A DNA stretch of 64,000 nt from Parcubacteria group bacterium Gr01-1014_8 (GTDB taxonomy: Bacteria > Patescibacteriota > Minisyncoccia > Phycocordibacterales > UBA2100). A model generated the notes under the pieces. That model made no database searches. It had not been told where the DNA came from and saw nothing but the letters and a program-made list of their open reading frames with translations. How positions within the stretch are numbered: position 1 is the first letter of the stretch; each line of letters begins with the position of its first letter. The stretch lies in NCBI GenBank assembly GCA_007376385.1, contig VMGC01000005.1, positions 119,386-183,385 of the forward strand, given 5' to 3'. Made by a program: the position numbers and the translations under genes. Shown here piece by piece: positions 1 through 64,000 of this stretch.

Positions 1-292
1 TTGCTCCGGCGACGAAAAAACGACTGGCTTTGGATTCGTCGGTCCGCGCACGCGTGCAGCCCTCATGCAATTTGCAAAGGATAACGTGTACGTTCAGCCA
101 GAGCCGATAATTGTGACTGTGCCCCTGGACGGGCAGGCCGGCAGCTCTTCAACGTCTACAGCGTCGACTACACCACCAGGTTCTTCCGGCTCACCGACTT
201 CCATGACGCCAGAAAAAGCTGCTCAAATAGATCTCTTGCAAGCACAGATACATGAGTTGCAACATCGAATTGCCGAACTAATGGATACGTGA
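1..292 (+). CDS. 3' end of a gene that starts upstream of the window; the fragment carries a peptidoglycan-binding-like motif (GFGFVGPRTRAALMQFAKDNV) and a Ser/Thr/Pro-rich tail
   Basis: The reading frame is open from position 2 with no upstream stop. The motif resembles PG_binding_1 (G-FGP-T--A---FQ). Confidence 0.35.
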   Translation, partial: CSGDEKTTGFGFVGPRTRAALMQFAKDNVYVQPEPIIVTVPLDGQAGSSSTSTASTTPPGSSGSPTSMTPEKAAQIDLLQAQIHELQHRIAELMDT

Positions 293-510
293 GCACAAGA
301 ACCTGATATCGACCGGATATGGTGCCGTAGACCCCCGAACTCGCGCGGCGATAGCGGCTGTGTGCAGCTTTTGAATAGAATGTTAGTCAGCAGAATTGCC
401 GAAGCTGTAGATACGTGAGCTAATATTTTGGGGTCAGTTTTCCACTGGCACATTGCCGGACGGCCTGCTATTCTGCAGCCAATGACTCACCCCGGAACGG
501 CCGTCATGAT

Positions 511-3036
511 GTGTATATGAAAAAACACATCCGACCGAGCGGCGTGCGACAACCGAGTGGCGAACGAGGACGTGGTGAGGACAGCAGTCCGAATCCAGGA
601 AGTGCTGAGGCCAGCAGAGCGAACGTGGTCTGGATGGAGGAGGTCGGGATGAACGATGTCGCGAGCGTGGGGGGAAAGAACGCCTCGCTGGGCGAGCTTC
701 TCGGTTCTGTCGGAAAAAAAGGAGTTCGAGTGCCGAGCGGTTTCATCGTCACTGCAGCAGCGTACGAGTACATATTGAAGAAAAATAATCTGAATGCATT
801 TATTAAAGAGACTCTTAGTGGCATCCAGGTCCGCAACATCAAGGAACTTGCACGCCGCGCAAAGAAGATACGCGACAAGATAATCGCCTCAAAACTCCCG
901 CCAGACCTGGCGGGAGAAATCGTTAAAGGGTATCGGGAGATGGAAAGGCAATACGGTAAAAATGTGGATGTTGCGGTCCGCTCCAGCGCGACTGCAGAAG
1001 ACTTGCCGGATGCGAGTTTTGCAGGGCAACAGGAGACATACCTCGGCATCCGCGGAGAAGCAGCAGTCCTGAAAGCGGTGATGTGGACCATAGCGTCGCT
1101 CTTCAACGATAGAGCAATCGTATATCGCGCCGAAAAAGGATATTCCCATACACACATCGCACTTTCCGTCGGTGTTCAGAAAATGGTGCGGGCAGGGGAG
1201 GGCTCATCGGGCGTCATGTTTACGCTCGACACCGAATCCGGATTCAAAGATGTGGTGCTGATCACCGCCTCGCTGGGGCTAGGCGAGCTTATCGTCCAAG
1301 GCCGCGTTTCTCCCGATGAGTACATCGTATTCAAGCCGACGCTCGGCAAGTTTCCGAAACCAATCATCTCAAAGGCAATGGGCCAGAAGGAAGGCAAGAT
1401 GGTGTACTCCAAGCAAAACGAATCAGTGGATATTTCGCGCGTAAAAGAAATTAAGACAAGTGAAAAAGAACGAAGCACGTTCTGTCTCTCGGACAAAGAT
1501 ATTCTTACGCTCGCAAAATGGGCGACGATGATAGAGGACCACTATACGAGGCGCCGCGGTTCATGGTCGCCGATGGACATCGAGTGGGCGAAAGATGGCG
1601 ACGGGAAACTGTATATCTTGCAGGCGCGGCCGGAGACCGTGCAAGTGAAGCGTGACGTCACGGTCTTTCGAGAATATTTGCTTCGCGGCAAACCGCGCAA
1701 ACTTCTTGCGAAGGGTATATCAGTGGGGCACAGCATCGTCTCTGGACGTGCACGCGTTATCCATCACCCCAAGGAAGCAGAACAATTCAAGAAAGGCGAA
1801 ATTCTCATCACGAAAATGACAGACCCTGACTGGGGCCCGATCATGAAAATGGCAACCGCCATCGTAACGGATAGTGGCGGCAGGACCTCGCACGCGGCAA
1901 TCGTCTCTCGCGAACTTGGCATTCCGGCCATCGTCGGCGCTCATGACGCGACAAAAAAGATAAGGACGGGAGACATCATCACCATAGATGTCGCAGGCTC
2001 GGAAGGCAGGATTTATCCGGGCAAGGTCTCCTTCACGATGACCGAACAGAACATCAAGGCGCTCCCGAAAACAAAAACGAAGCTCATGCTGAACCTCGCG
2101 TCGCCCGACATGGCATTCGGCTATTCGCACTTGCCGGTGCAGGGCGTGGGCCTCGCGCGCGAAGAATTCATCATCGCGTCCTACATCGGCATCCATCCAT
2201 CGGCGGTTCTCAATTTCAAAACGTTGCCCCCGGACATAAAGAAAAAAGTCGCGAACCGTACGCGCGGTTGGAGCGACCCGAGACAATTCTACATAGACAA
2301 GCTTGCCTTCGGTATCGCCAAGATCGCGGCCGCATTCTATCCGAAGCAGGTCATCGTCCGTTTTTCTGATTTCAAGTCGAACGAGTATGCAGGCCTCATA
2401 GGCGGTGACTTGTACGAGCCTAAAGAAGAAAACCCGATGATAGGGTGGCGTGGTGCGTCCCGCTACTACGCGCCGGCATTCCGCAAAGCGTTCGAGCTGG
2501 AAATAAAGGCGTTCTTGAAAGTGCGCAACGATATGGGGCTTAAGAACGTGATACCCATGGTGCCGTTCTGCCGCACTATTGAAGAGGCGAAAAAGGTTCT
2601 TGCGTTGATGGCGGAGGACGGACTTGTCCCGCGCTCGCTCGCGAAGAAGAAGAGCGAAGGAGTCGAAACCATCATGATGTGCGAGATACCGTCAAACGTC
2701 GTCCTTGCTGATGAATTTCTCAACTACTTCGACGGTTTTTCCATCGGCTCGAACGACTTAACCCAGCTTGCGCTCGGACTCGACAGAGATTCTGGCACTA
2801 TCGCCAAGGTGGGCAACGAGAACGACCCGGCTATCCGAAAACTCATCAGTGGCGCAATAGATGCCTGCAAGAGGCGAAAGAAATATTCAGGCATCTGCGG
2901 CCAGGGTCCGTCGGATCTTCCTGATTTTGGCGACTTTCTGGTGCGGAAGGGAATTGGGAGCATGTCGCTGAACCCCGACACGGTCGTCAAAACGCTGGTG
3001 CGGATCGCGAAGCTGGAGAAAAAGTTGAAGTTCTAA
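511..3036 (+). CDS. ppsA: phosphoenolpyruvate synthase (pyruvate, water dikinase)
   Basis: 841-aa ORF. The N-terminus GMNDVASVGGKNASLGE matches the PpsA ATP-grasp start. A PEP-utilising His domain (GGRTSHAAIVSRELGIPA) and a C-terminal PEP-binding TIM barrel are present. The true start may be an internal Met near 634-649. Confidence 0.9.
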   Translation: MYMKKHIRPSGVRQPSGERGRGEDSSPNPGSAEASRANVVWMEEVGMNDVASVGGKNASLGELLGSVGKKGVRVPSGFIVTAAAYEYILKKNNLNAFIKETLSGIQVRNIKELARRAKKIRDKIIASKLPPDLAGEIVKGYREMERQYGKNVDVAVRSSATAEDLPDASFAGQQETYLGIRGEAAVLKAVMWTIASLFNDRAIVYRAEKGYSHTHIALSVGVQKMVRAGEGSSGVMFTLDTESGFKDVVLITASLGLGELIVQGRVSPDEYIVFKPTLGKFPKPIISKAMGQKEGKMVYSKQNESVDISRVKEIKTSEKERSTFCLSDKDILTLAKWATMIEDHYTRRRGSWSPMDIEWAKDGDGKLYILQARPETVQVKRDVTVFREYLLRGKPRKLLAKGISVGHSIVSGRARVIHHPKEAEQFKKGEILITKMTDPDWGPIMKMATAIVTDSGGRTSHAAIVSRELGIPAIVGAHDATKKIRTGDIITIDVAGSEGRIYPGKVSFTMTEQNIKALPKTKTKLMLNLASPDMAFGYSHLPVQGVGLAREEFIIASYIGIHPSAVLNFKTLPPDIKKKVANRTRGWSDPRQFYIDKLAFGIAKIAAAFYPKQVIVRFSDFKSNEYAGLIGGDLYEPKEENPMIGWRGASRYYAPAFRKAFELEIKAFLKVRNDMGLKNVIPMVPFCRTIEEAKKVLALMAEDGLVPRSLAKKKSEGVETIMMCEIPSNVVLADEFLNYFDGFSIGSNDLTQLALGLDRDSGTIAKVGNENDPAIRKLISGAIDACKRRKKYSGICGQGPSDLPDFGDFLVRKGIGSMSLNPDTVVKTLVRIAKLEKKLKF

Positions 3037-3066
3037 TCAAGAGTCTCTGCATAGAGCTCAAATCCA

Positions 3067-3106
3067 AAATACCATAATGGTGCCGGTCGGCACCATTATG
3101 GTATTT
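3067..3106. repeat. palindromic hairpin repeat copy 1 (AAATACCATAATGGTGCCGGTCGGCACCATTATGGTATTT), followed by a T-rich run; probable bidirectional terminator between convergent genes
   Basis: Perfect 18-bp inverted repeat around the CCGGTCGG core. It belongs to a 5-copy family in this window. Confidence 0.6.
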
Positions 3107-3127
3107 CGTTTTTCATGGTGAGAAGCG

Positions 3128-3658
3128 TCAACCTGCGCTCTCTCGCTCGATAACGTCCTGTATCTCGCGAATATCTTTTACGTTCTCCATCCATCTGAGT
3201 TCTCTGTCTGTTTTCGAAATACCGAGGTGATGGTGCAAGGCATCATGCATACGCAATATTTTCGTTATTTCTGCTTCCGCACGCACGTCTATTTCGAAAT
3301 CCATCTGTTGGCGTAGGTCCGCAATTTTGCTCTGTCTGTTCTGGCTGATGAGGACGACGATGGCGAGACCGATTGCTTCAAGCGAGACTACCATCGTAAG
3401 GAGCCCGAATGGGAACGGGTCAAATATAGGGAGTCCTAGCCATCCCAGATTCCACTCTATCCAGCCGATGAAGAACCCCGCATGCCAGATCAGGAACCAG
3501 ACAGTGCCGAACTGTACGGTCATGAAATCGGCGACTTTATCGGTCCAGTGCCGCTCAAACTTGAGCTGGGACTTGAACATTTCAGCCTTATGCTTCGCCT
3601 TCTTTTTGTGCTCCTCTTTTACTTCAAGGGTATGTTTTATTGGCTCCATCTCCGGCAT
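3128..3658 (-). CDS. DUF1003 family membrane protein
   Basis: The motif LLTMVVSLEAIGLAIVVLISQNRQ is typical of DUF1003 and there are two TM segments. The ORF extends to 3685; an internal Met is the preferred start. Confidence 0.55.
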   Translation of the reverse strand: MPEMEPIKHTLEVKEEHKKKAKHKAEMFKSQLKFERHWTDKVADFMTVQFGTVWFLIWHAGFFIGWIEWNLGWLGLPIFDPFPFGLLTMVVSLEAIGLAIVVLISQNRQSKIADLRQQMDFEIDVRAEAEITKILRMHDALHHHLGISKTDRELRWMENVKDIREIQDVIERESAG

Positions 3659-3729
3659 CCTACCCCCGGCTCGACTTCTCCTCAACTGGCGTCTCGCGTT
3701 GGGCTCTCAAGCATGCCGATTGCGGAGGC

Positions 3730-3817
3730 CTTTATTGGCGAGCGTTGCGAGCGAAGCGAAAATGTATTCATTTTCATTTTCGAGCCGAGGAGCCAACATA
3801 GGGTCGAATACCCCGCG
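3730..3817 (-). repeat. element of about 88 nt, copy 1 (inverted relative to copies 2 and 3); a structured intergenic repeat
   Basis: Reverse complement of CCGCGGGGTATTCGACCCTATGTTGGYTCCTCGGCTCGRAAATG-hairpin-CATTTYRCTCGCAACGCTCGCCAATAAA. Copies 2 and 3 are at 38341 and 62216. The internal hairpin differs in sequence between copies but stays paired. Confidence 0.55.
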
Positions 3818-3830
3818 GTATGAATACCCT

Positions 3831-4196
3831 TTATTTTAAGAGCCTGTCGATAGCATCAATGATGCCTTGTGCTGATTCATCTGATTTCACTACGTAGCCG
3901 CGGATACCGAGCGCCATTCCTTCCGCGATGTTATCCATTGAAGACACGTTGGAGGTAATGAGTACAGGCGTTTTACCCTCGCCGTATTTTTTGTTCAGTT
4001 CCTTCAGGAATTGGAGGCCGTCCATTCCAGGCATCTTGATATCAAGAAGGATGCCGTCGGGCTGTGATTCGCTCATTTTTTGCAGCCCCTCGCTTCCGTC
4101 ACTCGCACATACCACTTCGTACTCTGCGCTGTCCAGCTCTCCTTTCATGAGACTCTTGAAAGTCTCGTCATCATCGATAATAAGTATTTTCTTCAT
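3831..4196 (-). CDS. single-domain response regulator (CheY-like receiver)
   Basis: An IIDDDE acidic pocket, the phospho-acceptor Asp context LLDIKMPGMDG, and a length of 121 aa. Confidence 0.85.
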   Translation of the reverse strand: MKKILIIDDDETFKSLMKGELDSAEYEVVCASDGSEGLQKMSESQPDGILLDIKMPGMDGLQFLKELNKKYGEGKTPVLITSNVSSMDNIAEGMALGIRGYVVKSDESAQGIIDAIDRLLK

Positions 4197-4416
4197 GGAC
4201 TAGTTGTTTCTTTTTGCGCCACCGGGAGGGTGAAATAAAATGTACTTCCGACCCCAACTTTGGTCACAACGCCGGTAATACCTCCGTGCCCCTATTATAC
4301 CCTTGGCGATGGCGAGCCCAAGGCCTGATCCTCGCATTCTCGGGATTGCCTTGTTATCGAAAACCAAAACGCCCAGCGATAGCGCGGGGCGTTCTCCACT
4401 CCTTTGTTAGAAGAAG

Positions 4417-5751
4417 TTACGGTTGGACGAATGACTGGGTCGAACTCGTTGCCGTGTTGTTCGCTGCGTCCGTCGTCTCTATAGCGTAGTAGTACGTTGT
4501 ACTTGCCGTAAGCCCAGAGAGTCCGAGCAGGTGGTTTGTTACGAGCGTGCTATTAAACGCGTTCAAGGTCGGACTCGCCAGCGTGACAGGCGTTGTTGTG
4601 CCGTACCATACTTTACTCGAGGCGTTTTCGTTCGTCGCCCATATCACGTTTGCTGCCGTTGCAGAGGTAGACGATGCGTTTAGACCCGAGATAATTGGTG
4701 CGGTTGTGTCAGGCGTTCCTGTCGTGAACGTCGAATCTCCCGAAGTTGCACTGTTGCCCGCAGCATCTTTCGAGATAACGCGGAAGTGGTACAGCGTTCC
4801 GTTGGTGAGACCCGTAATCGCGACGCTGTGACTTGTCACAAGCGTTGCATTAAGCGTTGTCGTTGCCCCGTAGGAAGTTGTTGTTCCGTATTCGACTTGG
4901 GATGTTGCGCCTTCGTTGGTGTTCCACTGGATCGTTGCTCCTGCAGTTGTGATGCTTGTCGCAGCAATGTTGCTGAACGTCGGAGCAGTTGTGTCGGTTG
5001 GTGTCCCGCCCCCTGCACATACGCCGACAGAGTCGCCGTGAGCGAGGTGGGCTCCGAGAGCCGGAATTGCGATGACGAGTGTTTGCGGAGACGCACCGGC
5101 TGGCTTGTGGCACAGAGTCACAAATCCTTGTCCCGGCGTCGTCGAGCTGATCTCAAGTCCAAGTCTCTTGATGATGCCGAACGGAAGTTCTCGGCCGATG
5201 AAGAGCGAAAGGATTTTAGCCTGCGTCTTTGGGCCAAAGATACCGATGGAATCAATGCCGTGCTTTTTCTGGAACAGGCGCAGCGCTGCTTCGGTTCTCG
5301 GGCCAAAGAATCCAGTTATGAATTCCGGCGAGAAGAGCGAAGGATCCTGTGCAAGAAGTTCCTGCAAGTCGCGCACGTCATCGCCTGACATGCCGCGTGA
5401 GAGCGAGCGAAGGAATTTCAGGTCCTTTCTCACATCCTTTATATCGGATTTTGTTTCTTTTATCTCGACTTTGAGCGCTGCTCGCGCTGCGTCGTTCGAA
5501 TCGTCGTTGCTCAAGGCCTTCTTGTCCGCCTTCAGCTTTGCGAGCTCTTCTTGCAGAATCTTAATCTGCTGCATGAGCGCATCGGTGGTTGTGCCAAGTG
5601 CTCCGAAGTTGAACACCCACGACTTGTTGCCGTTGTTACTCTTTCCCGACTTTCCATGTTCGCCGTCATTATCGTTGTCTGCATATGCGAGCGGTGCCAT
5701 AGCGAGGCCCATGAACATTGCAGAGATTATTCCTACTCGTAATAGATACAT
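4417..5751 (-). CDS. secreted protein with a signal peptide, a coiled-coil, a peptidoglycan-binding domain and two fibronectin type III-like domains
   Basis: Signal peptide MYLLRVGIISAMFMGLAMAPLAYA. A PG_binding_1-like segment (DVRDLQELLAQD...FGPRTEAALRLFQKKHGI). Two Thr-rich Fn3-like repeats (TAPTFSNIAATSITTAGATIQW...YHFRV). The ORF track extends the start to 5865. Confidence 0.6.
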   Translation of the reverse strand: MYLLRVGIISAMFMGLAMAPLAYADNDNDGEHGKSGKSNNGNKSWVFNFGALGTTTDALMQQIKILQEELAKLKADKKALSNDDSNDAARAALKVEIKETKSDIKDVRKDLKFLRSLSRGMSGDDVRDLQELLAQDPSLFSPEFITGFFGPRTEAALRLFQKKHGIDSIGIFGPKTQAKILSLFIGRELPFGIIKRLGLEISSTTPGQGFVTLCHKPAGASPQTLVIAIPALGAHLAHGDSVGVCAGGGTPTDTTAPTFSNIAATSITTAGATIQWNTNEGATSQVEYGTTTSYGATTTLNATLVTSHSVAITGLTNGTLYHFRVISKDAAGNSATSGDSTFTTGTPDTTAPIISGLNASSTSATAANVIWATNENASSKVWYGTTTPVTLASPTLNAFNSTLVTNHLLGLSGLTASTTYYYAIETTDAANNTATSSTQSFVQP

Positions 5752-6048
5752 ATTTGCTATTGCTTTATTACTAAGTTTATAAGCCGCACGAATGTGGATT
5801 ATACACCCGTACTTGTAGGTAGGACGGTGGGGGAGTGCGCTTCTTGCGGTTGCCCAGATTAGCACACGTTTACAGCGTACTTGTCAATTTTCGGCAGTCC
5901 CAACCAATCATCAAGCACTGACGATAGTCTTGAATCCACCGTACGCCATCTTTTTCGTTCTTCCCGGCCAGCAAATAGGGCAGGGACCGCTTCCGCGAAA
6001 CTTGTGACCGCGGTTGCAAGTTCTCCATGGAGATTTCTTTTTCATTGT

Positions 6049-6315
6049 TCAATCTTCGTTGTCGTGAATGTTATCGATTGGGACCCACCATTTTGTTGGC
6101 ACCCCGTTAACAGCAATCATAACCTCTCCTTCAGGCTGACCCTGAAAGTTTTCTCTGACGCGTGTTAATTTATATTCTCCATGAGGACCGGGTTCCTTTA
6201 CTCCCGTCCAATCAACACTTACACGAAGTCCTATTTTGCCGCGAAGTTTTGGGTACTTCCAAAGCAGTCTCGCGTCGTTTTCTTCTTGAGGTGGAGTAAT
6301 ATTTTCCGGACTCAT
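6049..6315 (-). CDS. hypothetical protein
   Basis: 88-aa ORF overlapping the upstream membrane-protein gene by 4 nt (operon-like). No motif recognised. Confidence 0.35.
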   Translation of the reverse strand: MSPENITPPQEENDARLLWKYPKLRGKIGLRVSVDWTGVKEPGPHGEYKLTRVRENFQGQPEGEVMIAVNGVPTKWWVPIDNIHDNED

Positions 6316-6737
6316 ACCACTGGAATTGCAGGTTGTGTATTACGCATGCGCAATTTTCCGCCGAGCCACACGAGAGGGAATGCAGTGACCGCAAGCAGGG
6401 TGGGGTACCAATGTTGAGAGAGATTCCATCCTGCAACCACGCCGGCTATCCCGCCGATGACTCCCAAAACCGCGAGAATTTTTACATGTCGCATTTGTTC
6501 GTCCGGTGCGAGCATAGCGGTCACATATCCGCCTACGATTGCGTACAGACTGCGGTACAGAAAGGCCACAACGAGCATCCATGTGACAAATAATCCTTGG
6601 TCAGACACGGGAGGGAAAATGCCCACTTGTTCGAGCACCCAATCAGTGCCCATTGATAAAACAACAACGGTGATAAGACCTGCAAGAACTGCACCAATGC
6701 TTTTAAGGATTGTCATGCGGTAATTATTTACCCTCAA
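6312..6737 (-). CDS. hypothetical integral membrane protein
   Basis: 141 aa with about 4 hydrophobic helices. 4-nt overlap with the downstream gene. Confidence 0.45.
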   Translation of the reverse strand: MRVNNYRMTILKSIGAVLAGLITVVVLSMGTDWVLEQVGIFPPVSDQGLFVTWMLVVAFLYRSLYAIVGGYVTAMLAPDEQMRHVKILAVLGVIGGIAGVVAGWNLSQHWYPTLLAVTAFPLVWLGGKLRMRNTQPAIPVV

Positions 6738-6838
6738 ATGCTTTCTGCAAAGTCGCGATGTACGATGAATGAGATGGCCTCGCTGACTTTTGTGAGGGCA
6801 CGGGGGAGATCATATCAAATCGAGGCTGGATTGAGTGT

Positions 6839-7411
6839 CTACTGCACAAGACAGTATGAGGGGTAGTATCCGCACATGAAGCCCCGAAGTTGTATCCTGT
6901 TGGCTTCTGTCTGCCTTTCGGTAAATTCATTGAACTGTCGCCACGCCTCTTGTTCGTCGATACTTCCGCTACGCAGTCTTCTTTCAATAGCGCCAAGCCC
7001 TTCAGCGATGAGGAGACCGGGATATGAGCGAGTCCCGTTTGCTTCGTATGCGCGTAATGCCATGCCGTATTCACGGGAGAACCGGGTAAGATTTTCCACC
7101 AACTTTCCTAACGCTGGCTGTCCCGTTTTGTTATACACGGCGGAGTCGTAATTCATGCGCGCGATTTGCATACGCTCTTGGGCGTCATCGACTGCTTCAT
7201 CGAACGGTCCGAACGGAGGATCTCCCGGGCGCCATCTCGGTACAGGCCGCAATTCGGCAGGAAGTTCATCAGGATTTTCCTGTGCGAATGCCGGTCCGAA
7301 CATCATCACTCCGGCCGCTACTCCTGCCGCTTCTCCTGTCATTCGCAGAAAGTCTCTTCTGCTTGGAAGATTATTTGGAAGCGGTAGTTTTTCCTTGCCG
7401 TCCATTGTCAC
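6839..7411 (-). CDS. Tat-signal secreted hypothetical protein
   Basis: The N-terminal twin-arginine motif SRRDFLRM is followed by a hydrophobic h-region and AFA. Confidence 0.5.
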   Translation of the reverse strand: MTMDGKEKLPLPNNLPSRRDFLRMTGEAAGVAAGVMMFGPAFAQENPDELPAELRPVPRWRPGDPPFGPFDEAVDDAQERMQIARMNYDSAVYNKTGQPALGKLVENLTRFSREYGMALRAYEANGTRSYPGLLIAEGLGAIERRLRSGSIDEQEAWRQFNEFTERQTEANRIQLRGFMCGYYPSYCLVQ

Positions 7412-7482
7412 ACGTTAACTATACTCTCCTCGACAACCTTTCAAAATGGCGGGGATGCCACCGTCCTGCGAAAAACCGTGTT

Positions 7483-7884
7483 TTACATTTCTTTTGGCTG
7501 TATCACGCCAACACGGTTGCCTTCGGTGTCGAGAATGCTCACGTAGAGTCCAATGCCCGGAATGTCGTCGGGAACGCCGGGCTTTTGTCCGCCCAAGACC
7601 GTGCCTCCCGCGTCGGCCACTTTCTTCATCGCCTCTCGAATATCTTTGACCGCTATGACGACATTCGGGTATTGGTCGGATTTTGTTCTCTTAAATATTC
7701 CGCCGTTTATTCTGCCTGGCTTTGTCGGCATTCTGTCTTTATCCATTTCCGTTGTGTGAATGACAGTATAATTTGCCATTTCCGGTCCGAGGTGCTGTGC
7801 GTGCCAGCCGAACGCCTTTCCATAAAAATCTGCGGCGCGCTTCTGGTCGTCCGCAGGCATCTCAAAGTGAACTACAGGGTCCAT
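7483..7884 (-). CDS. VOC (glyoxalase/bleomycin-resistance) family protein
   Basis: 133 aa. HFEMPADD...FYGKAFGW is the typical VOC N-terminus, and GGTVL...PGIG...DTEGNRVGV is the typical C-terminal strand pattern. Confidence 0.7.
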   Translation of the reverse strand: MDPVVHFEMPADDQKRAADFYGKAFGWHAQHLGPEMANYTVIHTTEMDKDRMPTKPGRINGGIFKRTKSDQYPNVVIAVKDIREAMKKVADAGGTVLGGQKPGVPDDIPGIGLYVSILDTEGNRVGVIQPKEM

Positions 7885-8057
7885 AGTGTGTGCTCATTAT
7901 GATGATAATTATTAGGAACCCAGTATAGCAAAATCACCTTTTCAGAAGACTTGAAACAAATTGCCTGTCCGCAGCGTACTAGGGGCAATGCGGGGTAGGT
8001 TTATCCGTGCATTAAGCGCTGTAAGACGCCAGCAATCGTTTGCGTCTGTATACACAT

Positions 8058-8789
8058 ATGAATCAGATCTTATTTGGGGTTATTGCATTATTTATGTTCA
8101 CAATTACCGGTATAGGTATTGCGGAAGTAAAGACGCAAATGTTTACCAACGCAAACGGCGAGACTAACTCGGAGGTCATCTCTGACGACTCAGGGGCTGC
8201 GCGCGTCACATCTCAATCGCAAGTTTCAGCAGCGGCCGCTGCCTCTCCTAAGAATAGCGGCGGGGTTTCGGCGAGTGTAGGCGTAAACGCGAAGGCCGCC
8301 ACCACTGTTCCGGAAGTTTTGGCGGCGGTTGCCCGCGAGGTTGAGGGCGCACTATTTAGCGGCTGGAGCGATGACGGTGAGGACGAAAATGAGCACGAAT
8401 ATGGGGACGACGATGAGGACGATGAGGATAATCGCTCGTCGAATCGCACGTCTCAAACGAACACGGCTCCCGCGCCAACGCCAGCTCCTGCTCCAGCACC
8501 GACAGCATCATCGAACACAAGTACAAACACAAGCACTTCCGTGAGCACCGTTGCGACATTTACAATGTCCGATGTTGCAGCGCACAATTCATCAGCAAGT
8601 TGCTATTCGGCAATTGGCGGGTCAGTCTACGATCTCTCCTCGTTCGTGACAAAACATCCGGGCGGACAGGCGGCGATAAAATCCCTGTGCGGGGTAGACG
8701 GAACTGCGGCATATAACGGCCAGCATGGCGGGCAAGGCACTCCCGCATCGGTACTCGCACAATACAAAATCGGCGTCGTTGCCAACTAG
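8058..8789 (+). CDS. membrane-anchored protein with a C-terminal cytochrome b5-like heme-binding domain
   Basis: An N-terminal TM segment, an acidic/Pro-Ala-Thr-rich low-complexity linker (EDENEHEYGDDDEDDEDN, APAPTPAPAPAP), and a C-terminal FTMSDVAAHNS...YDLSSFVTKHPGG motif (HPGG heme-binding signature). Confidence 0.6.
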   Translation: MNQILFGVIALFMFTITGIGIAEVKTQMFTNANGETNSEVISDDSGAARVTSQSQVSAAAAASPKNSGGVSASVGVNAKAATTVPEVLAAVAREVEGALFSGWSDDGEDENEHEYGDDDEDDEDNRSSNRTSQTNTAPAPTPAPAPAPTASSNTSTNTSTSVSTVATFTMSDVAAHNSSASCYSAIGGSVYDLSSFVTKHPGGQAAIKSLCGVDGTAAYNGQHGGQGTPASVLAQYKIGVVAN

Positions 8790-8795
8790 ACGCAT

Positions 8796-9206
8796 ATGTT
8801 AGTGCTTCACATCCTTTCATTTGGGTTTGTTCTCGGTATAACCGCGATAGCCGATAAAGATGCGTTTCTGTGGCTCCGCGGAAAAAAGAGGGTGCTTGAG
8901 CGAAAAACGCTGCGGAACTACCATCTGATGATCTGGCTCGGTCTTATCTCGCTGACAATATCTGGATTCTATCTCTTCTATCCGATGCGGTTATTCTTGC
9001 TCTCGAATCTTCTCTTCGACGTGAAGTTGTTATTCGTCGCAATACTATTCGCGAACGCGATTCTCATCGGGCGTCTCATGAACCTTGCGCTTACGAGACC
9101 TTTTGCCGCCTTGACGCGAAACGAGAAACTCTCGCTCGTATTGAGCGGTGCAATTTCCGCATTCAGCTGGTTCTGCGCCTCAGCGATTGCTCTTTGGATT
9201 TTTTAG
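8796..9206 (+). CDS. hypothetical membrane protein
   Basis: 136 aa with four hydrophobic segments. Confidence 0.4.
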   Translation: MLVLHILSFGFVLGITAIADKDAFLWLRGKKRVLERKTLRNYHLMIWLGLISLTISGFYLFYPMRLFLLSNLLFDVKLLFVAILFANAILIGRLMNLALTRPFAALTRNEKLSLVLSGAISAFSWFCASAIALWIF

Positions 9207-11072
9207 AGATTCTGTTGTTAGGCCGAAGCCGCGCGGGAAAAGAGGCCGCGCACTAGCACTCGAATCTGTCCAGTCGAATGGAAGTTGCTTGATTGAGCGC
9301 GGCCAGTACATGGGAAGTTTTCCGCCAAAAGGGACGTTGCCGAAGAGCGCGTCAGCGACACCTTCTCCTTCGCTGCCGGGAAGCCATGAAGCAACGAGAG
9401 CGTCCCAGTTGGAAATATCGTCGGTGATGATGAGCGGTCGCCCGGAGATAAGTATAACTATAAGATGCCGCGTCGAAGCGCGGAGCCGTTTGATTGCGGC
9501 CATGTCATCCGCACTCAGCGTCGGATTCGCCGCATCTCCCCATCCTTCAGCATATGGCTTTTCGCCGACGATCGCGATGCCGATGTCCGCGATATCTTTT
9601 TCAGCAAATGTGCCGTCTTTGTCATATTGCACGATCGCGTCTGGACCAGTTGCCTGGCGGATGCCGGCAAGGATCGATGTCGCGCCGGGAAGCCAATTGC
9701 CGTCAACGCCTTGCCATTCCACGGTCCACGCACCTGATTGCATACCGATATTGTCCGCTGCGCTGCCCGCAATGCGTATCTTTTTTGAATGTATGGAAAG
9801 AGGGAGGATACTATCGTCATTTTTTAGAAGAACGAGAGATTTCCCAACGGCTTCGCGCGCGAGCGCTCGATGCAGCTCCGAGCCGATGACAGAAAGGTCC
9901 ACAGCAGCATCATCTGCATCAAAGAGCCCGAGAGCAAATTTCGCTCGGAGGATCCGTCTCGCCGCATCATCGATGCGACTCTCGGAGATTGCGCCTCGCC
10001 CTACTGCTTTTTTAACGTCGGAAATGAATTGCACATAGTCATAGGGGAGCATCACCATATCAACACCGGCGTTGATGGCAGTAACGGTCGAATCATACGT
10101 ACCAGGAGCTATCTCATATATCCCGTACCAATCGGAAACGACGAACCCATTGAAATGAAGTTCATTTTTCAAGACGTCGGTCAGTAAGTAGCGGCTTGCC
10201 GACACTTTCGTATCGCCCCATGCATTGAGGCCCGTCATGATGCTGAGCGCATTTGCTTCGATTGCGCGCTGGAATGGAGGAAGATATGCGTCTCTCAGCG
10301 TTTTTTCGTCAGGCGGAGTGATTCCTTGATCGATAAAAAAATCTTTGTTGCTGGAAGTCTGCCATGCCATGCTCCCCGCGCCGATATAATGTTTCGCAGC
10401 TGCCGCAACCGCAGGCGTAAATTCTTGAAGACCGCGGATATACGCGGCGCCAAGCTCTCCAGCAAGTTCTGGGTCATCTGAAAAGGCTTCGTAGATGCGA
10501 CCCCATCGTATATCTGTTGGCAGATCAAGAGAAGGTGAGAAATTCCACTGTGCGCCTGTTGCAAGCGATTCTTCCGCAGTTGCGCGCGCTATATGTTCAA
10601 CAAGTTCAGGATCTCGCGTTGCGCCGAGTCCCAGTGCGTGCGGAAAAATAGTTGCGTCCGGTACGTTTCCGTTTCCGTGGTTTGCATCGACTCCGTAGAG
10701 AATCGGAATGCCGATGCGTGACGAGCGGGATGCGTTCGTGAATTGTCCTATCATCGCGCGCCAGCCTTCGGGGGTATTGTTCTCCGGCTTGCCGCCAGCG
10801 CCGCTGAGAATCGCACCGAGGCCGTATGTTGCAACGTCATCAAGTTCGTGCACGCTGTTTTTTTCGACGAGCGCCATCTGACCTATTTTCTCTTCGAGCG
10901 TCATATGAACGAGCAGGTCGTTGACGCGCGCATCGATGGGGAGCGTTTCATCCCCATATATCGCACCATTCAGTGAGGGTGGCATGTTCCGCGGCGATGC
11001 CACCAATACGAGGGCGACGATGCCTGCGGCAATGAAGAGTAGATGTATTACATGAGAAGGAGAAATCTGCAT
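9180..11072 (-). CDS. glycoside hydrolase family 3 (beta-glucosidase / beta-hexosaminidase-like), signal-anchored
   Basis: 630 aa. GH3 N-terminal domain motifs GQMALVE, IPILYGVDANHG and the FVVSDWYG nucleophile context, plus a C-terminal GH3 domain. The N-terminal hydrophobic segment acts as a signal anchor. Confidence 0.85.
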   Translation of the reverse strand: MQISPSHVIHLLFIAAGIVALVLVASPRNMPPSLNGAIYGDETLPIDARVNDLLVHMTLEEKIGQMALVEKNSVHELDDVATYGLGAILSGAGGKPENNTPEGWRAMIGQFTNASRSSRIGIPILYGVDANHGNGNVPDATIFPHALGLGATRDPELVEHIARATAEESLATGAQWNFSPSLDLPTDIRWGRIYEAFSDDPELAGELGAAYIRGLQEFTPAVAAAAKHYIGAGSMAWQTSSNKDFFIDQGITPPDEKTLRDAYLPPFQRAIEANALSIMTGLNAWGDTKVSASRYLLTDVLKNELHFNGFVVSDWYGIYEIAPGTYDSTVTAINAGVDMVMLPYDYVQFISDVKKAVGRGAISESRIDDAARRILRAKFALGLFDADDAAVDLSVIGSELHRALAREAVGKSLVLLKNDDSILPLSIHSKKIRIAGSAADNIGMQSGAWTVEWQGVDGNWLPGATSILAGIRQATGPDAIVQYDKDGTFAEKDIADIGIAIVGEKPYAEGWGDAANPTLSADDMAAIKRLRASTRHLIVILISGRPLIITDDISNWDALVASWLPGSEGEGVADALFGNVPFGGKLPMYWPRSIKQLPFDWTDSSASARPLFPRGFGLTTESLKNPKSNR

Positions 11073-11141
11073 TGCGTAAGTATACCGTTTCCAGAAACAG
11101 CTGCTCAGAATACAGAGTGGTCGCGCTATTCTTCTTGAATT

Positions 11142-11864
11142 CTATATTCCTGCGACTCCGAACAATTTTCCTATCCCGAATGTTACGGCCATCGCAAGCG
11201 CGCCGCCGAGGACGACTCGCATTGTGGCTTGCGTCTTGTTTGCCTCGCCTGCATACGCGCTCAACGTTCCCGTTATAGCGAGCGCGAAAACGACAGAAAT
11301 AAACGTCACGGGTATGCGCATGGATGGTGTGGGAAGAGTAATGGCAAGCATCGGAATAACAGCACCCGCAAAGAATGATGCAGCGGATGCATATGCCGCA
11401 TGCCACGGATTCGTGAGTGCATTAGGGTCAATGTGAAGCTCTGCGTCCAGGTGAGCGGCAAATGCGTCGCGCGCGGTCAATTCATTCGCAACAGTGCGCG
11501 CGGTGTCGCGAGAGAGTCCCTTTGCCTCGTACAGCGTTACGAGTTCTTCTAATTCGTGTTCGGGTTCTTCTTCAAGTTCACGTTTCTCTTTTCCGATGAG
11601 AGCTCGTTCAGTATCGCGTTGGGCGCTGACCGATACATATTCTCCGACTGCCATGGAGAGCGCTCCGGAAAGAACGCCGGCGATACCGGCGGTAAGAATA
11701 AAACTTGCGGAATCTGTCGCTCCCGCAACGCCGACGACAAGTGCGGCAACGGATACGATGCCGTCGTTAGCTCCAAGAACGGAAGCCCGCAGCCAATTCA
11801 ACATGGAGCCCGACCCGCCTGAATGCGGTTCTCTGTGTACTGCTGCGCTCGGAAGCGCGTTCAT
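11142..11864 (-). CDS. VIT1/CCC1 family iron/manganese transporter
   Basis: LRASVLGANDGIVSVAALVVGVAGA and a C-terminal repeat of the same TM pattern are typical of the VIT family. The ORF extends to 11915. Confidence 0.8.
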   Translation of the reverse strand: MNALPSAAVHREPHSGGSGSMLNWLRASVLGANDGIVSVAALVVGVAGATDSASFILTAGIAGVLSGALSMAVGEYVSVSAQRDTERALIGKEKRELEEEPEHELEELVTLYEAKGLSRDTARTVANELTARDAFAAHLDAELHIDPNALTNPWHAAYASAASFFAGAVIPMLAITLPTPSMRIPVTFISVVFALAITGTLSAYAGEANKTQATMRVVLGGALAMAVTFGIGKLFGVAGI

Positions 11865-11986
11865 GTGCGGAGTATACCAAACGGTCCTCATGTTCCGGAT
11901 TGAAACAAACCGCATTTGTGCTGTGTAGTACGGGAAGGAGCAGGAGGACGCTCATGTTCCGAATTAAAAAGTTAGAAGAATATAGT

Positions 11987-12397
11987 ATGACAAAATTGCA
12001 GAAAGTAACCTCGATACCCTTGCTTGCGGCGTTGCTGTTCGCAGGAGGCGGAATTGCAGGATATGCGGGAATGGCCGCAGCGCAGGGGGCCGACACGGGC
12101 TCTGACGTAGAGCAGAGCGAATCTGCGGGGAGCTTCGACCGCACGAAGGGCGGGCATGTCGGCAAGAACGGTTCGAAAGAAGAACTGCTTACCGGCGAGA
12201 CGGCAGCGAAAGTAACTGCAGCCGCAGAGGCAGCTGTTCCTGGCGCTACTATCGACCGCGTCGAGACCGACGCCGAAGGCGCGGCCTACGAAGCACACAT
12301 CACGAAAGCGGACGGCTCGCACGCTACGGTGAAGTTTGATACCGACTTCAACGTGACAATGACCGAAGATGGTCCACGCGGCCGCATGGGTCGCTAA
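11987..12397 (+). CDS. secreted PepSY-like domain protein
   Basis: A signal peptide followed by an ...AKVTAAAEAAVPGATIDRVETDAEGAAYEAHITKADGSHATVKFD... pattern resembling PepSY. A stem-loop lies downstream. Confidence 0.45.
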   Translation: MTKLQKVTSIPLLAALLFAGGGIAGYAGMAAAQGADTGSDVEQSESAGSFDRTKGGHVGKNGSKEELLTGETAAKVTAAAEAAVPGATIDRVETDAEGAAYEAHITKADGSHATVKFDTDFNVTMTEDGPRGRMGR

Positions 12398-12465
12398 GTC
12401 TTTCCGCTCGCGCACGCAAGCCCGCATAAAGCGGGCTTGCGTCGTGAAAGAAAAATACGAAAACT

Positions 12466-13032
12466 GTGTACTATATGCATGTGGAGCAGACTGAATCAGA
12501 TGAAGAGATCGCATGTCGCGTGCAGGGCGGCGACATTGACGCTTTCGGAATACTGGTTGATAGGTACGAGCAGAAACTTGCTCGCTACGGACGCCGATTC
12601 GTTGCCCGCGACGAAGATATTCAGGACATTGTTCAAGACGTATTCGTCAGTGCATACCAGAATATCCAAGGTTTTGACGCGACGCTTCGTTTTAGCCCGT
12701 GGATATATCGCATCGCGCATAATGCATGTGTCAACGCTCTTCGAAAGAGCGGACGAACTGCTTTTAGTTACGATTTTGATGCACTTGTGTCTCACCATGT
12801 ATATGAGGACCCTGCAGAAAGCGAGCGTGATGTAAAAGACATGCGCCTGTTACTAGACAGGGGGCTCGACAAGATGCAGGCAAAATACCGCGAAATCCTC
12901 ATTCTCCATTACTATGAGGACATGCAATACAGGGATATTGCCGACATCCTTCAAATTCCTATCGGCACGGTGAGCATACGAATGAAGCGGGCAAAGGAAG
13001 CGCTTCGCGAGAACATCAAAAACGAACTATGA
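12466..13032 (+). CDS. ECF (sigma-70 family group 4) RNA polymerase sigma factor
   Basis: Region 2 (VQDVFVSAYQNI...FSPWIYRIAHNACVNALRK) and region 4 (YREILILHYYEDMQYRDIADILQIPIGTVSIRMKRA). Confidence 0.85.
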   Translation: MYYMHVEQTESDEEIACRVQGGDIDAFGILVDRYEQKLARYGRRFVARDEDIQDIVQDVFVSAYQNIQGFDATLRFSPWIYRIAHNACVNALRKSGRTAFSYDFDALVSHHVYEDPAESERDVKDMRLLLDRGLDKMQAKYREILILHYYEDMQYRDIADILQIPIGTVSIRMKRAKEALRENIKNEL

Positions 13033-13772
13033 ATAATTTAAGGGACAAATTGCTTGGGGATATCCGCTCGGGAAAAGTGGCAATGACGCCGCGCGCCTAT
13101 TTTGTTGCAAAGATAGTGGCGCTTCTTGCTGTGTCGCTCGGCATCGTGTTCGTAACGATATTCATATTCAACTTCATATTCTTCAGCTTGCGTATCAATG
13201 GACACGAAACGCTGCTCGGCTTCGGACCTCGCGGCATGCAAGCATTCGTGTATTTCTTTCCATGGTATCTCTTGGTTCTGGATGTCGCACTTGTCGGGCT
13301 CCTCCAGTGGCTGCTTAGAAACTTCCGGCTTGGGTATCAGATACCGGTTCTCTATCTAGTCGCGGGTCTCCTCCTCGGGGCATTTGCCTTTGGTTTTGCC
13401 TTGGACCGCGGCACTCCTTTGAACGATGTTTTGCATGAGGGAAGGGAACATCTGCCCCGGCCGATTGGCGGGTTTTACGAAGGAGCCCAAAGATCGCCGA
13501 CTGCGGGAAGCGGCATGTGTCATTGCGTTATCCTTGCGATTGATGGCAGCACGCTCACTGTTCGGGACACACGGGACTCCGGAGGGGAAGGGGGGGATGT
13601 TTCTACATTGCGTATCACGCTCCCGCCAAATGACCGTCACGCAACGACGAGCGGTCTGAAGGTTGGAGACGTCATATTCATCGCCGGCGATGAGAGCGAG
13701 GGCGTGATTGAAGCCTTCGGGATCCGCAGGGAAGATGATTCGCATTCTTTTTTCAAGCCTGCGCGGCAGTAA
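13029..13772 (+). CDS. membrane protein, candidate anti-sigma factor (co-transcribed with the ECF sigma factor)
   Basis: 4-nt overlap with the sigma factor gene. Multiple TM segments. The anti-sigma role is inferred from context only. Confidence 0.4.
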   Translation: MNNLRDKLLGDIRSGKVAMTPRAYFVAKIVALLAVSLGIVFVTIFIFNFIFFSLRINGHETLLGFGPRGMQAFVYFFPWYLLVLDVALVGLLQWLLRNFRLGYQIPVLYLVAGLLLGAFAFGFALDRGTPLNDVLHEGREHLPRPIGGFYEGAQRSPTAGSGMCHCVILAIDGSTLTVRDTRDSGGEGGDVSTLRITLPPNDRHATTSGLKVGDVIFIAGDESEGVIEAFGIRREDDSHSFFKPARQ

Positions 13773-13850
13773 CAGACGTGCTCTATATTGTCTTGAAGCG
13801 ATGTCCAGCATAGCTTGTCGAAAAAACACAAACGGGTATAGTAGCGAGAT

Positions 13851-14132
13851 ATGAAAATCAAAAGAATCACGCCTAAGTCGCTCGCAAAAATGTCAGGGCT
13901 TCTGTACGCCATATTTGGTTTTATTGCAGGATTGTTTTTTCTCGCCGCGTCGCTTATTGCCGGTGTGCAGTCGCAAACAGCTGGTGTCGGTGCAATTATG
14001 TTTGGCATCGGTGCGCCGATACTTTTGCCGCTTTTTTATGGCGCCATGGGCGTCGTGTTCGGTGCTGTTACGGCCTGGCTATATAATTTTGTTGCAAAAC
14101 GAGTAGGGGGAATTGAGTTCGAGACGGAATAG
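13851..14132 (+). CDS. small membrane protein
   Basis: 93 aa with two Gly-rich TM helices. Confidence 0.4.
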   Translation: MKIKRITPKSLAKMSGLLYAIFGFIAGLFFLAASLIAGVQSQTAGVGAIMFGIGAPILLPLFYGAMGVVFGAVTAWLYNFVAKRVGGIEFETE

Positions 14133-14133
14133 T

Positions 14134-14144
14134 GGGGGGGGGGG
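14134..14144. repeat. homopolymeric G11 tract, 2 nt after a stop codon
   Basis: Counted directly in the sequence (agt GGGGGGGGGGG acaatg). Confidence 0.85.
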
Positions 14145-14356
14145 ACAATGCTGGCTATTTGTCTTTCTTTTCTGTCCCATGTTTTCCGTCAGTGCAATTG
14201 CATTCGGTGAGAGGATGCTTGTGTTTTGGACAGCCTTCCGCTTGGCATACACCCGGTCTATCCGACACGCCCTTGCATCCTCCTGTACAAATATAGTGTG
14301 TCATATCGTTTGATAGTAGCACTCGAGAACGGTGTTAACGAGCGAATGTCGATTGC

Positions 14357-14998
14357 CTATGAAGAGAAGTGGGGAAGTATCTCCCGCACATTCGTAAGTA
14401 TCGTATCCGCCGCTGAAAAATCATTTGTGTGGGAGAATTCTGTGGGGCATGCAAAGCAGGTGAGGCCAGCCGCTTTTGCCGCAGTGAGTCCATGCTCAGT
14501 ATCTTCAATAGCAAGACAGTCCTCTTTTTCAAACCCGCTTTGCTCCCATGCTCGTAGATACGCTTCAGGGTTTGGCTTGATGTTCGTTACGTCGTCGGCG
14601 CAAATTGAGAAATCAAAATATTTTCCTAGTCCGGTGGTTTTCATTATCTGCTCAAAATGCATACGTAAGGCGGCTGTCACGATTCCCATAGGTACTTTTT
14701 TATGCAACCTGTCGAGAGTTTGAATGACGCCATCATTAACAGGTACGTATTTTTTCAGCAGCTCTAAATAGTCGCCATTACGAATAGTCCGCAAGCGTTG
14801 AACTTCTGCTTCTGGAATACCCTGTGATAGTGCGTATGCCATCGAACTTGCGCCTTTTTTGAGCATTTCGTTCACATACCACTCCCTGGTGATGTGTACT
14901 CCCGCAGACGCAAGAACCGACTTCGTGCTCTCGAAGTATAGATATTCGGTATTAACGAGCGTCCCGTCGCAGTCCCAAAATATGGTCTTAAACTGCAT
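14357..14998 (-). CDS. HAD family hydrolase (beta-phosphoglucomutase/phosphatase-like)
   Basis: The DxD motif FWDCDGTLVNTE at the N-terminus, with later motifs (GIVTAALRMH, AIEDTEHG). Confidence 0.8.
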   Translation of the reverse strand: MQFKTIFWDCDGTLVNTEYLYFESTKSVLASAGVHITREWYVNEMLKKGASSMAYALSQGIPEAEVQRLRTIRNGDYLELLKKYVPVNDGVIQTLDRLHKKVPMGIVTAALRMHFEQIMKTTGLGKYFDFSICADDVTNIKPNPEAYLRAWEQSGFEKEDCLAIEDTEHGLTAAKAAGLTCFACPTEFSHTNDFSAADTILTNVREILPHFSS

Positions 14999-15825
14999 TA
15001 TTGTTGCGGGTACCAATTTGCGAGGATGACTTCAATGCTTGGGTCGCCAGCATTCACCAGTTCCTTAAAACGGCCTACGTCGCTTAAGCCTCCCTGGCCT
15101 CGGTAGTGGTACGGGTACACTTGTTTTGGTTTGAACTCGAGCACAGCATTAGCCGCCTCGTCCACATCCATCGTGTAGGGAAGATTCATCGGTACGAGAG
15201 CAATATCAATGTCAGTGAGCGCACGCATTTCTGGAATGCCCGCGGTGTCACCTGCAATGTAAACGCGGAACCCATCTATTTCAATTAAATAGCCATTGCC
15301 TCGGCCTTTCGTATGATATTTCTCGTTTGATGAACCGGGAAGGTTGTACATTGGTATCGCAGTGATGGAGAGGCCGGGAGAGTCCAATGATTCTCCGTTC
15401 TTGAGTACTGTTGCATGTGCTGCAAGCTTCGGAGGAAGTTGATCTTTGACCGCTTGAGGAACGATAAGCCCGGTAACAGGCATTACGACCACTGATTCGA
15501 GTGTCGAGGGACTGAAATGGTCGTCGTGGATGTCGGTTACCAAAACTTCATCGGCTGCGGGCAAACCCGCAAACGCCGACGGATCACCGACAGGGTCAAG
15601 GTAAAAGGTCGTATTGTGTGTTTGTGCCTGCCAATGTATGACAGCTGTCGCATGCTCGATCGGAAATATTTCAACGGGTGAGTCTGATGAATTTTGCATA
15701 GGTGTATTTTGAGCTTCTCCTCCTGACCGGACAGGTTGCTTCTCATTATATATGTAGCTATTAAGGGCATAAAACCCACCCGCCAAGATGATGACGATTC
15801 CGACAAGCCAGTGGAGTGTTTTCAT
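14998..15825 (-). CDS. MBL-fold metallo-hydrolase with an N-terminal membrane anchor
   Basis: HDDHF and DVDEA motifs with MBL-fold topology. A signal-anchor sequence (MKTLHWLVGIVIILAGG). The ORF extends to 16080. Confidence 0.65.
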   Translation of the reverse strand: MKTLHWLVGIVIILAGGFYALNSYIYNEKQPVRSGGEAQNTPMQNSSDSPVEIFPIEHATAVIHWQAQTHNTTFYLDPVGDPSAFAGLPAADEVLVTDIHDDHFSPSTLESVVVMPVTGLIVPQAVKDQLPPKLAAHATVLKNGESLDSPGLSITAIPMYNLPGSSNEKYHTKGRGNGYLIEIDGFRVYIAGDTAGIPEMRALTDIDIALVPMNLPYTMDVDEAANAVLEFKPKQVYPYHYRGQGGLSDVGRFKELVNAGDPSIEVILANWYPQQ

Positions 15826-15866
15826 ATGTCTGTATTTTACCGCATGTTTTGTTATACACTTAGACA

Positions 15867-17888
15867 ATGGATCATTCTGCCCACCACGGACACTATCAAC
15901 ACGAAGACAAGGCACATGTTTCAGGCGGCGTTGCAGCGGACAGGCATGAAGGTCATCACGCTGAAGATTTTCTAAAGAAATTCTGGGTAACACTTGCCCT
16001 AACAATACCCATCGTTCTTTATTCCGATCTGCCGGACACGTTCTTTTCCTTGACAGCGCCGGTATTCCCCGGCTCGGCATATCTTCCGCTTTTCTTAGGT
16101 TCGATTATTTTTTTTTACGGCGGATGGGTTTTCATCAAGGGTGCACTGCGCGAACTTCAGGCTCGACTGCCTGGCATGATGACGCTCATCGCGCTTGCTA
16201 TCACCGCTGCGTATCTTTACAGCGCAGGAGCAGTTCTCTTTGGGAACGGCATGACCTTGTTTTGGGAACTCTCAACGCTTATCGCTGTCATGCTCATTGG
16301 GCACTGGATAGAAATGAAGGCTGTGCAAAGTGCAAAGGGAGCCTTGCGCGAATTGGCAAAACTTCTGCCAGATACGGCAGAGGTCATGCGGGATGGCAAA
16401 CTGGCGACTGTTGCTCTCTCTGAATTGCGTGAAGGTGATAACGTACTCGTCCGCCCCGGCGGCAAAGTGCCTGCAGACGGAATTGTCATTGAAGGGGAGT
16501 CCGAAGTGGATGAGTCACTCATAACCGGCGAATCAAGACCTGTTCTCAAAAAAAAGGGTGCAGAAGTCATCGCGGGAGCAACAAACGGAGATGGAAGTTT
16601 GCAGATACGTCTTCTGAAGCTCGGTGAACACACATTCTTGGCGGGTGTTATGCGGCTTGTTGCTGAAGCCGAACGCTCGAAATCCCGTCTTCAGTTGCTC
16701 TCTGACAAAGCTGCCTTTTATCTTACTGTTCTCGCGGTGGTTGCTGGCGCCATCACGTTCGTCGCATGGCTTGCAGTCGGGGAAAGCTTCGGATTTTCCG
16801 TTGAGCGGCTTGTCGCAGTGCTTGTTATCGCATGTCCGCATGCGCTTGGGCTTGCGATCCCGCTTGTCGCATCCATTTCGACGACGATGGCGTCAAAAAA
16901 TGGTTTTTTTGTAAAACGGCGTCTCGCGCTTGAGGCAGCTCGGAACATTACAACCGTATTGTTCGACAAGACAGGGACACTCACCAAAGGTTCTTTCGGA
17001 GTAGTGTCTGTTGTTGGTGCGGAAGAGACTCTCCAACTTGCCGCAGCAGCTGATCTAAAGTCGGAGCATCCGCTCGCGCGGGCAATTGTAGCGCATGCAC
17101 AGGAACACAACATCAAAATTCCGGCAGTTTCTTCGTTCAAGAATACACGTGGAATGGGTGTTGCCGTTGAAGTGAACGGGAGGCGAGTTTTTGTCGGGTC
17201 TTCACGATTGTTGGAGGAGCAAGGGGCAACAATATCTGCTGAGATCGAAAAACTCATTCGCGCGCACGAACGTGATGGGAAGACGGTCATTCATGTTGTG
17301 CGCGAAAAAGAGTGGGTCGGTGCGGTGGCTCTTGCGGATGTTATCCGTGAAGAATCGCGTGAAGCTGTTCGCGCGCTCCGCGCTATGGGTATCAAGGTGG
17401 CGATGATAACAGGGGACGCTGAAGATGTTGCTGCGTGGGTTTCGAAAGAACTATCAATAGACGAGTATTTTGCGCACGTCCTGCCGGGGCAAAAAGCTGA
17501 CGCTGTTAAAGATCTTCAAGCACGTGGCGAACGAGTCGCGATGGTGGGCGACGGCGTAAATGATGCCCCGGCGCTTACGCAGGCGGACCTTGGTATCGCG
17601 ATCGGGGCGGGTACAAATGTCGCGATAGAATCTGCGGGTATCATCCTCGTAAAAAATGACCCCGGCGACATTCCTAAAATAATCAAACTCTCTCGGCTCA
17701 CGTACTCGAAAATGATCCAAAATCTTTTCTGGGCGAGCGGGTACAACATCATCGCGCTCCCGATCGCAGCAGGAGCTCTTGCGGTCTACGGCATTATGCT
17801 TCAGCCCGCAGTTGCCGCCGTATTTATGTCGCTCTCTACGGTTATCGTAGCGGTGAATGCGTCGCTTCTTCGAAGCACGAACATATAG
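15867..17888 (+). CDS. copB: heavy-metal (copper) translocating P1B-type ATPase, CopB-like
   Basis: A His-rich N-terminus (HHGHYQHEDKAH...HEGHHAED), the CPH motif in TM6 (IACPHALGLAIP), DKTGTLT, GDGVNDAPAL and TGES. Confidence 0.9.
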   Translation: MDHSAHHGHYQHEDKAHVSGGVAADRHEGHHAEDFLKKFWVTLALTIPIVLYSDLPDTFFSLTAPVFPGSAYLPLFLGSIIFFYGGWVFIKGALRELQARLPGMMTLIALAITAAYLYSAGAVLFGNGMTLFWELSTLIAVMLIGHWIEMKAVQSAKGALRELAKLLPDTAEVMRDGKLATVALSELREGDNVLVRPGGKVPADGIVIEGESEVDESLITGESRPVLKKKGAEVIAGATNGDGSLQIRLLKLGEHTFLAGVMRLVAEAERSKSRLQLLSDKAAFYLTVLAVVAGAITFVAWLAVGESFGFSVERLVAVLVIACPHALGLAIPLVASISTTMASKNGFFVKRRLALEAARNITTVLFDKTGTLTKGSFGVVSVVGAEETLQLAAAADLKSEHPLARAIVAHAQEHNIKIPAVSSFKNTRGMGVAVEVNGRRVFVGSSRLLEEQGATISAEIEKLIRAHERDGKTVIHVVREKEWVGAVALADVIREESREAVRALRAMGIKVAMITGDAEDVAAWVSKELSIDEYFAHVLPGQKADAVKDLQARGERVAMVGDGVNDAPALTQADLGIAIGAGTNVAIESAGIILVKNDPGDIPKIIKLSRLTYSKMIQNLFWASGYNIIALPIAAGALAVYGIMLQPAVAAVFMSLSTVIVAVNASLLRSTNI

Positions 17889-17927
17889 AACCAGCTCTCA
17901 ACCTGGTTGGGCATCGCCGGTACGATC

Positions 17928-18230
17928 TTATGCGTAGAGAAAATGCCAGACAAAAAACGCAAAGATAACGATGCCTGCCGCAATCGCACTCAGCGAGAGA
18001 AGTATCGCGCTCGAGAGCACGGACGTTGATTTTCCTATGCGACTGAACAGCGTATAGAAGATAACAAATGCGGCAAAAGAAAGAATGCTTTTTGCTGTCC
18101 AGTGCTGGCCTGCGAGCGACGTGAGGAACGATTTGAGAGGGGCGGAAAGTTCCGTGCCGATGGCGAGTGCTGCGATGAGCCAGATCGTCAGCGCTCCTGC
18201 TCTTAACGTTGCAACGGTGTTGAGGTTCAT
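17928..18230 (-). CDS. hypothetical membrane protein
   Basis: 100 aa, hydrophobic, with a 4-nt overlap with the upstream gene. Confidence 0.35.
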   Translation of the reverse strand: MNLNTVATLRAGALTIWLIAALAIGTELSAPLKSFLTSLAGQHWTAKSILSFAAFVIFYTLFSRIGKSTSVLSSAILLSLSAIAAGIVIFAFFVWHFLYA

Positions 18231-18697
18231 AGTGCTTTCGACTCAAGTGCGCTTCTGAATCCGCTGGAGATCATGAATCCCATACCCGCTATGGAGAACG
18301 CCATAAGGACGATGAGGGCCGATACGATGATAGCGGCAGCCGCAGTCCTGCGATTTTGCATCATTTCGCTGCCGTGCCGTTTGAGGATGCTCCATGCTCC
18401 GAGGGCGAGAAATGGCAGGAAAAGGAATACATGCTCCTTTGTTTCAGTGATGACCGAATGTGTCCAAGGAAGCGGTCCTGCTTTTATCACCGGCTTTACG
18501 ATGCTTTGGTATTCTGTGAGGTAATAATACCCCCCGACGATCCAAGCGAGAAAAAGAAAAAGGACGCCGATGCCAGCGATGCGAGTCGCCCGACGCACGC
18601 GCGATTCTGATGGAGACAAAAGTTCAACGAGCACCCACAAAAAAGCGAGTGCGCCGGCTTCTCCGAGAAAGGCGTGAATGCCGATAAGGGCGTGCAT
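18227..18697 (-). CDS. hypothetical membrane protein
   Basis: 156 aa with 4 TM segments. Confidence 0.4.
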   Translation of the reverse strand: MHALIGIHAFLGEAGALAFLWVLVELLSPSESRVRRATRIAGIGVLFLFLAWIVGGYYYLTEYQSIVKPVIKAGPLPWTHSVITETKEHVFLFLPFLALGAWSILKRHGSEMMQNRRTAAAAIIVSALIVLMAFSIAGMGFMISSGFRSALESKAL

Positions 18698-18882
18698 ACC
18701 TGGTTAACTTTACCACAAATTTTCTCACGCAATCAAATATCCGCGCGTACATATGAGCGGCCAAAAACATGCATACACGTACACCTTACGCACCGATCAA
18801 CGTTGCGAACGACAAACCGGTGCTACGATTAACGTGATTGAAGCACGGTACCATTAAAGCGAGTCGAATCGAAGTTAACATT

Positions 18883-19032
18883 ATGAATACCAAACTGAAG
18901 CACTATGAAAAGACGGCTCTCATTCCTGCATCCGCTGAGGAGTTCTTCGCGTATGTAGACGATCACACGCGTTTTTCTTCTCATATGAGCAGTTCATGGA
19001 TGATAGGAGGTGCTCAGAATCAATCCAAATAA
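18883..19032 (+). pseudogene. possible N-terminal fragment of an SRPBCC-like protein (truncated)
   Basis: MNTKLKHYEKTALIPASAEEFFAYVDDHTRFSSHM resembles the first beta-alpha of SRPBCC proteins, but the ORF stops after about 50 aa. Confidence 0.2.
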
Positions 19033-19034
19033 CC

Positions 19035-19664
19035 ATGTGTTTTTCCGCTGCAGCAAGTTTTGTCGCGGGAGGAGCCTTGAGTGCAGTCGGAGTCATTACC
19101 GTTTCGCAAGCAAAGACAAAGAGGGAATTGCCGTTCGCAATGGTGCCGATTCTGTTCGGCGTTCAGCAACTGACAGAGGGATTTGTATGGTTTTCGCTCA
19201 GCTCCCACGCGGCGACCCTCAATCTGGTCGCAACATATATCTTTTCATTGTTTGCCTTTGTGGTGTGGCCGATCTATGTGCCATTCGTTGTAGGATTGTT
19301 GGAGACAGTGCAGTGGCGGAAGAAAGCACTCTATATTTTTCAGGCTGCGGGTCTCGCTGTTGGAGTGTACCTGCTCTACTCGCATACGCTAAGTTATGTC
19401 ACTTCGGAAATTGTAACTAGGCATGTTGTCTACAATAATTCGCATTTTTACGGGCTTACGGTAATGCTGCTGTATTTTGGAGCGACGATCGTTAGCTGCC
19501 TTTTTTCAAGCAAGAGAGTGATCAATACGTTCGGGATCCTGACTTTTCTGTTCGCGATGATCGCATATTTGTTTTACACAAATGCCTTTGTGTCGGTCTG
19601 GTGCTTCTTCGCGGCGATATTAAGTGTGCTTGTATACGTGCATTTCGCGCACCGGGCGGCATAG
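19035..19664 (+). CDS. hypothetical polytopic membrane protein
   Basis: About 210 aa with 6 hydrophobic helices. Confidence 0.45.
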   Translation: MCFSAAASFVAGGALSAVGVITVSQAKTKRELPFAMVPILFGVQQLTEGFVWFSLSSHAATLNLVATYIFSLFAFVVWPIYVPFVVGLLETVQWRKKALYIFQAAGLAVGVYLLYSHTLSYVTSEIVTRHVVYNNSHFYGLTVMLLYFGATIVSCLFSSKRVINTFGILTFLFAMIAYLFYTNAFVSVWCFFAAILSVLVYVHFAHRAA

Positions 19665-19738
19665 GGTGTCGGAATGGAGTGCTACGATTGAGGAGGTCGA
19701 TGCATATTAACAGCCTCATTCATGGCAAAACTAAAACT

Positions 19739-19939
19739 ATGACTCAAAATCTCGGACGTCTTGATAGGATACTGCGTTTCGCGCTCGCATTCTGGTGGCT
19801 TGGTCCATGGGCGCCATCGTACGGCATCCCCTTCGTTGACTGGGCAATTTTCCTTGTGGCGTGGATAGCGCTTATCGAGAGTTTCTCGGCGTGGTGTCTG
19901 TTGCATACGTGGTTTGGCATTGATAACAAGGATCAGTGA
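19739..19939 (+). CDS. DUF2892 (YgaP-like) small inner-membrane protein
   Basis: LGRLDRILRFALAF...GIPFVDWAIFLVAWIALIESFSAWC is typical of DUF2892. Confidence 0.6.
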   Translation: MTQNLGRLDRILRFALAFWWLGPWAPSYGIPFVDWAIFLVAWIALIESFSAWCLLHTWFGIDNKDQ

Positions 19940-19966
19940 GTTTTAACAGGTTAGAAAAAAGTTCCT

Positions 19967-20233
19967 GTGGAAAACACATCTCGTATTTCGGGAGTTGCTG
20001 CCGGGGCAGGGGTTGCAGCGGCACTTGTTGTTGCTTTCGTACTGTGTGCGATAGTGCAGGCCGTTGCACCGAGTATTCAGGCAACACATATGTGGGTAAG
20101 CCTTTTCACTTCGTCGCCGATCGGGTCCGCAGGTGCGTGGATAAGCGGTATCGCGAGCAGCGCTGTCGCGGGGTTTGTTTCTGGATGGATATTTGCGAGG
20201 GTTTATAATCTCATATCTTCACGCAAGGCGTGA
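19967..20233 (+). CDS. small Gly/Ala-rich membrane protein
   Basis: 88 aa with two TM segments. Confidence 0.35.
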   Translation: MENTSRISGVAAGAGVAAALVVAFVLCAIVQAVAPSIQATHMWVSLFTSSPIGSAGAWISGIASSAVAGFVSGWIFARVYNLISSRKA

Positions 20234-20772
20234 ACGGGGCAATGCGGGCGAATACACAGTGGTACGTTGTCACCGGAGGTCCCAGCTCCGGCAAAACGAC
20301 GACGGTAAATATATTGAAAGAGCGCGGATACAAGACGACCATTGAGCACGCGCGCCATTACATAGACACGAAGCGCGTCACAGGGAAGACCACGGATGAG
20401 ATACGCGCGAATCAGGTAGCATTTCAACAAGGCGTTCTCGATATGCAAATACGAGAGGAGAAGGCCCTCTCAAGGGACGAGGTAGTTTTTCTTGACCGGG
20501 CAGTTCCCGATGCGCTCGCATATTACCGTTTTCAATCTCTGCCAGAAGATGAGAAGCTGCAAAACGCTCTCCGGAGTGCGTCGTATAAAAAGGTATTCAT
20601 TCTGGATCCACTCCCGCTTGCTCCTGATTATGCCCGCACTGAAGATGAGACAGCGCAGAAACGATTACACGAGTTGCTCACCGAAGTATATGAGTCTCTC
20701 GGTTTTCCGGTTGTTCATGTTTCTGTTCTTCCACCGAAAGAGCGTGTGGATTTTATTTTGAAGAATCTATAG
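20230..20772 (+). CDS. P-loop NTPase (AAA_28-like small ATPase)
   Basis: Walker A motif VVTGGPSSGKTT and a Walker B-like motif VVFLDR. Confidence 0.6.
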   Translation: MNGAMRANTQWYVVTGGPSSGKTTTVNILKERGYKTTIEHARHYIDTKRVTGKTTDEIRANQVAFQQGVLDMQIREEKALSRDEVVFLDRAVPDALAYYRFQSLPEDEKLQNALRSASYKKVFILDPLPLAPDYARTEDETAQKRLHELLTEVYESLGFPVVHVSVLPPKERVDFILKNL

Positions 20773-20826
20773 CAAAAGTCCGTCCGCCAAATTGGCGAGC
20801 GGGCTTTGCAGTGAAGAGCTAAAATT

Positions 20827-20949
20827 CTATTTTTTCGATATCTGTTGCCACAACCAGATGCCAACGAGAACCAGGTCCACAAGCACTATGATCACAAAGA
20901 GAGAGCCAAAAATGCCTGCTCCGCCCATCATTCCGTATCCACCCATCAT
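20827..20949 (-). CDS. unannotated mini-protein (about 40 aa): MMGGYGMMGGAGIFGSLFVIIVLVDLVLVGIWLWQQISKK
   Basis: Hand translation of the minus strand. It is not in the ORF track because it is under 60 aa. A Met/Gly-rich N-terminus followed by a single TM segment. Confidence 0.3.
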   Translation of the reverse strand: MMGGYGMMGGAGIFGSLFVIIVLVDLVLVGIWLWQQISKK

Positions 20950-21142
20950 ATGAGAAATAGTTTTACTGCTAGTAAGGCGACCTCCGGCTAGTATACCCCA
21001 TGAGATGAATCATTCATCGTAAATTGGAGACATAATTTTAGGGTAAAAAGTCCCATTTGATGTCTGAAACTGTACGTTTTTCTATCTCACGGGGTATACC
21101 CTGGTATCTTGCGTTCATTTTGTCTAGGTATAGAGTGGGGAT

Positions 21143-21520
21143 GTGGACATGCGAGCATATACACCTTTGTTTCTCGCTATCGTCGTTATGGCGGCGGTTT
21201 TCGGGATGCCATTATTGCTCTCCGGCCCGATGCACCATGAAATGGGCTGTCCGTTTGATCAAGGAGAGGCAGCAATGTGCGCGATGAGCGTACTTGAACA
21301 CATGAAGTATTGGCAGCTCGCGTTTGCAAGCATCGTTCTTGAATTGCTTGCAGTTGCTGCGCTGACGTTTATTGCATATGGAAAGTGGAAAGGCATTGCA
21401 CCTCGAACGCCGGGCTTCGGGAGAATACTCGCACACAGTCATGTACCAGCGAGACCGACCTTGTTCCAGGAACTTTTTTCGCGAGGAATACTTAATCGTA
21501 AAGAATCCTACATTTTCTAG
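21143..21520 (+). CDS. membrane protein with a His/Met/Cys-rich loop (possible metal-binding)
   Basis: GPMHHEMGCPFDQGEAAMCAMSVLEHMKYW sits between two TM segments. Confidence 0.4.
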   Translation: MDMRAYTPLFLAIVVMAAVFGMPLLLSGPMHHEMGCPFDQGEAAMCAMSVLEHMKYWQLAFASIVLELLAVAALTFIAYGKWKGIAPRTPGFGRILAHSHVPARPTLFQELFSRGILNRKESYIF

Positions 21521-21550
21521 TTTTTGCTTTAGCAGTTAACTAGAAAATGT

Positions 21551-21724
21551 ATGGAACATACAAGCGCAATTTTTGTAACAGTACTTACGATCGGTCTCTT
21601 TGGGCTTATCATAGGTTTAGCTTCTGGCTACAACTTGGGTCTGCACAGGCTTGGCGCGCCGTCTATCGGCAACCACATCATGTCTAATGGTTACATCATG
21701 AAAGATGGTTCTATGGGCATGTAA
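21551..21724 (+). CDS. small hydrophobic ORF (57 aa)
   Basis: Hand-translated MEHTSAIFVTVLTIGLFGLIIGLASGYNLGLHRLGAPSIGNHIMSNGYIMKDGSMGM. Confidence 0.2.
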   Translation: MEHTSAIFVTVLTIGLFGLIIGLASGYNLGLHRLGAPSIGNHIMSNGYIMKDGSMGM

Positions 21725-21807
21725 AAGTGCGAGCCGCTTGCTTGGCATCCGCCAAGCAAGCGGCCTCCCGCACCTCTCAAACAATTAAACGGATAAATAG
21801 TACACTC

Positions 21808-22221
21808 ATGAAAACAATACTTATCGGCGGCATCGTCATATTGCTTCTCATCGGCGGGGCATGGTGGACGAAGAGCCTTCAAAAGAGCGATCCGGATGTC
21901 GTATCAAGAAACGGCCTACACTGGCATCCGACGCTTGCCATATATGTGAAGGGTGAAAAACAGGACATACCGAAGGGTATAGGACTTGGGGCAACGCATC
22001 TTCCGATGCACACGCACGATGACCTTCCTATTATTCACCTCGAATTCGGCAGCGTTGTCAGAAAGGAAGACTTGATGCTCGGACAATTCTTCAAGAATTG
22101 GGGAAAAGACATGCACTCGTTCGGAACAAATGTACACATGACGGTCAACGGGGAAACGAATACTGAGTTCGAGAACTACAGCATGCACGATAAAGACGTA
22201 ATAGAATTGCACTATGACTAA
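21808..22221 (+). CDS. signal-anchored His-rich protein co-transcribed with the multicopper oxidase (possible copper-handling accessory)
   Basis: His clusters (HWHP, HLPMHTHDD, HLEF, HMTV, HDKD). 8-nt overlap with the multicopper oxidase start. Confidence 0.45.
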   Translation: MKTILIGGIVILLLIGGAWWTKSLQKSDPDVVSRNGLHWHPTLAIYVKGEKQDIPKGIGLGATHLPMHTHDDLPIIHLEFGSVVRKEDLMLGQFFKNWGKDMHSFGTNVHMTVNGETNTEFENYSMHDKDVIELHYD

Positions 22222-23755
22222 GGCACAACTATTCAGTATTTTTCTCGCCATAGCGGTTCTAGGGATCGCTATGTATACGACTCAAGGGTATCTCTGGCCC
22301 GCGTCTCCTGTTGTGGCGAGTCAGGTGGTAGAGCTTGCGGACGGCGCCACATACGAGCTCACTGCGAGCGCAGTTGAAAAGGAAATAGGCGGTAGGACGT
22401 ATCGCATGCTCGCGTACAACGGTTCCATACCCGGTCCGCTCATTAAAGTTGCACAAGGTTCAGAAGTGACCATTAACTTTACGAACGATACCGGCATGAA
22501 GACGCTGCTCCATTCGCACGGAGTCCGCATGGACAACGCGTTCGACGGCTCGCAGACATCGCAAAAAGAAATGGAGCCTGGCGAGACATTCTCGTATACG
22601 CTTACGTTTCCCGATGCGGGCATGTACTGGTACCACCCGCATGTACGGGAGGATTATCAGCAGGAGCTTGGGCTCTATGGTAACTTCCTTGTCGTTTCAG
22701 TAGACGCGAACTATTGGTCGCCGGTAAACCGCGAAATACCGCTCTTCCTCGATGACCTTCTCATCGAAGGCGGGAATATCGAGTTAAGCACGCGCGGCGC
22801 AGATAGAACGCTCATGGGCCGATTCGGCAACGTCATGTTGATAAACGGCGACGACAATTACACGCTTTTAGCTAAGAAAGGGGAAGTCATCCGATTCTAC
22901 GTAACGAATTCAGCCAATGTACGACCGTTCAACTTTGCGATCGACGGCGCGCGGCTCAAGCTGGTTGGCGCGGACAACGGCGCGTACGAACACGATGCGT
23001 GGAAGGATTCGGTTCTTATCGGACCGTCGGAACGAGCGATAGTAGAAGTCTTGTTCGACAAAAGCGGTTCTTTCTCCCCGCAGAACCGAACGCCTAATAG
23101 AACGTACACATTGGGGCGCATAGATGTGTCAGCCGAAACCATTGGGGTCTCGTACGCTAATGAATTTGCAGAGTTGCGGACACACGAGGCGACGGTGCGA
23201 AGCATTGATGCGCTCCGTCCGTTATTCGCAAAGGTCCCGGACAAGCGCATTTCGCTTTCTATCGACATGATGGGGGGAATGATGGGTGGAGGCGGTCAGC
23301 ACAGGATGTCGGACGGCTCGATGATGGACAACGGCATGACGATGGGAATTCCTGAAGGTGGCATAGAGTGGGAGGACGATATGCAGATGATGAATGCGAT
23401 GTCGGATGCAGATTCAGCAAAATGGAAAATAGTCGACGAGGATACTCGAAAAGAGAATATGGATATTGATTGGTCGTTCAAGCACGGCGAGCCTGTGAAG
23501 ATCCGCATATTCAACGACCCGAGATCCATGCATCCCATGCAGCATCCGATACACTTTCACGGTCAGCGATTTCTCGTCGTGGCGCGTGACGGCGTCCCAC
23601 AGACAAATCTCGTATGGAAAGATACGGTACTCGTAAAAGCCGGTGAGACGGTTGATATTGTGCTCGACACATCAAATCCAGGGAAATGGATGGCCCACTG
23701 CCATATCGCGGAACACCTTGAAGCGGGGATGATGTTCACCTTCAAGGTCGAATAG
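22214..23755 (+). CDS. multicopper oxidase (CueO/laccase-like) with a Met-rich insert
   Basis: Cu-ligand motifs HSHG, WYHPH, HPIHFHG and HCHIAEHLEAGMM. The Met-rich segment MMGGMMGGGGQHRMSDGSMMDNGMTMG...MQMMNAM. Confidence 0.9.
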   Translation: MTKAQLFSIFLAIAVLGIAMYTTQGYLWPASPVVASQVVELADGATYELTASAVEKEIGGRTYRMLAYNGSIPGPLIKVAQGSEVTINFTNDTGMKTLLHSHGVRMDNAFDGSQTSQKEMEPGETFSYTLTFPDAGMYWYHPHVREDYQQELGLYGNFLVVSVDANYWSPVNREIPLFLDDLLIEGGNIELSTRGADRTLMGRFGNVMLINGDDNYTLLAKKGEVIRFYVTNSANVRPFNFAIDGARLKLVGADNGAYEHDAWKDSVLIGPSERAIVEVLFDKSGSFSPQNRTPNRTYTLGRIDVSAETIGVSYANEFAELRTHEATVRSIDALRPLFAKVPDKRISLSIDMMGGMMGGGGQHRMSDGSMMDNGMTMGIPEGGIEWEDDMQMMNAMSDADSAKWKIVDEDTRKENMDIDWSFKHGEPVKIRIFNDPRSMHPMQHPIHFHGQRFLVVARDGVPQTNLVWKDTVLVKAGETVDIVLDTSNPGKWMAHCHIAEHLEAGMMFTFKVE

Positions 23756-23805
23756 CCGGAGTGATGGTGTACTATTCAGAGACTAGCAGTAATGTATCAA
23801 GACAT

Positions 23806-23979
23806 ATGTCATGTAAAACATGCGGCGGCGCAACAGAAGGTTATAAGTGCGATGTCTGTGGCACCGAGGCGAAAGAGCACGATGACAAGCATTCGTGCGG
23901 AGGGCAGCACTGCATGCAGAAGTGCGCGATGTGCAATGAGGCGGAAACGAAATGCAGCTGCAGTTCAGTCGAGAGGTAA
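23806..23979 (+). CDS. small Cys-rich protein (12 Cys in 57 aa), putative metal-binding
   Basis: MSCKTCGGATEGYKCDVCGTEAKEHDDKHSCGGQHCMQKCAMCNEAETKCSCSS, immediately downstream of the multicopper oxidase. Confidence 0.45.
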   Translation: MSCKTCGGATEGYKCDVCGTEAKEHDDKHSCGGQHCMQKCAMCNEAETKCSCSSVER

Positions 23980-24033
23980 CATGCTGCCTAGGCGCGAGAC
24001 TGGCGCGGACAATGGGCGGGAGGGCAGATAGAG

Positions 24034-24062
24034 AAAAAAGGACGGCTCTGCCGTCCTTTTCT
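24034..24062. terminator. rho-independent terminator (bidirectional)
   Basis: AAAAAGGACGGCTCTGCCGTCCTTTTCTT sits between convergent genes. Confidence 0.65.
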
Positions 24063-24086
24063 TGCGGCTTTCGAGCTGCTCAAAGC

Positions 24087-24326
24087 TCAAATTTTAATGA
24101 GACTCAATTTCTTTTTTCGGGACCATTGTTTTATCTCAAACTCGCGCTTAAGTGCTGAACTTCTATTCCTCTTTTTTTCCGAATACAATACTCTTACAAC
24201 GCCTCTGCTTCGTGTGTAATTACCACCGAGTCCTTTCTGGTGTTCCTTGAAACGACGTCGTATATCCATCGTGATGCCCGTATATATAGAGCTATCTTTG
24301 CACTCTATGATGTATACCCAGTACAT
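24087..24326 (-). CDS. GIY-YIG nuclease family protein
   Basis: MYWVYIIECKDSSIYTGITMDIRRRFKEHQKG is the GIY-YIG signature. Confidence 0.75.
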   Translation of the reverse strand: MYWVYIIECKDSSIYTGITMDIRRRFKEHQKGLGGNYTRSRGVVRVLYSEKKRNRSSALKREFEIKQWSRKKKLSLIKI

Positions 24327-24569
24327 TATGTCCGTCGCTTCTTGCGTGTCTCAATTTTACTTTCTATAAGTTTCGTCCAACCTAAGATCTCTATCGCGCT
24401 TAATACAGCCTCCTTTTCTTCTTCATTCAAGATATTTTTGTGCAGCAACACAGTCAAAATATCTATTGCTTTCTTGTCTTCCATAGGTTTCTTCATAGTA
24501 TCGCATTACAGCGTGGAAGATCTGTCTCTCTGCCGGGCAGATCCAGAGCGATCGATGAGAGGAAAATCG

Positions 24570-24947
24570 CTAAAGAGCTGGAGGCGGCAAAGTCTGTTTT
24601 CGCAGTTTCCACCACCCGACGACAATCGGGAGGAAAAACGTGAGGGCGTAGTATAAATACACATCTAATTTGTAGTAGCCGTCCGCCGGTTGGAAGGCTT
24701 TGTACAGGAAGAAGTAATCGCAGACGATGGCGATCAGCACCCAGGCAGCGCCGACGAGTGCGTAGTATTGCACCGTACTCCCGTTAATTTTCTTCAAGAG
24801 CACCCACGTCGTGATGACAATCCCGATTGGTGTGATGATCCATCCAATTGCCGCAGAGGACACAAGCGTAAACAGGATGATGCCAAGCGCATACCCGATA
24901 AGCCAGAGCAGGAGTCCCCACCCGATTGTGTCTTTCAGAAGCTGCAT
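24570..24947 (-). CDS. hypothetical 4-TM membrane protein, paralog A (of 31679..32059)
   Basis: Shares GY-LGI-LF, IGWI-TPIG, YYAL, AW-LIAIV-DY-FL and FKPADGYYKLDVYLYYALT with the second copy. Confidence 0.5.
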   Translation of the reverse strand: MQLLKDTIGWGLLLWLIGYALGIILFTLVSSAAIGWIITPIGIVITTWVLLKKINGSTVQYYALVGAAWVLIAIVCDYFFLYKAFQPADGYYKLDVYLYYALTFFLPIVVGWWKLRKQTLPPPAL

Positions 24948-24973
24948 GTTCACGCGTTGATTATATCTCATTT

Positions 24974-25519
24974 TTAAAACAGCCTTATTTTCGCGTACGA
25001 AGATCCGTCTCCTATTCGTCCCTTGCCAATGTTTGTAAGACGTACCTGGCCTTGCGGATTAAATGCGCAAAATGTTGTCTTTCTCCCTTCCGGTCCGACA
25101 AGCATCCGGACGCGGCGTTCGTACAGCGGCAGCTTGTGAAGTTCCGCACGAAGGATGTCCATAGTATTCGTATCTCGTACTATCCATCCTACGTGCCAAG
25201 TATCGATATCGGGCTCCACTTCGAGTACCACATAATTTCTCCATCCGCCAATAAGCGGAATATGAAATAGGGGACCTGCACCGCTCTTTATTGATGATGC
25301 ATCATCACCCTCGATCACCACGCATTTTTTTAAGTCTATAGATGCTATTTCATCGTCATTGAATTTCTGAGCGTGCCATGCATGCGACTCTTGCGGCCGC
25401 TCGAATAGAGCCATCGACATAAGCCGCATGAATGGAGACATCGCGTAATCAATCAACTGCCACGACATGTGCAGGGACCTCGGCTTCATGGTTCTAGTGT
25501 AGCAAGTACCCAACTTCAA
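24974..25519 (-). CDS. hypothetical protein
   Basis: 181-aa ORF. No motif recognised. Confidence 0.4.
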   Translation of the reverse strand: MKLGTCYTRTMKPRSLHMSWQLIDYAMSPFMRLMSMALFERPQESHAWHAQKFNDDEIASIDLKKCVVIEGDDASSIKSGAGPLFHIPLIGGWRNYVVLEVEPDIDTWHVGWIVRDTNTMDILRAELHKLPLYERRVRMLVGPEGRKTTFCAFNPQGQVRLTNIGKGRIGDGSSYAKIRLF

Positions 25520-25532
25520 ATCATTCCCCCTG

Positions 25533-26231
25533 CTATGAAATCGCTGGTGGTGGCCACGTATGCGAGATCATCACAAGCGCCACATAAAACGTTAGGTGGA
25601 TCATGTAGTTGTATACGAAACCGCTCGGAACACGCAGGATCAAGTAGGGAAATATGAATGCGGAAGCAACGGCGCCGAGTGTCATGACCATCGTATATGG
25701 CGTGGGCGCGCCGCCGATTGCAAAGAGCAGAATGTGCACGCCGCCGAAACATACTGCGTATACAATGGATGTTTTTTTAACCGAACGAAATGTTGTAGCG
25801 AGTGCCAAGATGAGTGCAGCTATCAATACTTGCTGGATCAAAATATCAAGCGCTTTCGGGAGAAAGTACCACGGTGTTGCGAATATAATATCGGTATATT
25901 GCGCGATGCGAGGTACCTGCGGAATCGGAAGCTGTGAAAGGACGAAGAGCATAAAGAAAATGAATGCGCCATACGCTCCACAGAGTAGTCCATATACCCA
26001 GACACGATTTTCGGTCGGGAGCCATTTGGAGAAAATATCCCAAAAAACATACACGCTGATCAAAAGCCACACCACATAGTAGAGCGTGATCGCAACCGGG
26101 GTATTGTTGTAACTGAGATCAACTCCGAGAATGGGGAGGAACGTGTAGAAGCCGATGTTTACGGCGGCCCATAACGCCGCTATCTTACCAAGCGTTTTGT
26201 AGAGGGGGACGCGTAAATGTTCGATGGCCAT
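25533..26231 (-). CDS. hypothetical polytopic membrane protein
   Basis: 232 aa with about 7 TM segments. Confidence 0.5.
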   Translation of the reverse strand: MAIEHLRVPLYKTLGKIAALWAAVNIGFYTFLPILGVDLSYNNTPVAITLYYVVWLLISVYVFWDIFSKWLPTENRVWVYGLLCGAYGAFIFFMLFVLSQLPIPQVPRIAQYTDIIFATPWYFLPKALDILIQQVLIAALILALATTFRSVKKTSIVYAVCFGGVHILLFAIGGAPTPYTMVMTLGAVASAFIFPYLILRVPSGFVYNYMIHLTFYVALVMISHTWPPPAIS

Positions 26232-26388
26232 GATTGTGCGAGTGCGCGTAATTGTACACGAATATGGCTACGAAGGTCGTAGCCACGCTGAATTGTATGT
26301 CGTTATTTTTTGATGAGCCCTAAGCACATCACCGAATATATGCGGTCGGATTTTCAAATGACCAGTTTCCTCCCTGGCATATGCCATC

Positions 26389-26619
26389 TTGGTGCTCTAC
26401 CTTGAGTTCGGTGCCGCACATGTGCTTTTACTGCTGGCGGTGTCTCCGACTCAATATGCCGCAATCATGACAATCGGCGCGCTGGTCTCAACACTCATAT
26501 TTCCGTACTTGATGTTGCGTATACGCGGAGGTTTTGTTATTTCGTATACCATCCATCTTGTCTTTTACATCATTTTGGCGACACTGTTGCACACGTGGCC
26601 GCCGGATCACACGGGATAA
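26389..26619 (+). pseudogene. inverted C-terminal fragment homologous to 25533..26231 (gene remnant; TTG start in the ORF track)
   Basis: Hand-aligned: HVLLLLAVSPTQYAAIMTIGALVSTLIFPYLMLRIRGGFVISYTIHLVFYIILATLLHTWPP against VHILLFAIGGAPTPYTMVMTLGAVASAFIFPYLILRVPSGFVYNYMIHLTFYVALVMISHTWPP. Confidence 0.4.
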
Positions 26620-26673
26620 AAACTTTCAGACGAACAGTCCCGAAATCTGCGCAGGACGTGGTGATGACCCCGC

Positions 26674-27090
26674 TTACTTTGTCTCTAGTCGGATGCTTGT
26701 TCCTGCTTTATTGGTGCGGTAAATATATGTTTCTCCTTTCGCGAGCATTTCGACGGTAAATCCTGGTACTAATGCCTGAAGGCAGCTCTCCGCTGGTCCA
26801 CCAAGTCCGAGACAGCCGTCGGTCCACGTGGTCTCCGTTATCTGCATAATTACTATGCTTTTCTCCTCAACAGAAAGCTTTGAGGCAAGGTCTTTGCGAG
26901 CTACGGCTGCCGCGGGCTCTACGGGGAGGTCGTGAACTATGCTGCCTTGTTGAGGATTCTCGCCAGAGGTAACAGTCATCTGGTTCGTGACAGATGATTC
27001 TGTCGTTGGTTGATCCGCAAAAATCAAATACGCACCTGCTCCAAGAATTAGGACGCCAATAATTGCGAACAATGTTGTGTTGGTGTTCAT
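26674..27090 (-). CDS. signal-anchored hypothetical protein
   Basis: 138 aa with an N-terminal TM segment. Confidence 0.4.
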   Translation of the reverse strand: MNTNTTLFAIIGVLILGAGAYLIFADQPTTESSVTNQMTVTSGENPQQGSIVHDLPVEPAAAVARKDLASKLSVEEKSIVIMQITETTWTDGCLGLGGPAESCLQALVPGFTVEMLAKGETYIYRTNKAGTSIRLETK

Positions 27091-27223
27091 ATGAATAGTA
27101 TAGACGATGATTCCAAAATAATCTTACGCACTAGCGTGATGCGATAATCGTACTCCGAACATCACAAAAAGACTGACTGTGTGGGTTGGCGTTGTCGCGC
27201 TCATACTGCTGGATCGTCACTTT

Positions 27224-27309
27224 ATCTTGCGAGGATAGCGAGAGAAATGCGAGTGCTTGCACTCGCATTTCCGAGCGACGCAGCAAGCAAAGGTTTGAAA
27301 CCTTTCATA
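27224..27309. repeat. structured repeat element of about 80 nt, copy 1
   Basis: TCTTGCGAGGATAGCGAG-hairpin-TTCCGAGCGACGCAGCAAGCAAAGGTTTGAAACCTTTCATA. The second copy is at 27856. Confidence 0.55.
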
Positions 27310-27841
27310 GTTCCACCAAAACGCTCGTTTTTATGCTGCCGTCTTTTGAAGACTCGTCATAGCGCTCGATGCGGAATCCACCTTTCTGGATAAATGCGGC
27401 GAATCTGGTTCCAGTGAGTGCATCGTTGCAGTCCACTTTGCCGAGCATTATCTTGTGATCCTCGATCTCATTCATTTCTTTGCCGGTGCAGCCCATCGCG
27501 GTACCAAGATCGTAGCGCTTCGTTGTGCCGTCCAAAGTGGACACGTCGGCCGCAATCGTCTGTTCGTTGATGCGGTAATCGTCCTCACTCTTGATCTGGG
27601 GATTCGCCTTCTCGATGCTCCAGGTTACTTTCATGACTGTCGTTGCGTCAAGATTCCACAGTGGGAGGAGTGAACCGCCGGTGAGGAAGAAGCCGAGGTC
27701 TCCGACTATGCGGATTGGAGGCGGTGCATCCTCCGCCGGTTGGACAGCGTTGTAATGGATGACCGAGCCAATGTAGCGGACGCCAAGAAAGAGCCCGACG
27801 ATAATAATAACGATTGAAAACATTGTTAGATATCGATTCAT
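27305..27841 (-). CDS. signal-anchored hypothetical protein
   Basis: About 178 aa from MNRYLTMFSIVIIIVGLFL. Flanked by the two 80-nt repeat copies. Confidence 0.45.
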   Translation of the reverse strand: MNRYLTMFSIVIIIVGLFLGVRYIGSVIHYNAVQPAEDAPPPIRIVGDLGFFLTGGSLLPLWNLDATTVMKVTWSIEKANPQIKSEDDYRINEQTIAADVSTLDGTTKRYDLGTAMGCTGKEMNEIEDHKIMLGKVDCNDALTGTRFAAFIQKGGFRIERYDESSKDGSIKTSVLVEL

Positions 27842-27855
27842 ATACTTATTTTTTG

Positions 27856-27932
27856 TCTTGCGAGGATAGCGAGTGAAGCGAAAGCACGCTTTCGCTTTCG
27901 AGCGTCGCAGCAAGTAAAGGTTTACCTTTCAT
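27856..27932. repeat. structured repeat element of about 80 nt, copy 2
   Basis: TCTTGCGAGGATAGCGAG-hairpin-TTTCGAGCGTCGCAGCAAGTAAAGGTTTACCTTTCATA. The internal hairpin has a different sequence from copy 1 but is still self-complementary. Confidence 0.55.
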
Positions 27933-28122
27933 ATTCTAATAATTCTCCCGGCTGACAATCCAGCGCTTTGCAGATCGCCTCGAGGGTTGAAAACCGGATT
28001 GCCCGTGCTTTTCCGTTTTTTAATATAGAAATATTGGCCATCGTGATGCCTACCTTTTCCGTAAGCTCGGTAACGCTCATCTTCCGCTTGGCGAGCATGA
28101 CATCTAAATTGACGATTATCAT
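27922..28122 (-). CDS. XRE-family helix-turn-helix transcriptional regulator
   Basis: LAKRKMSVTELTEKVGITMANISILKNGK is a classic Cro/C1-type HTH. Confidence 0.85.
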   Translation of the reverse strand: MIIVNLDVMLAKRKMSVTELTEKVGITMANISILKNGKARAIRFSTLEAICKALDCQPGELLEYER

Positions 28123-28580
28123 ACCGTTAGGTCGTTCTCTGATTTAATGTCGATAGCATTCTGCAGGAGCTTCTCCAGGACCGCCGCAAAAACGCCGGTG
28201 ATGAGCGGAGCCATGATAAAGACGAGTCCGATGGGTACGGCACCCGGCGCGTCGTCTTTGTCTGCGATATAGATGATGACTGGCATGCCGGCTGCATACA
28301 ATGTGCTGATAGCAAACGCACAATATTTAATAGTCTTGATGGCCTTCACTGATTCCTCCGAGAAAGCGGTGTTCTTGTCTATGTAGCGAAGCAAGAGCAA
28401 GCCCTGATAGAGCGCATAGAAGAAGGGAATAGCCGCTGCACCCATAATGAGCAACAGGGGGAGATACATTCCCGCATTTCCCGAGAGACTCACCCCGGCG
28501 ATGATGATGCATAGTCCGAGCACCGCGAGTCCTAGACAGTAGATAACTACTTTCAGAAATAGAGTCGAGCCCTTTTTCAT
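28119..28580 (-). CDS. DUF2975-like membrane protein (partner of the XRE regulator)
   Basis: 4 TM segments. The gene pair with the downstream small XRE HTH and the 4-nt overlap fit the usual DUF2975-XRE arrangement. Confidence 0.65.
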   Translation of the reverse strand: MKKGSTLFLKVVIYCLGLAVLGLCIIIAGVSLSGNAGMYLPLLLIMGAAAIPFFYALYQGLLLLRYIDKNTAFSEESVKAIKTIKYCAFAISTLYAAGMPVIIYIADKDDAPGAVPIGLVFIMAPLITGVFAAVLEKLLQNAIDIKSENDLTV

Positions 28581-28707
28581 ACAATCAAGTCTATCCTGTC
28601 ATTTATCGTTTGTCAATATATTGTTATCGTTTATATGCTGTTGCCAGGATCTTTAGCAGACGTATAGTTTCGAAGGTGGAAGTAGTCTTGTTTTTGAAAA
28701 AGTCGAA

Positions 28708-29319
28708 TTGGTAGCTCTGTTGCCCATAATTGACGCTCTTAAGTTAAATTTGATGCTTGAATTTCTTAGTAATTACTCCGGCGCTCTAACTGGAGTCGCT
28801 GCGCTGATAGGTGCCTGCGTTGCTATCTACGGTATCAGTGAGTGGAAGCGCCAATTTAAATGGCGGATTGAATATGAAACCGCTCGGCGATATATCAGGG
28901 CTCTTTATGACGTGCGTGAAGCGATAAATCGGGACGTCAGAAACCCAACTATTTCTCATGCAGAAATGAAAGCTGCCGAGGAGGCAGCACAGTTTAAAGG
29001 CCTAGATGTTACTAGAGCAGATACACAATGGATTATTTACAATCGCCGATGGGAAAAAGTCTCAGTTGCAAGAACGAATTTGAGGGAAGCGCTGCTCGAA
29101 ACGGAGGTACTCTGGGGAAACGAAATAAAAAATGCGCAATCTGCTTTAGACGCACTGATTGGGATTTTATATGGAAAAATATGGGCAATTTTTCACAATG
29201 TTCCGACGCCGGATGCTGACATATATTTGTATCATACGGACGGCAAAGATAGTTTTACTGCAGAAATAGACAATGTTATTGAGGGCGTCGCAAAACCACT
29301 CCGCTCCCACTTACGCTAG
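28708..29319 (+). CDS. hypothetical protein with an N-terminal TM segment
   Basis: 203-aa ORF. No motif recognised. Confidence 0.4.
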   Translation: MVALLPIIDALKLNLMLEFLSNYSGALTGVAALIGACVAIYGISEWKRQFKWRIEYETARRYIRALYDVREAINRDVRNPTISHAEMKAAEEAAQFKGLDVTRADTQWIIYNRRWEKVSVARTNLREALLETEVLWGNEIKNAQSALDALIGILYGKIWAIFHNVPTPDADIYLYHTDGKDSFTAEIDNVIEGVAKPLRSHLR

Positions 29320-29350
29320 CTTCACGATTGTTTAAGACTTTTGAAAATGC

Positions 29351-29420
29351 TAGGTTCTTGCGGTGATGTTGACCATCCATTCGATACCAAATTTTTCGGT
29401 GAGCATGCCGAACGTGTCAC
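29351..29420 (-). pseudogene. 3'-terminal remnant of a PhnB-like VOC gene (…GDTFGMLTEKFGIEWMVNITART*)
   Basis: Hand translation of the minus strand. Matches the C-terminus of the intact gene at 32210..32638 (…FGMFRDKYGIEWMVEF…). Confidence 0.45.
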
Positions 29421-29548
29421 CCCGCGGTAGTTGAGGATGGGAGCCTGACTTCACCAATCCCGTCACCGACGCACAATCGGCTCAAGCGCTAAAAGTACCT
29501 TTTCAAAAAGGCAAATCGGTATCCAAAATATAGATTTGTAATTTAGAC

Positions 29549-30334
29549 TTATTTTCGAGTCGCATACAGAACCGCTACTGTACCGAATACTAAAAATGGC
29601 CATAACAGCCACGTTGCAAGAGGAATCCCAAGAAAAAGCGAATCTAAGATTGTGCTAGTCTGCCATGTATAGGCCCACTGCTTTGCCGCGATGTTTGGAA
29701 GTTCTTGGATAAGCATGAAAACGTATGTCGCAGAGAGCGCCGCCACAAGTGTCGCGCGCCAATTCTGTAAAAAGTCTCGGACAAACGAACTGTGGGAACG
29801 TCGTTCTGAGATGATAGAAAGCATTGCGCAGACAACAAGCAGAAACGAATATGAACCGAGCACAATAGAAAATCTTGAATGAAGGTTAGCAAAGAAATAC
29901 AGCGTAAGAATTGTTGAGGCGATGCAAATGACTTTTGCGATGCGTACAGGATTTTGGCGCACTTCGGTCGCAGGAGTTTCCTTTGCGCCGAAAACTTTTC
30001 TCCCATACAAATATGACAGCACTATTATGAATCCGCCTGCAGGGTATGCCCATGCAAACAAAAGAATATATTCAACAAGCGAATCGTAATTATAGTGCCA
30101 TGCGTGCGCGAGACGCAGACCACTAAATTCAACCGCGAGCCCGCCCATAAGAAATACAACGTACAGAAGAATAATTTTCCCACGCGAGCGCAATTCTGCG
30201 GAGATCGTTGGAATGAGTAAAAGGAGAAGCCCCAACAGAAGAAATTCAAAGAAATGATTGTAATGAAAGGAATACGCAAGGCTGAGAGAGAGGAGTGTAA
30301 TGAACCCCCCTGCCGCGACAAGAACCTTGGTCAT
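29549..30334 (-). CDS. hypothetical polytopic membrane protein
   Basis: About 260 aa from MTKVLVAAGGF with about 8 TM segments. The ORF track extends to 30493 through the gene-remnant repeat. Confidence 0.45.
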   Translation of the reverse strand: MTKVLVAAGGFITLLSLSLAYSFHYNHFFEFLLLGLLLLLIPTISAELRSRGKIILLYVVFLMGGLAVEFSGLRLAHAWHYNYDSLVEYILLFAWAYPAGGFIIVLSYLYGRKVFGAKETPATEVRQNPVRIAKVICIASTILTLYFFANLHSRFSIVLGSYSFLLVVCAMLSIISERRSHSSFVRDFLQNWRATLVAALSATYVFMLIQELPNIAAKQWAYTWQTSTILDSLFLGIPLATWLLWPFLVFGTVAVLYATRK

Positions 30335-30404
30335 GAAGAAAAGTATATCACCCCTACCGCCACACGAACGGCTGGCGTTTTCCTGCGCGACGAGCTCTAA
30401 ATTA

Positions 30405-30470
30405 CGACTTTTTTGCGGTGATGTTGACCATCCGTTTCGTTCCGAATTTGTCGGTGAGCATGCCGAACGT
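30405..30470 (-). pseudogene. second 3'-terminal remnant of a PhnB-like VOC gene (…GDTFGMLTDKFGTKRMVNITAKKS*)
   Basis: About 85 percent nucleotide identity to the 29351 copy over about 70 bp. Confidence 0.45.
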
Positions 30471-30547
30471 GTCACCCGCCGCGACTTATCCAAAGGGACG
30501 ACAGGTGCGATGCCTGACGAGAGCTTGTGCTATAGTGTGGCCATCAT

Positions 30548-30763
30548 ATGTTGACAACGATATACAAGAAAGTTCGCTCCGGGTACGTTGCATGGGTTGA
30601 GGAAATCCCGGGTGTTAATACACAGGGGGCCACTAAAGCGGAGGCCAAGGCTAATCTTGCAGATGCGCTACGGGAGTTTGTGGCCGCTCGCCGAATGCTC
30701 ACGAAGCGGGAATCTGCTCGTGGCGAGTCGCTTGTGCGCGAAAGCATCCCTGCCTTCCGCTAA
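30548..30763 (+). CDS. hicB: HicB-family antitoxin
   Basis: YVAWVEEIPGVNTQGATKAEAKANLADALREF is the typical HicB/UPF0150 fold sequence. Confidence 0.75.
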   Translation: MLTTIYKKVRSGYVAWVEEIPGVNTQGATKAEAKANLADALREFVAARRMLTKRESARGESLVRESIPAFR

Positions 30764-30957
30764 TGAAGCGAACAGAACTTGAACGGTATTTGCGTGCGCA
30801 TTCGTGTTACCTGCTCCGAGAGGGCAGCAAACATTCGGTATTTCACAATACGAAGAATGGCTAGACCTCAACAGTTCCAAGGCATACTGAAATCTTTCCA
30901 ACACTTGCGCGGAAAATCTGCAACGACCTTGGAATTCCACCCATCAGGAAGAAATAG
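30763..30957 (+). pseudogene. hicA: HicA-family toxin gene inactivated by an in-frame TAG at codon 34
   Basis: MKRTELERYLRAHSCYLLREGSKHSVFHNTKNG-TAG-TSTVPRHTEIFPTLARKICNDLGIPP. The start overlaps the hicB stop (TAATG). Confidence 0.6.
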
Positions 30958-30970
30958 AAAAGTGTTCTTT

Positions 30971-31216
30971 TTACCGATGAATACAGCCGGCCCAGCAGCA
31001 GGGGCGGCGCATGCCGCTTTTCATCTTTGAAAGCGCCTTCTCGATACGGATATTTCTCGTTTCCGCTTTCTTACCGGAGATTACCCAGCAAATCCATTCA
31101 TTGCGCGCGAGCGGCGTAATATCCTCCCACAATGCCCGTACCTTAGGCGTCTGGCTTATGGCATTTCGTAAATCCTCAGGTAGTTTATGTACCGTACCGT
31201 TGGCGAGCTTGGTCAT
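30971..31216 (-). CDS. YdeI/OmpD-associated family protein
   Basis: KLPEDLRNAISQTPKVRALWEDITPLARNEWICWVISGKKAETRNIRIEKALSKM matches the family pattern. Confidence 0.6.
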   Translation of the reverse strand: MTKLANGTVHKLPEDLRNAISQTPKVRALWEDITPLARNEWICWVISGKKAETRNIRIEKALSKMKSGMRRPCCWAGCIHR

Positions 31217-31261
31217 GGGATCATTCTATCAAATCTCTTACGCTGGGCTCGCAAAGTATAG

Positions 31262-31591
31262 TTATCTTTTGTCGTGCATGGTCACGGCTCTTGGCAAATG
31301 TGGTTTTATTTTTTCGTATTCTCTGTGGCGAGAAATAAGGTCGAAGAACGATTTGCCTGCGTTAGCCAAAATTACGTCATTGTTATAGGGCAACCCGGAG
31401 CCCGACAATTGATGCGTAATTCTTCCCCATACGCCCTGTACCCAGAGTTTTATTTCTTCGGGATTATTGAAATGCTTGACCGCGAGATTGCTATTCTCAA
31501 TGTAATACTTATCGATCCAGTCTATCACGACACTCTCGATCACGTCTCGTGTCGTTGCGTTGAGCTGACGAAATCCTTTGTCTTCTTTCAT
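31262..31591 (-). CDS. hypothetical protein
   Basis: 109-aa ORF. Confidence 0.4.
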   Translation of the reverse strand: MKEDKGFRQLNATTRDVIESVVIDWIDKYYIENSNLAVKHFNNPEEIKLWVQGVWGRITHQLSGSGLPYNNDVILANAGKSFFDLISRHREYEKIKPHLPRAVTMHDKR

Positions 31592-31678
31592 ATAGAAATA
31601 GGAAAAAGGCGAGGAAAAAGAAAAAGATGTCCGACACTTTTTTCTCTTTTTCCAACGACCGCATTCATAGTGTTTTAT

Positions 31679-32059
31679 TTATGTGCCCGAATCGATCATA
31701 TTTTGAGTTCTGTTCTTATACCAACCGACTGCGAGGGGGAGAATGAGCGTCAAAGCGTAGTAGAGATATACATCTAACTTGTAGTATCCATCTGCCGGCT
31801 TGAATATCATCACGAGAAATATGTAGTCGAGAACTATCGCAATAAGTGTCCATGCGACCGCGAGGAGAGCATAGTGTTCAAATGATGCGCTTATTTTCTT
31901 GAACAGCACCCAAAGCGTGATCAGTACACCGATCGGCGTAAGGATCCACCCGATCATGGAGGGCGATACTACAAAGAAGAGTACGATGCCAAGCACATAG
32001 CCGATGAACCAAAGCGCAAAACCCCACAAAATCGCATTTTTGTAGAACGCCTTATTCAC
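31679..32059 (-). CDS. hypothetical 4-TM membrane protein, paralog B (of 24570..24947)
   Basis: See paralog A. Confidence 0.5.
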   Translation of the reverse strand: MNKAFYKNAILWGFALWFIGYVLGIVLFFVVSPSMIGWILTPIGVLITLWVLFKKISASFEHYALLAVAWTLIAIVLDYIFLVMIFKPADGYYKLDVYLYYALTLILPLAVGWYKNRTQNMIDSGT

Positions 32060-32209
32060 GCTCTGATTGTATCAGAAGTTCGAACGTCAACTGCCATCCA
32101 AAAAAGAATGGTTTTGTTAAGAGACAAAATCACGTGCTCCTCTGTGTCTCCAATCTTCGAACCTTCTTTACTGCCAATAGAGTGTTTGTACCTCTATAAG
32201 CCTATTAAG

Positions 32210-32638
32210 TTATTTAGCGGCTGGAAACTCAACCATCCACTCGATACCATATTTGTCTCGAAACATGCCGAAATAGGAACCCCAAGGGCTATTAGCCATA
32301 GGCATCTCTACAGTGCCACCTGCCGAAAGCCCGTTGAATATTAGTTCTGCTTCTTCCTTACTCTCTGTACTGACCAAAATTTTACTTCGATTTTCGTTTT
32401 CATTCACTTTACCCATAAACGCAGGTACGTCATTGGCCATCAACACGTTACTTTTACCGATGGGTAAAGTGATGAGCATAATTTTCTCTGCCTCGGTGTC
32501 TGACACTGGAAATTCTGGACTCGCTAGATCTTTGAAACGAGTAATCTTTGTAAAATCACCCCCAAATATTGATTTATAAAATGTAAACGCTTCTTCAGCA
32601 TTGCCGTTGAAGTTAATCCAAGGATTTATCGTTGTCAC
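32210..32638 (-). CDS. VOC family protein, PhnB-like
   Basis: 142 aa. Carries FYKSIFGG, …VLMANDV… and the C-terminal …DKYGIEWMVEF. Confidence 0.7.
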   Translation of the reverse strand: MTTINPWINFNGNAEEAFTFYKSIFGGDFTKITRFKDLASPEFPVSDTEAEKIMLITLPIGKSNVLMANDVPAFMGKVNENENRSKILVSTESKEEAELIFNGLSAGGTVEMPMANSPWGSYFGMFRDKYGIEWMVEFPAAK

Positions 32639-32672
32639 ATGATGAGTATATCAGAAGGGTCGAACTAATTTG

Positions 32673-32744
32673 CTCCCCGGGTAGGACTCGAACCTACAAC
32701 CAACTCCTTAACAGGGAGCTGCGCTACCATTGCGCTACCGGGGA
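32673..32744 (-). tRNA. tRNA-Asn (anticodon GTT)
   Basis: Hand-folded cloverleaf: acceptor TCCCCGG/CCGGGGA, D-stem GCGC, anticodon loop CTGTTAA, T-loop TTCGAGT. Confidence 0.85.
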
Positions 32745-32806
32745 ATGTCCGGCCCAGTATAGACGAATGTGTTAGAATTTCCAGCATAGTCAGTAACCGC
32801 ATTTTT

Positions 32807-33133
32807 ATGATTGGAAAAGGCAGCGGATTTGGGATGAGGAATATACGACCACAATCGCAGGTTGAACGCGAACCGAGAGCATTGGTGGCCGATGAGTTAA
32901 CGGCAGAGGGCGGCCTCTATCATACGAACGGTAAGATAAAGGAACTAGTTAATCGATGGGTAGAGATGCGGGATATGCGAGGTCAAGGAGCGGAACATGA
33001 AGACTCAAAGCAACGTGATCTTGTTTTCGCACAGATCAGTCAAGAGCTGGACGGCTTGTCCGCCAAGACTTCAATCTTTCGGCTGTTGAAGTTGTCGATA
33101 AGTCGAGAAGAATTGAACAAAGTACAGATATAA
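32807..33133 (+). CDS. hypothetical protein
   Basis: 108-aa ORF followed by a terminator hairpin. Confidence 0.35.
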   Translation: MIGKGSGFGMRNIRPQSQVEREPRALVADELTAEGGLYHTNGKIKELVNRWVEMRDMRGQGAEHEDSKQRDLVFAQISQELDGLSAKTSIFRLLKLSISREELNKVQI

Positions 33134-33138
33134 CACAA

Positions 33139-33165
33139 AACCACCTCGCGAGAGGTGGTTTTGAT
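33139..33165. terminator. rho-independent terminator
   Basis: AAAACCACCTCGCGAGAGGTGGTTTTGATT. Confidence 0.6.
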
Positions 33166-33439
33166 TCAGTCTGCAGCGTTAGGCAAGAATTCCGATGGGG
33201 AAATGGGCGCCGGCCATCACGAGAATCGTGATGAAGCTCCAGAGCGACACTTTTTTCTTGCCGGTACTCCGGCTTAGAAAAATGGAAGTACTCTTGTGGT
33301 GCTTCGACATCATAAATGTTTTTGTTTGCGATCGTTAAATTAAGGTAGCAGACCAAGGTCTAACTTTCACAGAGGGTGAAAAACTCCTGGAGTACAGCCC
33401 TAACGCAGGCATGGTACCACATAAGCAGTAACTAGTCAA

Positions 33440-33466
33440 GGTACCAAAAAGCCGCCTTCAAGGCGG
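33440..33466. terminator. bidirectional rho-independent terminator
   Basis: AAAAAGCCGCCTTCAAGGCGGCTTTTT, downstream of the minus-strand giant gene. Confidence 0.65.
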
Positions 33467-33490
33467 CTTTTTGACCCGTACGAAGGCGAA

Positions 33491-35593
33491 TTAAGGAAGC
33501 TCTGGCATCGGGATTTCTGTTCCCGGACACATAAGCATATTTATCATACGCTGTGTTGTCTTATAGACGTAGCCGGTCGGCATGTTTTGCTTGAGGCCGA
33601 ACGGTATCCATGGAGCAAGAATTTCATCCGCATACTTTAATTGGAATGCTTTGACAGCACCCCTGGTAGCCGCGTCAAATTCTCCGTTCACTTCAAGAGC
33701 AAGCCCCATTTCCTTGTTTAGGAATTCCTGAAGAATCTTAACGTCATCAGCTGTTTCTTTTCCTTTACCAATGTAAGACGTGAGGAGAATGGCCGAGCAC
33801 GATGCGCTCGCGACTTCGCCTGCCACCTCTTCAACAACCGCTTCGCCGATGTCAGACGTAGCAGGTTCTGCCGGCGTTTCAGGTGCGGACGGAGGACACG
33901 GAACGCCCCAGCAGAATATGACCCCCTCATAAGGAGACGGATCTGTCGTGCCACCGTTGTCCGGTGTAGAAGTGCCCTGCGGCGTTTCTACAGTTTCTGC
34001 GCACGGAAGTTCCGTCTGTATTCCGTCTTCTGGGCAGAGATCGGTCTCTTCTTCCGATACTTCACTGCAATCCTCTTCGCTCAACTGAATGCCATCAGTA
34101 TCAGGGCAGACATCATCGCTTGAGCAGGGACCGATCAACTGGAAGTCAGGATCTTCAGGGCATGCATCCGGAAGGGGAATTTCTATGCACACCGGAGGAA
34201 TGCCGATATATCCGGGCGGGCACGACTCGGGAGTTACTTCGTCGCAATCGTTGGTTTCAGAATTGTATACCTGACCTTCCGAGCATGTCGGAATTTCCTC
34301 GCAGGTGCTTCCGTTCCAGGATCCGGCGGGATCGAGTGCGAGGCACTCTTCTTCTGTATCAACAGGGTTTGGCGGGAACGGAGTGTCATCACATACATCA
34401 CCAATACCGTCGCCATCGCTGTCGAGTTGGTCTGCATTTGCGTCAACAGGACAATTGTCTTCCTCGTTTACGACTTCGTCGCCGTCTACATCATCGTCGC
34501 AGACATCTCCTATGCCGTCGCCGTCGCTATCAGCCTGATCGGCGTTCGCGGTAACAGGACAGTTATCCTCTTCATCAGTAATGCCGTCGCCATCCGCGTC
34601 AGTATCCGGTGCGGGAATTTCCACTTCAAATGAGAATACTGCGTCGCCGGACGATTCAGCGCCCGGAGGATTCTGGTGGTACAGCTTCACCGTCACCGTG
34701 TATGTGTCCGGTGTCGAGTAGGCGTGAGAGTTGGTCCAAGGGCCGGAGAATGTTTTGTTGCCGCTCGTCGAACCGTCCGGATCGACAAAATTGAGCGTCG
34801 AGAAATCGTCAACATTTCCGTCGCCCCAATTTACCTGCACATCGTGCTGGCTGAACTGGCCTACGTAGGGGTCGGCCGAACCGGTACCCGTAAGAGTCAA
34901 CATGAGGAGCTCAATGTCTACAGGCTGGTCGACGGTGACTTGGTAGCCTCCTGTGTCCCCGACAACGTCACCCGTTATGGCAACGCCGTCGATGCGGAAA
35001 TTCTCTGCGCTATGGTTTGCACTGTTTCGGAAGCGGATAAGGAAATCGCTATCAGATGATGCGGGCACAGCGACACTTTGCTGTGAGCTCCAGCTCGCAG
35101 AGTTTGCGTCCGTATCATCGAGCTCGTGGGTCGCGAGCGTGTTCCAATCGGTGTCGCCGTCGCCACACTCATTTTCGTTGCCACTTTCGCTGTATTCTAC
35201 AACGCCTTTTTCGCCGTCTTCGGCATCGATATCGCCTCTCCAGTAATAGTTGATGTTGAAGTTTGTGAAGCCGTTAACTCCAGCGTCGCCATCTATTTCG
35301 CGGCAAATCCACTCGCCGTTTGCTATCTTTGCAAAACGTGCGCCGTTTGGGCTCGCCACGTCTTCACCTGAAACCTGCGCGGCGCGTGCGAGCGTTGTGG
35401 AATCGTTATCGTTTCCTTCCTCATCCCAGTTGGAAATGTTGCTAGAATCTGTCACCCCAGTACCGAATGACTCCACGGAAAGAACCGTAGCGGCCATGAC
35501 GCCCGTGGGGTAGAAGACCCCTGTGGTGACGAGAATAGTAATAAAGCTCAATACCTTGACCGAAATTGACCCTCTGATGTCGTGCTTAAACAT
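33491..35593 (-). CDS. large secreted protein with thrombospondin type 3 (Ca-binding) repeats and a C-terminal peptidoglycan-binding domain
   Basis: A signal peptide. TSP3 repeats (DTDADGDGITDEEDNCPVTANADQADSDGDGIGDVCDD repeated twice). A Cys-rich acidic region. A C-terminal PG_binding_1-like segment (DVKILQEFLNKEMGL...ATRGAVKAFQ). Confidence 0.75.
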   Translation of the reverse strand: MFKHDIRGSISVKVLSFITILVTTGVFYPTGVMAATVLSVESFGTGVTDSSNISNWDEEGNDNDSTTLARAAQVSGEDVASPNGARFAKIANGEWICREIDGDAGVNGFTNFNINYYWRGDIDAEDGEKGVVEYSESGNENECGDGDTDWNTLATHELDDTDANSASWSSQQSVAVPASSDSDFLIRFRNSANHSAENFRIDGVAITGDVVGDTGGYQVTVDQPVDIELLMLTLTGTGSADPYVGQFSQHDVQVNWGDGNVDDFSTLNFVDPDGSTSGNKTFSGPWTNSHAYSTPDTYTVTVKLYHQNPPGAESSGDAVFSFEVEIPAPDTDADGDGITDEEDNCPVTANADQADSDGDGIGDVCDDDVDGDEVVNEEDNCPVDANADQLDSDGDGIGDVCDDTPFPPNPVDTEEECLALDPAGSWNGSTCEEIPTCSEGQVYNSETNDCDEVTPESCPPGYIGIPPVCIEIPLPDACPEDPDFQLIGPCSSDDVCPDTDGIQLSEEDCSEVSEEETDLCPEDGIQTELPCAETVETPQGTSTPDNGGTTDPSPYEGVIFCWGVPCPPSAPETPAEPATSDIGEAVVEEVAGEVASASCSAILLTSYIGKGKETADDVKILQEFLNKEMGLALEVNGEFDAATRGAVKAFQLKYADEILAPWIPFGLKQNMPTGYVYKTTQRMINMLMCPGTEIPMPELP

Positions 35594-35775
35594 ATAAAGG
35601 TGGCTAATTACTTGATTAATTTAGGTCTTCAAATCAAAAACGCTTCTTGCTATGGAGCAAGAAACGCTTAACCTAGCGAACTTCGGACGGCGCATCTGTA
35701 CCACAGGGACAAGGACTGCGCAAGGGTCGGCCGTTTTTCCGCACATGTGGGGCAATTGGCGGTTATACTGGTCGT

Positions 35776-36006
35776 ATGCGCGTAAAAGTGCGTGTTACCG
35801 CAAAAGCACGAAGAGAACTCTTCGAGCAGACCGGCGAATTCGCTTTTTCAGTGTCAGTGAAGGAACCGCGAGAGAGAAATGAAGCAAACACGCGAGTACA
35901 ACAGCTAATTGCAGAACATTTCAATCTTCCAGTGACGTCCATTCGATTTATCACCGGCATGCGTTCTAAAAATAAGGTTTTTGAGGTGGTCCGCCCCGTG
36001 AGATAG
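35776..36006 (+). CDS. DUF167 (YggU-like) protein
   Basis: MRVKVRVTAKARRE...VSVKEPRERNEANTRVQQLIAEHFNLPVTSIRFITGMRSKNKV. Confidence 0.55.
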   Translation: MRVKVRVTAKARRELFEQTGEFAFSVSVKEPRERNEANTRVQQLIAEHFNLPVTSIRFITGMRSKNKVFEVVRPVR

Positions 36007-36101
36007 CACGACGGCACTTCCTGCAAAAATAGGATAGTGTTTGAAGTCTGAATTTCGCAATTATTTCGAATGCATTATCTCATGGGGTACAATAGCTCCA
36101 T

Positions 36102-36467
36102 ATGGATACACGAATAAAGTCGGACTTTACGATGACGAGTGAGATAGCGAACTATCTCGACAGCAGGCTTAGTTCGCTGGAGAAGCAGATGGGCTCAGAT
36201 ACGAGTGGCGCGCGGTGTGAAGTAGAAATATCTCGCGCTGCAGGGAAGAAGCACAGCAGCGATTATATGTGGACTGCCGAAGTGAGAATAATCATTCTTG
36301 GTAAAAAAGCAGCGTACGCGAAGAATTCCGCAGCAAGCGTGAATGCGGCCATCGATGATGTTAAGGAAGAGATAGAGCGGCAGCTGCGAAAAAGCAAAGG
36401 AAAGAGCACGAAAGAGTCGAGGCGAAAAGGAAAAAGATTCAAGGACGCAATTCGGGGTGGCAAATAA
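36102..36467 (+). CDS. hpf: ribosome hibernation-promoting factor (RaiA/HPF family)
   Basis: IKSDFTMTSEIANYLDSRLSSLEK...EVRIIILGKKAAYAKNSAASVNAAIDDVKEEIERQLRKSK. Confidence 0.7.
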   Translation: MDTRIKSDFTMTSEIANYLDSRLSSLEKQMGSDTSGARCEVEISRAAGKKHSSDYMWTAEVRIIILGKKAAYAKNSAASVNAAIDDVKEEIERQLRKSKGKSTKESRRKGKRFKDAIRGGK

Positions 36468-36480
36468 TCCGTATACCGTA

Positions 36481-36514
36481 TACCTTAATGGTGCCGGTCG
36501 GCACCCTTAAGGTA
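36481..36514. repeat. palindromic hairpin repeat copy 2 (TACCTTAATGGTGCCGGTCGGCACCCTTAAGGTA)
   Basis: Same core as copy 1, with one stem mismatch. Confidence 0.6.
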
Positions 36515-36652
36515 CGCGCGTTCCATTGATGCTTTGATGCTATCGATAGGGAAAGAGTTTCTCATTTTAATTGGCAGCAATGCCTGAGAAGCTCCCCTTA
36601 CCGGAAATCGGCTCCGGTATGCGATTGACTATACATCCGTGTTAGAAAAGAA

Positions 36653-37555
36653 TTAGGCAGGTGTGTTGATATCAGGCCCTGAAGGAGCGATGATTGATGT
36701 ACCTGGCACAGCAAAATCGGCATATTTCATCTCCCTTTTGCCCTCGGGTTTAACCGTATCAATGACGATCTTCTTGTTTTCCATATGTGCATCCAATATT
36801 TTTACGCGCATCTTTTCCCCGTCCTTTTCAAAAAAAGTATACGTACCAGGCCAGCCGTCAAAGGCGCGGATTTTTAGCAGATTCGTATAGGGGTCGCCAT
36901 TCACGAGGTCAAGTAAGCCGTCTTCTTTTTTGAACAGCGTTGAAATCGTTGCAACGTCGTGGTTCTGCTCGTGAGATTCAACATCTCCGGAAACCCAGTG
37001 AGGCAGGATTTCGGCAAGTAATTTCCCGCCCTGATGAGAGAGAAGGGCGTCAAGGTCGCGCCCGCGCGACGGCCAATCGGGAATAGAAACGGGCCGGCTC
37101 GCGATGATGGGCCCATGGTCCATCTTAGAATCGACACGCATGATAGAGACGCCAGTTTTCTTTTCGTCGGTCAATATCGCGGAGCGTATCGGCGATGGGC
37201 CGCGAAGGCGCGGTAGCAGCGAGGGGTGCATGTTGATGACACCGCGCGCCGGTATGTCGAGCAGCGCTTTGGGAAGGAATTTTCCGTAGTCGACTACGAC
37301 GTATACATCTGCTTTTGTCTTCGCTAGTTCATAAAAAAAATCTTGGTCTAATTTCTCTGGCTGTACTGTTTTGATCCCGTGCGCAACAGCCCAAACTTTT
37401 GCCGGCGGGGGAGTCATAGTTCGACCCCGACCTGCAGGCCTATCAGGCACTGTTACCAAAAGGGATGGCATGAGGAGTGCTTTCTCGAGTTCTTCAAGCG
37501 CGCCCACTGCAATTTCGCCGGTTCCGAAGAAAACATACGGAATCATAGGCATCAT
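36653..37555 (-). CDS. fmt: methionyl-tRNA formyltransferase
   Basis: N-terminus MIPYVFFGTGEIAVGALEEL, the formyltransferase core (HPSLLPRLRGPSPI), and a C-terminal domain. Confidence 0.9.
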   Translation of the reverse strand: MMPMIPYVFFGTGEIAVGALEELEKALLMPSLLVTVPDRPAGRGRTMTPPPAKVWAVAHGIKTVQPEKLDQDFFYELAKTKADVYVVVDYGKFLPKALLDIPARGVINMHPSLLPRLRGPSPIRSAILTDEKKTGVSIMRVDSKMDHGPIIASRPVSIPDWPSRGRDLDALLSHQGGKLLAEILPHWVSGDVESHEQNHDVATISTLFKKEDGLLDLVNGDPYTNLLKIRAFDGWPGTYTFFEKDGEKMRVKILDAHMENKKIVIDTVKPEGKREMKYADFAVPGTSIIAPSGPDINTPA

Positions 37556-38127
37556 GCAGGCGCTCCGTTCACGTCTTTTTCCTCATCGTAGAGCTCTGTC
37601 GCCTTATCTATATAGAGGACGCCTTCTAGATGGTCGAGTTCATGCTGAAAGATGTGTGCTAGAAATCCGGATGCACCTCGTGTGAACCTTTCTCCCTTCT
37701 CGTTGTATGCGCGTACGCTTGCCTTTTCCGCGCGCGGCACGATGCCCCATTTCCCGCGTACGGAGAGACAGCCTTCGTGCTTGCCGGTCTTTCCGCGCGA
37801 CATCTTAACGAGTTCCGGGTTTATGTAGACAGCATCCTCAGGGGACAATCCGGAGAAGTCAGTATCGTCGGGCTCGCCTTCAGGTTTGTGAGCCTTTCGC
37901 TTTTTTTCAATAAGCGCTTTGCCGGCGACGACAAACAGACGAAGTGATTCGCCGACCTGCGGCGCTGCTATGGCGACTCCGTATTCTTCTTTAGAAAGGA
38001 GTGCTTTCATGTCAGCGATGAGAGATTGGATTTTTGTGCTTCGTATCTCATCAATAGGAATTATCTGCGCAGTCTCGCGCAGGATGGGGTCTCCTTTTTG
38101 CACAATAGTTCGCATCGTAGCCATCAT
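37552..38127 (-). CDS. def: peptide deformylase
   Basis: The motifs GVAIAAPQVG, EGCLSV and HELDHLEG. 4-nt overlap with fmt. Confidence 0.9.
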   Translation of the reverse strand: MMATMRTIVQKGDPILRETAQIIPIDEIRSTKIQSLIADMKALLSKEEYGVAIAAPQVGESLRLFVVAGKALIEKKRKAHKPEGEPDDTDFSGLSPEDAVYINPELVKMSRGKTGKHEGCLSVRGKWGIVPRAEKASVRAYNEKGERFTRGASGFLAHIFQHELDHLEGVLYIDKATELYDEEKDVNGAPA

Positions 38128-38340
38128 ACCGTGAGGCTATATTTATTCGAAGGCCGGTCTGGAGCGCGCGAAGCAATGCTGTGCGCTTGCACTCCGACCG
38201 GCCTTGCGCTCGCAAACACCCTCCCAGGGTTTGCGCGCGATCCACTATGAGAAAGTATATAGCCAATAAAGGGTATACATACCGGCGGGGCAAACCCCGC
38301 CATGAGGAACGCGCTTCGCGCATCCTCCCTAGCCGGCAAG

Positions 38341-38428
38341 CCGCGGGGTATTCGACCCTATGTTGGTTCCTCGGCTCGGAAATGAACATGAGTACACGTT
38401 CATTTCACTCGCAACGCTCGCCAATAAA
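38341..38428 (+). repeat. element of about 88 nt, copy 2
   Basis: CCGCGGGGTATTCGACCCTATGTTGGTTCCTCGGCTCGGAAATGAACATGAGTACACGTTCATTTCACTCGCAACGCTCGCCAATAAA. Confidence 0.55.
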
Positions 38429-38592
38429 CAGAGAACCATCGCAGAGCAGCAAGCGATGGTCCTCCCAGAGTCGCCCGTGGGGGCGCCACTGATCCGCTTG
38501 TCCCGGCGCGGGGGGCCGGGTGCGGAGTTCAATGTTCAAGACAGCCGGCATTCTACAATACATATGATTTTTGCGCACGTTATACTGCGGGT

Positions 38593-38868
38593 ATGAAGCA
38601 CATTGGGGCACATTTAAAGACGCGCAAGCATATTCTTCGCGAGACGGAGCGGGGGGAATTGATGAAATTCTTTTGCGAGCGCCTGAATTCGACGCGCCGG
38701 TTTGACGGTCTGCCTCGTATAACGATGGCCCGCATGGGGAAAATACTTGAAGGCATTCCGACAAAGGACCTCTATTATCTAAAGCGGGTTTGTAATGATG
38801 CTGGCAATTTCTCCAAAAAATTCTGGTGGGAGGTAAATCCAAAAAAGCATCCTGACGCTAAGATCTGA
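38593..38868 (+). CDS. hypothetical protein
   Basis: 91-aa ORF. Confidence 0.35.
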   Translation: MKHIGAHLKTRKHILRETERGELMKFFCERLNSTRRFDGLPRITMARMGKILEGIPTKDLYYLKRVCNDAGNFSKKFWWEVNPKKHPDAKI

Positions 38869-38879
38869 CCTCGATGCCT

Positions 38880-38919
38880 AAATACCTTAGTAGTGCCGGT
38901 CGGCACTACTAAGGTATTT
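38880..38919. repeat. palindromic hairpin repeat copy 3 (AAATACCTTAGTAGTGCCGGTCGGCACTACTAAGGTATTT)
   Basis: Perfect 18-bp stem with the same CCGGTCGG core. Confidence 0.6.
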
Positions 38920-39152
38920 AGTGATGCGGGGAGGGGGATGCACGAAAGTAGCCGGGAGCAAAGAGCAGGGAGGAAAAGCGCTCTTCACGTCACCGGCTAC
39001 CAGCCTGCGCAGCCTTCTTAGGGCGCGCAGTAACGTTGCTCGAACCTGGAGCTCAAGCAACGCGTTATCCATAGGCACAATACGTTTGTGTCCAAAGCGA
39101 GTCAACCATTTGCGGGAATGCCTTTCAAAGATACAATGCCACTCCAACCTCT

Positions 39153-40169
39153 ATGGCCTTTTCTTTCAGTCCAAAGCTCGGCATTGACCTCGGCACGACG
39201 ACCGTTCTCGTCTTTGTGCCGGGTAAGGGCATCGTATTGAACGAGCCGTCGGTCGTGGCTGTCTCCCAAGAAGAAAACCGCATTCTCGCGGTAGGAAACG
39301 ACGCGAAGGAAATGATAGGCCGAACCCCCGAATCTATCGTCGCGTATCGTCCTATGAAGGACGGCGTGATCGCCAACTACCGCGTAACCGAAGCAATGCT
39401 TCGCTATTTCATACGGAAGGCCCTCGGACGGTGGAATTTGTTCCGTCCCGAAGTAATGGTCAGCGTGCCAGCCGGGGTTTCTTCAACAGAGAGGCGCGCC
39501 GTCGTCGAGGCGGCGACAAAGGCGGGAGCGCGCCACGCATATGTGGTCAAAGAACCTATTCTTGCCGCGATAGGCGCTGGTATTCCTATCCACGAAGCGC
39601 GCGGACACATGATAGTGGACATCGGCGGAGGCACGACCGACGTTGCGGTTATCTCGCTCGGCGGTATCGTTGCGTCCACATCGGTAAAATGTGCGGGCAA
39701 TCGTATTGACCATGCGATAGCGGACTACGTGAAAAAAACATTCAATCTTTCAATTGGCGACAAAATGGCGGAGGAAATAAAAATTCACATCGGCTCTGCC
39801 GTTCCCGTTGATGAGGAATTGACGATGACGGTTAAAGGGCGGGACCATCTTACGGGACTTCCGCGTTCGATAGAACTCGGAACGAACGAAGTCGTACGTG
39901 CGGTGAGCCGTGAGCTTCGCATGATGGTTGGAGCAATTCGCGATGTGTTGCAGGAGACACCGCCAGAGCTCGCATCTGACATCATAGATAACGGCATTAC
40001 GATGACGGGAGGCTCTTCACAGCTTCGTAATCTGACGGAACTTGTATTTCGGCGCACAGGAGTGAAAGCGCGCGTAGCAAAAGATGCCCCATACTGCGTT
40101 GCAAAAGGCACTGGCGAAGCACTCAAACACTTGGACGTCTACAAAAAAGCGATTATCAGTAAACGATAA
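39153..40169 (+). CDS. mreB: rod shape-determining protein MreB (paralog 1, solitary)
   Basis: GIDLGTTTVLVFV, MIVDIGGGTTDVAVISLGG and the actin-fold phosphate loops. 338 aa. Confidence 0.9.
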   Translation: MAFSFSPKLGIDLGTTTVLVFVPGKGIVLNEPSVVAVSQEENRILAVGNDAKEMIGRTPESIVAYRPMKDGVIANYRVTEAMLRYFIRKALGRWNLFRPEVMVSVPAGVSSTERRAVVEAATKAGARHAYVVKEPILAAIGAGIPIHEARGHMIVDIGGGTTDVAVISLGGIVASTSVKCAGNRIDHAIADYVKKTFNLSIGDKMAEEIKIHIGSAVPVDEELTMTVKGRDHLTGLPRSIELGTNEVVRAVSRELRMMVGAIRDVLQETPPELASDIIDNGITMTGGSSQLRNLTELVFRRTGVKARVAKDAPYCVAKGTGEALKHLDVYKKAIISKR

Positions 40170-40300
40170 CGTTGTTGGAGTTTGATGTGGCTCGCCCAGT
40201 TAGAGGCGAAGCTCTCTGATGGGGACAAGAAAGCCATCATTAGCAAACGATAGGGTATCCTACAGGTAGCATCGTGCCCTTTTAGCGAGGGCTATTTGCG

Positions 40301-41686
40301 GTGTTGCCGATGGTCATAGATACAAAACCTTTGGAGGGAAGCCAGGAAGCGCAACTTCAGGCCGCGAAGGCCGTCTTCGACGTACTCGTCGCCAAATTCG
40401 AGCAGCCCGATCCGGAGGATCCGAATGCGGATCATTCGTTGCGCGACTTAGCCGTGCTGAATCCTTCCGACGAGAAGGAAAAATCTCCCGTCGAGAAGCG
40501 CCTATCGACAGAGTATGGTTACATGCCAGCAGAGATACAGTATGTCATTCGTAAGTTGTCCGAGATACGTGCGTTCGTCGATAATAATAAGAACTTCAGA
40601 ACAAAACAAAATCCTAATCCGGATGAGCGTGCGAAATTCTTGAAGGAATCTCTCTTTTTTACTGCGCACGCGGGATATTTGGATTCCGTCATCGCGCGGA
40701 AAAAGTATATTGATTTTCATGCCGAGCTAAGCAAGGACGTTAAGCTGCCGACAACGGAAGCTGAACGATTGCGGAAGGAGATATTCGAACATCTCGACAT
40801 GCTGAAGAGCGACCCGAAATTTCCGGAGGTGAGAATAATAGGTATCCGCGACAATGTAGAAGGTTATATGAAGTCGCTTGAGACGAAGGTGCTGGCTCCG
40901 GGTGTCAAAGACACGCATTCGTATCTTCGCGCGATACTGGGAATTACGACGCAGGCAGTGAATAGCCAGTTCAGCGTCGTAACCACGCCAGAACACGACA
41001 TCGCGACGAGAGCAGATGAAATAAAACATGAGGCTGCGCGTGGTCTTCTGGGAAGAGATACGAAAACAATACAGGCCGATATGGATGCGCAGATGGCAAA
41101 AGATGCCGTCATCGAAAAACTTCCGCTCGGCGTTCGAGTAGAAGGCGTCATGCCCGCAGACCCTGACATATCGTTCGTCATGGTACCTTCGCCATCGAGA
41201 CCAGCTGACTATGCGGTGTCATTTCCGGCAATCCCTCGCATTCGCGTGGCGAATGAACATCGATTGGCCAAGACGCCAGAAGGGCCGATAGAATTTCACA
41301 CGCACGTCACCAAACAAAATACTGTTGAAGAGATACGCGATGCTGCGTACGCGATCATGGAAAAAGAAGTCGGGCTCGTGAAGTTGTCCGCACAACCCGA
41401 GAAAATCGACCAAGGTGGCGATGATGCTTTTGCACGATTAGAGCAGCAGCTTGCGAATGCCTCGATGGTGCAAGTTCCGGACGTAGTGGGGGGAGAAACG
41501 TCTAGTGCCGCGCGTGCGGATGAGAATGCTCTCGATATTGATGAGCTGGAAACAAGATTGGCAAAGCAACTCGAGGAAGCAGTCGGCACATCAGCACCCA
41601 TTGATCGCGGTGACGGAGCCTTGCGGGTAGAAGATGTGGATACTGAAGAACTTATTCGGCGTTTGGACGCTATTATGCAACCATGA
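40301..41686 (+). CDS. hypothetical protein (gene A of the uncharacterised 10-gene block)
   Basis: 461 aa. No motif recognised. 4-nt overlap with the next gene. Confidence 0.45.
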   Translation: MLPMVIDTKPLEGSQEAQLQAAKAVFDVLVAKFEQPDPEDPNADHSLRDLAVLNPSDEKEKSPVEKRLSTEYGYMPAEIQYVIRKLSEIRAFVDNNKNFRTKQNPNPDERAKFLKESLFFTAHAGYLDSVIARKKYIDFHAELSKDVKLPTTEAERLRKEIFEHLDMLKSDPKFPEVRIIGIRDNVEGYMKSLETKVLAPGVKDTHSYLRAILGITTQAVNSQFSVVTTPEHDIATRADEIKHEAARGLLGRDTKTIQADMDAQMAKDAVIEKLPLGVRVEGVMPADPDISFVMVPSPSRPADYAVSFPAIPRIRVANEHRLAKTPEGPIEFHTHVTKQNTVEEIRDAAYAIMEKEVGLVKLSAQPEKIDQGGDDAFARLEQQLANASMVQVPDVVGGETSSAARADENALDIDELETRLAKQLEEAVGTSAPIDRGDGALRVEDVDTEELIRRLDAIMQP

Positions 41687-43785
41687 CCGACATTGGGGGT
41701 ATCAAGCCACCTTTGAAAGAACCAGAAACGCTCGATGATGTGATAGAGCTTGGTAAACCTCTGCGGACTGCGCTTACAGAGATTCTTCGGCGTGAACATG
41801 AGAATCGTTCGCTACCGGATGACGTAAAACGAAAAGCGGAAATAACCGAGGAAATTCGCAAATTAGCCGCGCATAAGGCACGGATCGTTTCCGCGATACC
41901 CACGGAAGAGCCCGCAGACGCAGAAACGGTCGAAACTGATCCACGGCCAGCTGAATCTGCCGGAGCAGCATTTGACCAACAAAAATTTAGAGATGCGGGA
42001 GAAGCATTCAAGCTCGTCGCCAGCGGACTGCATTTTTTTGTTGAACGAAATCTTGGGATGCCGGGTGTGCCCGTTGATGAGTCTCTCGCATCTGCGCTCG
42101 CAAATCCCAGAGGTGAGATTCTTGCAAAAATGAATGCTTTGGGATTGGGCAAGTCTGAGAGTAAACAAGATATGGACACAGTGGGGTTTGCTGCGGTCGC
42201 ATTTGGGCAAGCCCTCGCTATTTTTGGCGGGGACGATGCGCACATATCTGCGGAGCAAATGAAAAGTTTGGAATTAATGAAATTGCCGGAGCGGCTGCAA
42301 CGGCTTGCGAGCGCAATGGGAGTGATTCTCAATAAATATCCGCCTGTTGAGACCCCTGCACCCCAGCGTCCGGAAGCTGTGCCTCCTGTGGCGGCTCCTA
42401 ATATTCAGGATACAGCCGCTGCAGAAGCGTTGGAAGCTCTGAAAGCAGGTCTCGGACCCGCCGCGTCCGCCGCGGATACCCCGTCAAAGAATGGAGATGC
42501 AGCCGGGGGAGGCAGGGGAAGAAGAAAACGTCGAGGAAAAGGCGGAAACGCTCCGCCTGTTGGACCAGAAGCTCGTCCTCCAACAGATGCTCCAGAAAGA
42601 ATCGTTGAACCCGCGCCTGCGGCGAAGCCCAGGAAAGCGGAGCGAAAAGATGGGATAGTTGATGTCGGTCTGAAAAGAGCGGGAGCAGCAATTGCCGGTG
42701 GCTATAGAGGTGTTCAATCATGGCGCGAAACACGGCGGCAAGAAAATGAAGACAAATTATTGCAATCAGACGTTGACGCCAACACCCGTGCCAAATTCAA
42801 TGAACTCCAGAATCTTACAGATAAACACGGTAAGCTCACGTGGTCCGAGGCGGAAATGCGTAATCTGATGCTTGCTGTCGCGAAGATGGGTGAGTTGAAG
42901 CCAGAGGATTGGTGGAAATATCGGCCGTCGCTCTCGGGAGACGAAGCGCGCGCCTTACGCAGAGCACAACTACACTTCAGGAGAATCGACGTGAAGGCAG
43001 CTCGAAAGTTACGAAGTGAAGCTGATACGAAACGGAGAGCAGCAGAAGCTGCAGAATCGAAACGGCTGGAAGATATCGCGGCTCAAAAAAGAAACGTCGA
43101 CCGAATGAACCGGCGGGCTGAGAAAGGGAAGGGAAAATTGTCCCCCGAGGAGGTCGTAGCACTTGGGCAGGCGTGGAAAAGTAGAAAGAAACTTGCCGAT
43201 GGAAGCACATTCACTGAAACAGATGCGCTGAAGTATATGGCCTTGTTCGGAGGTCTATTGGGAAAAGCGGCCGACACGATCATACTCACGGCTGAGAAAC
43301 AAAAAATAATTGACCGTGCTGCTGAAGTGCTATTTCCATTGTGGGAAAAGGAGCGGATTGAAAGACGAGATAAAAGACGCGCTGCGGTCGCCGACGTCGC
43401 TCGCCGAAGCATGGCAGCAACCCGCAGTGGTTTAAGAGGTGCGGTGACCGGAGCGAATACACGGGTTCGAGAACGATGGACCAAGCGACAGGAACGTCAA
43501 CGCGCGGAAGCCGCTAAAAAAACGGCACCGGCTGTAGAAACACCGCTCGCAGTATCTCCTGAAACGGGCAAAGCAGATCTGACGCCTGTCGAGCGCAATG
43601 TTCTTGAAGGGCTGGTCATCGGTGGCAATGTTAAAAGGGCTGACGCGGACGTATTTCTCGCAGTATGGGGTCGCCCCGGCAATAAGGGTGCACCGCAAAG
43701 TGATGTCGAGCGTGCAGCTTTTGATACGGTCAATAAAGCACTTGAGCCTCATCGCAGATACGTGCAGTCGACTCTTACGGCCTAG
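41683..43785 (+). CDS. hypothetical protein, highly charged with a disordered Gly/Arg/Lys/Pro-rich region (gene B)
   Basis: 700 aa. The low-complexity segment GGGRGRRKRRGKGGNAPPVGPEARPP and Lys/Arg/Glu-rich helical stretches. Confidence 0.45.
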   Translation: MTDIGGIKPPLKEPETLDDVIELGKPLRTALTEILRREHENRSLPDDVKRKAEITEEIRKLAAHKARIVSAIPTEEPADAETVETDPRPAESAGAAFDQQKFRDAGEAFKLVASGLHFFVERNLGMPGVPVDESLASALANPRGEILAKMNALGLGKSESKQDMDTVGFAAVAFGQALAIFGGDDAHISAEQMKSLELMKLPERLQRLASAMGVILNKYPPVETPAPQRPEAVPPVAAPNIQDTAAAEALEALKAGLGPAASAADTPSKNGDAAGGGRGRRKRRGKGGNAPPVGPEARPPTDAPERIVEPAPAAKPRKAERKDGIVDVGLKRAGAAIAGGYRGVQSWRETRRQENEDKLLQSDVDANTRAKFNELQNLTDKHGKLTWSEAEMRNLMLAVAKMGELKPEDWWKYRPSLSGDEARALRRAQLHFRRIDVKAARKLRSEADTKRRAAEAAESKRLEDIAAQKRNVDRMNRRAEKGKGKLSPEEVVALGQAWKSRKKLADGSTFTETDALKYMALFGGLLGKAADTIILTAEKQKIIDRAAEVLFPLWEKERIERRDKRRAAVADVARRSMAATRSGLRGAVTGANTRVRERWTKRQERQRAEAAKKTAPAVETPLAVSPETGKADLTPVERNVLEGLVIGGNVKRADADVFLAVWGRPGNKGAPQSDVERAAFDTVNKALEPHRRYVQSTLTA

Positions 43786-43849
43786 ACATATCCACTGCCA
43801 CCTCGACCTCTGCCACCTGAGGTTTGTTTAGTTGTTATTATGAGAGTTC

Positions 43850-45091
43850 ATGACGGACCTGTCCGATGCGCAACGACGGAATGAGCCTATCGTGGAGCTG
43901 GCAAATGCTCCGACCAAAGACATCCGTAATGAAGCGATTTTGATGGCAGTCCAGCGGTCAGGGCATCCACCGGCGAGTTTCGTTGAGATACGCGGCCATA
44001 TTACAAATGCGGCCGAAATGAAGCGTGTGGAACAAACCACTCGCCTTACATCAGGAACAAGTATTCGGCTTGGCGCTATCGTAAACGACGCTACGACTAT
44101 CATTAAGAATGCCCAAAATACGGTGAGAGGAAGACTGCTTCGTGCGTGGGCAAGAGAGATTGCAGAGAGAGCGGGGCCCATCGTAATGTCAAATCGGTTG
44201 AACGATGACATCACAAATGAAGTGTACGCGGCGCTTACAAGCGCTAATCCGCTGCAGACATTGCAAGCTTTTCGCACCAACCCGAATAGCAATGGACTGC
44301 GAAGAGTGTTGGACCCTCGTTGGCAAGCAATAGTAAAGGGCGTCCAACAGTATGAGCCGCGGACCGCGAAAAATTCTATAACGGATAACGGCGAAATTCT
44401 GCAGATCATCCAAAGTTGGCGCACGGCCGGCATACCGATCGGCGGGGTTCACGCGGACCCGTTGCTCGCAACCCTTCCCCGTGATGAGGATAGAGTGCGC
44501 GCAAAAGCGCTGATAAAAGGGAATCAATATCTTGCCAATCTGAAGCCAGAGGATCTCGGCAAGTTATCCGACTCACAGAGGAGTCTTTTGGCTGAATACA
44601 AAGGCTCTTCGACAAGGCGAAAGGGGCAGCTTCGCGGACAATTTGCCGGAATTGCCGCCATCGAAGCAACGGCTGAAGGACGACCTTACGGAAGAGCGGA
44701 AAAAGCACGGGCGAGAGGGGCGGAAGCAGAAAGTGCTGAATTCCTTGCATTGCTTCACTCTGGATATTCCGATGCATCTCCGCCGATACCTGGACTAACG
44801 CAGCCCGAATATGATTGGTATTTGCAGAACAGAGGTGCGCGCGTTCGTGGTCTCTCTGCACGCGCTCCAGCCGGTACGACTGGTCGTTCTATAATGGCGA
44901 AAGTTCAGGCGATCCGTACCGAGCAGGTCAGACGGTCAACACCCCACGCATCGCCTGAATCACCAGCGCGCAGAACAGCTCCCGTAGAGCAACGGGTACC
45001 TGAAGCATCTGCTGCCGGTGCGGACAACTTAAGTAAGCAGGTTGATGCTGAGATCGCAGAGATGCTTAGAAAGTATGGTGGCGCGCAGTAA
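43850..45091 (+). CDS. hypothetical protein (gene C)
   Basis: 413-aa ORF. Confidence 0.45.
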   Translation: MTDLSDAQRRNEPIVELANAPTKDIRNEAILMAVQRSGHPPASFVEIRGHITNAAEMKRVEQTTRLTSGTSIRLGAIVNDATTIIKNAQNTVRGRLLRAWAREIAERAGPIVMSNRLNDDITNEVYAALTSANPLQTLQAFRTNPNSNGLRRVLDPRWQAIVKGVQQYEPRTAKNSITDNGEILQIIQSWRTAGIPIGGVHADPLLATLPRDEDRVRAKALIKGNQYLANLKPEDLGKLSDSQRSLLAEYKGSSTRRKGQLRGQFAGIAAIEATAEGRPYGRAEKARARGAEAESAEFLALLHSGYSDASPPIPGLTQPEYDWYLQNRGARVRGLSARAPAGTTGRSIMAKVQAIRTEQVRRSTPHASPESPARRTAPVEQRVPEASAAGADNLSKQVDAEIAEMLRKYGGAQ

Positions 45092-45111
45092 CCCAGTAGA
45101 AAATATTTGAT

Positions 45112-45912
45112 ATGATTGACCGTAATGCTTTACCAAATGGGATACGAAAACTTGCTATGAGCCTGGATAGACTAGGACCAGCCGGAGGTACACCAGAAGG
45201 GCCGGAGCGAGCGAATCATGAGCTCGAGAAATTCATGCAGCATCTGGCGCTGAAAGAGGGCATCAACGTCAATGACATGCGGCATTACCGCAATAAAGGT
45301 ATGCGGCGCGGCTTTGCCCACGTTCGCGAGACAGGATGGGATGTGGCAAAGTATTTTGTCGGCGGTATAGCGGCTCAACTTATACATAAGCTCGCTGGTA
45401 ATGTAATTGGGGGAATGAACAGTGCCGGTGCAAAAATACCAAAGTTCGTACAAACCGCTTCATTTTTTATACCAGCAATTGCGCTAAGGCGTTACTCCGG
45501 TTTGGTCAATGAGAATCGAGCTGTGCTCGATGCGGCACGAGTGGTGGATAGGGTATGGAAGGACCCAGTTGCCCGTCAGCAGCTCATTGATGCCGTGAGA
45601 GATAATAATACGGGAGAGTTAGATCGTCTCCAAAAAGATAAGGACCACGGTCCAGTGTTTAAAACGATCCGAAAATGGTTGCCACGAACTCTTGCTGGGC
45701 TCTCGGGTATCGGAGTAGCAGCTTCAGGTTATGAAGGACTTGCTTCATTTATCACTACGCTTTACTTGCGACCAGATCTGATGCCTGCCGCGCTCGCCAA
45801 TCTTCCCGTGAAGGGTGTTTCAGAGGTTGGGAAAATGGGTGTGGAGATAGGCGGTCATTTGAAAGATGGAGCCATGGGAATCTGGGGATTCATTTCAAAA
45901 TTTATTAGATAA
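45112..45912 (+). CDS. hypothetical protein with hydrophobic segments (gene D)
   Basis: 266 aa. Two hydrophobic stretches (FFIPAIALRRY…, LAGLSGIGVAASGYEGLASFITTLYL). Confidence 0.45.
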   Translation: MIDRNALPNGIRKLAMSLDRLGPAGGTPEGPERANHELEKFMQHLALKEGINVNDMRHYRNKGMRRGFAHVRETGWDVAKYFVGGIAAQLIHKLAGNVIGGMNSAGAKIPKFVQTASFFIPAIALRRYSGLVNENRAVLDAARVVDRVWKDPVARQQLIDAVRDNNTGELDRLQKDKDHGPVFKTIRKWLPRTLAGLSGIGVAASGYEGLASFITTLYLRPDLMPAALANLPVKGVSEVGKMGVEIGGHLKDGAMGIWGFISKFIR

Positions 45913-45993
45913 CATCTGACTATTATTCAAGAGTGCAATAAAATCGGTGCTATGATGAGGGGCAATGCATCGCACGCGGTGTTTTCATAAAAA

Positions 45994-46377
45994 GTGCATA
46001 TGACAAACAATAAACAGACTTGGGATGAATTTCGGACGATGATTGCGACTGAACTTGGTATTCAGAGCCTTCCGGCGGAAAAACAGGTAGAAATCATTGA
46101 AGAAATTGGTGAGGCTCTGATGGACAGAGTAATTCTTGCCGTGTGGAAAAAAGTCCCGCCGCAAGAACTAGCAAAGATGGCAGAAAAAGCCAAGCGTGAG
46201 GATGATGAAACTGGTTCCGACCCGCGTCGCGCGCTGGAATTCTTACAGCAATATGAACAGTACATTCCAAATTTTGCACAGTTTCTGGATAGCGAAATAC
46301 GCGCAGGGCTTCAAGCGTATCGAGCATTCATGCTCGGTGCGGGCGCCACTCAAACTTCTTCGAAAAAAGCGGCCTAA
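45994..46377 (+). CDS. small helical protein, paralog E1 (divergent member of the E family)
   Basis: 127 aa. Shares the pattern (LG/IGE-L--RV-L-----P-E......Y-P......EIRAG) with E2 and E3. Confidence 0.45.
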   Translation: MHMTNNKQTWDEFRTMIATELGIQSLPAEKQVEIIEEIGEALMDRVILAVWKKVPPQELAKMAEKAKREDDETGSDPRRALEFLQQYEQYIPNFAQFLDSEIRAGLQAYRAFMLGAGATQTSSKKAA

Positions 46378-46392
46378 TGTGGGTCACGTCGT

Positions 46393-48081
46393 ATGATTCG
46401 ACTGTGGCCTCGAGGTGCAGAAAGTGCGACGGCAGCTCCGGAGATGAGTGCGCCTCTTCGCGAACTGAGTAATGTTCTGCAGAGGGGTCGCGGCGGGTCG
46501 CTCGCTGATGCGGCAAGAAATATTGAGAACCGAGCGAGGAATATTTCCAACGTGCAAGGCCCCGAAGCGGAGCAGCTATTGCGAGATAATAATTTGCTTC
46601 GATTGAGAGCTCTTCAGCAAGAGAATCGACTCAATCCGGGGCGTGCGGCGCACATTCAACAGGAAATAAGAGAGATAAATCAAGAAATGGCTGGGTTGAC
46701 GGGAATCGCAGCGACGCCCGCGGGCTCACCCGCGATTGATAATGTCGCCGCAGGACATTCAGACCCGACCGTGCAAGCGCTTGGCGCTCAAATGTCTCGT
46801 ATCGAAGCGATGCTTCGCGGAATGCCGGGCGGCGCAGTCGGAGGAACCGGGATGCACCCCATGTGGATGGCGCATCCGATGTGGTCTGTAGGGGGATACG
46901 GTGGCGCTCCTGGCGGCGGGAGGCCGTATCAACTAGGCGATATCGGGCCTGATGGCACGCCTATTGTTGCGGCTGGAAATGCGCTAAACGAGCAAAGAAT
47001 TCGAGAGATATTTGCAGAAGAGCTGGCGAAACATAAGGCTGCGACCGATGCGCAATTGCAGGCGCAGAATGGAGATCCGAATATCAAACACATCAGTGAA
47101 GGGCTTCAGAAGATCGGAAAGGGTCGATGGTTCCGCGCTGCGTTAGTTGCGGCGGGCATAGCGGGAACAACCGCGATACTTACCGGTTCAGGCGGTTTTG
47201 CAGCACCTGTTGTGCCGTATCTCATGAACGCGTTGCTTGCGTGGGGTGCCTCCAGTACCGTTGCCACTGTAGGAACAGGCGCTGCGGTGGGCGCAGGTGT
47301 GTTCACGCCGCTTTGGGCAATGCGCGGAGTTGGACGCACGATCAAGGCTGATCGAGCTCTGCGAAGAGAATATGGTAACAACATATATGTCTCGGGGAAA
47401 CTGCGTCAGATGTTATTTAAGGAACCGTTTAAGGGCGCACTTCTTGGCGGAGTCATTGGTGCGTTGCTTGGGTATCCGTATCCCGGGGGCAAGACGGGCG
47501 CGGAGTACGTTAAGGGGGGCGCACTAAACGTATGGAAAGATCCTTGGACCCTCTGGACTACGCCAAAGGGCTGGCTCTCGTGGTTATGGTCAAACATTCC
47601 GTGGCCAACCTCTTCTCCCGACTGTCTGCGCTGTTCACCTGGGATACACTTTTCAGCTCTTACTGAGCAACTTAATTTTATTTCTCCCGCCGTCGCTGCA
47701 GAAGCCGCGACAGCAGCCGCGCCAGCTTCTTCATGGCCGGTTTCTCTTGGTTCAGTCGGATTGGGAGCTGCAGGAGGCATGGCTCTCAATAGATTAACTA
47801 CGCCGAAAGCTGCCGCGCTCGATGCCGGAGCAGAAGCAGTGAAATTTACGCCAGAGGCTGTCTGGAAAGATGCGAAGCTAACGCCTGCACAAAAAAATAC
47901 GTTGACAGGATTCGCGAATACGATCATGCCCGGCGAAACGGACATGCGAAAGATAGTAGAAAAAGTCAGCAATCGCGACTTGGGTTCGGATCTGCTGCTC
48001 GCTATCTCAAGGTCCGGATGGTCTCCGCCCGAAATGGAACAAGCGATGATACCCCTGAGGAAACTGCGCAATCCACTTTGA
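46393..48081 (+). CDS. hypothetical membrane-associated protein F1 (coiled-coil N-terminus, Met/Trp-rich segment, Gly-rich hydrophobic helices)
   Basis: 562 aa. GMHPMWMAHPMWSVGGYGG. TM-like RAALVAAGIAGTTAILTGSGGFAAPVVPYLMNALLAWGASSTVATVGTGAAVGAGVF. Confidence 0.45.
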   Translation: MIRLWPRGAESATAAPEMSAPLRELSNVLQRGRGGSLADAARNIENRARNISNVQGPEAEQLLRDNNLLRLRALQQENRLNPGRAAHIQQEIREINQEMAGLTGIAATPAGSPAIDNVAAGHSDPTVQALGAQMSRIEAMLRGMPGGAVGGTGMHPMWMAHPMWSVGGYGGAPGGGRPYQLGDIGPDGTPIVAAGNALNEQRIREIFAEELAKHKAATDAQLQAQNGDPNIKHISEGLQKIGKGRWFRAALVAAGIAGTTAILTGSGGFAAPVVPYLMNALLAWGASSTVATVGTGAAVGAGVFTPLWAMRGVGRTIKADRALRREYGNNIYVSGKLRQMLFKEPFKGALLGGVIGALLGYPYPGGKTGAEYVKGGALNVWKDPWTLWTTPKGWLSWLWSNIPWPTSSPDCLRCSPGIHFSALTEQLNFISPAVAAEAATAAAPASSWPVSLGSVGLGAAGGMALNRLTTPKAAALDAGAEAVKFTPEAVWKDAKLTPAQKNTLTGFANTIMPGETDMRKIVEKVSNRDLGSDLLLAISRSGWSPPEMEQAMIPLRKLRNPL

Positions 48082-48121
48082 TATGCAGGGAAATCAATAT
48101 TAACAGTTATACTTAACACAT

Positions 48122-48469
48122 ATGGACCCACAGCAATTAATGGCACAGGGGAGAGAGATGCTCGTGAAGGAGCTGAACCTTGCGCATTTGACGGAAGAGG
48201 AACAGGACCAGATACTCGACGGGCTCGGGGAGGTGTTGCTCCGCCGCGTACTTTTGAAGATGTTGGAACTAATGCCAGAGAGCGAGCGGGAGAATTTTGG
48301 TAAATTATTTGCCGCGCAAGACGCTGAAGGTATGCAAGCGGTCGTCGTAAAGTACATTCCGAACGCGAACGACGTCATCAAGGCAGAACTTCGCGCGGGA
48401 ATCGACGAACATAAGCGATTGGTTGGAGAAGCCGTCGCGAGAGATGCAGCAAGCGCACCGACTCCATAA
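48122..48469 (+). CDS. small helical protein, paralog E2
   Basis: 115 aa. About 65 percent identity by eye to E3 (PQQLM-QGR-ML--ELNL-HL…ILD-LGEVLL-RVLLK…NFGKLFA-QDA-GMQAVV-KY-P…AELRAGIDEHKRLV). Confidence 0.5.
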   Translation: MDPQQLMAQGREMLVKELNLAHLTEEEQDQILDGLGEVLLRRVLLKMLELMPESERENFGKLFAAQDAEGMQAVVVKYIPNANDVIKAELRAGIDEHKRLVGEAVARDAASAPTP

Positions 48470-48474
48470 GAAAC

Positions 48475-49317
48475 ATGAACGGGCTTGATTCGCCCACAGG
48501 CGATAGGAACTCACACCCCGATCCCGTGATTAGACAACTGATTGAGCAGGCAAATAGGATTGAGGCGCTGGTGCAAGAGCGGATGTCGGGAATGGGGGGC
48601 ATGAGTGCGATGTGGCAGTCTCCCGTAGCATTCCAGAGGGTTAATCAATTCGCGCCAGCAAGTGCGGCTTCACTGCGTGGACAATTGAATACACCGACGA
48701 GGCCGGAAAGCGCCCTCGCAGACATAGCGACCCTGAAACGCGTCGTTGGCGAACAACAGGCGTGGATAGATGCACAGCCGGTGAGAAAACACATTAAAGA
48801 AGGTTTAGAATTGTTGAAGAAAGAGCCAACCACGTGGGGGCGCATCTTGCAAAATACGCTTCTCGTCGCGAGCGGCATCACGTATACGGCGCTCGCTTCC
48901 AAACATCTAACGTCAGGGTTTTCGTTGGCGATGCTTACCGGCCTCGGCATCCCCGCGGCGATTGCGGCCTCTGCTATCGTTGCAGTACTTCCTGCACTTG
49001 CCATCACCGGTCTGAGGGCCAGACGAGCAATACGCGAGGCATCCGACCTTTTGAAACAAAAATATGGACAAGGAGGTAAAGACGTTATCGTCGAAGGAAA
49101 AGGCTGGCGGTTCCTTCGAATGACCGGACGTTCCGCCACAATAGATGTCGTCGTCGCGGCGCTCCTCGTTGGAGGTTTAATGGAAATGAAAATGCCATGG
49201 CTAGGGCCAGATACATCTCCGGCAGATGTGGTGAGGCAAACCGCAGAAACGGTTTGGAAAGGCGCAGGCAATGCAATAAGTACCTTGTGGGGGCTCATCA
49301 TGCGCCGAACGCCATAG
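48475..49317 (+). CDS. hypothetical membrane protein F2
   Basis: 280 aa. A GMGGMSAMWQSP motif resembling F1. 3-4 TM helices. Confidence 0.45.
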   Translation: MNGLDSPTGDRNSHPDPVIRQLIEQANRIEALVQERMSGMGGMSAMWQSPVAFQRVNQFAPASAASLRGQLNTPTRPESALADIATLKRVVGEQQAWIDAQPVRKHIKEGLELLKKEPTTWGRILQNTLLVASGITYTALASKHLTSGFSLAMLTGLGIPAAIAASAIVAVLPALAITGLRARRAIREASDLLKQKYGQGGKDVIVEGKGWRFLRMTGRSATIDVVVAALLVGGLMEMKMPWLGPDTSPADVVRQTAETVWKGAGNAISTLWGLIMRRTP

Positions 49318-49332
49318 AACGGTCATACGTTA

Positions 49333-49692
49333 ATGTATACTCTTTCTATGAACCCTCAACAGTTAATGACACAAGGGCGAGCGATGCTCATTGAAGAGTT
49401 GAACCTGATGCATCTGCCGGAACTTGAGCAAAATGAGATACTCGACCAGCTTGGGGAAGTATTGCTTCAAAGAGTGCTTCTCAAGTTGCTAGACATGCTG
49501 CCGGAGAATGAGCGAGACAATTTTGGAAAACTTTTCGCTTCGCAGGATGCGCAGGGTATGCAGGCGGTTGTCTCAAAATACGTGCCACATGTAGACGAAG
49601 TGATTAGAGCAGAACTTCGCGCAGGAATCGACGAACACAAACGGCTCGTCAATGAAGCCGCAGCAAAGGAAGAAACTGCGCAGGCCGCATAA
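49333..49692 (+). CDS. small helical protein, paralog E3
   Basis: 119 aa. See E2. Confidence 0.5.
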   Translation: MYTLSMNPQQLMTQGRAMLIEELNLMHLPELEQNEILDQLGEVLLQRVLLKLLDMLPENERDNFGKLFASQDAQGMQAVVSKYVPHVDEVIRAELRAGIDEHKRLVNEAAAKEETAQAA

Positions 49693-49698
49693 CGCAGC

Positions 49699-50325
49699 AT
49701 GGACACGCTGCGCGCATCGGGAGCCGAGAAACAAAAAGCCATGGAAGTTGCCGCGCGAGCGGCGTTCGGAGAGCTCGAAGAAAAATTGGCGCAGCTCGGG
49801 AAAGTTTCCGAGGAGGATTTGTGGTCTTACGGTGTCCCCACTGGAGACAGTCGTGATGCGATTCGCAGGCTAGTTGCGATACGAGAAGTTGTTGCGAGAC
49901 ACAAACCGTTAGCCGAGAAACCAGAGCTTTTAGGCAGTGAAGCTGAAAAGTTTGTTCAGTGGTCTTCTACTTTTTCAAACGCTGTCAGTTATCTCAACTA
50001 TTTGCTCGGGAAGCGAGACGATACTGATACATTTCAAGAAAAGCGTAAGGAAGAAAGCGCCAAGTGGACATCGGTAGTGGCAGCGCATCGAGATATCACA
50101 ACTCTATTGAACTCTCTCGCGGAGCAGAAGCTGCAGAAATATTCGGCGGAGACGATACTGGGCCTTTCTCGCAATGCGGAGACGCTTGTCGAAGAAGCGA
50201 GAAACTCCAGCGAACAAAGGGACGGTGCTCTTAAGTCTTTGCAGGATATGTTGGGTGGACTTCGAAAAGACGCGCTTACCGCGCAATACGAACGGGAGCA
50301 CGCAGACGATTTCCCACACATGTAA
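49699..50325 (+). CDS. hypothetical helical protein (gene G, last of the block)
   Basis: 208-aa ORF. Confidence 0.45.
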   Translation: MDTLRASGAEKQKAMEVAARAAFGELEEKLAQLGKVSEEDLWSYGVPTGDSRDAIRRLVAIREVVARHKPLAEKPELLGSEAEKFVQWSSTFSNAVSYLNYLLGKRDDTDTFQEKRKEESAKWTSVVAAHRDITTLLNSLAEQKLQKYSAETILGLSRNAETLVEEARNSSEQRDGALKSLQDMLGGLRKDALTAQYEREHADDFPHM

Positions 50326-50332
50326 GAAATCG

Positions 50333-50881
50333 TTAGAACATCGGCTTTACGTCCTTCGGTTTTTCAGTTCTTTTGAGCTGCTCGACTTCCTCAATTAGTT
50401 TTTGAAGTGTTGATTCGATGCTCACAAGCGTTTCTTTCTGCTGTTCTTTGCGCCTCTCTTCTTCCGCGGCTTCTGCATTTTCTTCTTCGGTCATCTCCTC
50501 GACATCTTCTCCTATTCCCTCAACGTCTTCGCCTATCTCTTCGATGTCTTCCTGCAATTCATCAACGTCTTCCGAGATCTCCTCAACGTCCTCTTGAATT
50601 TCGCCCACGTCTTCCTGGATTTCTTCCACATCCTCCCGCACTTCCGCGATGCTTGCCGCTTGATAGTTAATCGTCATTTGGATGAAAATCGCGAGATAAA
50701 TGGCTTCCAGCGAAACTATTGTCGTAAGCACAAGTAGCATGCGGTCGAGGTTGAGGATGTCGAACCATACCGCGAGGAAGCTTCCCGCAAACAGGATCGT
50801 ATGGATGATGATGGAGGCGGGGGAGCCCACAAAGCGCGTAACGGTCAATGCCGTTTTTTGAATGTCTTTAAATTCGGACAT
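50333..50881 (-). CDS. DUF1003 family membrane protein with a C-terminal acidic tandem repeat
   Basis: LTTIVSLEAIYLAIFIQMTINYQA is the DUF1003 motif. The repeat is (EDVEEIQ/EDVGEIQ/EDVEEIS…) over 7 units, encoded by 24-bp tandem DNA repeats at about 50470-50650. Confidence 0.6.
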   Translation of the reverse strand: MSEFKDIQKTALTVTRFVGSPASIIIHTILFAGSFLAVWFDILNLDRMLLVLTTIVSLEAIYLAIFIQMTINYQAASIAEVREDVEEIQEDVGEIQEDVEEISEDVDELQEDIEEIGEDVEGIGEDVEEMTEEENAEAAEEERRKEQQKETLVSIESTLQKLIEEVEQLKRTEKPKDVKPMF

Positions 50882-50962
50882 CGCGCCGAGTATACCTTAA
50901 GAGAAATTAACTGTCCTGTCGGTTACGCACAGTTTTTCGTCTCAATTGTTTAGTTCATTGTA

Positions 50963-50998
50963 ATACCTTAGTGGTGCCGGTCGGCACCACTAAGGTAT
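50963..50998. repeat. palindromic hairpin repeat copy 4 (ATACCTTAGTGGTGCCGGTCGGCACCACTAAGGTAT)
   Basis: Perfect 16-bp stem with the same core. Confidence 0.6.
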
Positions 50999-51128
50999 AT
51001 CGAAAGAATCTTCGCGCCTTGTCTGTCGAGACTATATAAAAAATGCTTTTGGCTCGCAGCGGGTACACAGAGAACATTGTTTGTTGTATCACGGGGTATG
51101 CAGCATAAATTGATATACTAAAGGGGTC

Positions 51129-51794
51129 ATGGAAAAAAAAAGTGCAGAACTAGTCTCCGCATATTTAGTAGCCGGCGGAGCCGAGAAAATAACTGCGATA
51201 GAAGAATTTCTTCTCAATGCCGGTTTCGACACGAAGGGAAGTCCTGACGTGTACATCCGAGAGTATCTCAATTTTGGGATTGACGACGCGCGCGCTCTTC
51301 GCGACAGGGCGAACATGCGGGCCGTGCAGAGCTCGAGACGAGTATTTATCCTCATCGCGCCGAGTATGACCCACGATGCTCAAAATGCTCTCCTGAAAAC
51401 GCTGGAGGAACCGCCCGCGGACTGTGTTTTCTTTTTTGTGGTTGCGGCGCCTGCGGCGTTATTGTCAACGCTGCGCTCGCGTGGAGAGATGCTTGTATTG
51501 GAAGGAAGTGCCGATGAACGGCTCATTGAGCCGGGAGCATTTCTCATTGCAACACCAGAGAGCAGGCTGGAAATGCTAAAACCGCTCTATGCGAAAACAG
51601 ACGATGATGAACGCGATGTGCGTAAAGCCGTCCGATTTCTTCAAGACCTGGAATATGCTCTTGCCAATGAAAAAAGAGGGGAGGTTAAAGAGGGGCTCCA
51701 CGCCGTCTATCGCGCCCGGAAGTATCTTATGGATAAAGGCGCTCTATTGAAGCCTCTTCTTGAACAAGTAGCTCTTCTTACACCGCAGGTATAG
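51129..51794 (+). CDS. holB: DNA polymerase III delta-prime subunit-like (short HolB)
   Basis: The motifs KTLEEPP and TLRSRG (SRC-like). The P-loop is degenerate. 221 aa. Confidence 0.5.
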   Translation: MEKKSAELVSAYLVAGGAEKITAIEEFLLNAGFDTKGSPDVYIREYLNFGIDDARALRDRANMRAVQSSRRVFILIAPSMTHDAQNALLKTLEEPPADCVFFFVVAAPAALLSTLRSRGEMLVLEGSADERLIEPGAFLIATPESRLEMLKPLYAKTDDDERDVRKAVRFLQDLEYALANEKRGEVKEGLHAVYRARKYLMDKGALLKPLLEQVALLTPQV

Positions 51795-51887
51795 TCCACC
51801 CCGTGAGATAAGGTTTTAATTAGCCTTTAGCTCGGGACTTCTTCAGTAGCGGCATGTCCATCGCAATTATATTACGCAAATTATCTC

Positions 51888-52460
51888 ATGGGGTATAATG
51901 GTTCGACAATGGCATACGATTTTAAGGTGTTAGAGGGAAAACTAGCAAAGGCGAAGGAATGGCTTGGGAGCGAATTTCGCACTCTGCGCACAGGCAGGGC
52001 CACGCCGGCAATTCTGGACGGTGTCTCCATATCTGCGTACGGCTCCATGATGCAATTGAAGCAACTCGCGACCATATCAATAGAAGACGCTCGCTCCCTT
52101 CGCGTGCAGGCGTTCGACCCTTCGACTATCAAGGATATCGAGCGGGGTATTACGAATGCGAATCTGGGGTTAGGCATCAGCTCTGACAATACCGGCGTGC
52201 GCGCCACGTTTCCCGAACTTACCGGCGAGCGCCGGGAGCAGTTGATTAAATTAGCGAAAGCGAAATTGGAGGATGCGCGTCAGACTGTTCGTATTGCGCG
52301 CGACGAGACGTGGAAGGACATTCAAGAACAGGAGAAAGCGGGCGGCATCAGCGAGGATGATAAATTTCGCCTCAAAGACGAGATGCAAAAGAAAGTCGAC
52401 GCGATGAACGAAGAATTGGAAAAGGCGTTCGAACATAAGGAGAAGGAGATGAATAGCTAA
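51888..52460 (+). CDS. frr: ribosome recycling factor
   Basis: RTGRATPAILDGV, the central RRF fold, and a C-terminal KDEMQKKVDAMNEELE. The start is possibly at 51909. Confidence 0.9.
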   Translation: MGYNGSTMAYDFKVLEGKLAKAKEWLGSEFRTLRTGRATPAILDGVSISAYGSMMQLKQLATISIEDARSLRVQAFDPSTIKDIERGITNANLGLGISSDNTGVRATFPELTGERREQLIKLAKAKLEDARQTVRIARDETWKDIQEQEKAGGISEDDKFRLKDEMQKKVDAMNEELEKAFEHKEKEMNS

Positions 52461-52465
52461 GACAT

Positions 52466-53200
52466 ATGGCCACTCCAGAGGGAGAACAAAAGAATCCGCC
52501 GGTCCCTAAAGGGGACGAATACTGGAAGAACTATTCCGAGCTTGCGAAAAGAAAACGAGTGATGCCGCGGCTCGATGGAAGACTGGCGTATGATGTCATA
52601 AAGACCGTGCGCGAGATCGAATCTCGGTTGCTGATGTTCCCTGGTTTCGTCGGGATCGGTCCCAGGGGTTCTAGGTGGGATGGATATGCGCTGCCGACTT
52701 CCGACTACGATATCGTGGTTCTCATCGATTCGTCGGCGCCTAATTACAATCCGGCCGTTATGAAAGCGGCCGCATACGATATCCGTGATTCGTGGGCTCC
52801 TGAACAGGGGATACGCATACATTTCGATTTTGAGGACATGGCACGCATCGTTCACGACGATGATCTTACGCGCGTTGGCGTGGGACATTTGCAGACGCTG
52901 GCGGCTCTTGGTGGCGATGTCATCGGACCGAAATTGAAGGAGTATCGGAAAATAGCGCACGACAAATTAGAGAACCTGCCCACAGAGAGACGTGAGAAAT
53001 TGCTCTCCAATGTCGCTGCCTTGCGTCTTGATCAGGAAGATACGCGTTCTACGAGGATCCATGAGCGCATCAATGGCCACGCGTTACAGACATATTCACC
53101 GGCACGAGCCCGAGCAGCCCGCACTCGGCTTTGGGAAAGGAAGATCTTCAAGACCTTTGGCATTCGCGATACATCTTTGCCCGAGAAACCGAAATCATGA
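52466..53200 (+). CDS. minimal nucleotidyltransferase (Pol-beta superfamily) domain protein
   Basis: GSRWDGYALPTSDYDIVVLID matches the hG[GS]x(9-13)DhDhhh motif. It sits between frr and rseP, with a 4-nt overlap with rseP. Confidence 0.55.
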   Translation: MATPEGEQKNPPVPKGDEYWKNYSELAKRKRVMPRLDGRLAYDVIKTVREIESRLLMFPGFVGIGPRGSRWDGYALPTSDYDIVVLIDSSAPNYNPAVMKAAAYDIRDSWAPEQGIRIHFDFEDMARIVHDDDLTRVGVGHLQTLAALGGDVIGPKLKEYRKIAHDKLENLPTERREKLLSNVAALRLDQEDTRSTRIHERINGHALQTYSPARARAARTRLWERKIFKTFGIRDTSLPEKPKS

Positions 53201-54285
53201 CAACAGCGCTTCTTGTCATCGGGATACTCGTGTTTCTTATCGTCGTCCATGAATTTGGGCACTTTGCGGCCGCAAAGATATTCAGAGTACGTGTTGAGGA
53301 ATTCGGCGTCGGGTACCCGCCGCGTGCGTTTCTCATCGTAAAATTTGGGGATACTGAATATACGTTGAACTGGATTCCTTTTGGAGGATTCGTGCGGCTG
53401 TATGGCGAGAGCGAAGCGGCCCCGAAAGTTCGGGGGAGTTTTATCGGCTCTCCTCGGTATGTGCAAGCCCTCATTCTTGTTGCGGGAGTCCTGATGAACG
53501 CCGTCGCAGCATGGGTGCTTTTCGCAGGGGCGCTCTACGTCGGCATCCCGCACGCGGTTCCAAGCGATGCTAAGGCAGAGAATGTTCGACTCCTCGTGAG
53601 TACCGTCGTAGACGGTTCTCCTGCTGCTGCATCGGAAATTCGGCAAGGAGACGAAATAATGTCTATCACTGATGAAAAAGGGAAATCACCGGCATTAAAT
53701 CCGGAAGCGGTAGTGGAATTTGTCGGAGGGCGCGGTGGCGAGGCGCTTGAAATAACGTATCTTCGCGGACTGGAAAAGAAGACTGTCATCGTACATCCGG
53801 CGCACGCAGTTCTTTCAAAGGAAGCGAATAGACCAGCTCTCGGGGTAGGGCTCGTCATGGTAACCAGCGATCCGGTTCCTGCATGGGAAGCGCTTAAACA
53901 ATCGTTGCCGATAACAGCAGATAAATTGTGGTCGGTATTCCAAGGTCTTGGCGGGATGATCACGAATGCGTTCAGAGGGGCCTCTGTGTTGGAGGGGGTT
54001 GTTGGGCCTGTCGGGCTCGTTGGCGTGGTTGGGAACGCAGCGCAACATGGCTTCGGGAGCGTGCTTATTCTCGCCGGATTCATTTCGTTGAATCTAGCGG
54101 TCGTGAATTTGTTGCCGGTTCCGGCATTGGATGGAGGAAGGCTCGTGCTCCTAGGAGTTGAGGCTCTCATGCAGCGAAATGCCCCGAAGCTTGCAGTGCA
54201 TTTGCTGAACACGCTTGGCGTCGGGCTCATCATCGTCTTGATGGTTGCGGTAACGTACAACGATATTGTGCGTCTGGTTGGGTAG
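53197..54285 (+). CDS. rseP: RIP metalloprotease RseP (site-2 protease)
   Basis: HEFGHFAAAK (the HExxH in TM1), a PDZ domain, and a C-terminal LDGG motif. The ORF track start at 53131 is disfavoured. Confidence 0.85.
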   Translation: MTTALLVIGILVFLIVVHEFGHFAAAKIFRVRVEEFGVGYPPRAFLIVKFGDTEYTLNWIPFGGFVRLYGESEAAPKVRGSFIGSPRYVQALILVAGVLMNAVAAWVLFAGALYVGIPHAVPSDAKAENVRLLVSTVVDGSPAAASEIRQGDEIMSITDEKGKSPALNPEAVVEFVGGRGGEALEITYLRGLEKKTVIVHPAHAVLSKEANRPALGVGLVMVTSDPVPAWEALKQSLPITADKLWSVFQGLGGMITNAFRGASVLEGVVGPVGLVGVVGNAAQHGFGSVLILAGFISLNLAVVNLLPVPALDGGRLVLLGVEALMQRNAPKLAVHLLNTLGVGLIIVLMVAVTYNDIVRLVG

Positions 54286-54301
54286 GCTCTAACTTTTCGA
54301 C

Positions 54302-54339
54302 CATACCTTACTTGTGCCGGTCGGCACACCTAAGGTATG
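54302..54339. repeat. palindromic hairpin repeat copy 5 (CATACCTTACTTGTGCCGGTCGGCACACCTAAGGTATG)
   Basis: Same core, with one stem mismatch. Confidence 0.6.
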
Positions 54340-54410
54340 CTCATGTTGAGGGGTGAGGTGTTGAAGGGCTCGAATTGCTCTATTGTGTGGATAGCGATAG
54401 TATGCACGGG

Positions 54411-55667
54411 ATGCGCCAATCTGAACTTTTCACAAAGACAAGAAAACAAGCACCGAAAGACGAGGTATCGAAGAACGCGCAGCTCCTTATTCGTGCCGGA
54501 TTCATCCATAAAGAAATGGCGGGGGCATACTCGCTTCTTCCTCTGGGACTTCGCGTTTTCAATAACATCGTGGGGGTCATCCGCGAAGAGATAAACGCCA
54601 TCGGCGGGCAGGAGATAGTGCTTACGGCTCTTCAAAATCCTGCACATTGGAAAAAGAGCGGGCGATGGAGCGATGATGCCATCGATGTCTGGTTCAAAAC
54701 AGCGTTAAAAGGCGGCGGAGAACTTGGACTCGCAACGACGCATGAAGAGCCCCTCACCGCGCTTATGAGCGAATATGTTTCTTCATACAAAGACCTGCCG
54801 AAATATGTGTATCAATTCCAGACAAAATTCCGCAACGAGCTCCGTGCAAAGAGCGGCATCATGCGCGTTCGCGAATTTGTGATGAAAGATTTGTATTCGT
54901 TCAGCAGGAACGAGAAAGAATTCCGCACATTCTATGAACAGTGCGCAAAAGCATATGAGAAGATTTTCCGGCGAGTAGGGATAGGAGATATAACGTATCG
55001 CACATTCGCCTCGGGCGGCTCATTCTCGAAATTTAGCGACGAGTATCAAATGCTCTGCGACGCAGGCGAGGATGTCATATACGTCAATAAAGCGAGGAAA
55101 TTAGCCGTAAATAAGGAAGTGTACACGGACGATGTTCTTGCCGAACTCGGCATTGCAAAGGCGGACCTGACGGAAGAAAAGGCAATCGAGGTCGGGAATA
55201 TTTTTCCGCTCGGGACTCGTTTTTCGGATGAACTTGGATTGAAATATAAAGATGAAGGAGGCAAAGCAATATCTGTTGTTATGGGCTCTTACGGCATTGG
55301 TCCGGGACGTTTGATGGGAGCAGTTGCGGAAGCGCTTTCTGACGAAAAAGGATTAGTGTGGCCAAAAGAGATAGCGCCGTTCAAGATACACTTGCTTTCG
55401 ATCATCGGAAGCGATGAAACCATACGAGGCGAAGCGGACAAGCTCTACGAGCTGCTCAAGGAAAATGATATTGACGTGTTATACGACGACCGCGACGTCA
55501 GGGCCGGAGAGAAATTTGCAGACGCAGACCTTATCGGAATTCCGACACGATTGGTAATATCAGAAAAAACAGTATCAGCTGGCGGCGCCGAAATGAGCGG
55601 TCGAAAGAATGGCCCCGCGTCTCTTGTCTCTGATAGCGCAGTTATACAAAAAATCAAAGGAGAATAG
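54411..55667 (+). CDS. proS: proline--tRNA ligase (short form without an editing domain)
   Basis: Class II aaRS motifs (FRNELRAKSGIMRVREFVMKDLYSF). An anticodon-binding domain. A C-terminal zinc-binding-like segment absent. The ORF opens at 54375. Confidence 0.9.
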   Translation: MRQSELFTKTRKQAPKDEVSKNAQLLIRAGFIHKEMAGAYSLLPLGLRVFNNIVGVIREEINAIGGQEIVLTALQNPAHWKKSGRWSDDAIDVWFKTALKGGGELGLATTHEEPLTALMSEYVSSYKDLPKYVYQFQTKFRNELRAKSGIMRVREFVMKDLYSFSRNEKEFRTFYEQCAKAYEKIFRRVGIGDITYRTFASGGSFSKFSDEYQMLCDAGEDVIYVNKARKLAVNKEVYTDDVLAELGIAKADLTEEKAIEVGNIFPLGTRFSDELGLKYKDEGGKAISVVMGSYGIGPGRLMGAVAEALSDEKGLVWPKEIAPFKIHLLSIIGSDETIRGEADKLYELLKENDIDVLYDDRDVRAGEKFADADLIGIPTRLVISEKTVSAGGAEMSGRKNGPASLVSDSAVIQKIKGE

Positions 55668-55671
55668 GTGT

Positions 55672-56757
55672 ATGGAACAAGGATTAAGGGCACGGCTGAG
55701 AGCCTGGCGAGAACGCGTCCTCGGACTTTTTTCCAACGATATAGGCATTGACCTCGGCACAGCAAATACGCTTGTGTACGTGAAAGGGCGCGGCATTGTT
55801 ATCAACGAGCCTTCAATAGTTGCAGTCAATCAAAAGACCGGGCAGGTCGTCGCTGTAGGTCAGCAGGCAAAAGACATGCTGGGCCGTACGCCGGCGCATA
55901 TCGCGGCAGTCCAGCCTGTTATAGACGGTGTCATCTCCGATTTTGAAATAACGTCAGAGATGCTTTCATATCTCATCAATAAAGCACAGGAAGGGCACAC
56001 GAAACTGCTCGGTCCCCGCGTGGTGGTAGGTGTTCCATCTGGAATTACATCGGTGGAAGTGCGGGCTGTGCGGGACGCGGCGAAGGCAGCCGGCGCGCGC
56101 GAAGTGCACGTTGTTGAGGAACCGCTTGCGGCGGCAATCGGCATCGAGCTTCCCATTCACGCCGCACGGGGGAGCATGATAGTGGACATTGGCGGGGGTA
56201 CAACTGATATTGGGGTCATTTCACTAGGAGGTCTCGTCACGGCTCGAAATGTGCGCATTGCAGGCGACAAATTCAATTCCGATATTACGACGCACGTTCG
56301 TAATGAATCAAAGATACTTATCGGAGCGAAGACCGCTGAAGAAGTGAAGATAGCCGTTGCGTCTGTGAATAGAAGCGGAACCGCGCTCGAGATCGTTGCT
56401 CGCGGGCGCGATCTCGCGACAGGGCTTCCTCGGGAGATAATCATCACGGACGAAGATATACGGAACGCGATCGGGCATTCTATTGACGAACTGGTCGAGG
56501 CGATAAAAGAGGTTCTTGAATTGACTCCGCCAGAATTGATAGCGGATGTTATGCAAAAGGGCATCTATCTTGCTGGCGGCGGCGCACTCATCCGCGGACT
56601 TCCTGAATTCCTGTCTGCTGCGCTCGGCGTTCCGGTCATTGTCGCCCCTGATCCTCTGACGGCTGTCGTGCGGGGAACAGGCATCGTACTCGATGACATT
56701 GATGCGTATAGGGAAGCGCTCCTCAAAACTGATGATGAACTTGTACCAACGGAATAA
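55672..56757 (+). CDS. mreB: rod shape-determining protein MreB (paralog 2, in the mreBCD-mrdA operon)
   Basis: GIDLGTANTLVYV and MIVDIGGGTTDIGVISLGG. The ORF track start at 55609 is rejected. Confidence 0.9.
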   Translation: MEQGLRARLRAWRERVLGLFSNDIGIDLGTANTLVYVKGRGIVINEPSIVAVNQKTGQVVAVGQQAKDMLGRTPAHIAAVQPVIDGVISDFEITSEMLSYLINKAQEGHTKLLGPRVVVGVPSGITSVEVRAVRDAAKAAGAREVHVVEEPLAAAIGIELPIHAARGSMIVDIGGGTTDIGVISLGGLVTARNVRIAGDKFNSDITTHVRNESKILIGAKTAEEVKIAVASVNRSGTALEIVARGRDLATGLPREIIITDEDIRNAIGHSIDELVEAIKEVLELTPPELIADVMQKGIYLAGGGALIRGLPEFLSAALGVPVIVAPDPLTAVVRGTGIVLDDIDAYREALLKTDDELVPTE

Positions 56758-57544
56758 GTTTAAGATCCGCGCGACGACCAGTAATCCCCGGCAAGGCCTT
56801 CTTGTTGCAACATTCCTTATTCTTGTTGTTATCGGTGCCGATGTATTTATGGATGGAGCGATCCGCTCCCGTATTCGCCCGATGCTCGTGCCAGTTGCAA
56901 GTTTTGGAAGAAGCGCTGTTGCAGCCGTAGCTGGGCAGGATTTCTGGTCGTCCAGGCAGGCGCTTCTTAATGAGAATGAGAGTCTGCGCGAGCGCATCGA
57001 GAAAATGGAGGCGCAGAATGCGGGTTTTGAGGCGCTCCGCGATGACTACGAGGCGCTGCAAAAAATGATGGCGGTCACCGATGAGGAGGGAGAAAAAGGG
57101 CTCATCGCACCTATCGCTTCATCGTTTCGCGCATCACCCTACGGGACATTCATAATCGGTGCGGGTTTTACAAAAGGTGTGCGTGAGGGCGATATTGTTC
57201 TATCCGAAGGCGGGTTTGTTCTGGGCGCCGTGAGTGAAGTGAACGCAAAGAGTTCGCTGGTGCGCATGGTATTTGCTCCAGGACAAAAAACTGAAGTCGT
57301 TTCCGGTTCTACTGGTTTTACCATTTCCGGTCGCGGAGGCGGGAACGCAAGCGCGGAAGTTCCTCGTGAAGCCGCGCTTGCAGAGGGTGCGCCAGTACGT
57401 GCATCGATATATGAGGGCCGGCCCATCGGAATAATCGGGAACATAGAATCTGCGTCGTCGAGCGCATACGCGGAAATTCATGTTGTTTTTCCAATAAATT
57501 TAAATACCGTGCGATACGTATATATCGTGCCTGGAAATGAGTAA
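56732..57544 (+). CDS. mreC: rod shape-determining protein MreC
   Basis: An N-terminal TM segment, a coiled-coil (LLNENESLRERIEKMEAQNAGFEALRDDYEALQ) and a beta-rich C-terminal domain. The start is uncertain, between 56693 and 56735. Confidence 0.75.
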   Translation: MMNLYQRNKFKIRATTSNPRQGLLVATFLILVVIGADVFMDGAIRSRIRPMLVPVASFGRSAVAAVAGQDFWSSRQALLNENESLRERIEKMEAQNAGFEALRDDYEALQKMMAVTDEEGEKGLIAPIASSFRASPYGTFIIGAGFTKGVREGDIVLSEGGFVLGAVSEVNAKSSLVRMVFAPGQKTEVVSGSTGFTISGRGGGNASAEVPREAALAEGAPVRASIYEGRPIGIIGNIESASSSAYAEIHVVFPINLNTVRYVYIVPGNE

Positions 57545-57803
57545 TATGCGGCTTCTGTTAGCTATCCTCGGCATCGTCTTCGTTTTTATCGCGCCGCCGT
57601 GGCTTACGGCGATGTGCATCCTAGCCCTTTCACTGCGTTGGCGAGCGTGGGAAGTTCTGCTTATTGGCGCATGTGCAGACATCCTGTGGTTCCCGGGCAC
57701 TTTTTCGTATGGAATCCCGGTTGTTACGCTTTTTTCTCTCGTTGTGTTGATAATTCTTGAGCCACTGCGAAATGAACTGCTTGTCGACAGGAGGATGATT
57801 TAG
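57537..57803 (+). CDS. mreD: small membrane protein at the mreD position (MreD-like)
   Basis: 88 aa with 3 TM segments. The identity is inferred from the position between mreC and mrdA. Confidence 0.4.
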   Translation: MSNMRLLLAILGIVFVFIAPPWLTAMCILALSLRWRAWEVLLIGACADILWFPGTFSYGIPVVTLFSLVVLIILEPLRNELLVDRRMI

Positions 57804-59597
57804 TTGTATCGAATTCTGCTCACTCGACGTGATCCCGGTAGTGCGTATTATTTGTGCATGTGGCCGCTTCAGAGGCGAATACAAGTGCAGGAGATAGACC
57901 CTGACGAGATATTTCTCGATTCTTCGAACCTTCCGCGTTTAGACGAAGCGCAATTCGAAGGTCGCGTCGAGTTTCCAGTGACGCACATGGCGCTCATGGG
58001 CGTCGGGCTCGTATTCGGCCTGGGGGCGATTGTATTTCTTGGCCGAGCGTTCGATCTACAGATCCTGAATGGTTCTGAGTATGCAGACATATCACGTGAT
58101 AACCGCCTTGAGCGTTCCATAATCTTCGCAGAGCGCGGCATTATGCATGATAGGAGAGGGGTACCCGTAGCCTGGAACGAAGCGCCAGTGGACGATTCGC
58201 ACATCACTGTTGCAACGACGTCTGCGTACGTCGCCACGACAACTCCGTTCGCGTTCCGCACATATATTGCTTCCCCCGGATTTTCGCACCTTGTCGGCTT
58301 TGTTCGATATCCGAAGCAGGACACGTCCGGAGCGTGGTGGCGCGAAGATCATGTCGGGGTCTCTGGCCTCGAGCTTCTCCTCGATGGCGAGTTGCACGGG
58401 CAAAACGGCAGCCAGATGATAGAAACTGATGCGCGTGGCAATCTTCAGCGGGAACATATTGTCATTCCAGCGAGGAAAGGGCAGGACGTCACTATTTCAA
58501 TAGATGCCGATGTGCAGGCAAAATTGTACGAACTGCTTTCAGCGCACGCTGCAAACAATAATTTTCAAGGAGGAGCATCTGTCATCATGGACGTGAAGAC
58601 CGGCGAACTTCTAGCGCTCACTAGTTTTCCAGAATATGACCACGCGGCATTTTCCGCGGGAGATACAGACGCGATACGACGCGCGAATCTCGACAAACGC
58701 GTTCCGCTTTTGAATCGCGCGGTCGCAGGATTGTATACGCCGGGCTCGATAGTGAAGCCCATCCTTGCAGCGGGGGCGCTTCAAGAAAAGCTTATTGACC
58801 CGGAAAAGGAGATACTTTCGACGGGTCAGCTCGTTGTGCCGAATCCCTATGATGCGTCGGATCCGACTATTTATCGAGACTGGAAAGCTCACGGATACGT
58901 AGACATGCGCCGCGCCATTGCAGTCTCGTCCGACGTGTACTTCTACACCATTGGCGGCGGTTTTGGAGATCAGAAGGGGCTCGGCATCGCCCTCATTGAT
59001 ACATATGCGCGTGCGTTCGGCCTTGGCGCCGCAACCGGCATTCCGCTCATCGGCGAAGCGGCGGGTGTTATCCCGACACCCGAATGGAAAAAAGAGATAT
59101 TTGGTGAGCATGATCCGTGGCGACTTGGCGATACGTATATAACCGCGATCGGTCAATTCGGATTTCAAATCACACCTATTCAAGCGGTTCGATACACGGC
59201 TGCTATCGCGAACGGCGGCAATCTCGTAACGCCTAAAGTAGTGATGGGGGGAAAGGTGGAGTCATCGTCCGTCGGTATTTCAGATGACAAGTTGGGAATT
59301 ATTCGTGAAGGCATGAGAGCCGCTGTCTCATCCGATGCAGAAAGTCGGACCGCACGCGCGCTTGATATGCCGGGTTTTGCCATCTCGGGCAAGACGGGCA
59401 CAGCAGAAGTCGGCGAGCGAAATCAGTTCATGAACTCGTGGTCGATAGGGTATTGGCCGTCGGACAATCCGCGATTTGCATTTGCCACTGTTCTCGAGCG
59501 TGCCCCAGCGGGAACGCTTTCCGGCGCGGCTCCCGGTATGCGGCCTTTTTTTGAATGGCTCGCGGCGAATAAACCGGAATACGTGAGCGCCAATTGA
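57804..59597 (+). CDS. mrdA: penicillin-binding protein 2 (peptidoglycan D,D-transpeptidase)
   Basis: Active-site motifs GSIVKP (SxxK), SSD (SxD/N) and KTGTA. TTG start in the ORF track; an internal ATG is possible. Confidence 0.85.
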   Translation: MYRILLTRRDPGSAYYLCMWPLQRRIQVQEIDPDEIFLDSSNLPRLDEAQFEGRVEFPVTHMALMGVGLVFGLGAIVFLGRAFDLQILNGSEYADISRDNRLERSIIFAERGIMHDRRGVPVAWNEAPVDDSHITVATTSAYVATTTPFAFRTYIASPGFSHLVGFVRYPKQDTSGAWWREDHVGVSGLELLLDGELHGQNGSQMIETDARGNLQREHIVIPARKGQDVTISIDADVQAKLYELLSAHAANNNFQGGASVIMDVKTGELLALTSFPEYDHAAFSAGDTDAIRRANLDKRVPLLNRAVAGLYTPGSIVKPILAAGALQEKLIDPEKEILSTGQLVVPNPYDASDPTIYRDWKAHGYVDMRRAIAVSSDVYFYTIGGGFGDQKGLGIALIDTYARAFGLGAATGIPLIGEAAGVIPTPEWKKEIFGEHDPWRLGDTYITAIGQFGFQITPIQAVRYTAAIANGGNLVTPKVVMGGKVESSSVGISDDKLGIIREGMRAAVSSDAESRTARALDMPGFAISGKTGTAEVGERNQFMNSWSIGYWPSDNPRFAFATVLERAPAGTLSGAAPGMRPFFEWLAANKPEYVSAN

Positions 59598-59664
59598 ACT
59601 CTCTTTGTTAGGCAAGAGCATGTGATACTGCCTTTTCCCCACTCCGCACCTCTACCCTTGGCAA

Positions 59665-60177
59665 ATGTCATATGCCCTGTACAATACGCAGGCTATGAAT
59701 CCGAGAGAGGACGAAAACACATACTTGTCGCAAGAAAAGTTTGACGAATTGACGGAAGAATTGGAGCACCTGAAAACGGTGCGCCGACGCGAGATAGCCG
59801 AACAGCTTGAATACGCACGCTCGCTTGGCGACCTATCCGAGAACGCAGAATATGAGGAAGCCCGGAATTTACAGGCTGCGACAGAAGACCGCATCCGGGT
59901 CATTGAAGAGCAGCTCTCCCATGCGCGCATCATCGAGCACGCAAAAGGGAAGGGGAACACCGTCAGCCTCGGGACCACCGTCAGCATTCAAAAACAGGGC
60001 GATAAAGACGACCATATCTATGAGATAGTCGGTTCCGCTGAAGCAAACATGCAGGAGCGAAAAATATCGCACCTGTCGCCGCTCGGCTCTGCACTCATGG
60101 GCAAAAAGAAAGGTGATGTGTTCACGTTCGAAACCCCCAAAGGAGCTCAAAAGTACAAGATAGTCAGCATTAAATAG
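59665..60177 (+). CDS. greA: transcription elongation factor GreA
   Basis: An N-terminal coiled-coil (EEARNLQAATEDRIRVIEEQL) and a C-terminal FKBP-like domain. The alternative start at 59695 gives 160 aa. Confidence 0.85.
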   Translation: MSYALYNTQAMNPREDENTYLSQEKFDELTEELEHLKTVRRREIAEQLEYARSLGDLSENAEYEEARNLQAATEDRIRVIEEQLSHARIIEHAKGKGNTVSLGTTVSIQKQGDKDDHIYEIVGSAEANMQERKISHLSPLGSALMGKKKGDVFTFETPKGAQKYKIVSIK

Positions 60178-60251
60178 GAGCAAGAAGGGTTATCCACTGG
60201 GCGCGCTCAGGAGAGCGCGTTACGATGAAATGACTTAGTCTTAATCAATTC

Positions 60252-60713
60252 GTGCGTATGACATGGAAATATGGCAGTGCAGGTTCGTACTTTCCCGTAG
60301 TTGGGCGGGTTTTTATCGGGTTTCTCTTTTTGGCAGGTGCGTTTAAGTTTATGGATATGGCGGGAATCGCCGTGTACATCGGTTCGGTCGGGCTTCCGAT
60401 GCCGACGTTACTCGCGTGGGTCTCGACAGTGGCGGAAGTTGGAGGTGCGCTTATGCTTATCACTGGCTTTCACGCGAGAACAGCAGCGCTGGGGCTTGTG
60501 GTGTATACAGCACTTGCGACCGTCTTCTTTCACAATAATCTTGCCGACCAAATGCAATTCACGATGGCGCTCAAAAATATCGCCATTATTGGAGGACTTC
60601 TCTACATCGCAAAATTCGGTTCGGGAATGATGTCGGTGAAGGTCAACAAGGATTGCGGATGTTGTGATGACGGAAGTTGCGTGTGCGGCGCAGATCAAAA
60701 GAAAGCAATATAG
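60252..60713 (+). CDS. DoxX family membrane protein with a C-terminal Cys-rich tail
   Basis: DoxX-type 4-TM topology, with the tail DCGCCDDGSCVCGADQ. Confidence 0.7.
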   Translation: MRMTWKYGSAGSYFPVVGRVFIGFLFLAGAFKFMDMAGIAVYIGSVGLPMPTLLAWVSTVAEVGGALMLITGFHARTAALGLVVYTALATVFFHNNLADQMQFTMALKNIAIIGGLLYIAKFGSGMMSVKVNKDCGCCDDGSCVCGADQKKAI

Positions 60714-60723
60714 GCGGATGCAG

Positions 60724-60757
60724 TGGTCCTCCCGGCAGGAATCGAACCTGCATTAGT
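60724..60757 (-). other. orphan tRNA 3'-end fragment (variable loop, T-arm, 3' acceptor strand and encoded CCA) resembling the 3' half of the adjacent tRNA-Arg
   Basis: Minus strand: CTAATGCAGGTTCGATTCCTGCCGGGAGGACCA against tRNA-Arg GTAATGTAGGTTCGATTCCTACTGGGAGCA. No matching 5' acceptor strand was found within 170 nt. Confidence 0.5.
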
Positions 60758-60897
60758 CATGCATTATCTTCCGCTGAAGATATGCGCGACCCCGCCTCGT
60801 CCGCCCAAGGCGGACTCCGGCCTTGCGAAGCTGCGCACGCTCGCTTCTCACCCCTCGGAATGGACAATCCTACCTGCCCGTTCGCTGCTTATATCTG

Positions 60898-60969
60898 TGC
60901 TCCCAGTAGGAATCGAACCTACATTACAAGCTTCGGAAGCTTGCGTTCTATCCGTTGAACTATGGGAGC
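60898..60969 (-). tRNA. tRNA-Arg (anticodon CCG)
   Basis: Hand-folded: acceptor GCTCCCA/TGGGAGC, D-arm GTTC-AACGGATA-GAAC, anticodon stem CAAGC/GCTTG, loop TTCCGAA, T-loop TTCGATT. Confidence 0.85.
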
Positions 60970-61004
60970 AGCGACTTCGGGTCCATTGAACGACGGGAGG
61001 TATG

Positions 61005-61075
61005 TGGACCTACGGGGAGTCGGACCCCGACCTCGTCCATGCCATGGACGCGTTCTACCGCTGAACTATAGGCCC
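61005..61075 (-). tRNA. tRNA-Ala (anticodon GGC)
   Basis: Hand-folded: acceptor GGGCCTA with a G3:U70 wobble (the Ala identity element), anticodon loop ATGGCAT, T-stem CGGGG/CCCCG. Confidence 0.8.
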
Positions 61076-61124
61076 CATGTGAAGGACGTGAGAAAGAATA
61101 TACTACTGGCGCGAGAGCGTCCAA

Positions 61125-61358
61125 CTAATCTTCGAGCGGGCACGTGTTTCTGACTATCGCCAAAAAAATGAGTGTACTTACGACAAAAAAAGGAGCGAAA
61201 CTAAGCAATGTGTCACTCGCTGAATGTGATGCGAGATCAAGGCGTCGAAAATAAATGACATTGCCGAGCACCCAAACGATAGTGATGAGCCATGCCTGCC
61301 ACGTAATCGGTTTCCAGCACCATCCGTTGAAGGTCTTTCTAAACCAGTGTTGGTTCAT
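61125..61358 (-). CDS. small 2-TM ORF embedded in the tRNA array (questionable)
   Basis: 77-aa ORF ending 6 nt from the tRNA-Pro 3' end. It is hydrophobic but has no support beyond the ORF. Confidence 0.2.
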   Translation of the reverse strand: MNQHWFRKTFNGWCWKPITWQAWLITIVWVLGNVIYFRRLDLASHSASDTLLSFAPFFVVSTLIFLAIVRNTCPLED

Positions 61359-61363
61359 ATTTT

Positions 61364-61434
61364 TCGGGCTGTCGAGAATCGAACTCGAGCCACATGACCC
61401 CCAGCCATGCGTACTGCCACTATACTACAGCCCG
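61364..61434 (-). tRNA. tRNA-Pro (anticodon GGG)
   Basis: Hand-folded: C1:G72 acceptor CGGGCTG/CAGCCCG, anticodon loop CTGGGGG, T-loop TTCGATT. Confidence 0.8.
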
Positions 61435-61512
61435 GCAAAAAGGCAGGCCTCCAGTCCATCGTCGGGCCGTCTGGTGAGGATGTGGCGACGCACATTCGGA
61501 GAAATTCTTTTG

Positions 61513-61583
61513 TCGGGCCGCCGGGAATCGAACCCGGTCTTTACGAACCCGAATCGTACGTACTACCGGTATACTACGGCCCG
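61513..61583 (-). tRNA. tRNA-Pro (anticodon CGG)
   Basis: Hand-folded: acceptor CGGGCCG/CGGCCCG, anticodon loop TTCGGGT, T-loop TTCGATT. Confidence 0.8.
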
Positions 61584-61744
61584 GTAAAAGAATTTCTCAC
61601 CAACTCGTTCATGCTACCTTATTTACGGCCCGACGATGGACTTGAATGCTGGCCTACAACATACCGTGATTCGTACGGTCTGTTGTTGGAGAATCGTAAC
61701 AGAATCTGTGAATATCTGCACTTCAGAAAGTGCGTGTGGTCACG

Positions 61745-61942
61745 GATAATTTCTTGCTAGAAATTTCCGCGACCCCGGCTTGGCCCGTCGGCCTCCGCCT
61801 TGCACATGCTGCGCTTCGCTCGCTACAGTGGTCAGGAATATTTTCCTTGTCGACACAAGGAAAATTTCACGACCCTGGCTCGCGGTTTCGTTTGCTAACG
61901 AAACATCGCTCCGCCTTGCACAAGCTACGCTTCGCTCGCTTG
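61745..61942. repeat. two imperfect tandem units of about 100 bp (GAAATTTCCGCGACCCCGGC…CTCCGCCTTGCACANGCTNCGCTTCGCTCGCT) directly 3' of tRNA-Val; a related motif also lies 3' of tRNA-Arg (about 60790-60855)
   Basis: Hand alignment of the three copies. Each carries a different but self-complementary hairpin after the shared motif. Confidence 0.5.
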
Positions 61943-62016
61943 TGCACCCTTCAGGATTTGAACCTGAGACCTTTCGAATGTGAATCGAACGCTCTAACCA
62001 GCTGAGCTAAGGGTGC
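61943..62016 (-). tRNA. tRNA-Val (anticodon CAC)
   Basis: Hand-folded: acceptor GCACCCT/AGGGTGC, D-arm GCTC-AGCTGGTTAG-AGC, anticodon loop TTCACAT, T-loop TTCAAAT. Confidence 0.85.
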
Positions 62017-62215
62017 GTTACGGGATTATAAAGGCTAGCGAGTGGTATTGCGAGACACAGGTAAGCAGGAGTTGGTAGTCTCGTCTATTACCATACCACC
62101 ACACCAGGTTTCCTCGATCCGACTGGTGTGGTGCGACCAATTTTTTTTCCGGTATCCGGCTTAGAAAAATGGAAGTGCCCGTGTGGTAGTATGACAAAGG
62201 TTCCTCGAAGCGAGC

Positions 62216-62300
62216 TCCTAGGTATTGAACCTGTGTTTGTTCCTCGGCTCGGAAATGCAAAAGTGCTCTTTTGCATTTCACTCGCAACGCTCGCAAATAA
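62216..62300 (+). repeat. element of about 88 nt, copy 3 (5' part diverged)
   Basis: …GGTATTGAACCTGTGTTTGTTCCTCGGCTCGGAAATGCAAAAGTGCTCTTTTGCATTTCACTCGCAACGCTCGCAAATAAA. Confidence 0.5.
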
Positions 62301-62306
62301 ATCTAC

Positions 62307-62771
62307 ATGGAGACGAAATATATCTTAGTGCCATTCGCAGCTGCTTTTGGTCTTTTTATGGTGGCGTGGCTTTTTGCTTCAATGATAGGGGTACCGTCTC
62401 CGGGCCATGCGATAACAAATTTTGATGAATGTGCAGCGGCAGGGAATTCGATAATGGAATCGTATCCAAGGCAATGCTCTGCAAACGGACAAACGTTCGT
62501 CGAAGAAATTTCGTCAGGAATGCCTGTACCAGGCGCTGTGGTGTTTAACAGCTGTGCTGTTGCAGGTTGCAGCGGTCAGCTCTGCGTCTCTGCCGTCGAA
62601 GCGGAAAATATAATGACAACGTGCGAGCATCGCCCGGAATATATTTGTTATCGCGATGCATCATGTGAGCCGCAGCAAAACGGCGAGTGCGGATGGACAG
62701 AGACGTTGGAGCTGAAACAGTGCCTTACGAACCCGCCACCCGAGGAGCCTATTGATGTCGAGATGATCTAG
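62307..62771 (+). CDS. secreted Cys-rich hypothetical protein
   Basis: 154 aa with a signal peptide and 12 Cys in the mature part. Confidence 0.4.
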   Translation: METKYILVPFAAAFGLFMVAWLFASMIGVPSPGHAITNFDECAAAGNSIMESYPRQCSANGQTFVEEISSGMPVPGAVVFNSCAVAGCSGQLCVSAVEAENIMTTCEHRPEYICYRDASCEPQQNGECGWTETLELKQCLTNPPPEEPIDVEMI

Positions 62772-62946
62772 TCGCGGCATAAGAAACTTTTTGCTACCAT
62801 TGTCCCGCACGGGCCTATATACAGGAGCCATATAGACCCTTCGTTCGAAAAGAATGTAAGCGAGCTTCCGCTCTTTTCTCATTGGGGCCTATAGTAAAGT
62901 GGCATTACGCAGCATTCGCATTGCTGAGGCAGGGGTCCGATTCCCC

Positions 62947-64000
62947 TTAGGTCCACCAAAATTGATTTGCCGAAGAAGTTGCCTCGGGGCTTCGCCCCTC
63001 GGCATTGGTTTCCGCCAAGAAATTCCAGGGGGTTTTGAATTCCGCCAAAAGCATTCCCGCCGGTTCGAGCCAATGATTGCCTTTTCGTTCAAAATCACTC
63101 AATTTCTCCTCAATCGTTTTCTTTTCCGCCATTAAAATATTTTTATTTTCTTGATACTCGGCAAGCTCCAACGCCTCTGCTAAATATGCGTCTGTTAGTC
63201 GCTCCAATCGTATTTTAATGGCGGAAATATTATCGCGGAGATTTTGAGCGAAAAGGTCTGACGAGTGGCGGGATTCCGATTGCTCGCTTTCAAGGCGAGC
63301 AAGATATTTTTCCCGCCATTCGTCGGGCAAAGAAACTTTTTGACAAAGATTTTTCACTTGCTCGGTTAGCACTTCTTCCCGCAAAAAGCGATTTTCAGTA
63401 CATTCAATAGTTTTGCTCTTGTGGGTGCAACGATAGTAAATAAATTTCAAACCACTTTTCTTTATATGTCGCTCGGCGGTTATGGCGTAGCCACATACCC
63501 CACAAGTAGCAAAGCCTAAAAACTGAAAATTCTTTGGTCCTCGCTTTTTGCGGGGTTTACCATTCGCTATACGCGCCTCTTGGATTTGGTCAAAAAGTTT
63601 CTTTGAAATCATTGGCTTATGCGATCCGGCATGCACCTCGCCACGATATTGAAAATGTCCGTAGTAAAAAGGATTAGTCAAAATATGCTCAACCGAGGCA
63701 AGAGCGAGGTGCTTGCCGGTCTTGCCAACCAAGCCGACAGAAAACATTTTGCGCTGAATACCAGTGAGCGTAAATTGTCCCGTAGCAAAAGCCCCTAAAC
63801 ACTCCTTTACTTTGCCAAAAGTTTTTCTATCAGGTTCAATCGTCCGAAGTCGTGGCTCGTTGAAATATCCGAGAGGGGCTTTTGCCGAAAGTTCACCACG
63901 ACGTATTTTTTGCCGAATACCGCGCAAAATGTTTTCTCTTAAATTGTCGGTGTAATATTTTGCTTGTCCGAAAGCGACACTCAACATAAATTTTCCTTGG
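62947..64000 (-). CDS. large serine recombinase (recombinase domain plus zinc ribbon); the N-terminal catalytic domain lies beyond the window edge
   Basis: …YYTDNLRENILRGIRQKIRRGE… (resolvase/recombinase linker region). The recombinase-domain zinc ribbon CGVCGYAITAERH…YYRCTHK. A C-terminal coiled-coil. The ORF is open to the window end. Confidence 0.75.
   Translation of the reverse strand, partial: QGKFMLSVAFGQAKYYTDNLRENILRGIRQKIRRGELSAKAPLGYFNEPRLRTIEPDRKTFGKVKECLGAFATGQFTLTGIQRKMFSVGLVGKTGKHLALASVEHILTNPFYYGHFQYRGEVHAGSHKPMISKKLFDQIQEARIANGKPRKKRGPKNFQFLGFATCGVCGYAITAERHIKKSGLKFIYYRCTHKSKTIECTENRFLREEVLTEQVKNLCQKVSLPDEWREKYLARLESEQSESRHSSDLFAQNLRDNISAIKIRLERLTDAYLAEALELAEYQENKNILMAEKKTIEEKLSDFERKGNHWLEPAGMLLAEFKTPWNFLAETNAEGRSPEATSSANQFWWT

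Follow-up and report, generated by a model that had tools for sequence, protein, structure and literature searches.

A split tRNA-Arg gene and a structured non-coding element family located behind tRNA genes of Candidatus Kaiserbacteria

A tRNA array of the Parcubacteria group bacterium Gr01-1014_8 (assembly GCA_007376385.1, contig VMGC01000005.1, positions 119,386–183,385) contains a CCA-bearing tRNA 3' fragment on the minus strand (60755->60724), close to an intact tRNA-Arg gene. This raises the question of how a piece of a tRNA gene came to lie there. The initial annotation, made on the same 64,000-nt stretch (hereafter the window), had recognized the fragment correctly and regarded it as the footprint of a recombinase-bearing element integrated at a tRNA gene. 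The locus was therefore analyzed by tRNA prediction, allele comparison with related loci (denoted by L numbers), covariance modelling and structure tests.

Organization of the tRNA array

The five intact minus-strand tRNAs previously listed (Arg-CCG, Ala-GGC, Pro-GGG, Pro-CGG, and Val-CAC) were confirmed, since ARAGORN and Rfam called them alike. CCA was encoded in none of the five.

60897–60969, minus: intact type-2 tRNA-Arg(CCG), GCTCCCATAG... (ARAGORN; Rfam 71.5 bits; allele comparison)
61004–61075, minus: intact tRNA-Ala(GGC), followed 4 nt on by the 5' fragment of the disrupted tRNA-Arg (ARAGORN, Rfam)
61364–61434, minus: intact tRNA-Pro(GGG) (ARAGORN, Rfam)
61512–61583, minus: tRNA-Pro(CGG) (ARAGORN, Rfam)
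61450–61645, minus: two nested inverted repeats enclosing tRNA-Pro(CGG) (repeat search, sequence reading)
61942–62016, minus: intact tRNA-Val(CAC) without CCA (ARAGORN; Rfam 71.7 bits)

Disruption of the tRNA-Arg(CCG) gene

60724–60755, minus: 3' fragment (positions 44–73 plus CCA) of a disrupted type-1 tRNA-Arg(CCG) (sequence, allele comparison)
60970–60980, minus: 11-nt leader of the nested tRNA-Arg (sequence reading, MFE fold)
60981–61000, minus: 5' fragment (positions 1–20) of the disrupted type-1 tRNA-Arg(CCG) (repeat search, allele comparison)

The 3' fragment, which reads TAATG-CAGGTTCGATTCCTG-CCGGGAGG-A-CCA, had been described as most similar to tRNA-Arg. Agreement with the neighbouring tRNA-Arg amounted to 24 of 29 positions and was closer still with the tRNA-Arg(CCG) genes of relatives (27–28/29). 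Although no 5' partner strand had been reported, a 20-nt 5' fragment, CCTCCCGTCGTTCAATGGAC, could be located at 61000->60981, comprising the acceptor strand, the 5' strand of the D-stem, and the D-loop. This fragment agreed with the start of tRNA-Arg(CCG) at 20/20 positions in L027 and at 19/20 in L010 and L050. Its first 7 nt paired 7/7 with the acceptor strand of the 3' fragment, both in the sequence and in the MFE fold, where the acceptor strands of the two fragments close around the insert.

Together, the fragments correspond to the first 20 and the last 29 nt of a type-1 tRNA-Arg(CCG) allele of Candidatus Kaiserbacteria, which is common in that group, while positions 21–43 are replaced by approximately 225 bp. 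The insert consists of the 11-nt leader, the intact type-2 tRNA-Arg(CCG), a 42-nt spacer, and one structured element of approximately 100 nt, copy A, which meets the 3' fragment at a TAATGCA microhomology. The leader and the nucleotides preceding it are complementary to 60877–60886 and 60859–60865, downstream of the nested tRNA-Arg, and this complementarity places the nested gene at the tip of a long hairpin. The type-2 allele also occurs in L011, L035, L042, L048, L052, and L069, and two tRNA-Arg(CCG) genes in one locus could be found in no related locus. Some relatives encode CCA in intact genes (the tRNA-Arg of L059 and several tRNA-Ala genes, as does the tRNA-Ala(CGC) of the window); thus, the encoded CCA is no special evidence for a retro-copy. 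Judging from these allele comparisons, the orphan piece is the tail of an old tRNA-Arg gene that was split by a replacement tRNA and a small non-coding element. The earlier footprint reading holds insofar as a 3' end appears to have been displaced by the entry of foreign DNA; the remnant is, however, a split pseudogene and not a lone 3' duplicate.

The perfect acceptor pairing and the MFE fold closing around the insert would also suit a functional split or intron-containing tRNA, or a tmRNA-like gene, from which the intervening RNA is removed, and Patescibacteria tRNA genes frequently contain group I introns (PMC13011429). However, the 3' strand of the D-stem and the whole anticodon arm (21–43) are missing from the fragment pair when compared with the tRNA-Arg of L027, which effectively refutes this explanation and leaves it a negligible probability. 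ARAGORN and Rfam called no tRNA over 60724–61000 besides the nested tRNA-Arg and gave no complete tRNA or tmRNA taking in the fragment, and no tmRNA was detected by ARAGORN in the window. The tmRNA_permuted matches reached 19–30 bits only, against a gathering score of 47, and were positioned over real tRNA-Pro genes. No Intron_gpI match at E<=10 and no other supporting Rfam match could be obtained in the window, and the reported Patescibacteria introns are located at anticodon-loop 35/36 (PMC13011429).

A second case of an intact tRNA nested amid remnants of an older copy is tRNA-Pro(CGG). The inner inverted repeat (61499–61520 / 61577–61598) lengthens its acceptor stem by 14 bp, and the outer one (61450–61470 / 61625–61645) carries tRNA-Pro acceptor-like ends, CGGGCCGTA ... 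CGGCCCGAC. Fragments of the tRNA-Pro 5' part are also present in relatives. Pairing of leader and trailer was considered as a general tRNA feature and rejected, as it was seen in a few tRNA-Pro(CGG) genes only.

Element copies in the window

60756–60854, minus: element copy A (covariance model)
61736–61827, minus: element copy C, in tandem with copy B (covariance model, best-partner comparison)
61828–61941, minus: element copy B (covariance model, sequence, structure test)

A repeated motif at the tRNA flanks had been mentioned as a side matter. The repeat proved to be real, with exactly three covariance-model copies in the 64-kb window and none elsewhere in it, and it turned out to be the main actor at this locus and a member of a widespread structured family. 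The model matched copy B, which was part of the training set, at 61824–61917 (104.7 bits), copy C, which was outside the training set, at 61732–61801 (47.8 bits, E 7e-9), and copy A at 60749–60823 (37.8 bits, E 1e-6). No copy was detected behind tRNA-Pro(GGG) by the covariance model scan.

Copies B and C are anchored at tRNA-Val(CAC). Copy B starts with a short hairpin, the base of which pairs with the tRNA-Val 3' end (TGCACAAGC / GCTTGTGCA), followed by AAGGC-GGAG, hairpin H2, GAGCC-AGG, hairpin H3 (GGTCGTG...CCTGACC), and CAC. Copy C belongs to a subfamily with short H2 and H3, and its core shares 87% identity with the copy located behind the tRNA-Val of L012. Copy A belongs to a subfamily with GGGGTGAGA at the start and is arranged as a hairpin, AAGGCC-GGAG, H2 (TCCGCC/GGCGGA), GAGGC-GG, and H3 (GGTCGCGCAT...ATGCATGAC); in L047 and L078, members of this subfamily also flank gene ends, those of PBP2 and greA. 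Copy A has irregular junctions, with the D-loop on the left and the microhomology on the right, and the canonical T-loop junction is absent; its repeat, which begins at position 44, agrees with the nested tRNA at 24/29 positions. The intrinsic terminator scan of the window revealed two terminators compared to 1.6 expected, which is not above chance, and the cores did not score. No recognizable terminator was found before copies B and C, which are thus probably transcribed together with tRNA-Val.

Structure and distribution of the element family

On the tRNA strand, the canonical unit consists of the tRNA, a hairpin, an antisense copy that is exactly Watson-Crick complementary to the tRNA 3' end, a conserved three-way-junction core, and a direct copy spanning tRNA positions C56 to discriminator+1 (56–74). 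The core contains a 3-bp GNC/GNC helix, a GGA/GA internal loop, and the hairpins H2 and H3, and its conserved motifs are GGAG...GAG and GNC/GNC. Units measure 90–130 nt and inserts 100–250 nt, and no ORF was present within the inserts. The hairpin between the tRNA and the core is terminator-like in many relatives, and a hairpin of this kind usually parts the two, which speaks against obligatory co-transcription.

Structure tests supported the predicted fold, with paired cells at 91% against 76% in shuffles, slid controls at 31–45%, and compensatory changes in 23 of 32 pairs; covariation was far above both the shuffled and the slid controls. Folding was specific to the tRNA-sense strand (G.T 56 vs A.C 5; G.A 39 vs C.T 8), and the whole-unit fold had a z-score of -10.5 (DNA parameters) or -8.1 (RNA parameters). 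A G.U pair was conserved in 21/23, and tandem G.A motifs occurred in the core. In Rfam 15, only tRNAs reached the threshold in the window, and for the cores no match was obtained either there (E<=10) or in L081 (E<=5).

The model census covered 80 related loci and yielded 54 copies in 27 of them; 47 of these copies lay no more than 300 nt (median 46) downstream of a tRNA on the same strand, compared to a background of 3.9%. A diagnostic 18-base signature was used to search metagenome contigs; matches were obtained on at least 120 contigs of unassigned origin, and 89 of 123 matches came after a tRNA, covering 25 anticodon types. The same architecture and core motifs were maintained across these at least 120 unrelated contigs. 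The family is large and sits behind tRNA genes in Kaiserbacteria and on many metagenome contigs. A full-text literature search retrieved no description of the element, and the family is apparently undescribed.

The direct duplicate had a modal length of 19 nt (range 10–64 nt), starting at C56 in 32/61 units and ending at the tRNA end +-1 in 33/61, and this geometry is as expected if the element carries only the part of the tRNA that needs replacement. A direct duplicate extending from the T-loop to the tRNA end is also the classical mark of integration into tRNA genes. About one-fifth of the units had much longer duplications, reaching 5–54 nt beyond the tRNA end. In each of the 8 informative cases, the antisense arm complemented the 3' strand perfectly, which excludes the G.U-containing 5' strand as its template. 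Its extension matched the sequence after the functional tRNA in 9 cases compared to 2 for the sequence after the orphan copy, and antisense segments were spaced constantly at 29 nt. On the evidence of these matches, the antisense arm is a product of copying. At tRNAs, the orientation of the element is always that of the tRNA, whereas copies at protein-gene ends occur in either orientation. Plain 3'-half duplicates lacking a core were also seen in relatives, for example behind the tRNA-Ala of L004 and L079.

Signs of mobility and search for a mobilizing enzyme

Near-identical cores could be observed behind differing tRNA types, with flanks suited to each tRNA. The cores behind Ala-GGC and Pro-GGG in L030 were 85% identical with different flanks, those behind Ala-CGC and Ala-GGC in L005 were 100% identical, and the best partner of many cores was located at a different tRNA type in another genome. 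Copy number differed between L005 and L008. In both L081 and the window, different subfamilies are arrayed in series with the younger copy closest to the tRNA. The duplicated PBP2 C-terminus of L047 was approximately 73% identical (33/45 nt, counted by eye) with the reading frame kept, as expected for an allele from another lineage.

62885–64000: separate mobile element at tRNA-Ala(CGC), CCA encoded; tRNA followed by the recombinase gene

The initial annotation had proposed to look beyond the window for the rest of a recombinase-bearing element. The large serine recombinase (501 aa, minus strand, 62947–64000+) lies directly after tRNA-Ala(CGC), runs past the window end, and belongs to a separate, self-contained element of 1.7 kb with its own inverted repeats of approximately 110 bp ending in tRNA-Ala sequence. 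It was rejected as the mobilizer of the family, as its homologues occur near only a handful of copies and near only 1 of 120 metagenome loci, although it could still act in trans. No integrase other than this recombinase was present among the called genes between approximately position 12 kb and the window end. No linked recombinase, transposase, or reverse transcriptase was found beside the elements, and the ORFs within 2.5 kb of 123 units represented housekeeping clusters with no recurrent neighbouring protein. Neither an excised circle nor a clean pair of empty and filled alleles with identical flanks was recovered.

Comparison with known systems

Islands that integrate into tRNA genes enter at the T-loop or the 3' end and supply a new 3' end, so that the former one persists as a direct repeat. 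Tandem arrays arise as further islands arrive, and non-autonomous forms without integrase are known as cis-mobilisable elements (CIMEs). The present family appears to resemble them in its replacement 3' end, in the old end remaining as a direct repeat that flanks the insert (mode 19 nt, C56 to discriminator+1), and in its tandem arrays. Unlike islands and CIMEs, it is gene-free and measures only about 100–250 nt, carries an exact inverted copy of the att core together with a covarying, strand-specific three-way junction, and occurs behind at least 25 tRNA types instead of one. No integrase lies inside the element, and we know of no cognate integrase.

The element may be compared with integron attC and CTX-phage attP(+) in having strand-specific imperfect hairpins whose inverse-core/core pairing would mimic a duplex site, with structure kept more than sequence, bulges on one arm, and cassettes gathering by the primary site. 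In contrast to both, its arms are the target's own tRNA 3' end and it has the additional conserved core hairpins H2 and H3. The arms are GGAATCGAA / TTCGATTCC-type tRNA sequence and not the R''/L''...L'/R' boxes (RYYYAAC ... GTTRRRY) that accompany IntI, so that the attC resemblance is restricted to the logic of the folded strand.

REP/REPIN, Rickettsia palindromic elements, and further selfish palindromic repeats of small genomes are likewise short, non-coding, hairpin-forming, and multi-copy, reside directly behind genes or within gene ends without destroying genes, and have their mobilizing enzyme absent or elsewhere; however, they are not known to have sense and antisense copies derived from the target, a tie to tRNA 3' ends, or such a three-way-junction core. 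Group IIC introns, which insert behind terminator hairpins, and group I introns share the choice of sites by stem-loops or tRNA genes and a structured RNA-like core, but the element is far too small, duplicates the tRNA instead of interrupting it, and has no Rfam intron match. Group II introns are moreover reported to be absent from Patescibacteria (PMC13011429). TIGR-Tas guide-RNA arrays, found in CPR bacteria and phages, are similar in their occurrence in the same bacterial radiation, tandem units, segments complementary to both target strands, and K-turn-like G.A motifs. TIGR units are 36 nt long with 9-nt spacers and alternating 8–12-nt repeats, occur in 5–15 copies, and lie beside a Nop-domain Tas gene (PMC12045711), whereas the element has units of 90–130 nt, one or two in number, and no Tas-like neighbour; unit size and the absent neighbour rule out a TIGR array.

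Several other identities were also rejected. A MITE does not fit, as the inverted arms vary by copy and equal the local tRNA 3' end and the duplication is 10–64 nt and not fixed. A viral origin was dismissed because the 78 core-motif pattern matches in IMG/VR included none to the family HMM and were all due to chance. Hammerhead, HDV-like, twister, hatchet, pistol, tmRNA, Y-RNA-like, HEARO, and group I/II intron identities had no Rfam support, and the helix order does not fit HDV and hammerhead topologies as judged by hand. The motifs and geometry of box C/D or H/ACA guide RNAs are a misfit. A small ORF suggested by GGAG..ATG was discounted because H2/H3 lengths are out of frame, the ATG is often absent, and variation is compensatory. 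In the case of tRNA-primed reverse transcription, the antisense arm, as primer-binding site, matches the genomic trailer nucleotide and not CCA, and its origin as a copy of the tRNA 5' acceptor strand is contradicted by 8 cases to 0.

Proposed mechanism and alternative explanations

The reading given the most weight, at about an even chance, is that the family represents a non-autonomous integrative cassette which substitutes a new 3' end for that of the tRNA and displaces the original. Such a cassette would enter a tRNA gene site-specifically in the T-loop, at the palindromic T|CGA, with variants entering close to the 3' end, and would bring a replacement tRNA 3' end and a hairpin while the original 3' end is pushed downstream as an orphan. 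Since the replacement end and hairpin are supplied, the tRNA would stay functional. By analogy with integron attC and CTX phage attP, the perfect antisense copy may allow a single-stranded form to fold into a duplex mimicking the double-stranded target, and a recombinase acting in trans could join the folded cassette with the tRNA gene. As tRNA sequence makes up both flanks, transformation and homologous or homology-facilitated recombination could also carry the cassette from one lineage to another. In the window, the foreign tRNA-Arg allele arriving with the element and the irregular junctions suggest that the homologous-recombination route fits best. The interruption of the antisense copy by a hairpin at the T-stem/acceptor boundary counts against the cassette, as do the longer duplications, which one precise recombination mechanism would not predict, the non-canonical junctions of copy A, the probable co-transcription of copies B and C, and the failure to find a linked enzyme, an excised circle, or a clean pair of empty and filled alleles.

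A bolder version, put forward tentatively, is a protein-less, self-folding mobile element of 150–250 nt of ssDNA (conceivably RNA), specific to tRNA genes and paired almost throughout. Its exact inverted target copy would show a host recombinase a mimic of the T-loop/acceptor duplex, which would be derived anew from each tRNA entered. A wide distribution of such an element, covering at least Kaiserbacteria and apparently reaching well outside them, is a possibility held with similar reserve. Alternatively, the three-way-junction core might itself be catalytic or might serve as a single-strand replication or priming signal. A functional RNA would just as typically show the G.U wobbles, the tandem G.A pairs, and the strong conservation of the core.

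A functional non-coding RNA is the main rival, although it is considered rather unlikely. Read-through transcription from the tRNA would yield this RNA, and RNase P and RNase Z would trim it. The antisense arm would pair with the sense arm into a copy of the acceptor/T-stem of the neighbouring tRNA, a tRNA 'top-half' mimic with a conserved three-way junction, and the tRNA-end duplicates would be parts of the gene and not scars; the RNA might serve as a decoy, might aid processing or stability, or might bind a protein. This would account for the core conserved with compensatory changes, the G.U pair and tandem G.A motifs, the RNA fold z-score, the constant orientation at tRNAs, arms that reproduce the acceptor and T-stem with the 3' arm ending at discriminator +1, the expected RNase Z cut, and the lack of a terminator upstream of copies B and C. 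However, most units have a strong terminator-like hairpin before the element with no space for a separate promoter, and the antisense arm is Watson-Crick-perfect in 8/8 although an RNA helix would tolerate G.U. The element is present at only 3 of 7 window tRNAs and 27 of 80 related loci, copies also occur at protein-gene ends in either orientation, and the near-identical cores at differing tRNAs and the copy-number shifts in close relatives look like mobility.

It is improbable that no dedicated element exists and that the units are debris of template-switching or fold-back repair at hairpin-forming sequences, forming sense-antisense-sense triplications alongside which a cluster of terminator or stabilizer hairpins was duplicated as the core. 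Fragments of tRNA 5' and 3' ends, inverted duplications, and palindromic spacers do abound in many genomes near the tRNAs of this island, the junctions fall on palindromes (T-loop TCGA, terminator hairpins), and one deletion between short direct repeats was noted. Repair debris would, however, hardly be expected to keep core motifs and architecture constant over at least 120 metagenome contigs and 25 tRNA types, to space antisense segments at a constant 29 nt, or to show covariation well above shuffled and slid controls, and the window copies do not score as terminators. The model of the initial annotation, an attR-type footprint of a conventional recombinase-bearing element, a prophage or an island, at tRNA-Arg that is now lost or elsewhere, was judged more improbable still. 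Such an element classically leaves direct tRNA 3'-end duplicates, another tRNA 2 kb off bears a large serine recombinase element, and core-less 3'-half duplicates exist in relatives (L004, L079); but that recombinase element is self-contained at tRNA-Ala(CGC), and no other integrase was called between approximately position 12 kb and the window end. Instead of a recombinase-bearing island, no more than about 140 nt of DNA, non-coding, structured, and typical of the family, lies between tRNA-Arg and the 3' fragment, and the 5' fragment places the split in mid-gene and not at an att core.

Significance

For genome annotation, orphan tRNA halves and pseudo-tRNAs are to be expected at element sites. 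If the family is instead an RNA, it would represent a widespread uncharacterized structured RNA mimicking the top half of the neighbouring tRNA. If the cassette reading is true, the element may, by analogy, provide a third natural folded single-strand recombination site after integron attC and CTX phage, in this case one that copies its target. It would then mean that the tRNA genes of Kaiserbacteria, and probably those of many uncultivated bacteria, are colonized and replaced by gene-free non-coding cassettes, which would account for the tRNA fragments, nested tRNA genes, and allele replacements in the genomes concerned. Furthermore, organisms thought to rely on the uptake of DNA would have a concrete route by which tRNAs are turned over horizontally.

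The tRNA array and its genomic setting

The five intact minus-strand tRNAs proposed in the initial annotation were all recovered by both ARAGORN and Rfam, and by sequence reading none of the five encodes CCA. The features of the window were located as follows.

32672-32744, tRNA-Asn
60724-60755, minus strand, orphan CCA-bearing tRNA 3' fragment
60756-60854, minus strand, copy A of the repeated structured element
60897-60969, minus strand, tRNA-Arg-CCG
60981-61000, minus strand, tRNA 5' fragment
61004-61075, minus strand, tRNA-Ala-GGC
61364-61434, minus strand, tRNA-Pro-GGG
61512-61583, minus strand, tRNA-Pro-CGG
61693-61701, minus strand, TGnTA(C/G)GAT motif
61736-61827, minus strand, copy C of the element
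61828-61941, minus strand, copy B of the element
61942-62016, minus strand, tRNA-Val-CAC
62307-62771, 154-aa cysteine-rich secreted protein (Pfam PF27854 Heavy_Cys_CGP), between the tRNA array and the recombinase element
62885-62958, plus strand, tRNA-Ala-CGC

The window lies close to the end of the 189.8-kb metagenome contig ERZ27284378 k139_616945. For comparison, 80 related-genome loci (designated by L numbers) labelled Candidatus Kaiserbacteria, Paceibacterota or Parcubacteria were found with GreA, whose gene lies 0.6 kb upstream of the array, at 77-88% identity. In most of them greA adjoined the same tRNA set, Val-CAC, Pro-CGG, Pro-GGG, Ala-CGC, Arg-CCG and Ala-GGC, while order, orientation and spacing were reshuffled. 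The wobble position was C or G in every tRNA of this island (window 60897-62958 and most greA loci), and the island was packed with tRNA 5' and 3' fragments. In several genomes the TGnTA(C/G)GAT motif, which resembles an extended -10 element, was conserved at a distance of 30-110 nt ahead of tRNA-Pro(CGG) (equivalent sites in L005, L008, L012, L015, L021 and L047). It may be a promoter that makes tRNA-Val and its elements a separate transcription unit; a simple promoter scan did not flag it.

A tRNA-Arg gene split around an intact tRNA-Arg

The orphan 3' fragment was present exactly where first noted, reading TAATG CAGG TTCGATT CCTG CCGGGAGG A CCA on the minus strand from 60755 to 60724. The claim that it lacks a 5' partner proved wrong: a repeat search within the window flagged 61000 to 60981, 4 nt past tRNA-Ala-GGC, as a copy of a tRNA 5' region. 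This 5' fragment, CCTCCCG TC GTTC AATGGAC, consisted of an acceptor 5' strand, a D-stem strand and a D-loop. Its first seven bases paired 7/7 with the acceptor strand of the orphan fragment, and the MFE fold of 60715-61003 closed both fragments around the intervening tRNA-Arg.

Two alleles of tRNA-Arg(CCG) were found among the compared genomes, type 1 (CCTC(C/T)CGTCGTTCAATGGA...CTGCCGGGAGGA) and type 2 (GCTCCCATAGTT(T/C)AA(T/C)GGATAGAAC...TGGGAGCA), and no compared locus contained both. The 5' fragment agreed with the beginning of the L027 type-1 gene at all 20 positions, and the orphan fragment matched the type-1 gene ends of L027, L045 and L055 at 27-28 of 29 positions, but the adjacent intact tRNA-Arg, which is type 2, at only 24 of 29. 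The fragments are thus the two ends of one type-1 gene that was split and lost positions 21-43, with the intact type-2 gene nested inside. The lost part comprises the entire anticodon arm together with the D-stem 3' strand, and was replaced by an insert of ~225 bp consisting, in order, of an 11-nt leader, the intact type-2 tRNA-Arg, a 42-nt spacer and copy A (60854 to 60756). The left junction lies in the D-loop, whereas at the right junction a TAATGCA microhomology is shared by the last hairpin of copy A and the tRNA variable loop.

A functional split tRNA could be excluded, since the anticodon arm is missing and no intron or tmRNA model of ARAGORN or Rfam matched over the two fragments. The CCA of the orphan fragment is non-diagnostic because intact genes of relatives sometimes carry it (tRNA-Arg of L059 and several tRNA-Ala).

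A pair of inverted repeats, 22 and 21 nt long and nested one within the other, surrounds the tRNA-Pro(CGG) gene (window 61450-61645); the outer one holds ends that resemble a tRNA-Pro acceptor. Complementarity of 13-15+ bp between leader and trailer was seen in only ~5 of 45 tRNA-Pro(CGG) genes of relatives (L011, L023, L027), and these loci also carried 9-36-nt tRNA-Pro 5' fragments just upstream. Such repeats and fragments suggest insertion of new tRNA copies into older ones; the window holds two examples of an intact tRNA nested in remnants of an older copy (Arg and Pro-CGG).

A structured element family downstream of tRNA genes

Homologues of the element were gathered from the related loci by nhmmer seeded with the three window copies, and a structure proposed by reading the sequences was tested on a 23-sequence MAFFT alignment. 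In the conserved three-way-junction core, a 3-bp GNC/GNC helix and a GGA/GA internal loop were combined with two hairpins, H2 and H3, joined by a GG linker. H2 carried a conserved AU bulge; H3 had a 7-bp base that included a conserved G.U, as well as a 3-nt bulge and an AU-rich distal stem in which tandem G.A pairs were frequent. In this alignment 91.3% of cells were paired compared to 76.1% in 500 shuffles, none of which reached the observed value, and 23 of the 32 core pairs changed on both sides. The covariation score of the core was 0.475 against 0.199 in shuffles, and sliding the partners by 1-3 columns lowered pairing to 31-45%. Since non-canonical cells were strongly asymmetric (G.T 56 vs A.C 5; G.A 39 vs C.T 8), the folded strand is the tRNA-sense strand, as RNA or single-stranded DNA.

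The covariance model R1 matched exactly three sites in the 64-kb window, two of them outside its training set, which bore out the repeated motif reported 3' of tRNA-Arg and tRNA-Val and as a tandem copy. Among the relatives it matched 54 copies in 27 of the 80 loci; 47 of these had a same-strand tRNA no more than 300 nt upstream (median distance 46 nt), against 3.9% predicted from position alone. No Rfam family matched the element cores of the window or L081, and none of 78 pattern matches in IMG/VR was a true family member. The short hairpins opening copies B and C contain GCGAAGC (61924-61930 and 61808-61814, minus strand; also L023 and L069), a heptamer that forms an unusually stable DNA mini-hairpin. 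Many copies carry (G/T)AGCGA at the H3 apex.

Architecture of the units

The flanks of many copies revealed a constant plan on the tRNA strand: the tRNA (a), a hairpin that in many cases resembles an intrinsic terminator in its A- and T-runs, an antisense tRNA 3' end (b), the core and a direct tRNA 3' end (c). In T-type units the antisense copy spans T-loop to discriminator (..GGAATCGAA) and the direct copy begins in the T-loop, whereas E-type units, common behind Val and Ala in Kaiserbacteria and including window copies B and C, involve only the last 4-9 nt of the tRNA plus trailer.

The T-type signature GGAATCGAANNNCGGAGCNATG was present in at least 120 metagenome contigs, against a rough estimate of ~15 chance matches. 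Among the 123 matches listed, 89 had a same-strand tRNA within 200 nt upstream, of at least 25 anticodon types (including Gly, Arg, Cys, Lys, Trp, Glu, Pro, Ile, Met, Leu and His). The duplication in the listed T-type units was most often 19 nt long; it started at C56 in 32 of 61 and ended at the tRNA end ±1 in 33 of 61, and about a fifth extended 5-54 nt further.

The antisense copy was split by a hairpin into an acceptor part (b1) and a T-loop part (b2), with a constant 29-nt gap. Where the acceptor stem had a G.U or mismatch, b1 complemented the 3' strand exactly, by Watson-Crick pairing, in 8/8 exact cases and never copied the 5' strand. The 5' extension of b1 complemented the sequence after the functional tRNA rather than that after the orphan copy (9 cases vs 2). 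A complete unit was nearly all base-paired, with a z-score for L081 of -10.5 (DNA parameters) or -8.1 (RNA parameters).

Movement of the cores

The cores did not track tRNA identity, and the best partner of many copies was behind a different tRNA type in another genome. In L030 the cores behind Ala-GGC (E-type) and Pro-GGG (T-type) were 85% identical, each with flanks fitting its own tRNA, and in L005 the copies behind Ala-CGC and Ala-GGC were identical. The close relatives L005 and L008 differed in copy number, with a deletion between TTTGTGG repeats. Arrays held different subfamilies in series, as in L081, where tRNA-Ala-GGC has a T-type unit behind it and an E-type unit behind that; copy C of the window was 87% identical to the L012 copy behind tRNA-Val, and copy B, of the long subfamily, sits between copy C and tRNA-Val. 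The family, its structure, its tRNA association and its movement between tRNAs are established by these comparisons.

The copy-A subfamily also occurred at protein-gene ends.

L047 3935-4131, at the 5' or 3' end of PBP2
L047 5770-5960, at the other end of PBP2
L078 2330-2424, directly after the greA stop codon

These copies came with 35-60-nt duplications of the gene end, and the genes stayed intact. The PBP2 C-terminal duplicate was ~73% identical (33/45 nt, counted by eye) with the frame kept (FFNWLRDVKPEYVR versus FFNWLRGAKPEYVN, each followed by a stop), as if derived from another lineage. Element orientation relative to the gene varied at these sites.

Possible origin of the element

That the element is a mobile cassette integrating at tRNA genes, by a mechanism we infer, appears to us about evenly balanced. 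Because the duplication runs from the T-loop to the tRNA end, the element would integrate in the T-loop, bringing just the tRNA segment needing replacement, and the downstream copy would be the displaced original. The earlier reading of the orphan fragment as an integration footprint stands as regards a displaced tRNA end and falls as regards a recombinase-bearing island. The palindrome TCGA/TTCGAA of the T-loop contains the junction T55|C56. A double-stranded integrative element does not need its att core repeated exactly in inverted orientation; such a copy is a hallmark of folded single-strand recombination sites such as integron attC and CTX phage attP. The element may act as such a site; strand asymmetry, near-total self-pairing and the terminator-like hairpin, which would normally halt transcription ahead of the core, fit this picture. 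As both unit flanks are tRNA sequence, the unit could also pass from one lineage to another through DNA uptake and recombination, whether homologous or homology-facilitated illegitimate; this route best fits copy A given its irregular junctions and foreign tRNA allele.

The main rival, a functional RNA mimicking the acceptor/T-stem half of the neighbouring tRNA, draws on the conserved G.U and the G.A motifs of the core and on the lack of a terminator ahead of copies B and C, and we consider it unlikely. A purely passive origin by template switching at hairpins would account for triplications but leaves the conserved core unexplained, and appears less likely still. As to a partner enzyme for the cassette, no protein family recurred within 2.5 kb of the 123 metagenome units listed, and no recombinase, transposase or reverse transcriptase besides a serine recombinase was present in the window from ~12 kb to its end.

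That recombinase, a 501-aa large serine recombinase, is the only gene of a 1.7-kb element (window 62885-64000, continuing into L001 10579-12624). The ~110-bp inverted repeats that flank it contain the last ~42 codons of the gene and terminate in sequence from the 3' end of tRNA-Ala. On the left the repeat forms the 3' end, CCA included, of tRNA-Ala-CGC; on the right it is an inverted ..CTAGGGTCCACCA fragment, followed 150 nt later by a minus-strand tRNA-Ala-TGC at the end of the contig. At tRNA-Ala genes in L075, L024 and L042 there were homologues, either full or C-terminal only. L004 and L079 carry plain tRNA-Ala 3'-half duplicates from the anticodon loop, 38-48 nt past an intact tRNA-Ala-CGC and not separated from it by a structured core. 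They resemble the footprints of another kind of integration, one aimed at the anticodon loop.

Relation to known systems

Islands integrating at tRNA genes and their gene-less derivatives duplicate the tRNA end on integration by the same logic, but have neither the antisense arm nor the conserved fold of the element. In folded single-strand att sites a hairpin likewise imitates a duplex site, although their sequence differs and their enzyme is known. Small genomes also harbour selfish hairpins such as REP/REPIN and Rickettsia palindromic elements, but these carry no target copies. Group IIC introns are also among the closest systems, inserting behind terminator hairpins. Patescibacteria are reported to lack group II introns and to have tRNA group I introns at position 35/36 (PMC13011429). 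The element does not fit the TIGR arrays of CPR bacteria, with 36-nt units and a Tas gene (PMC12045711). A full-text literature search of incomplete coverage found no description of the family. The family is apparently widespread and undescribed; that it is a truly new class of mobile element, one that lacks any protein and mimics its target, is a tentative and rather doubtful proposition.
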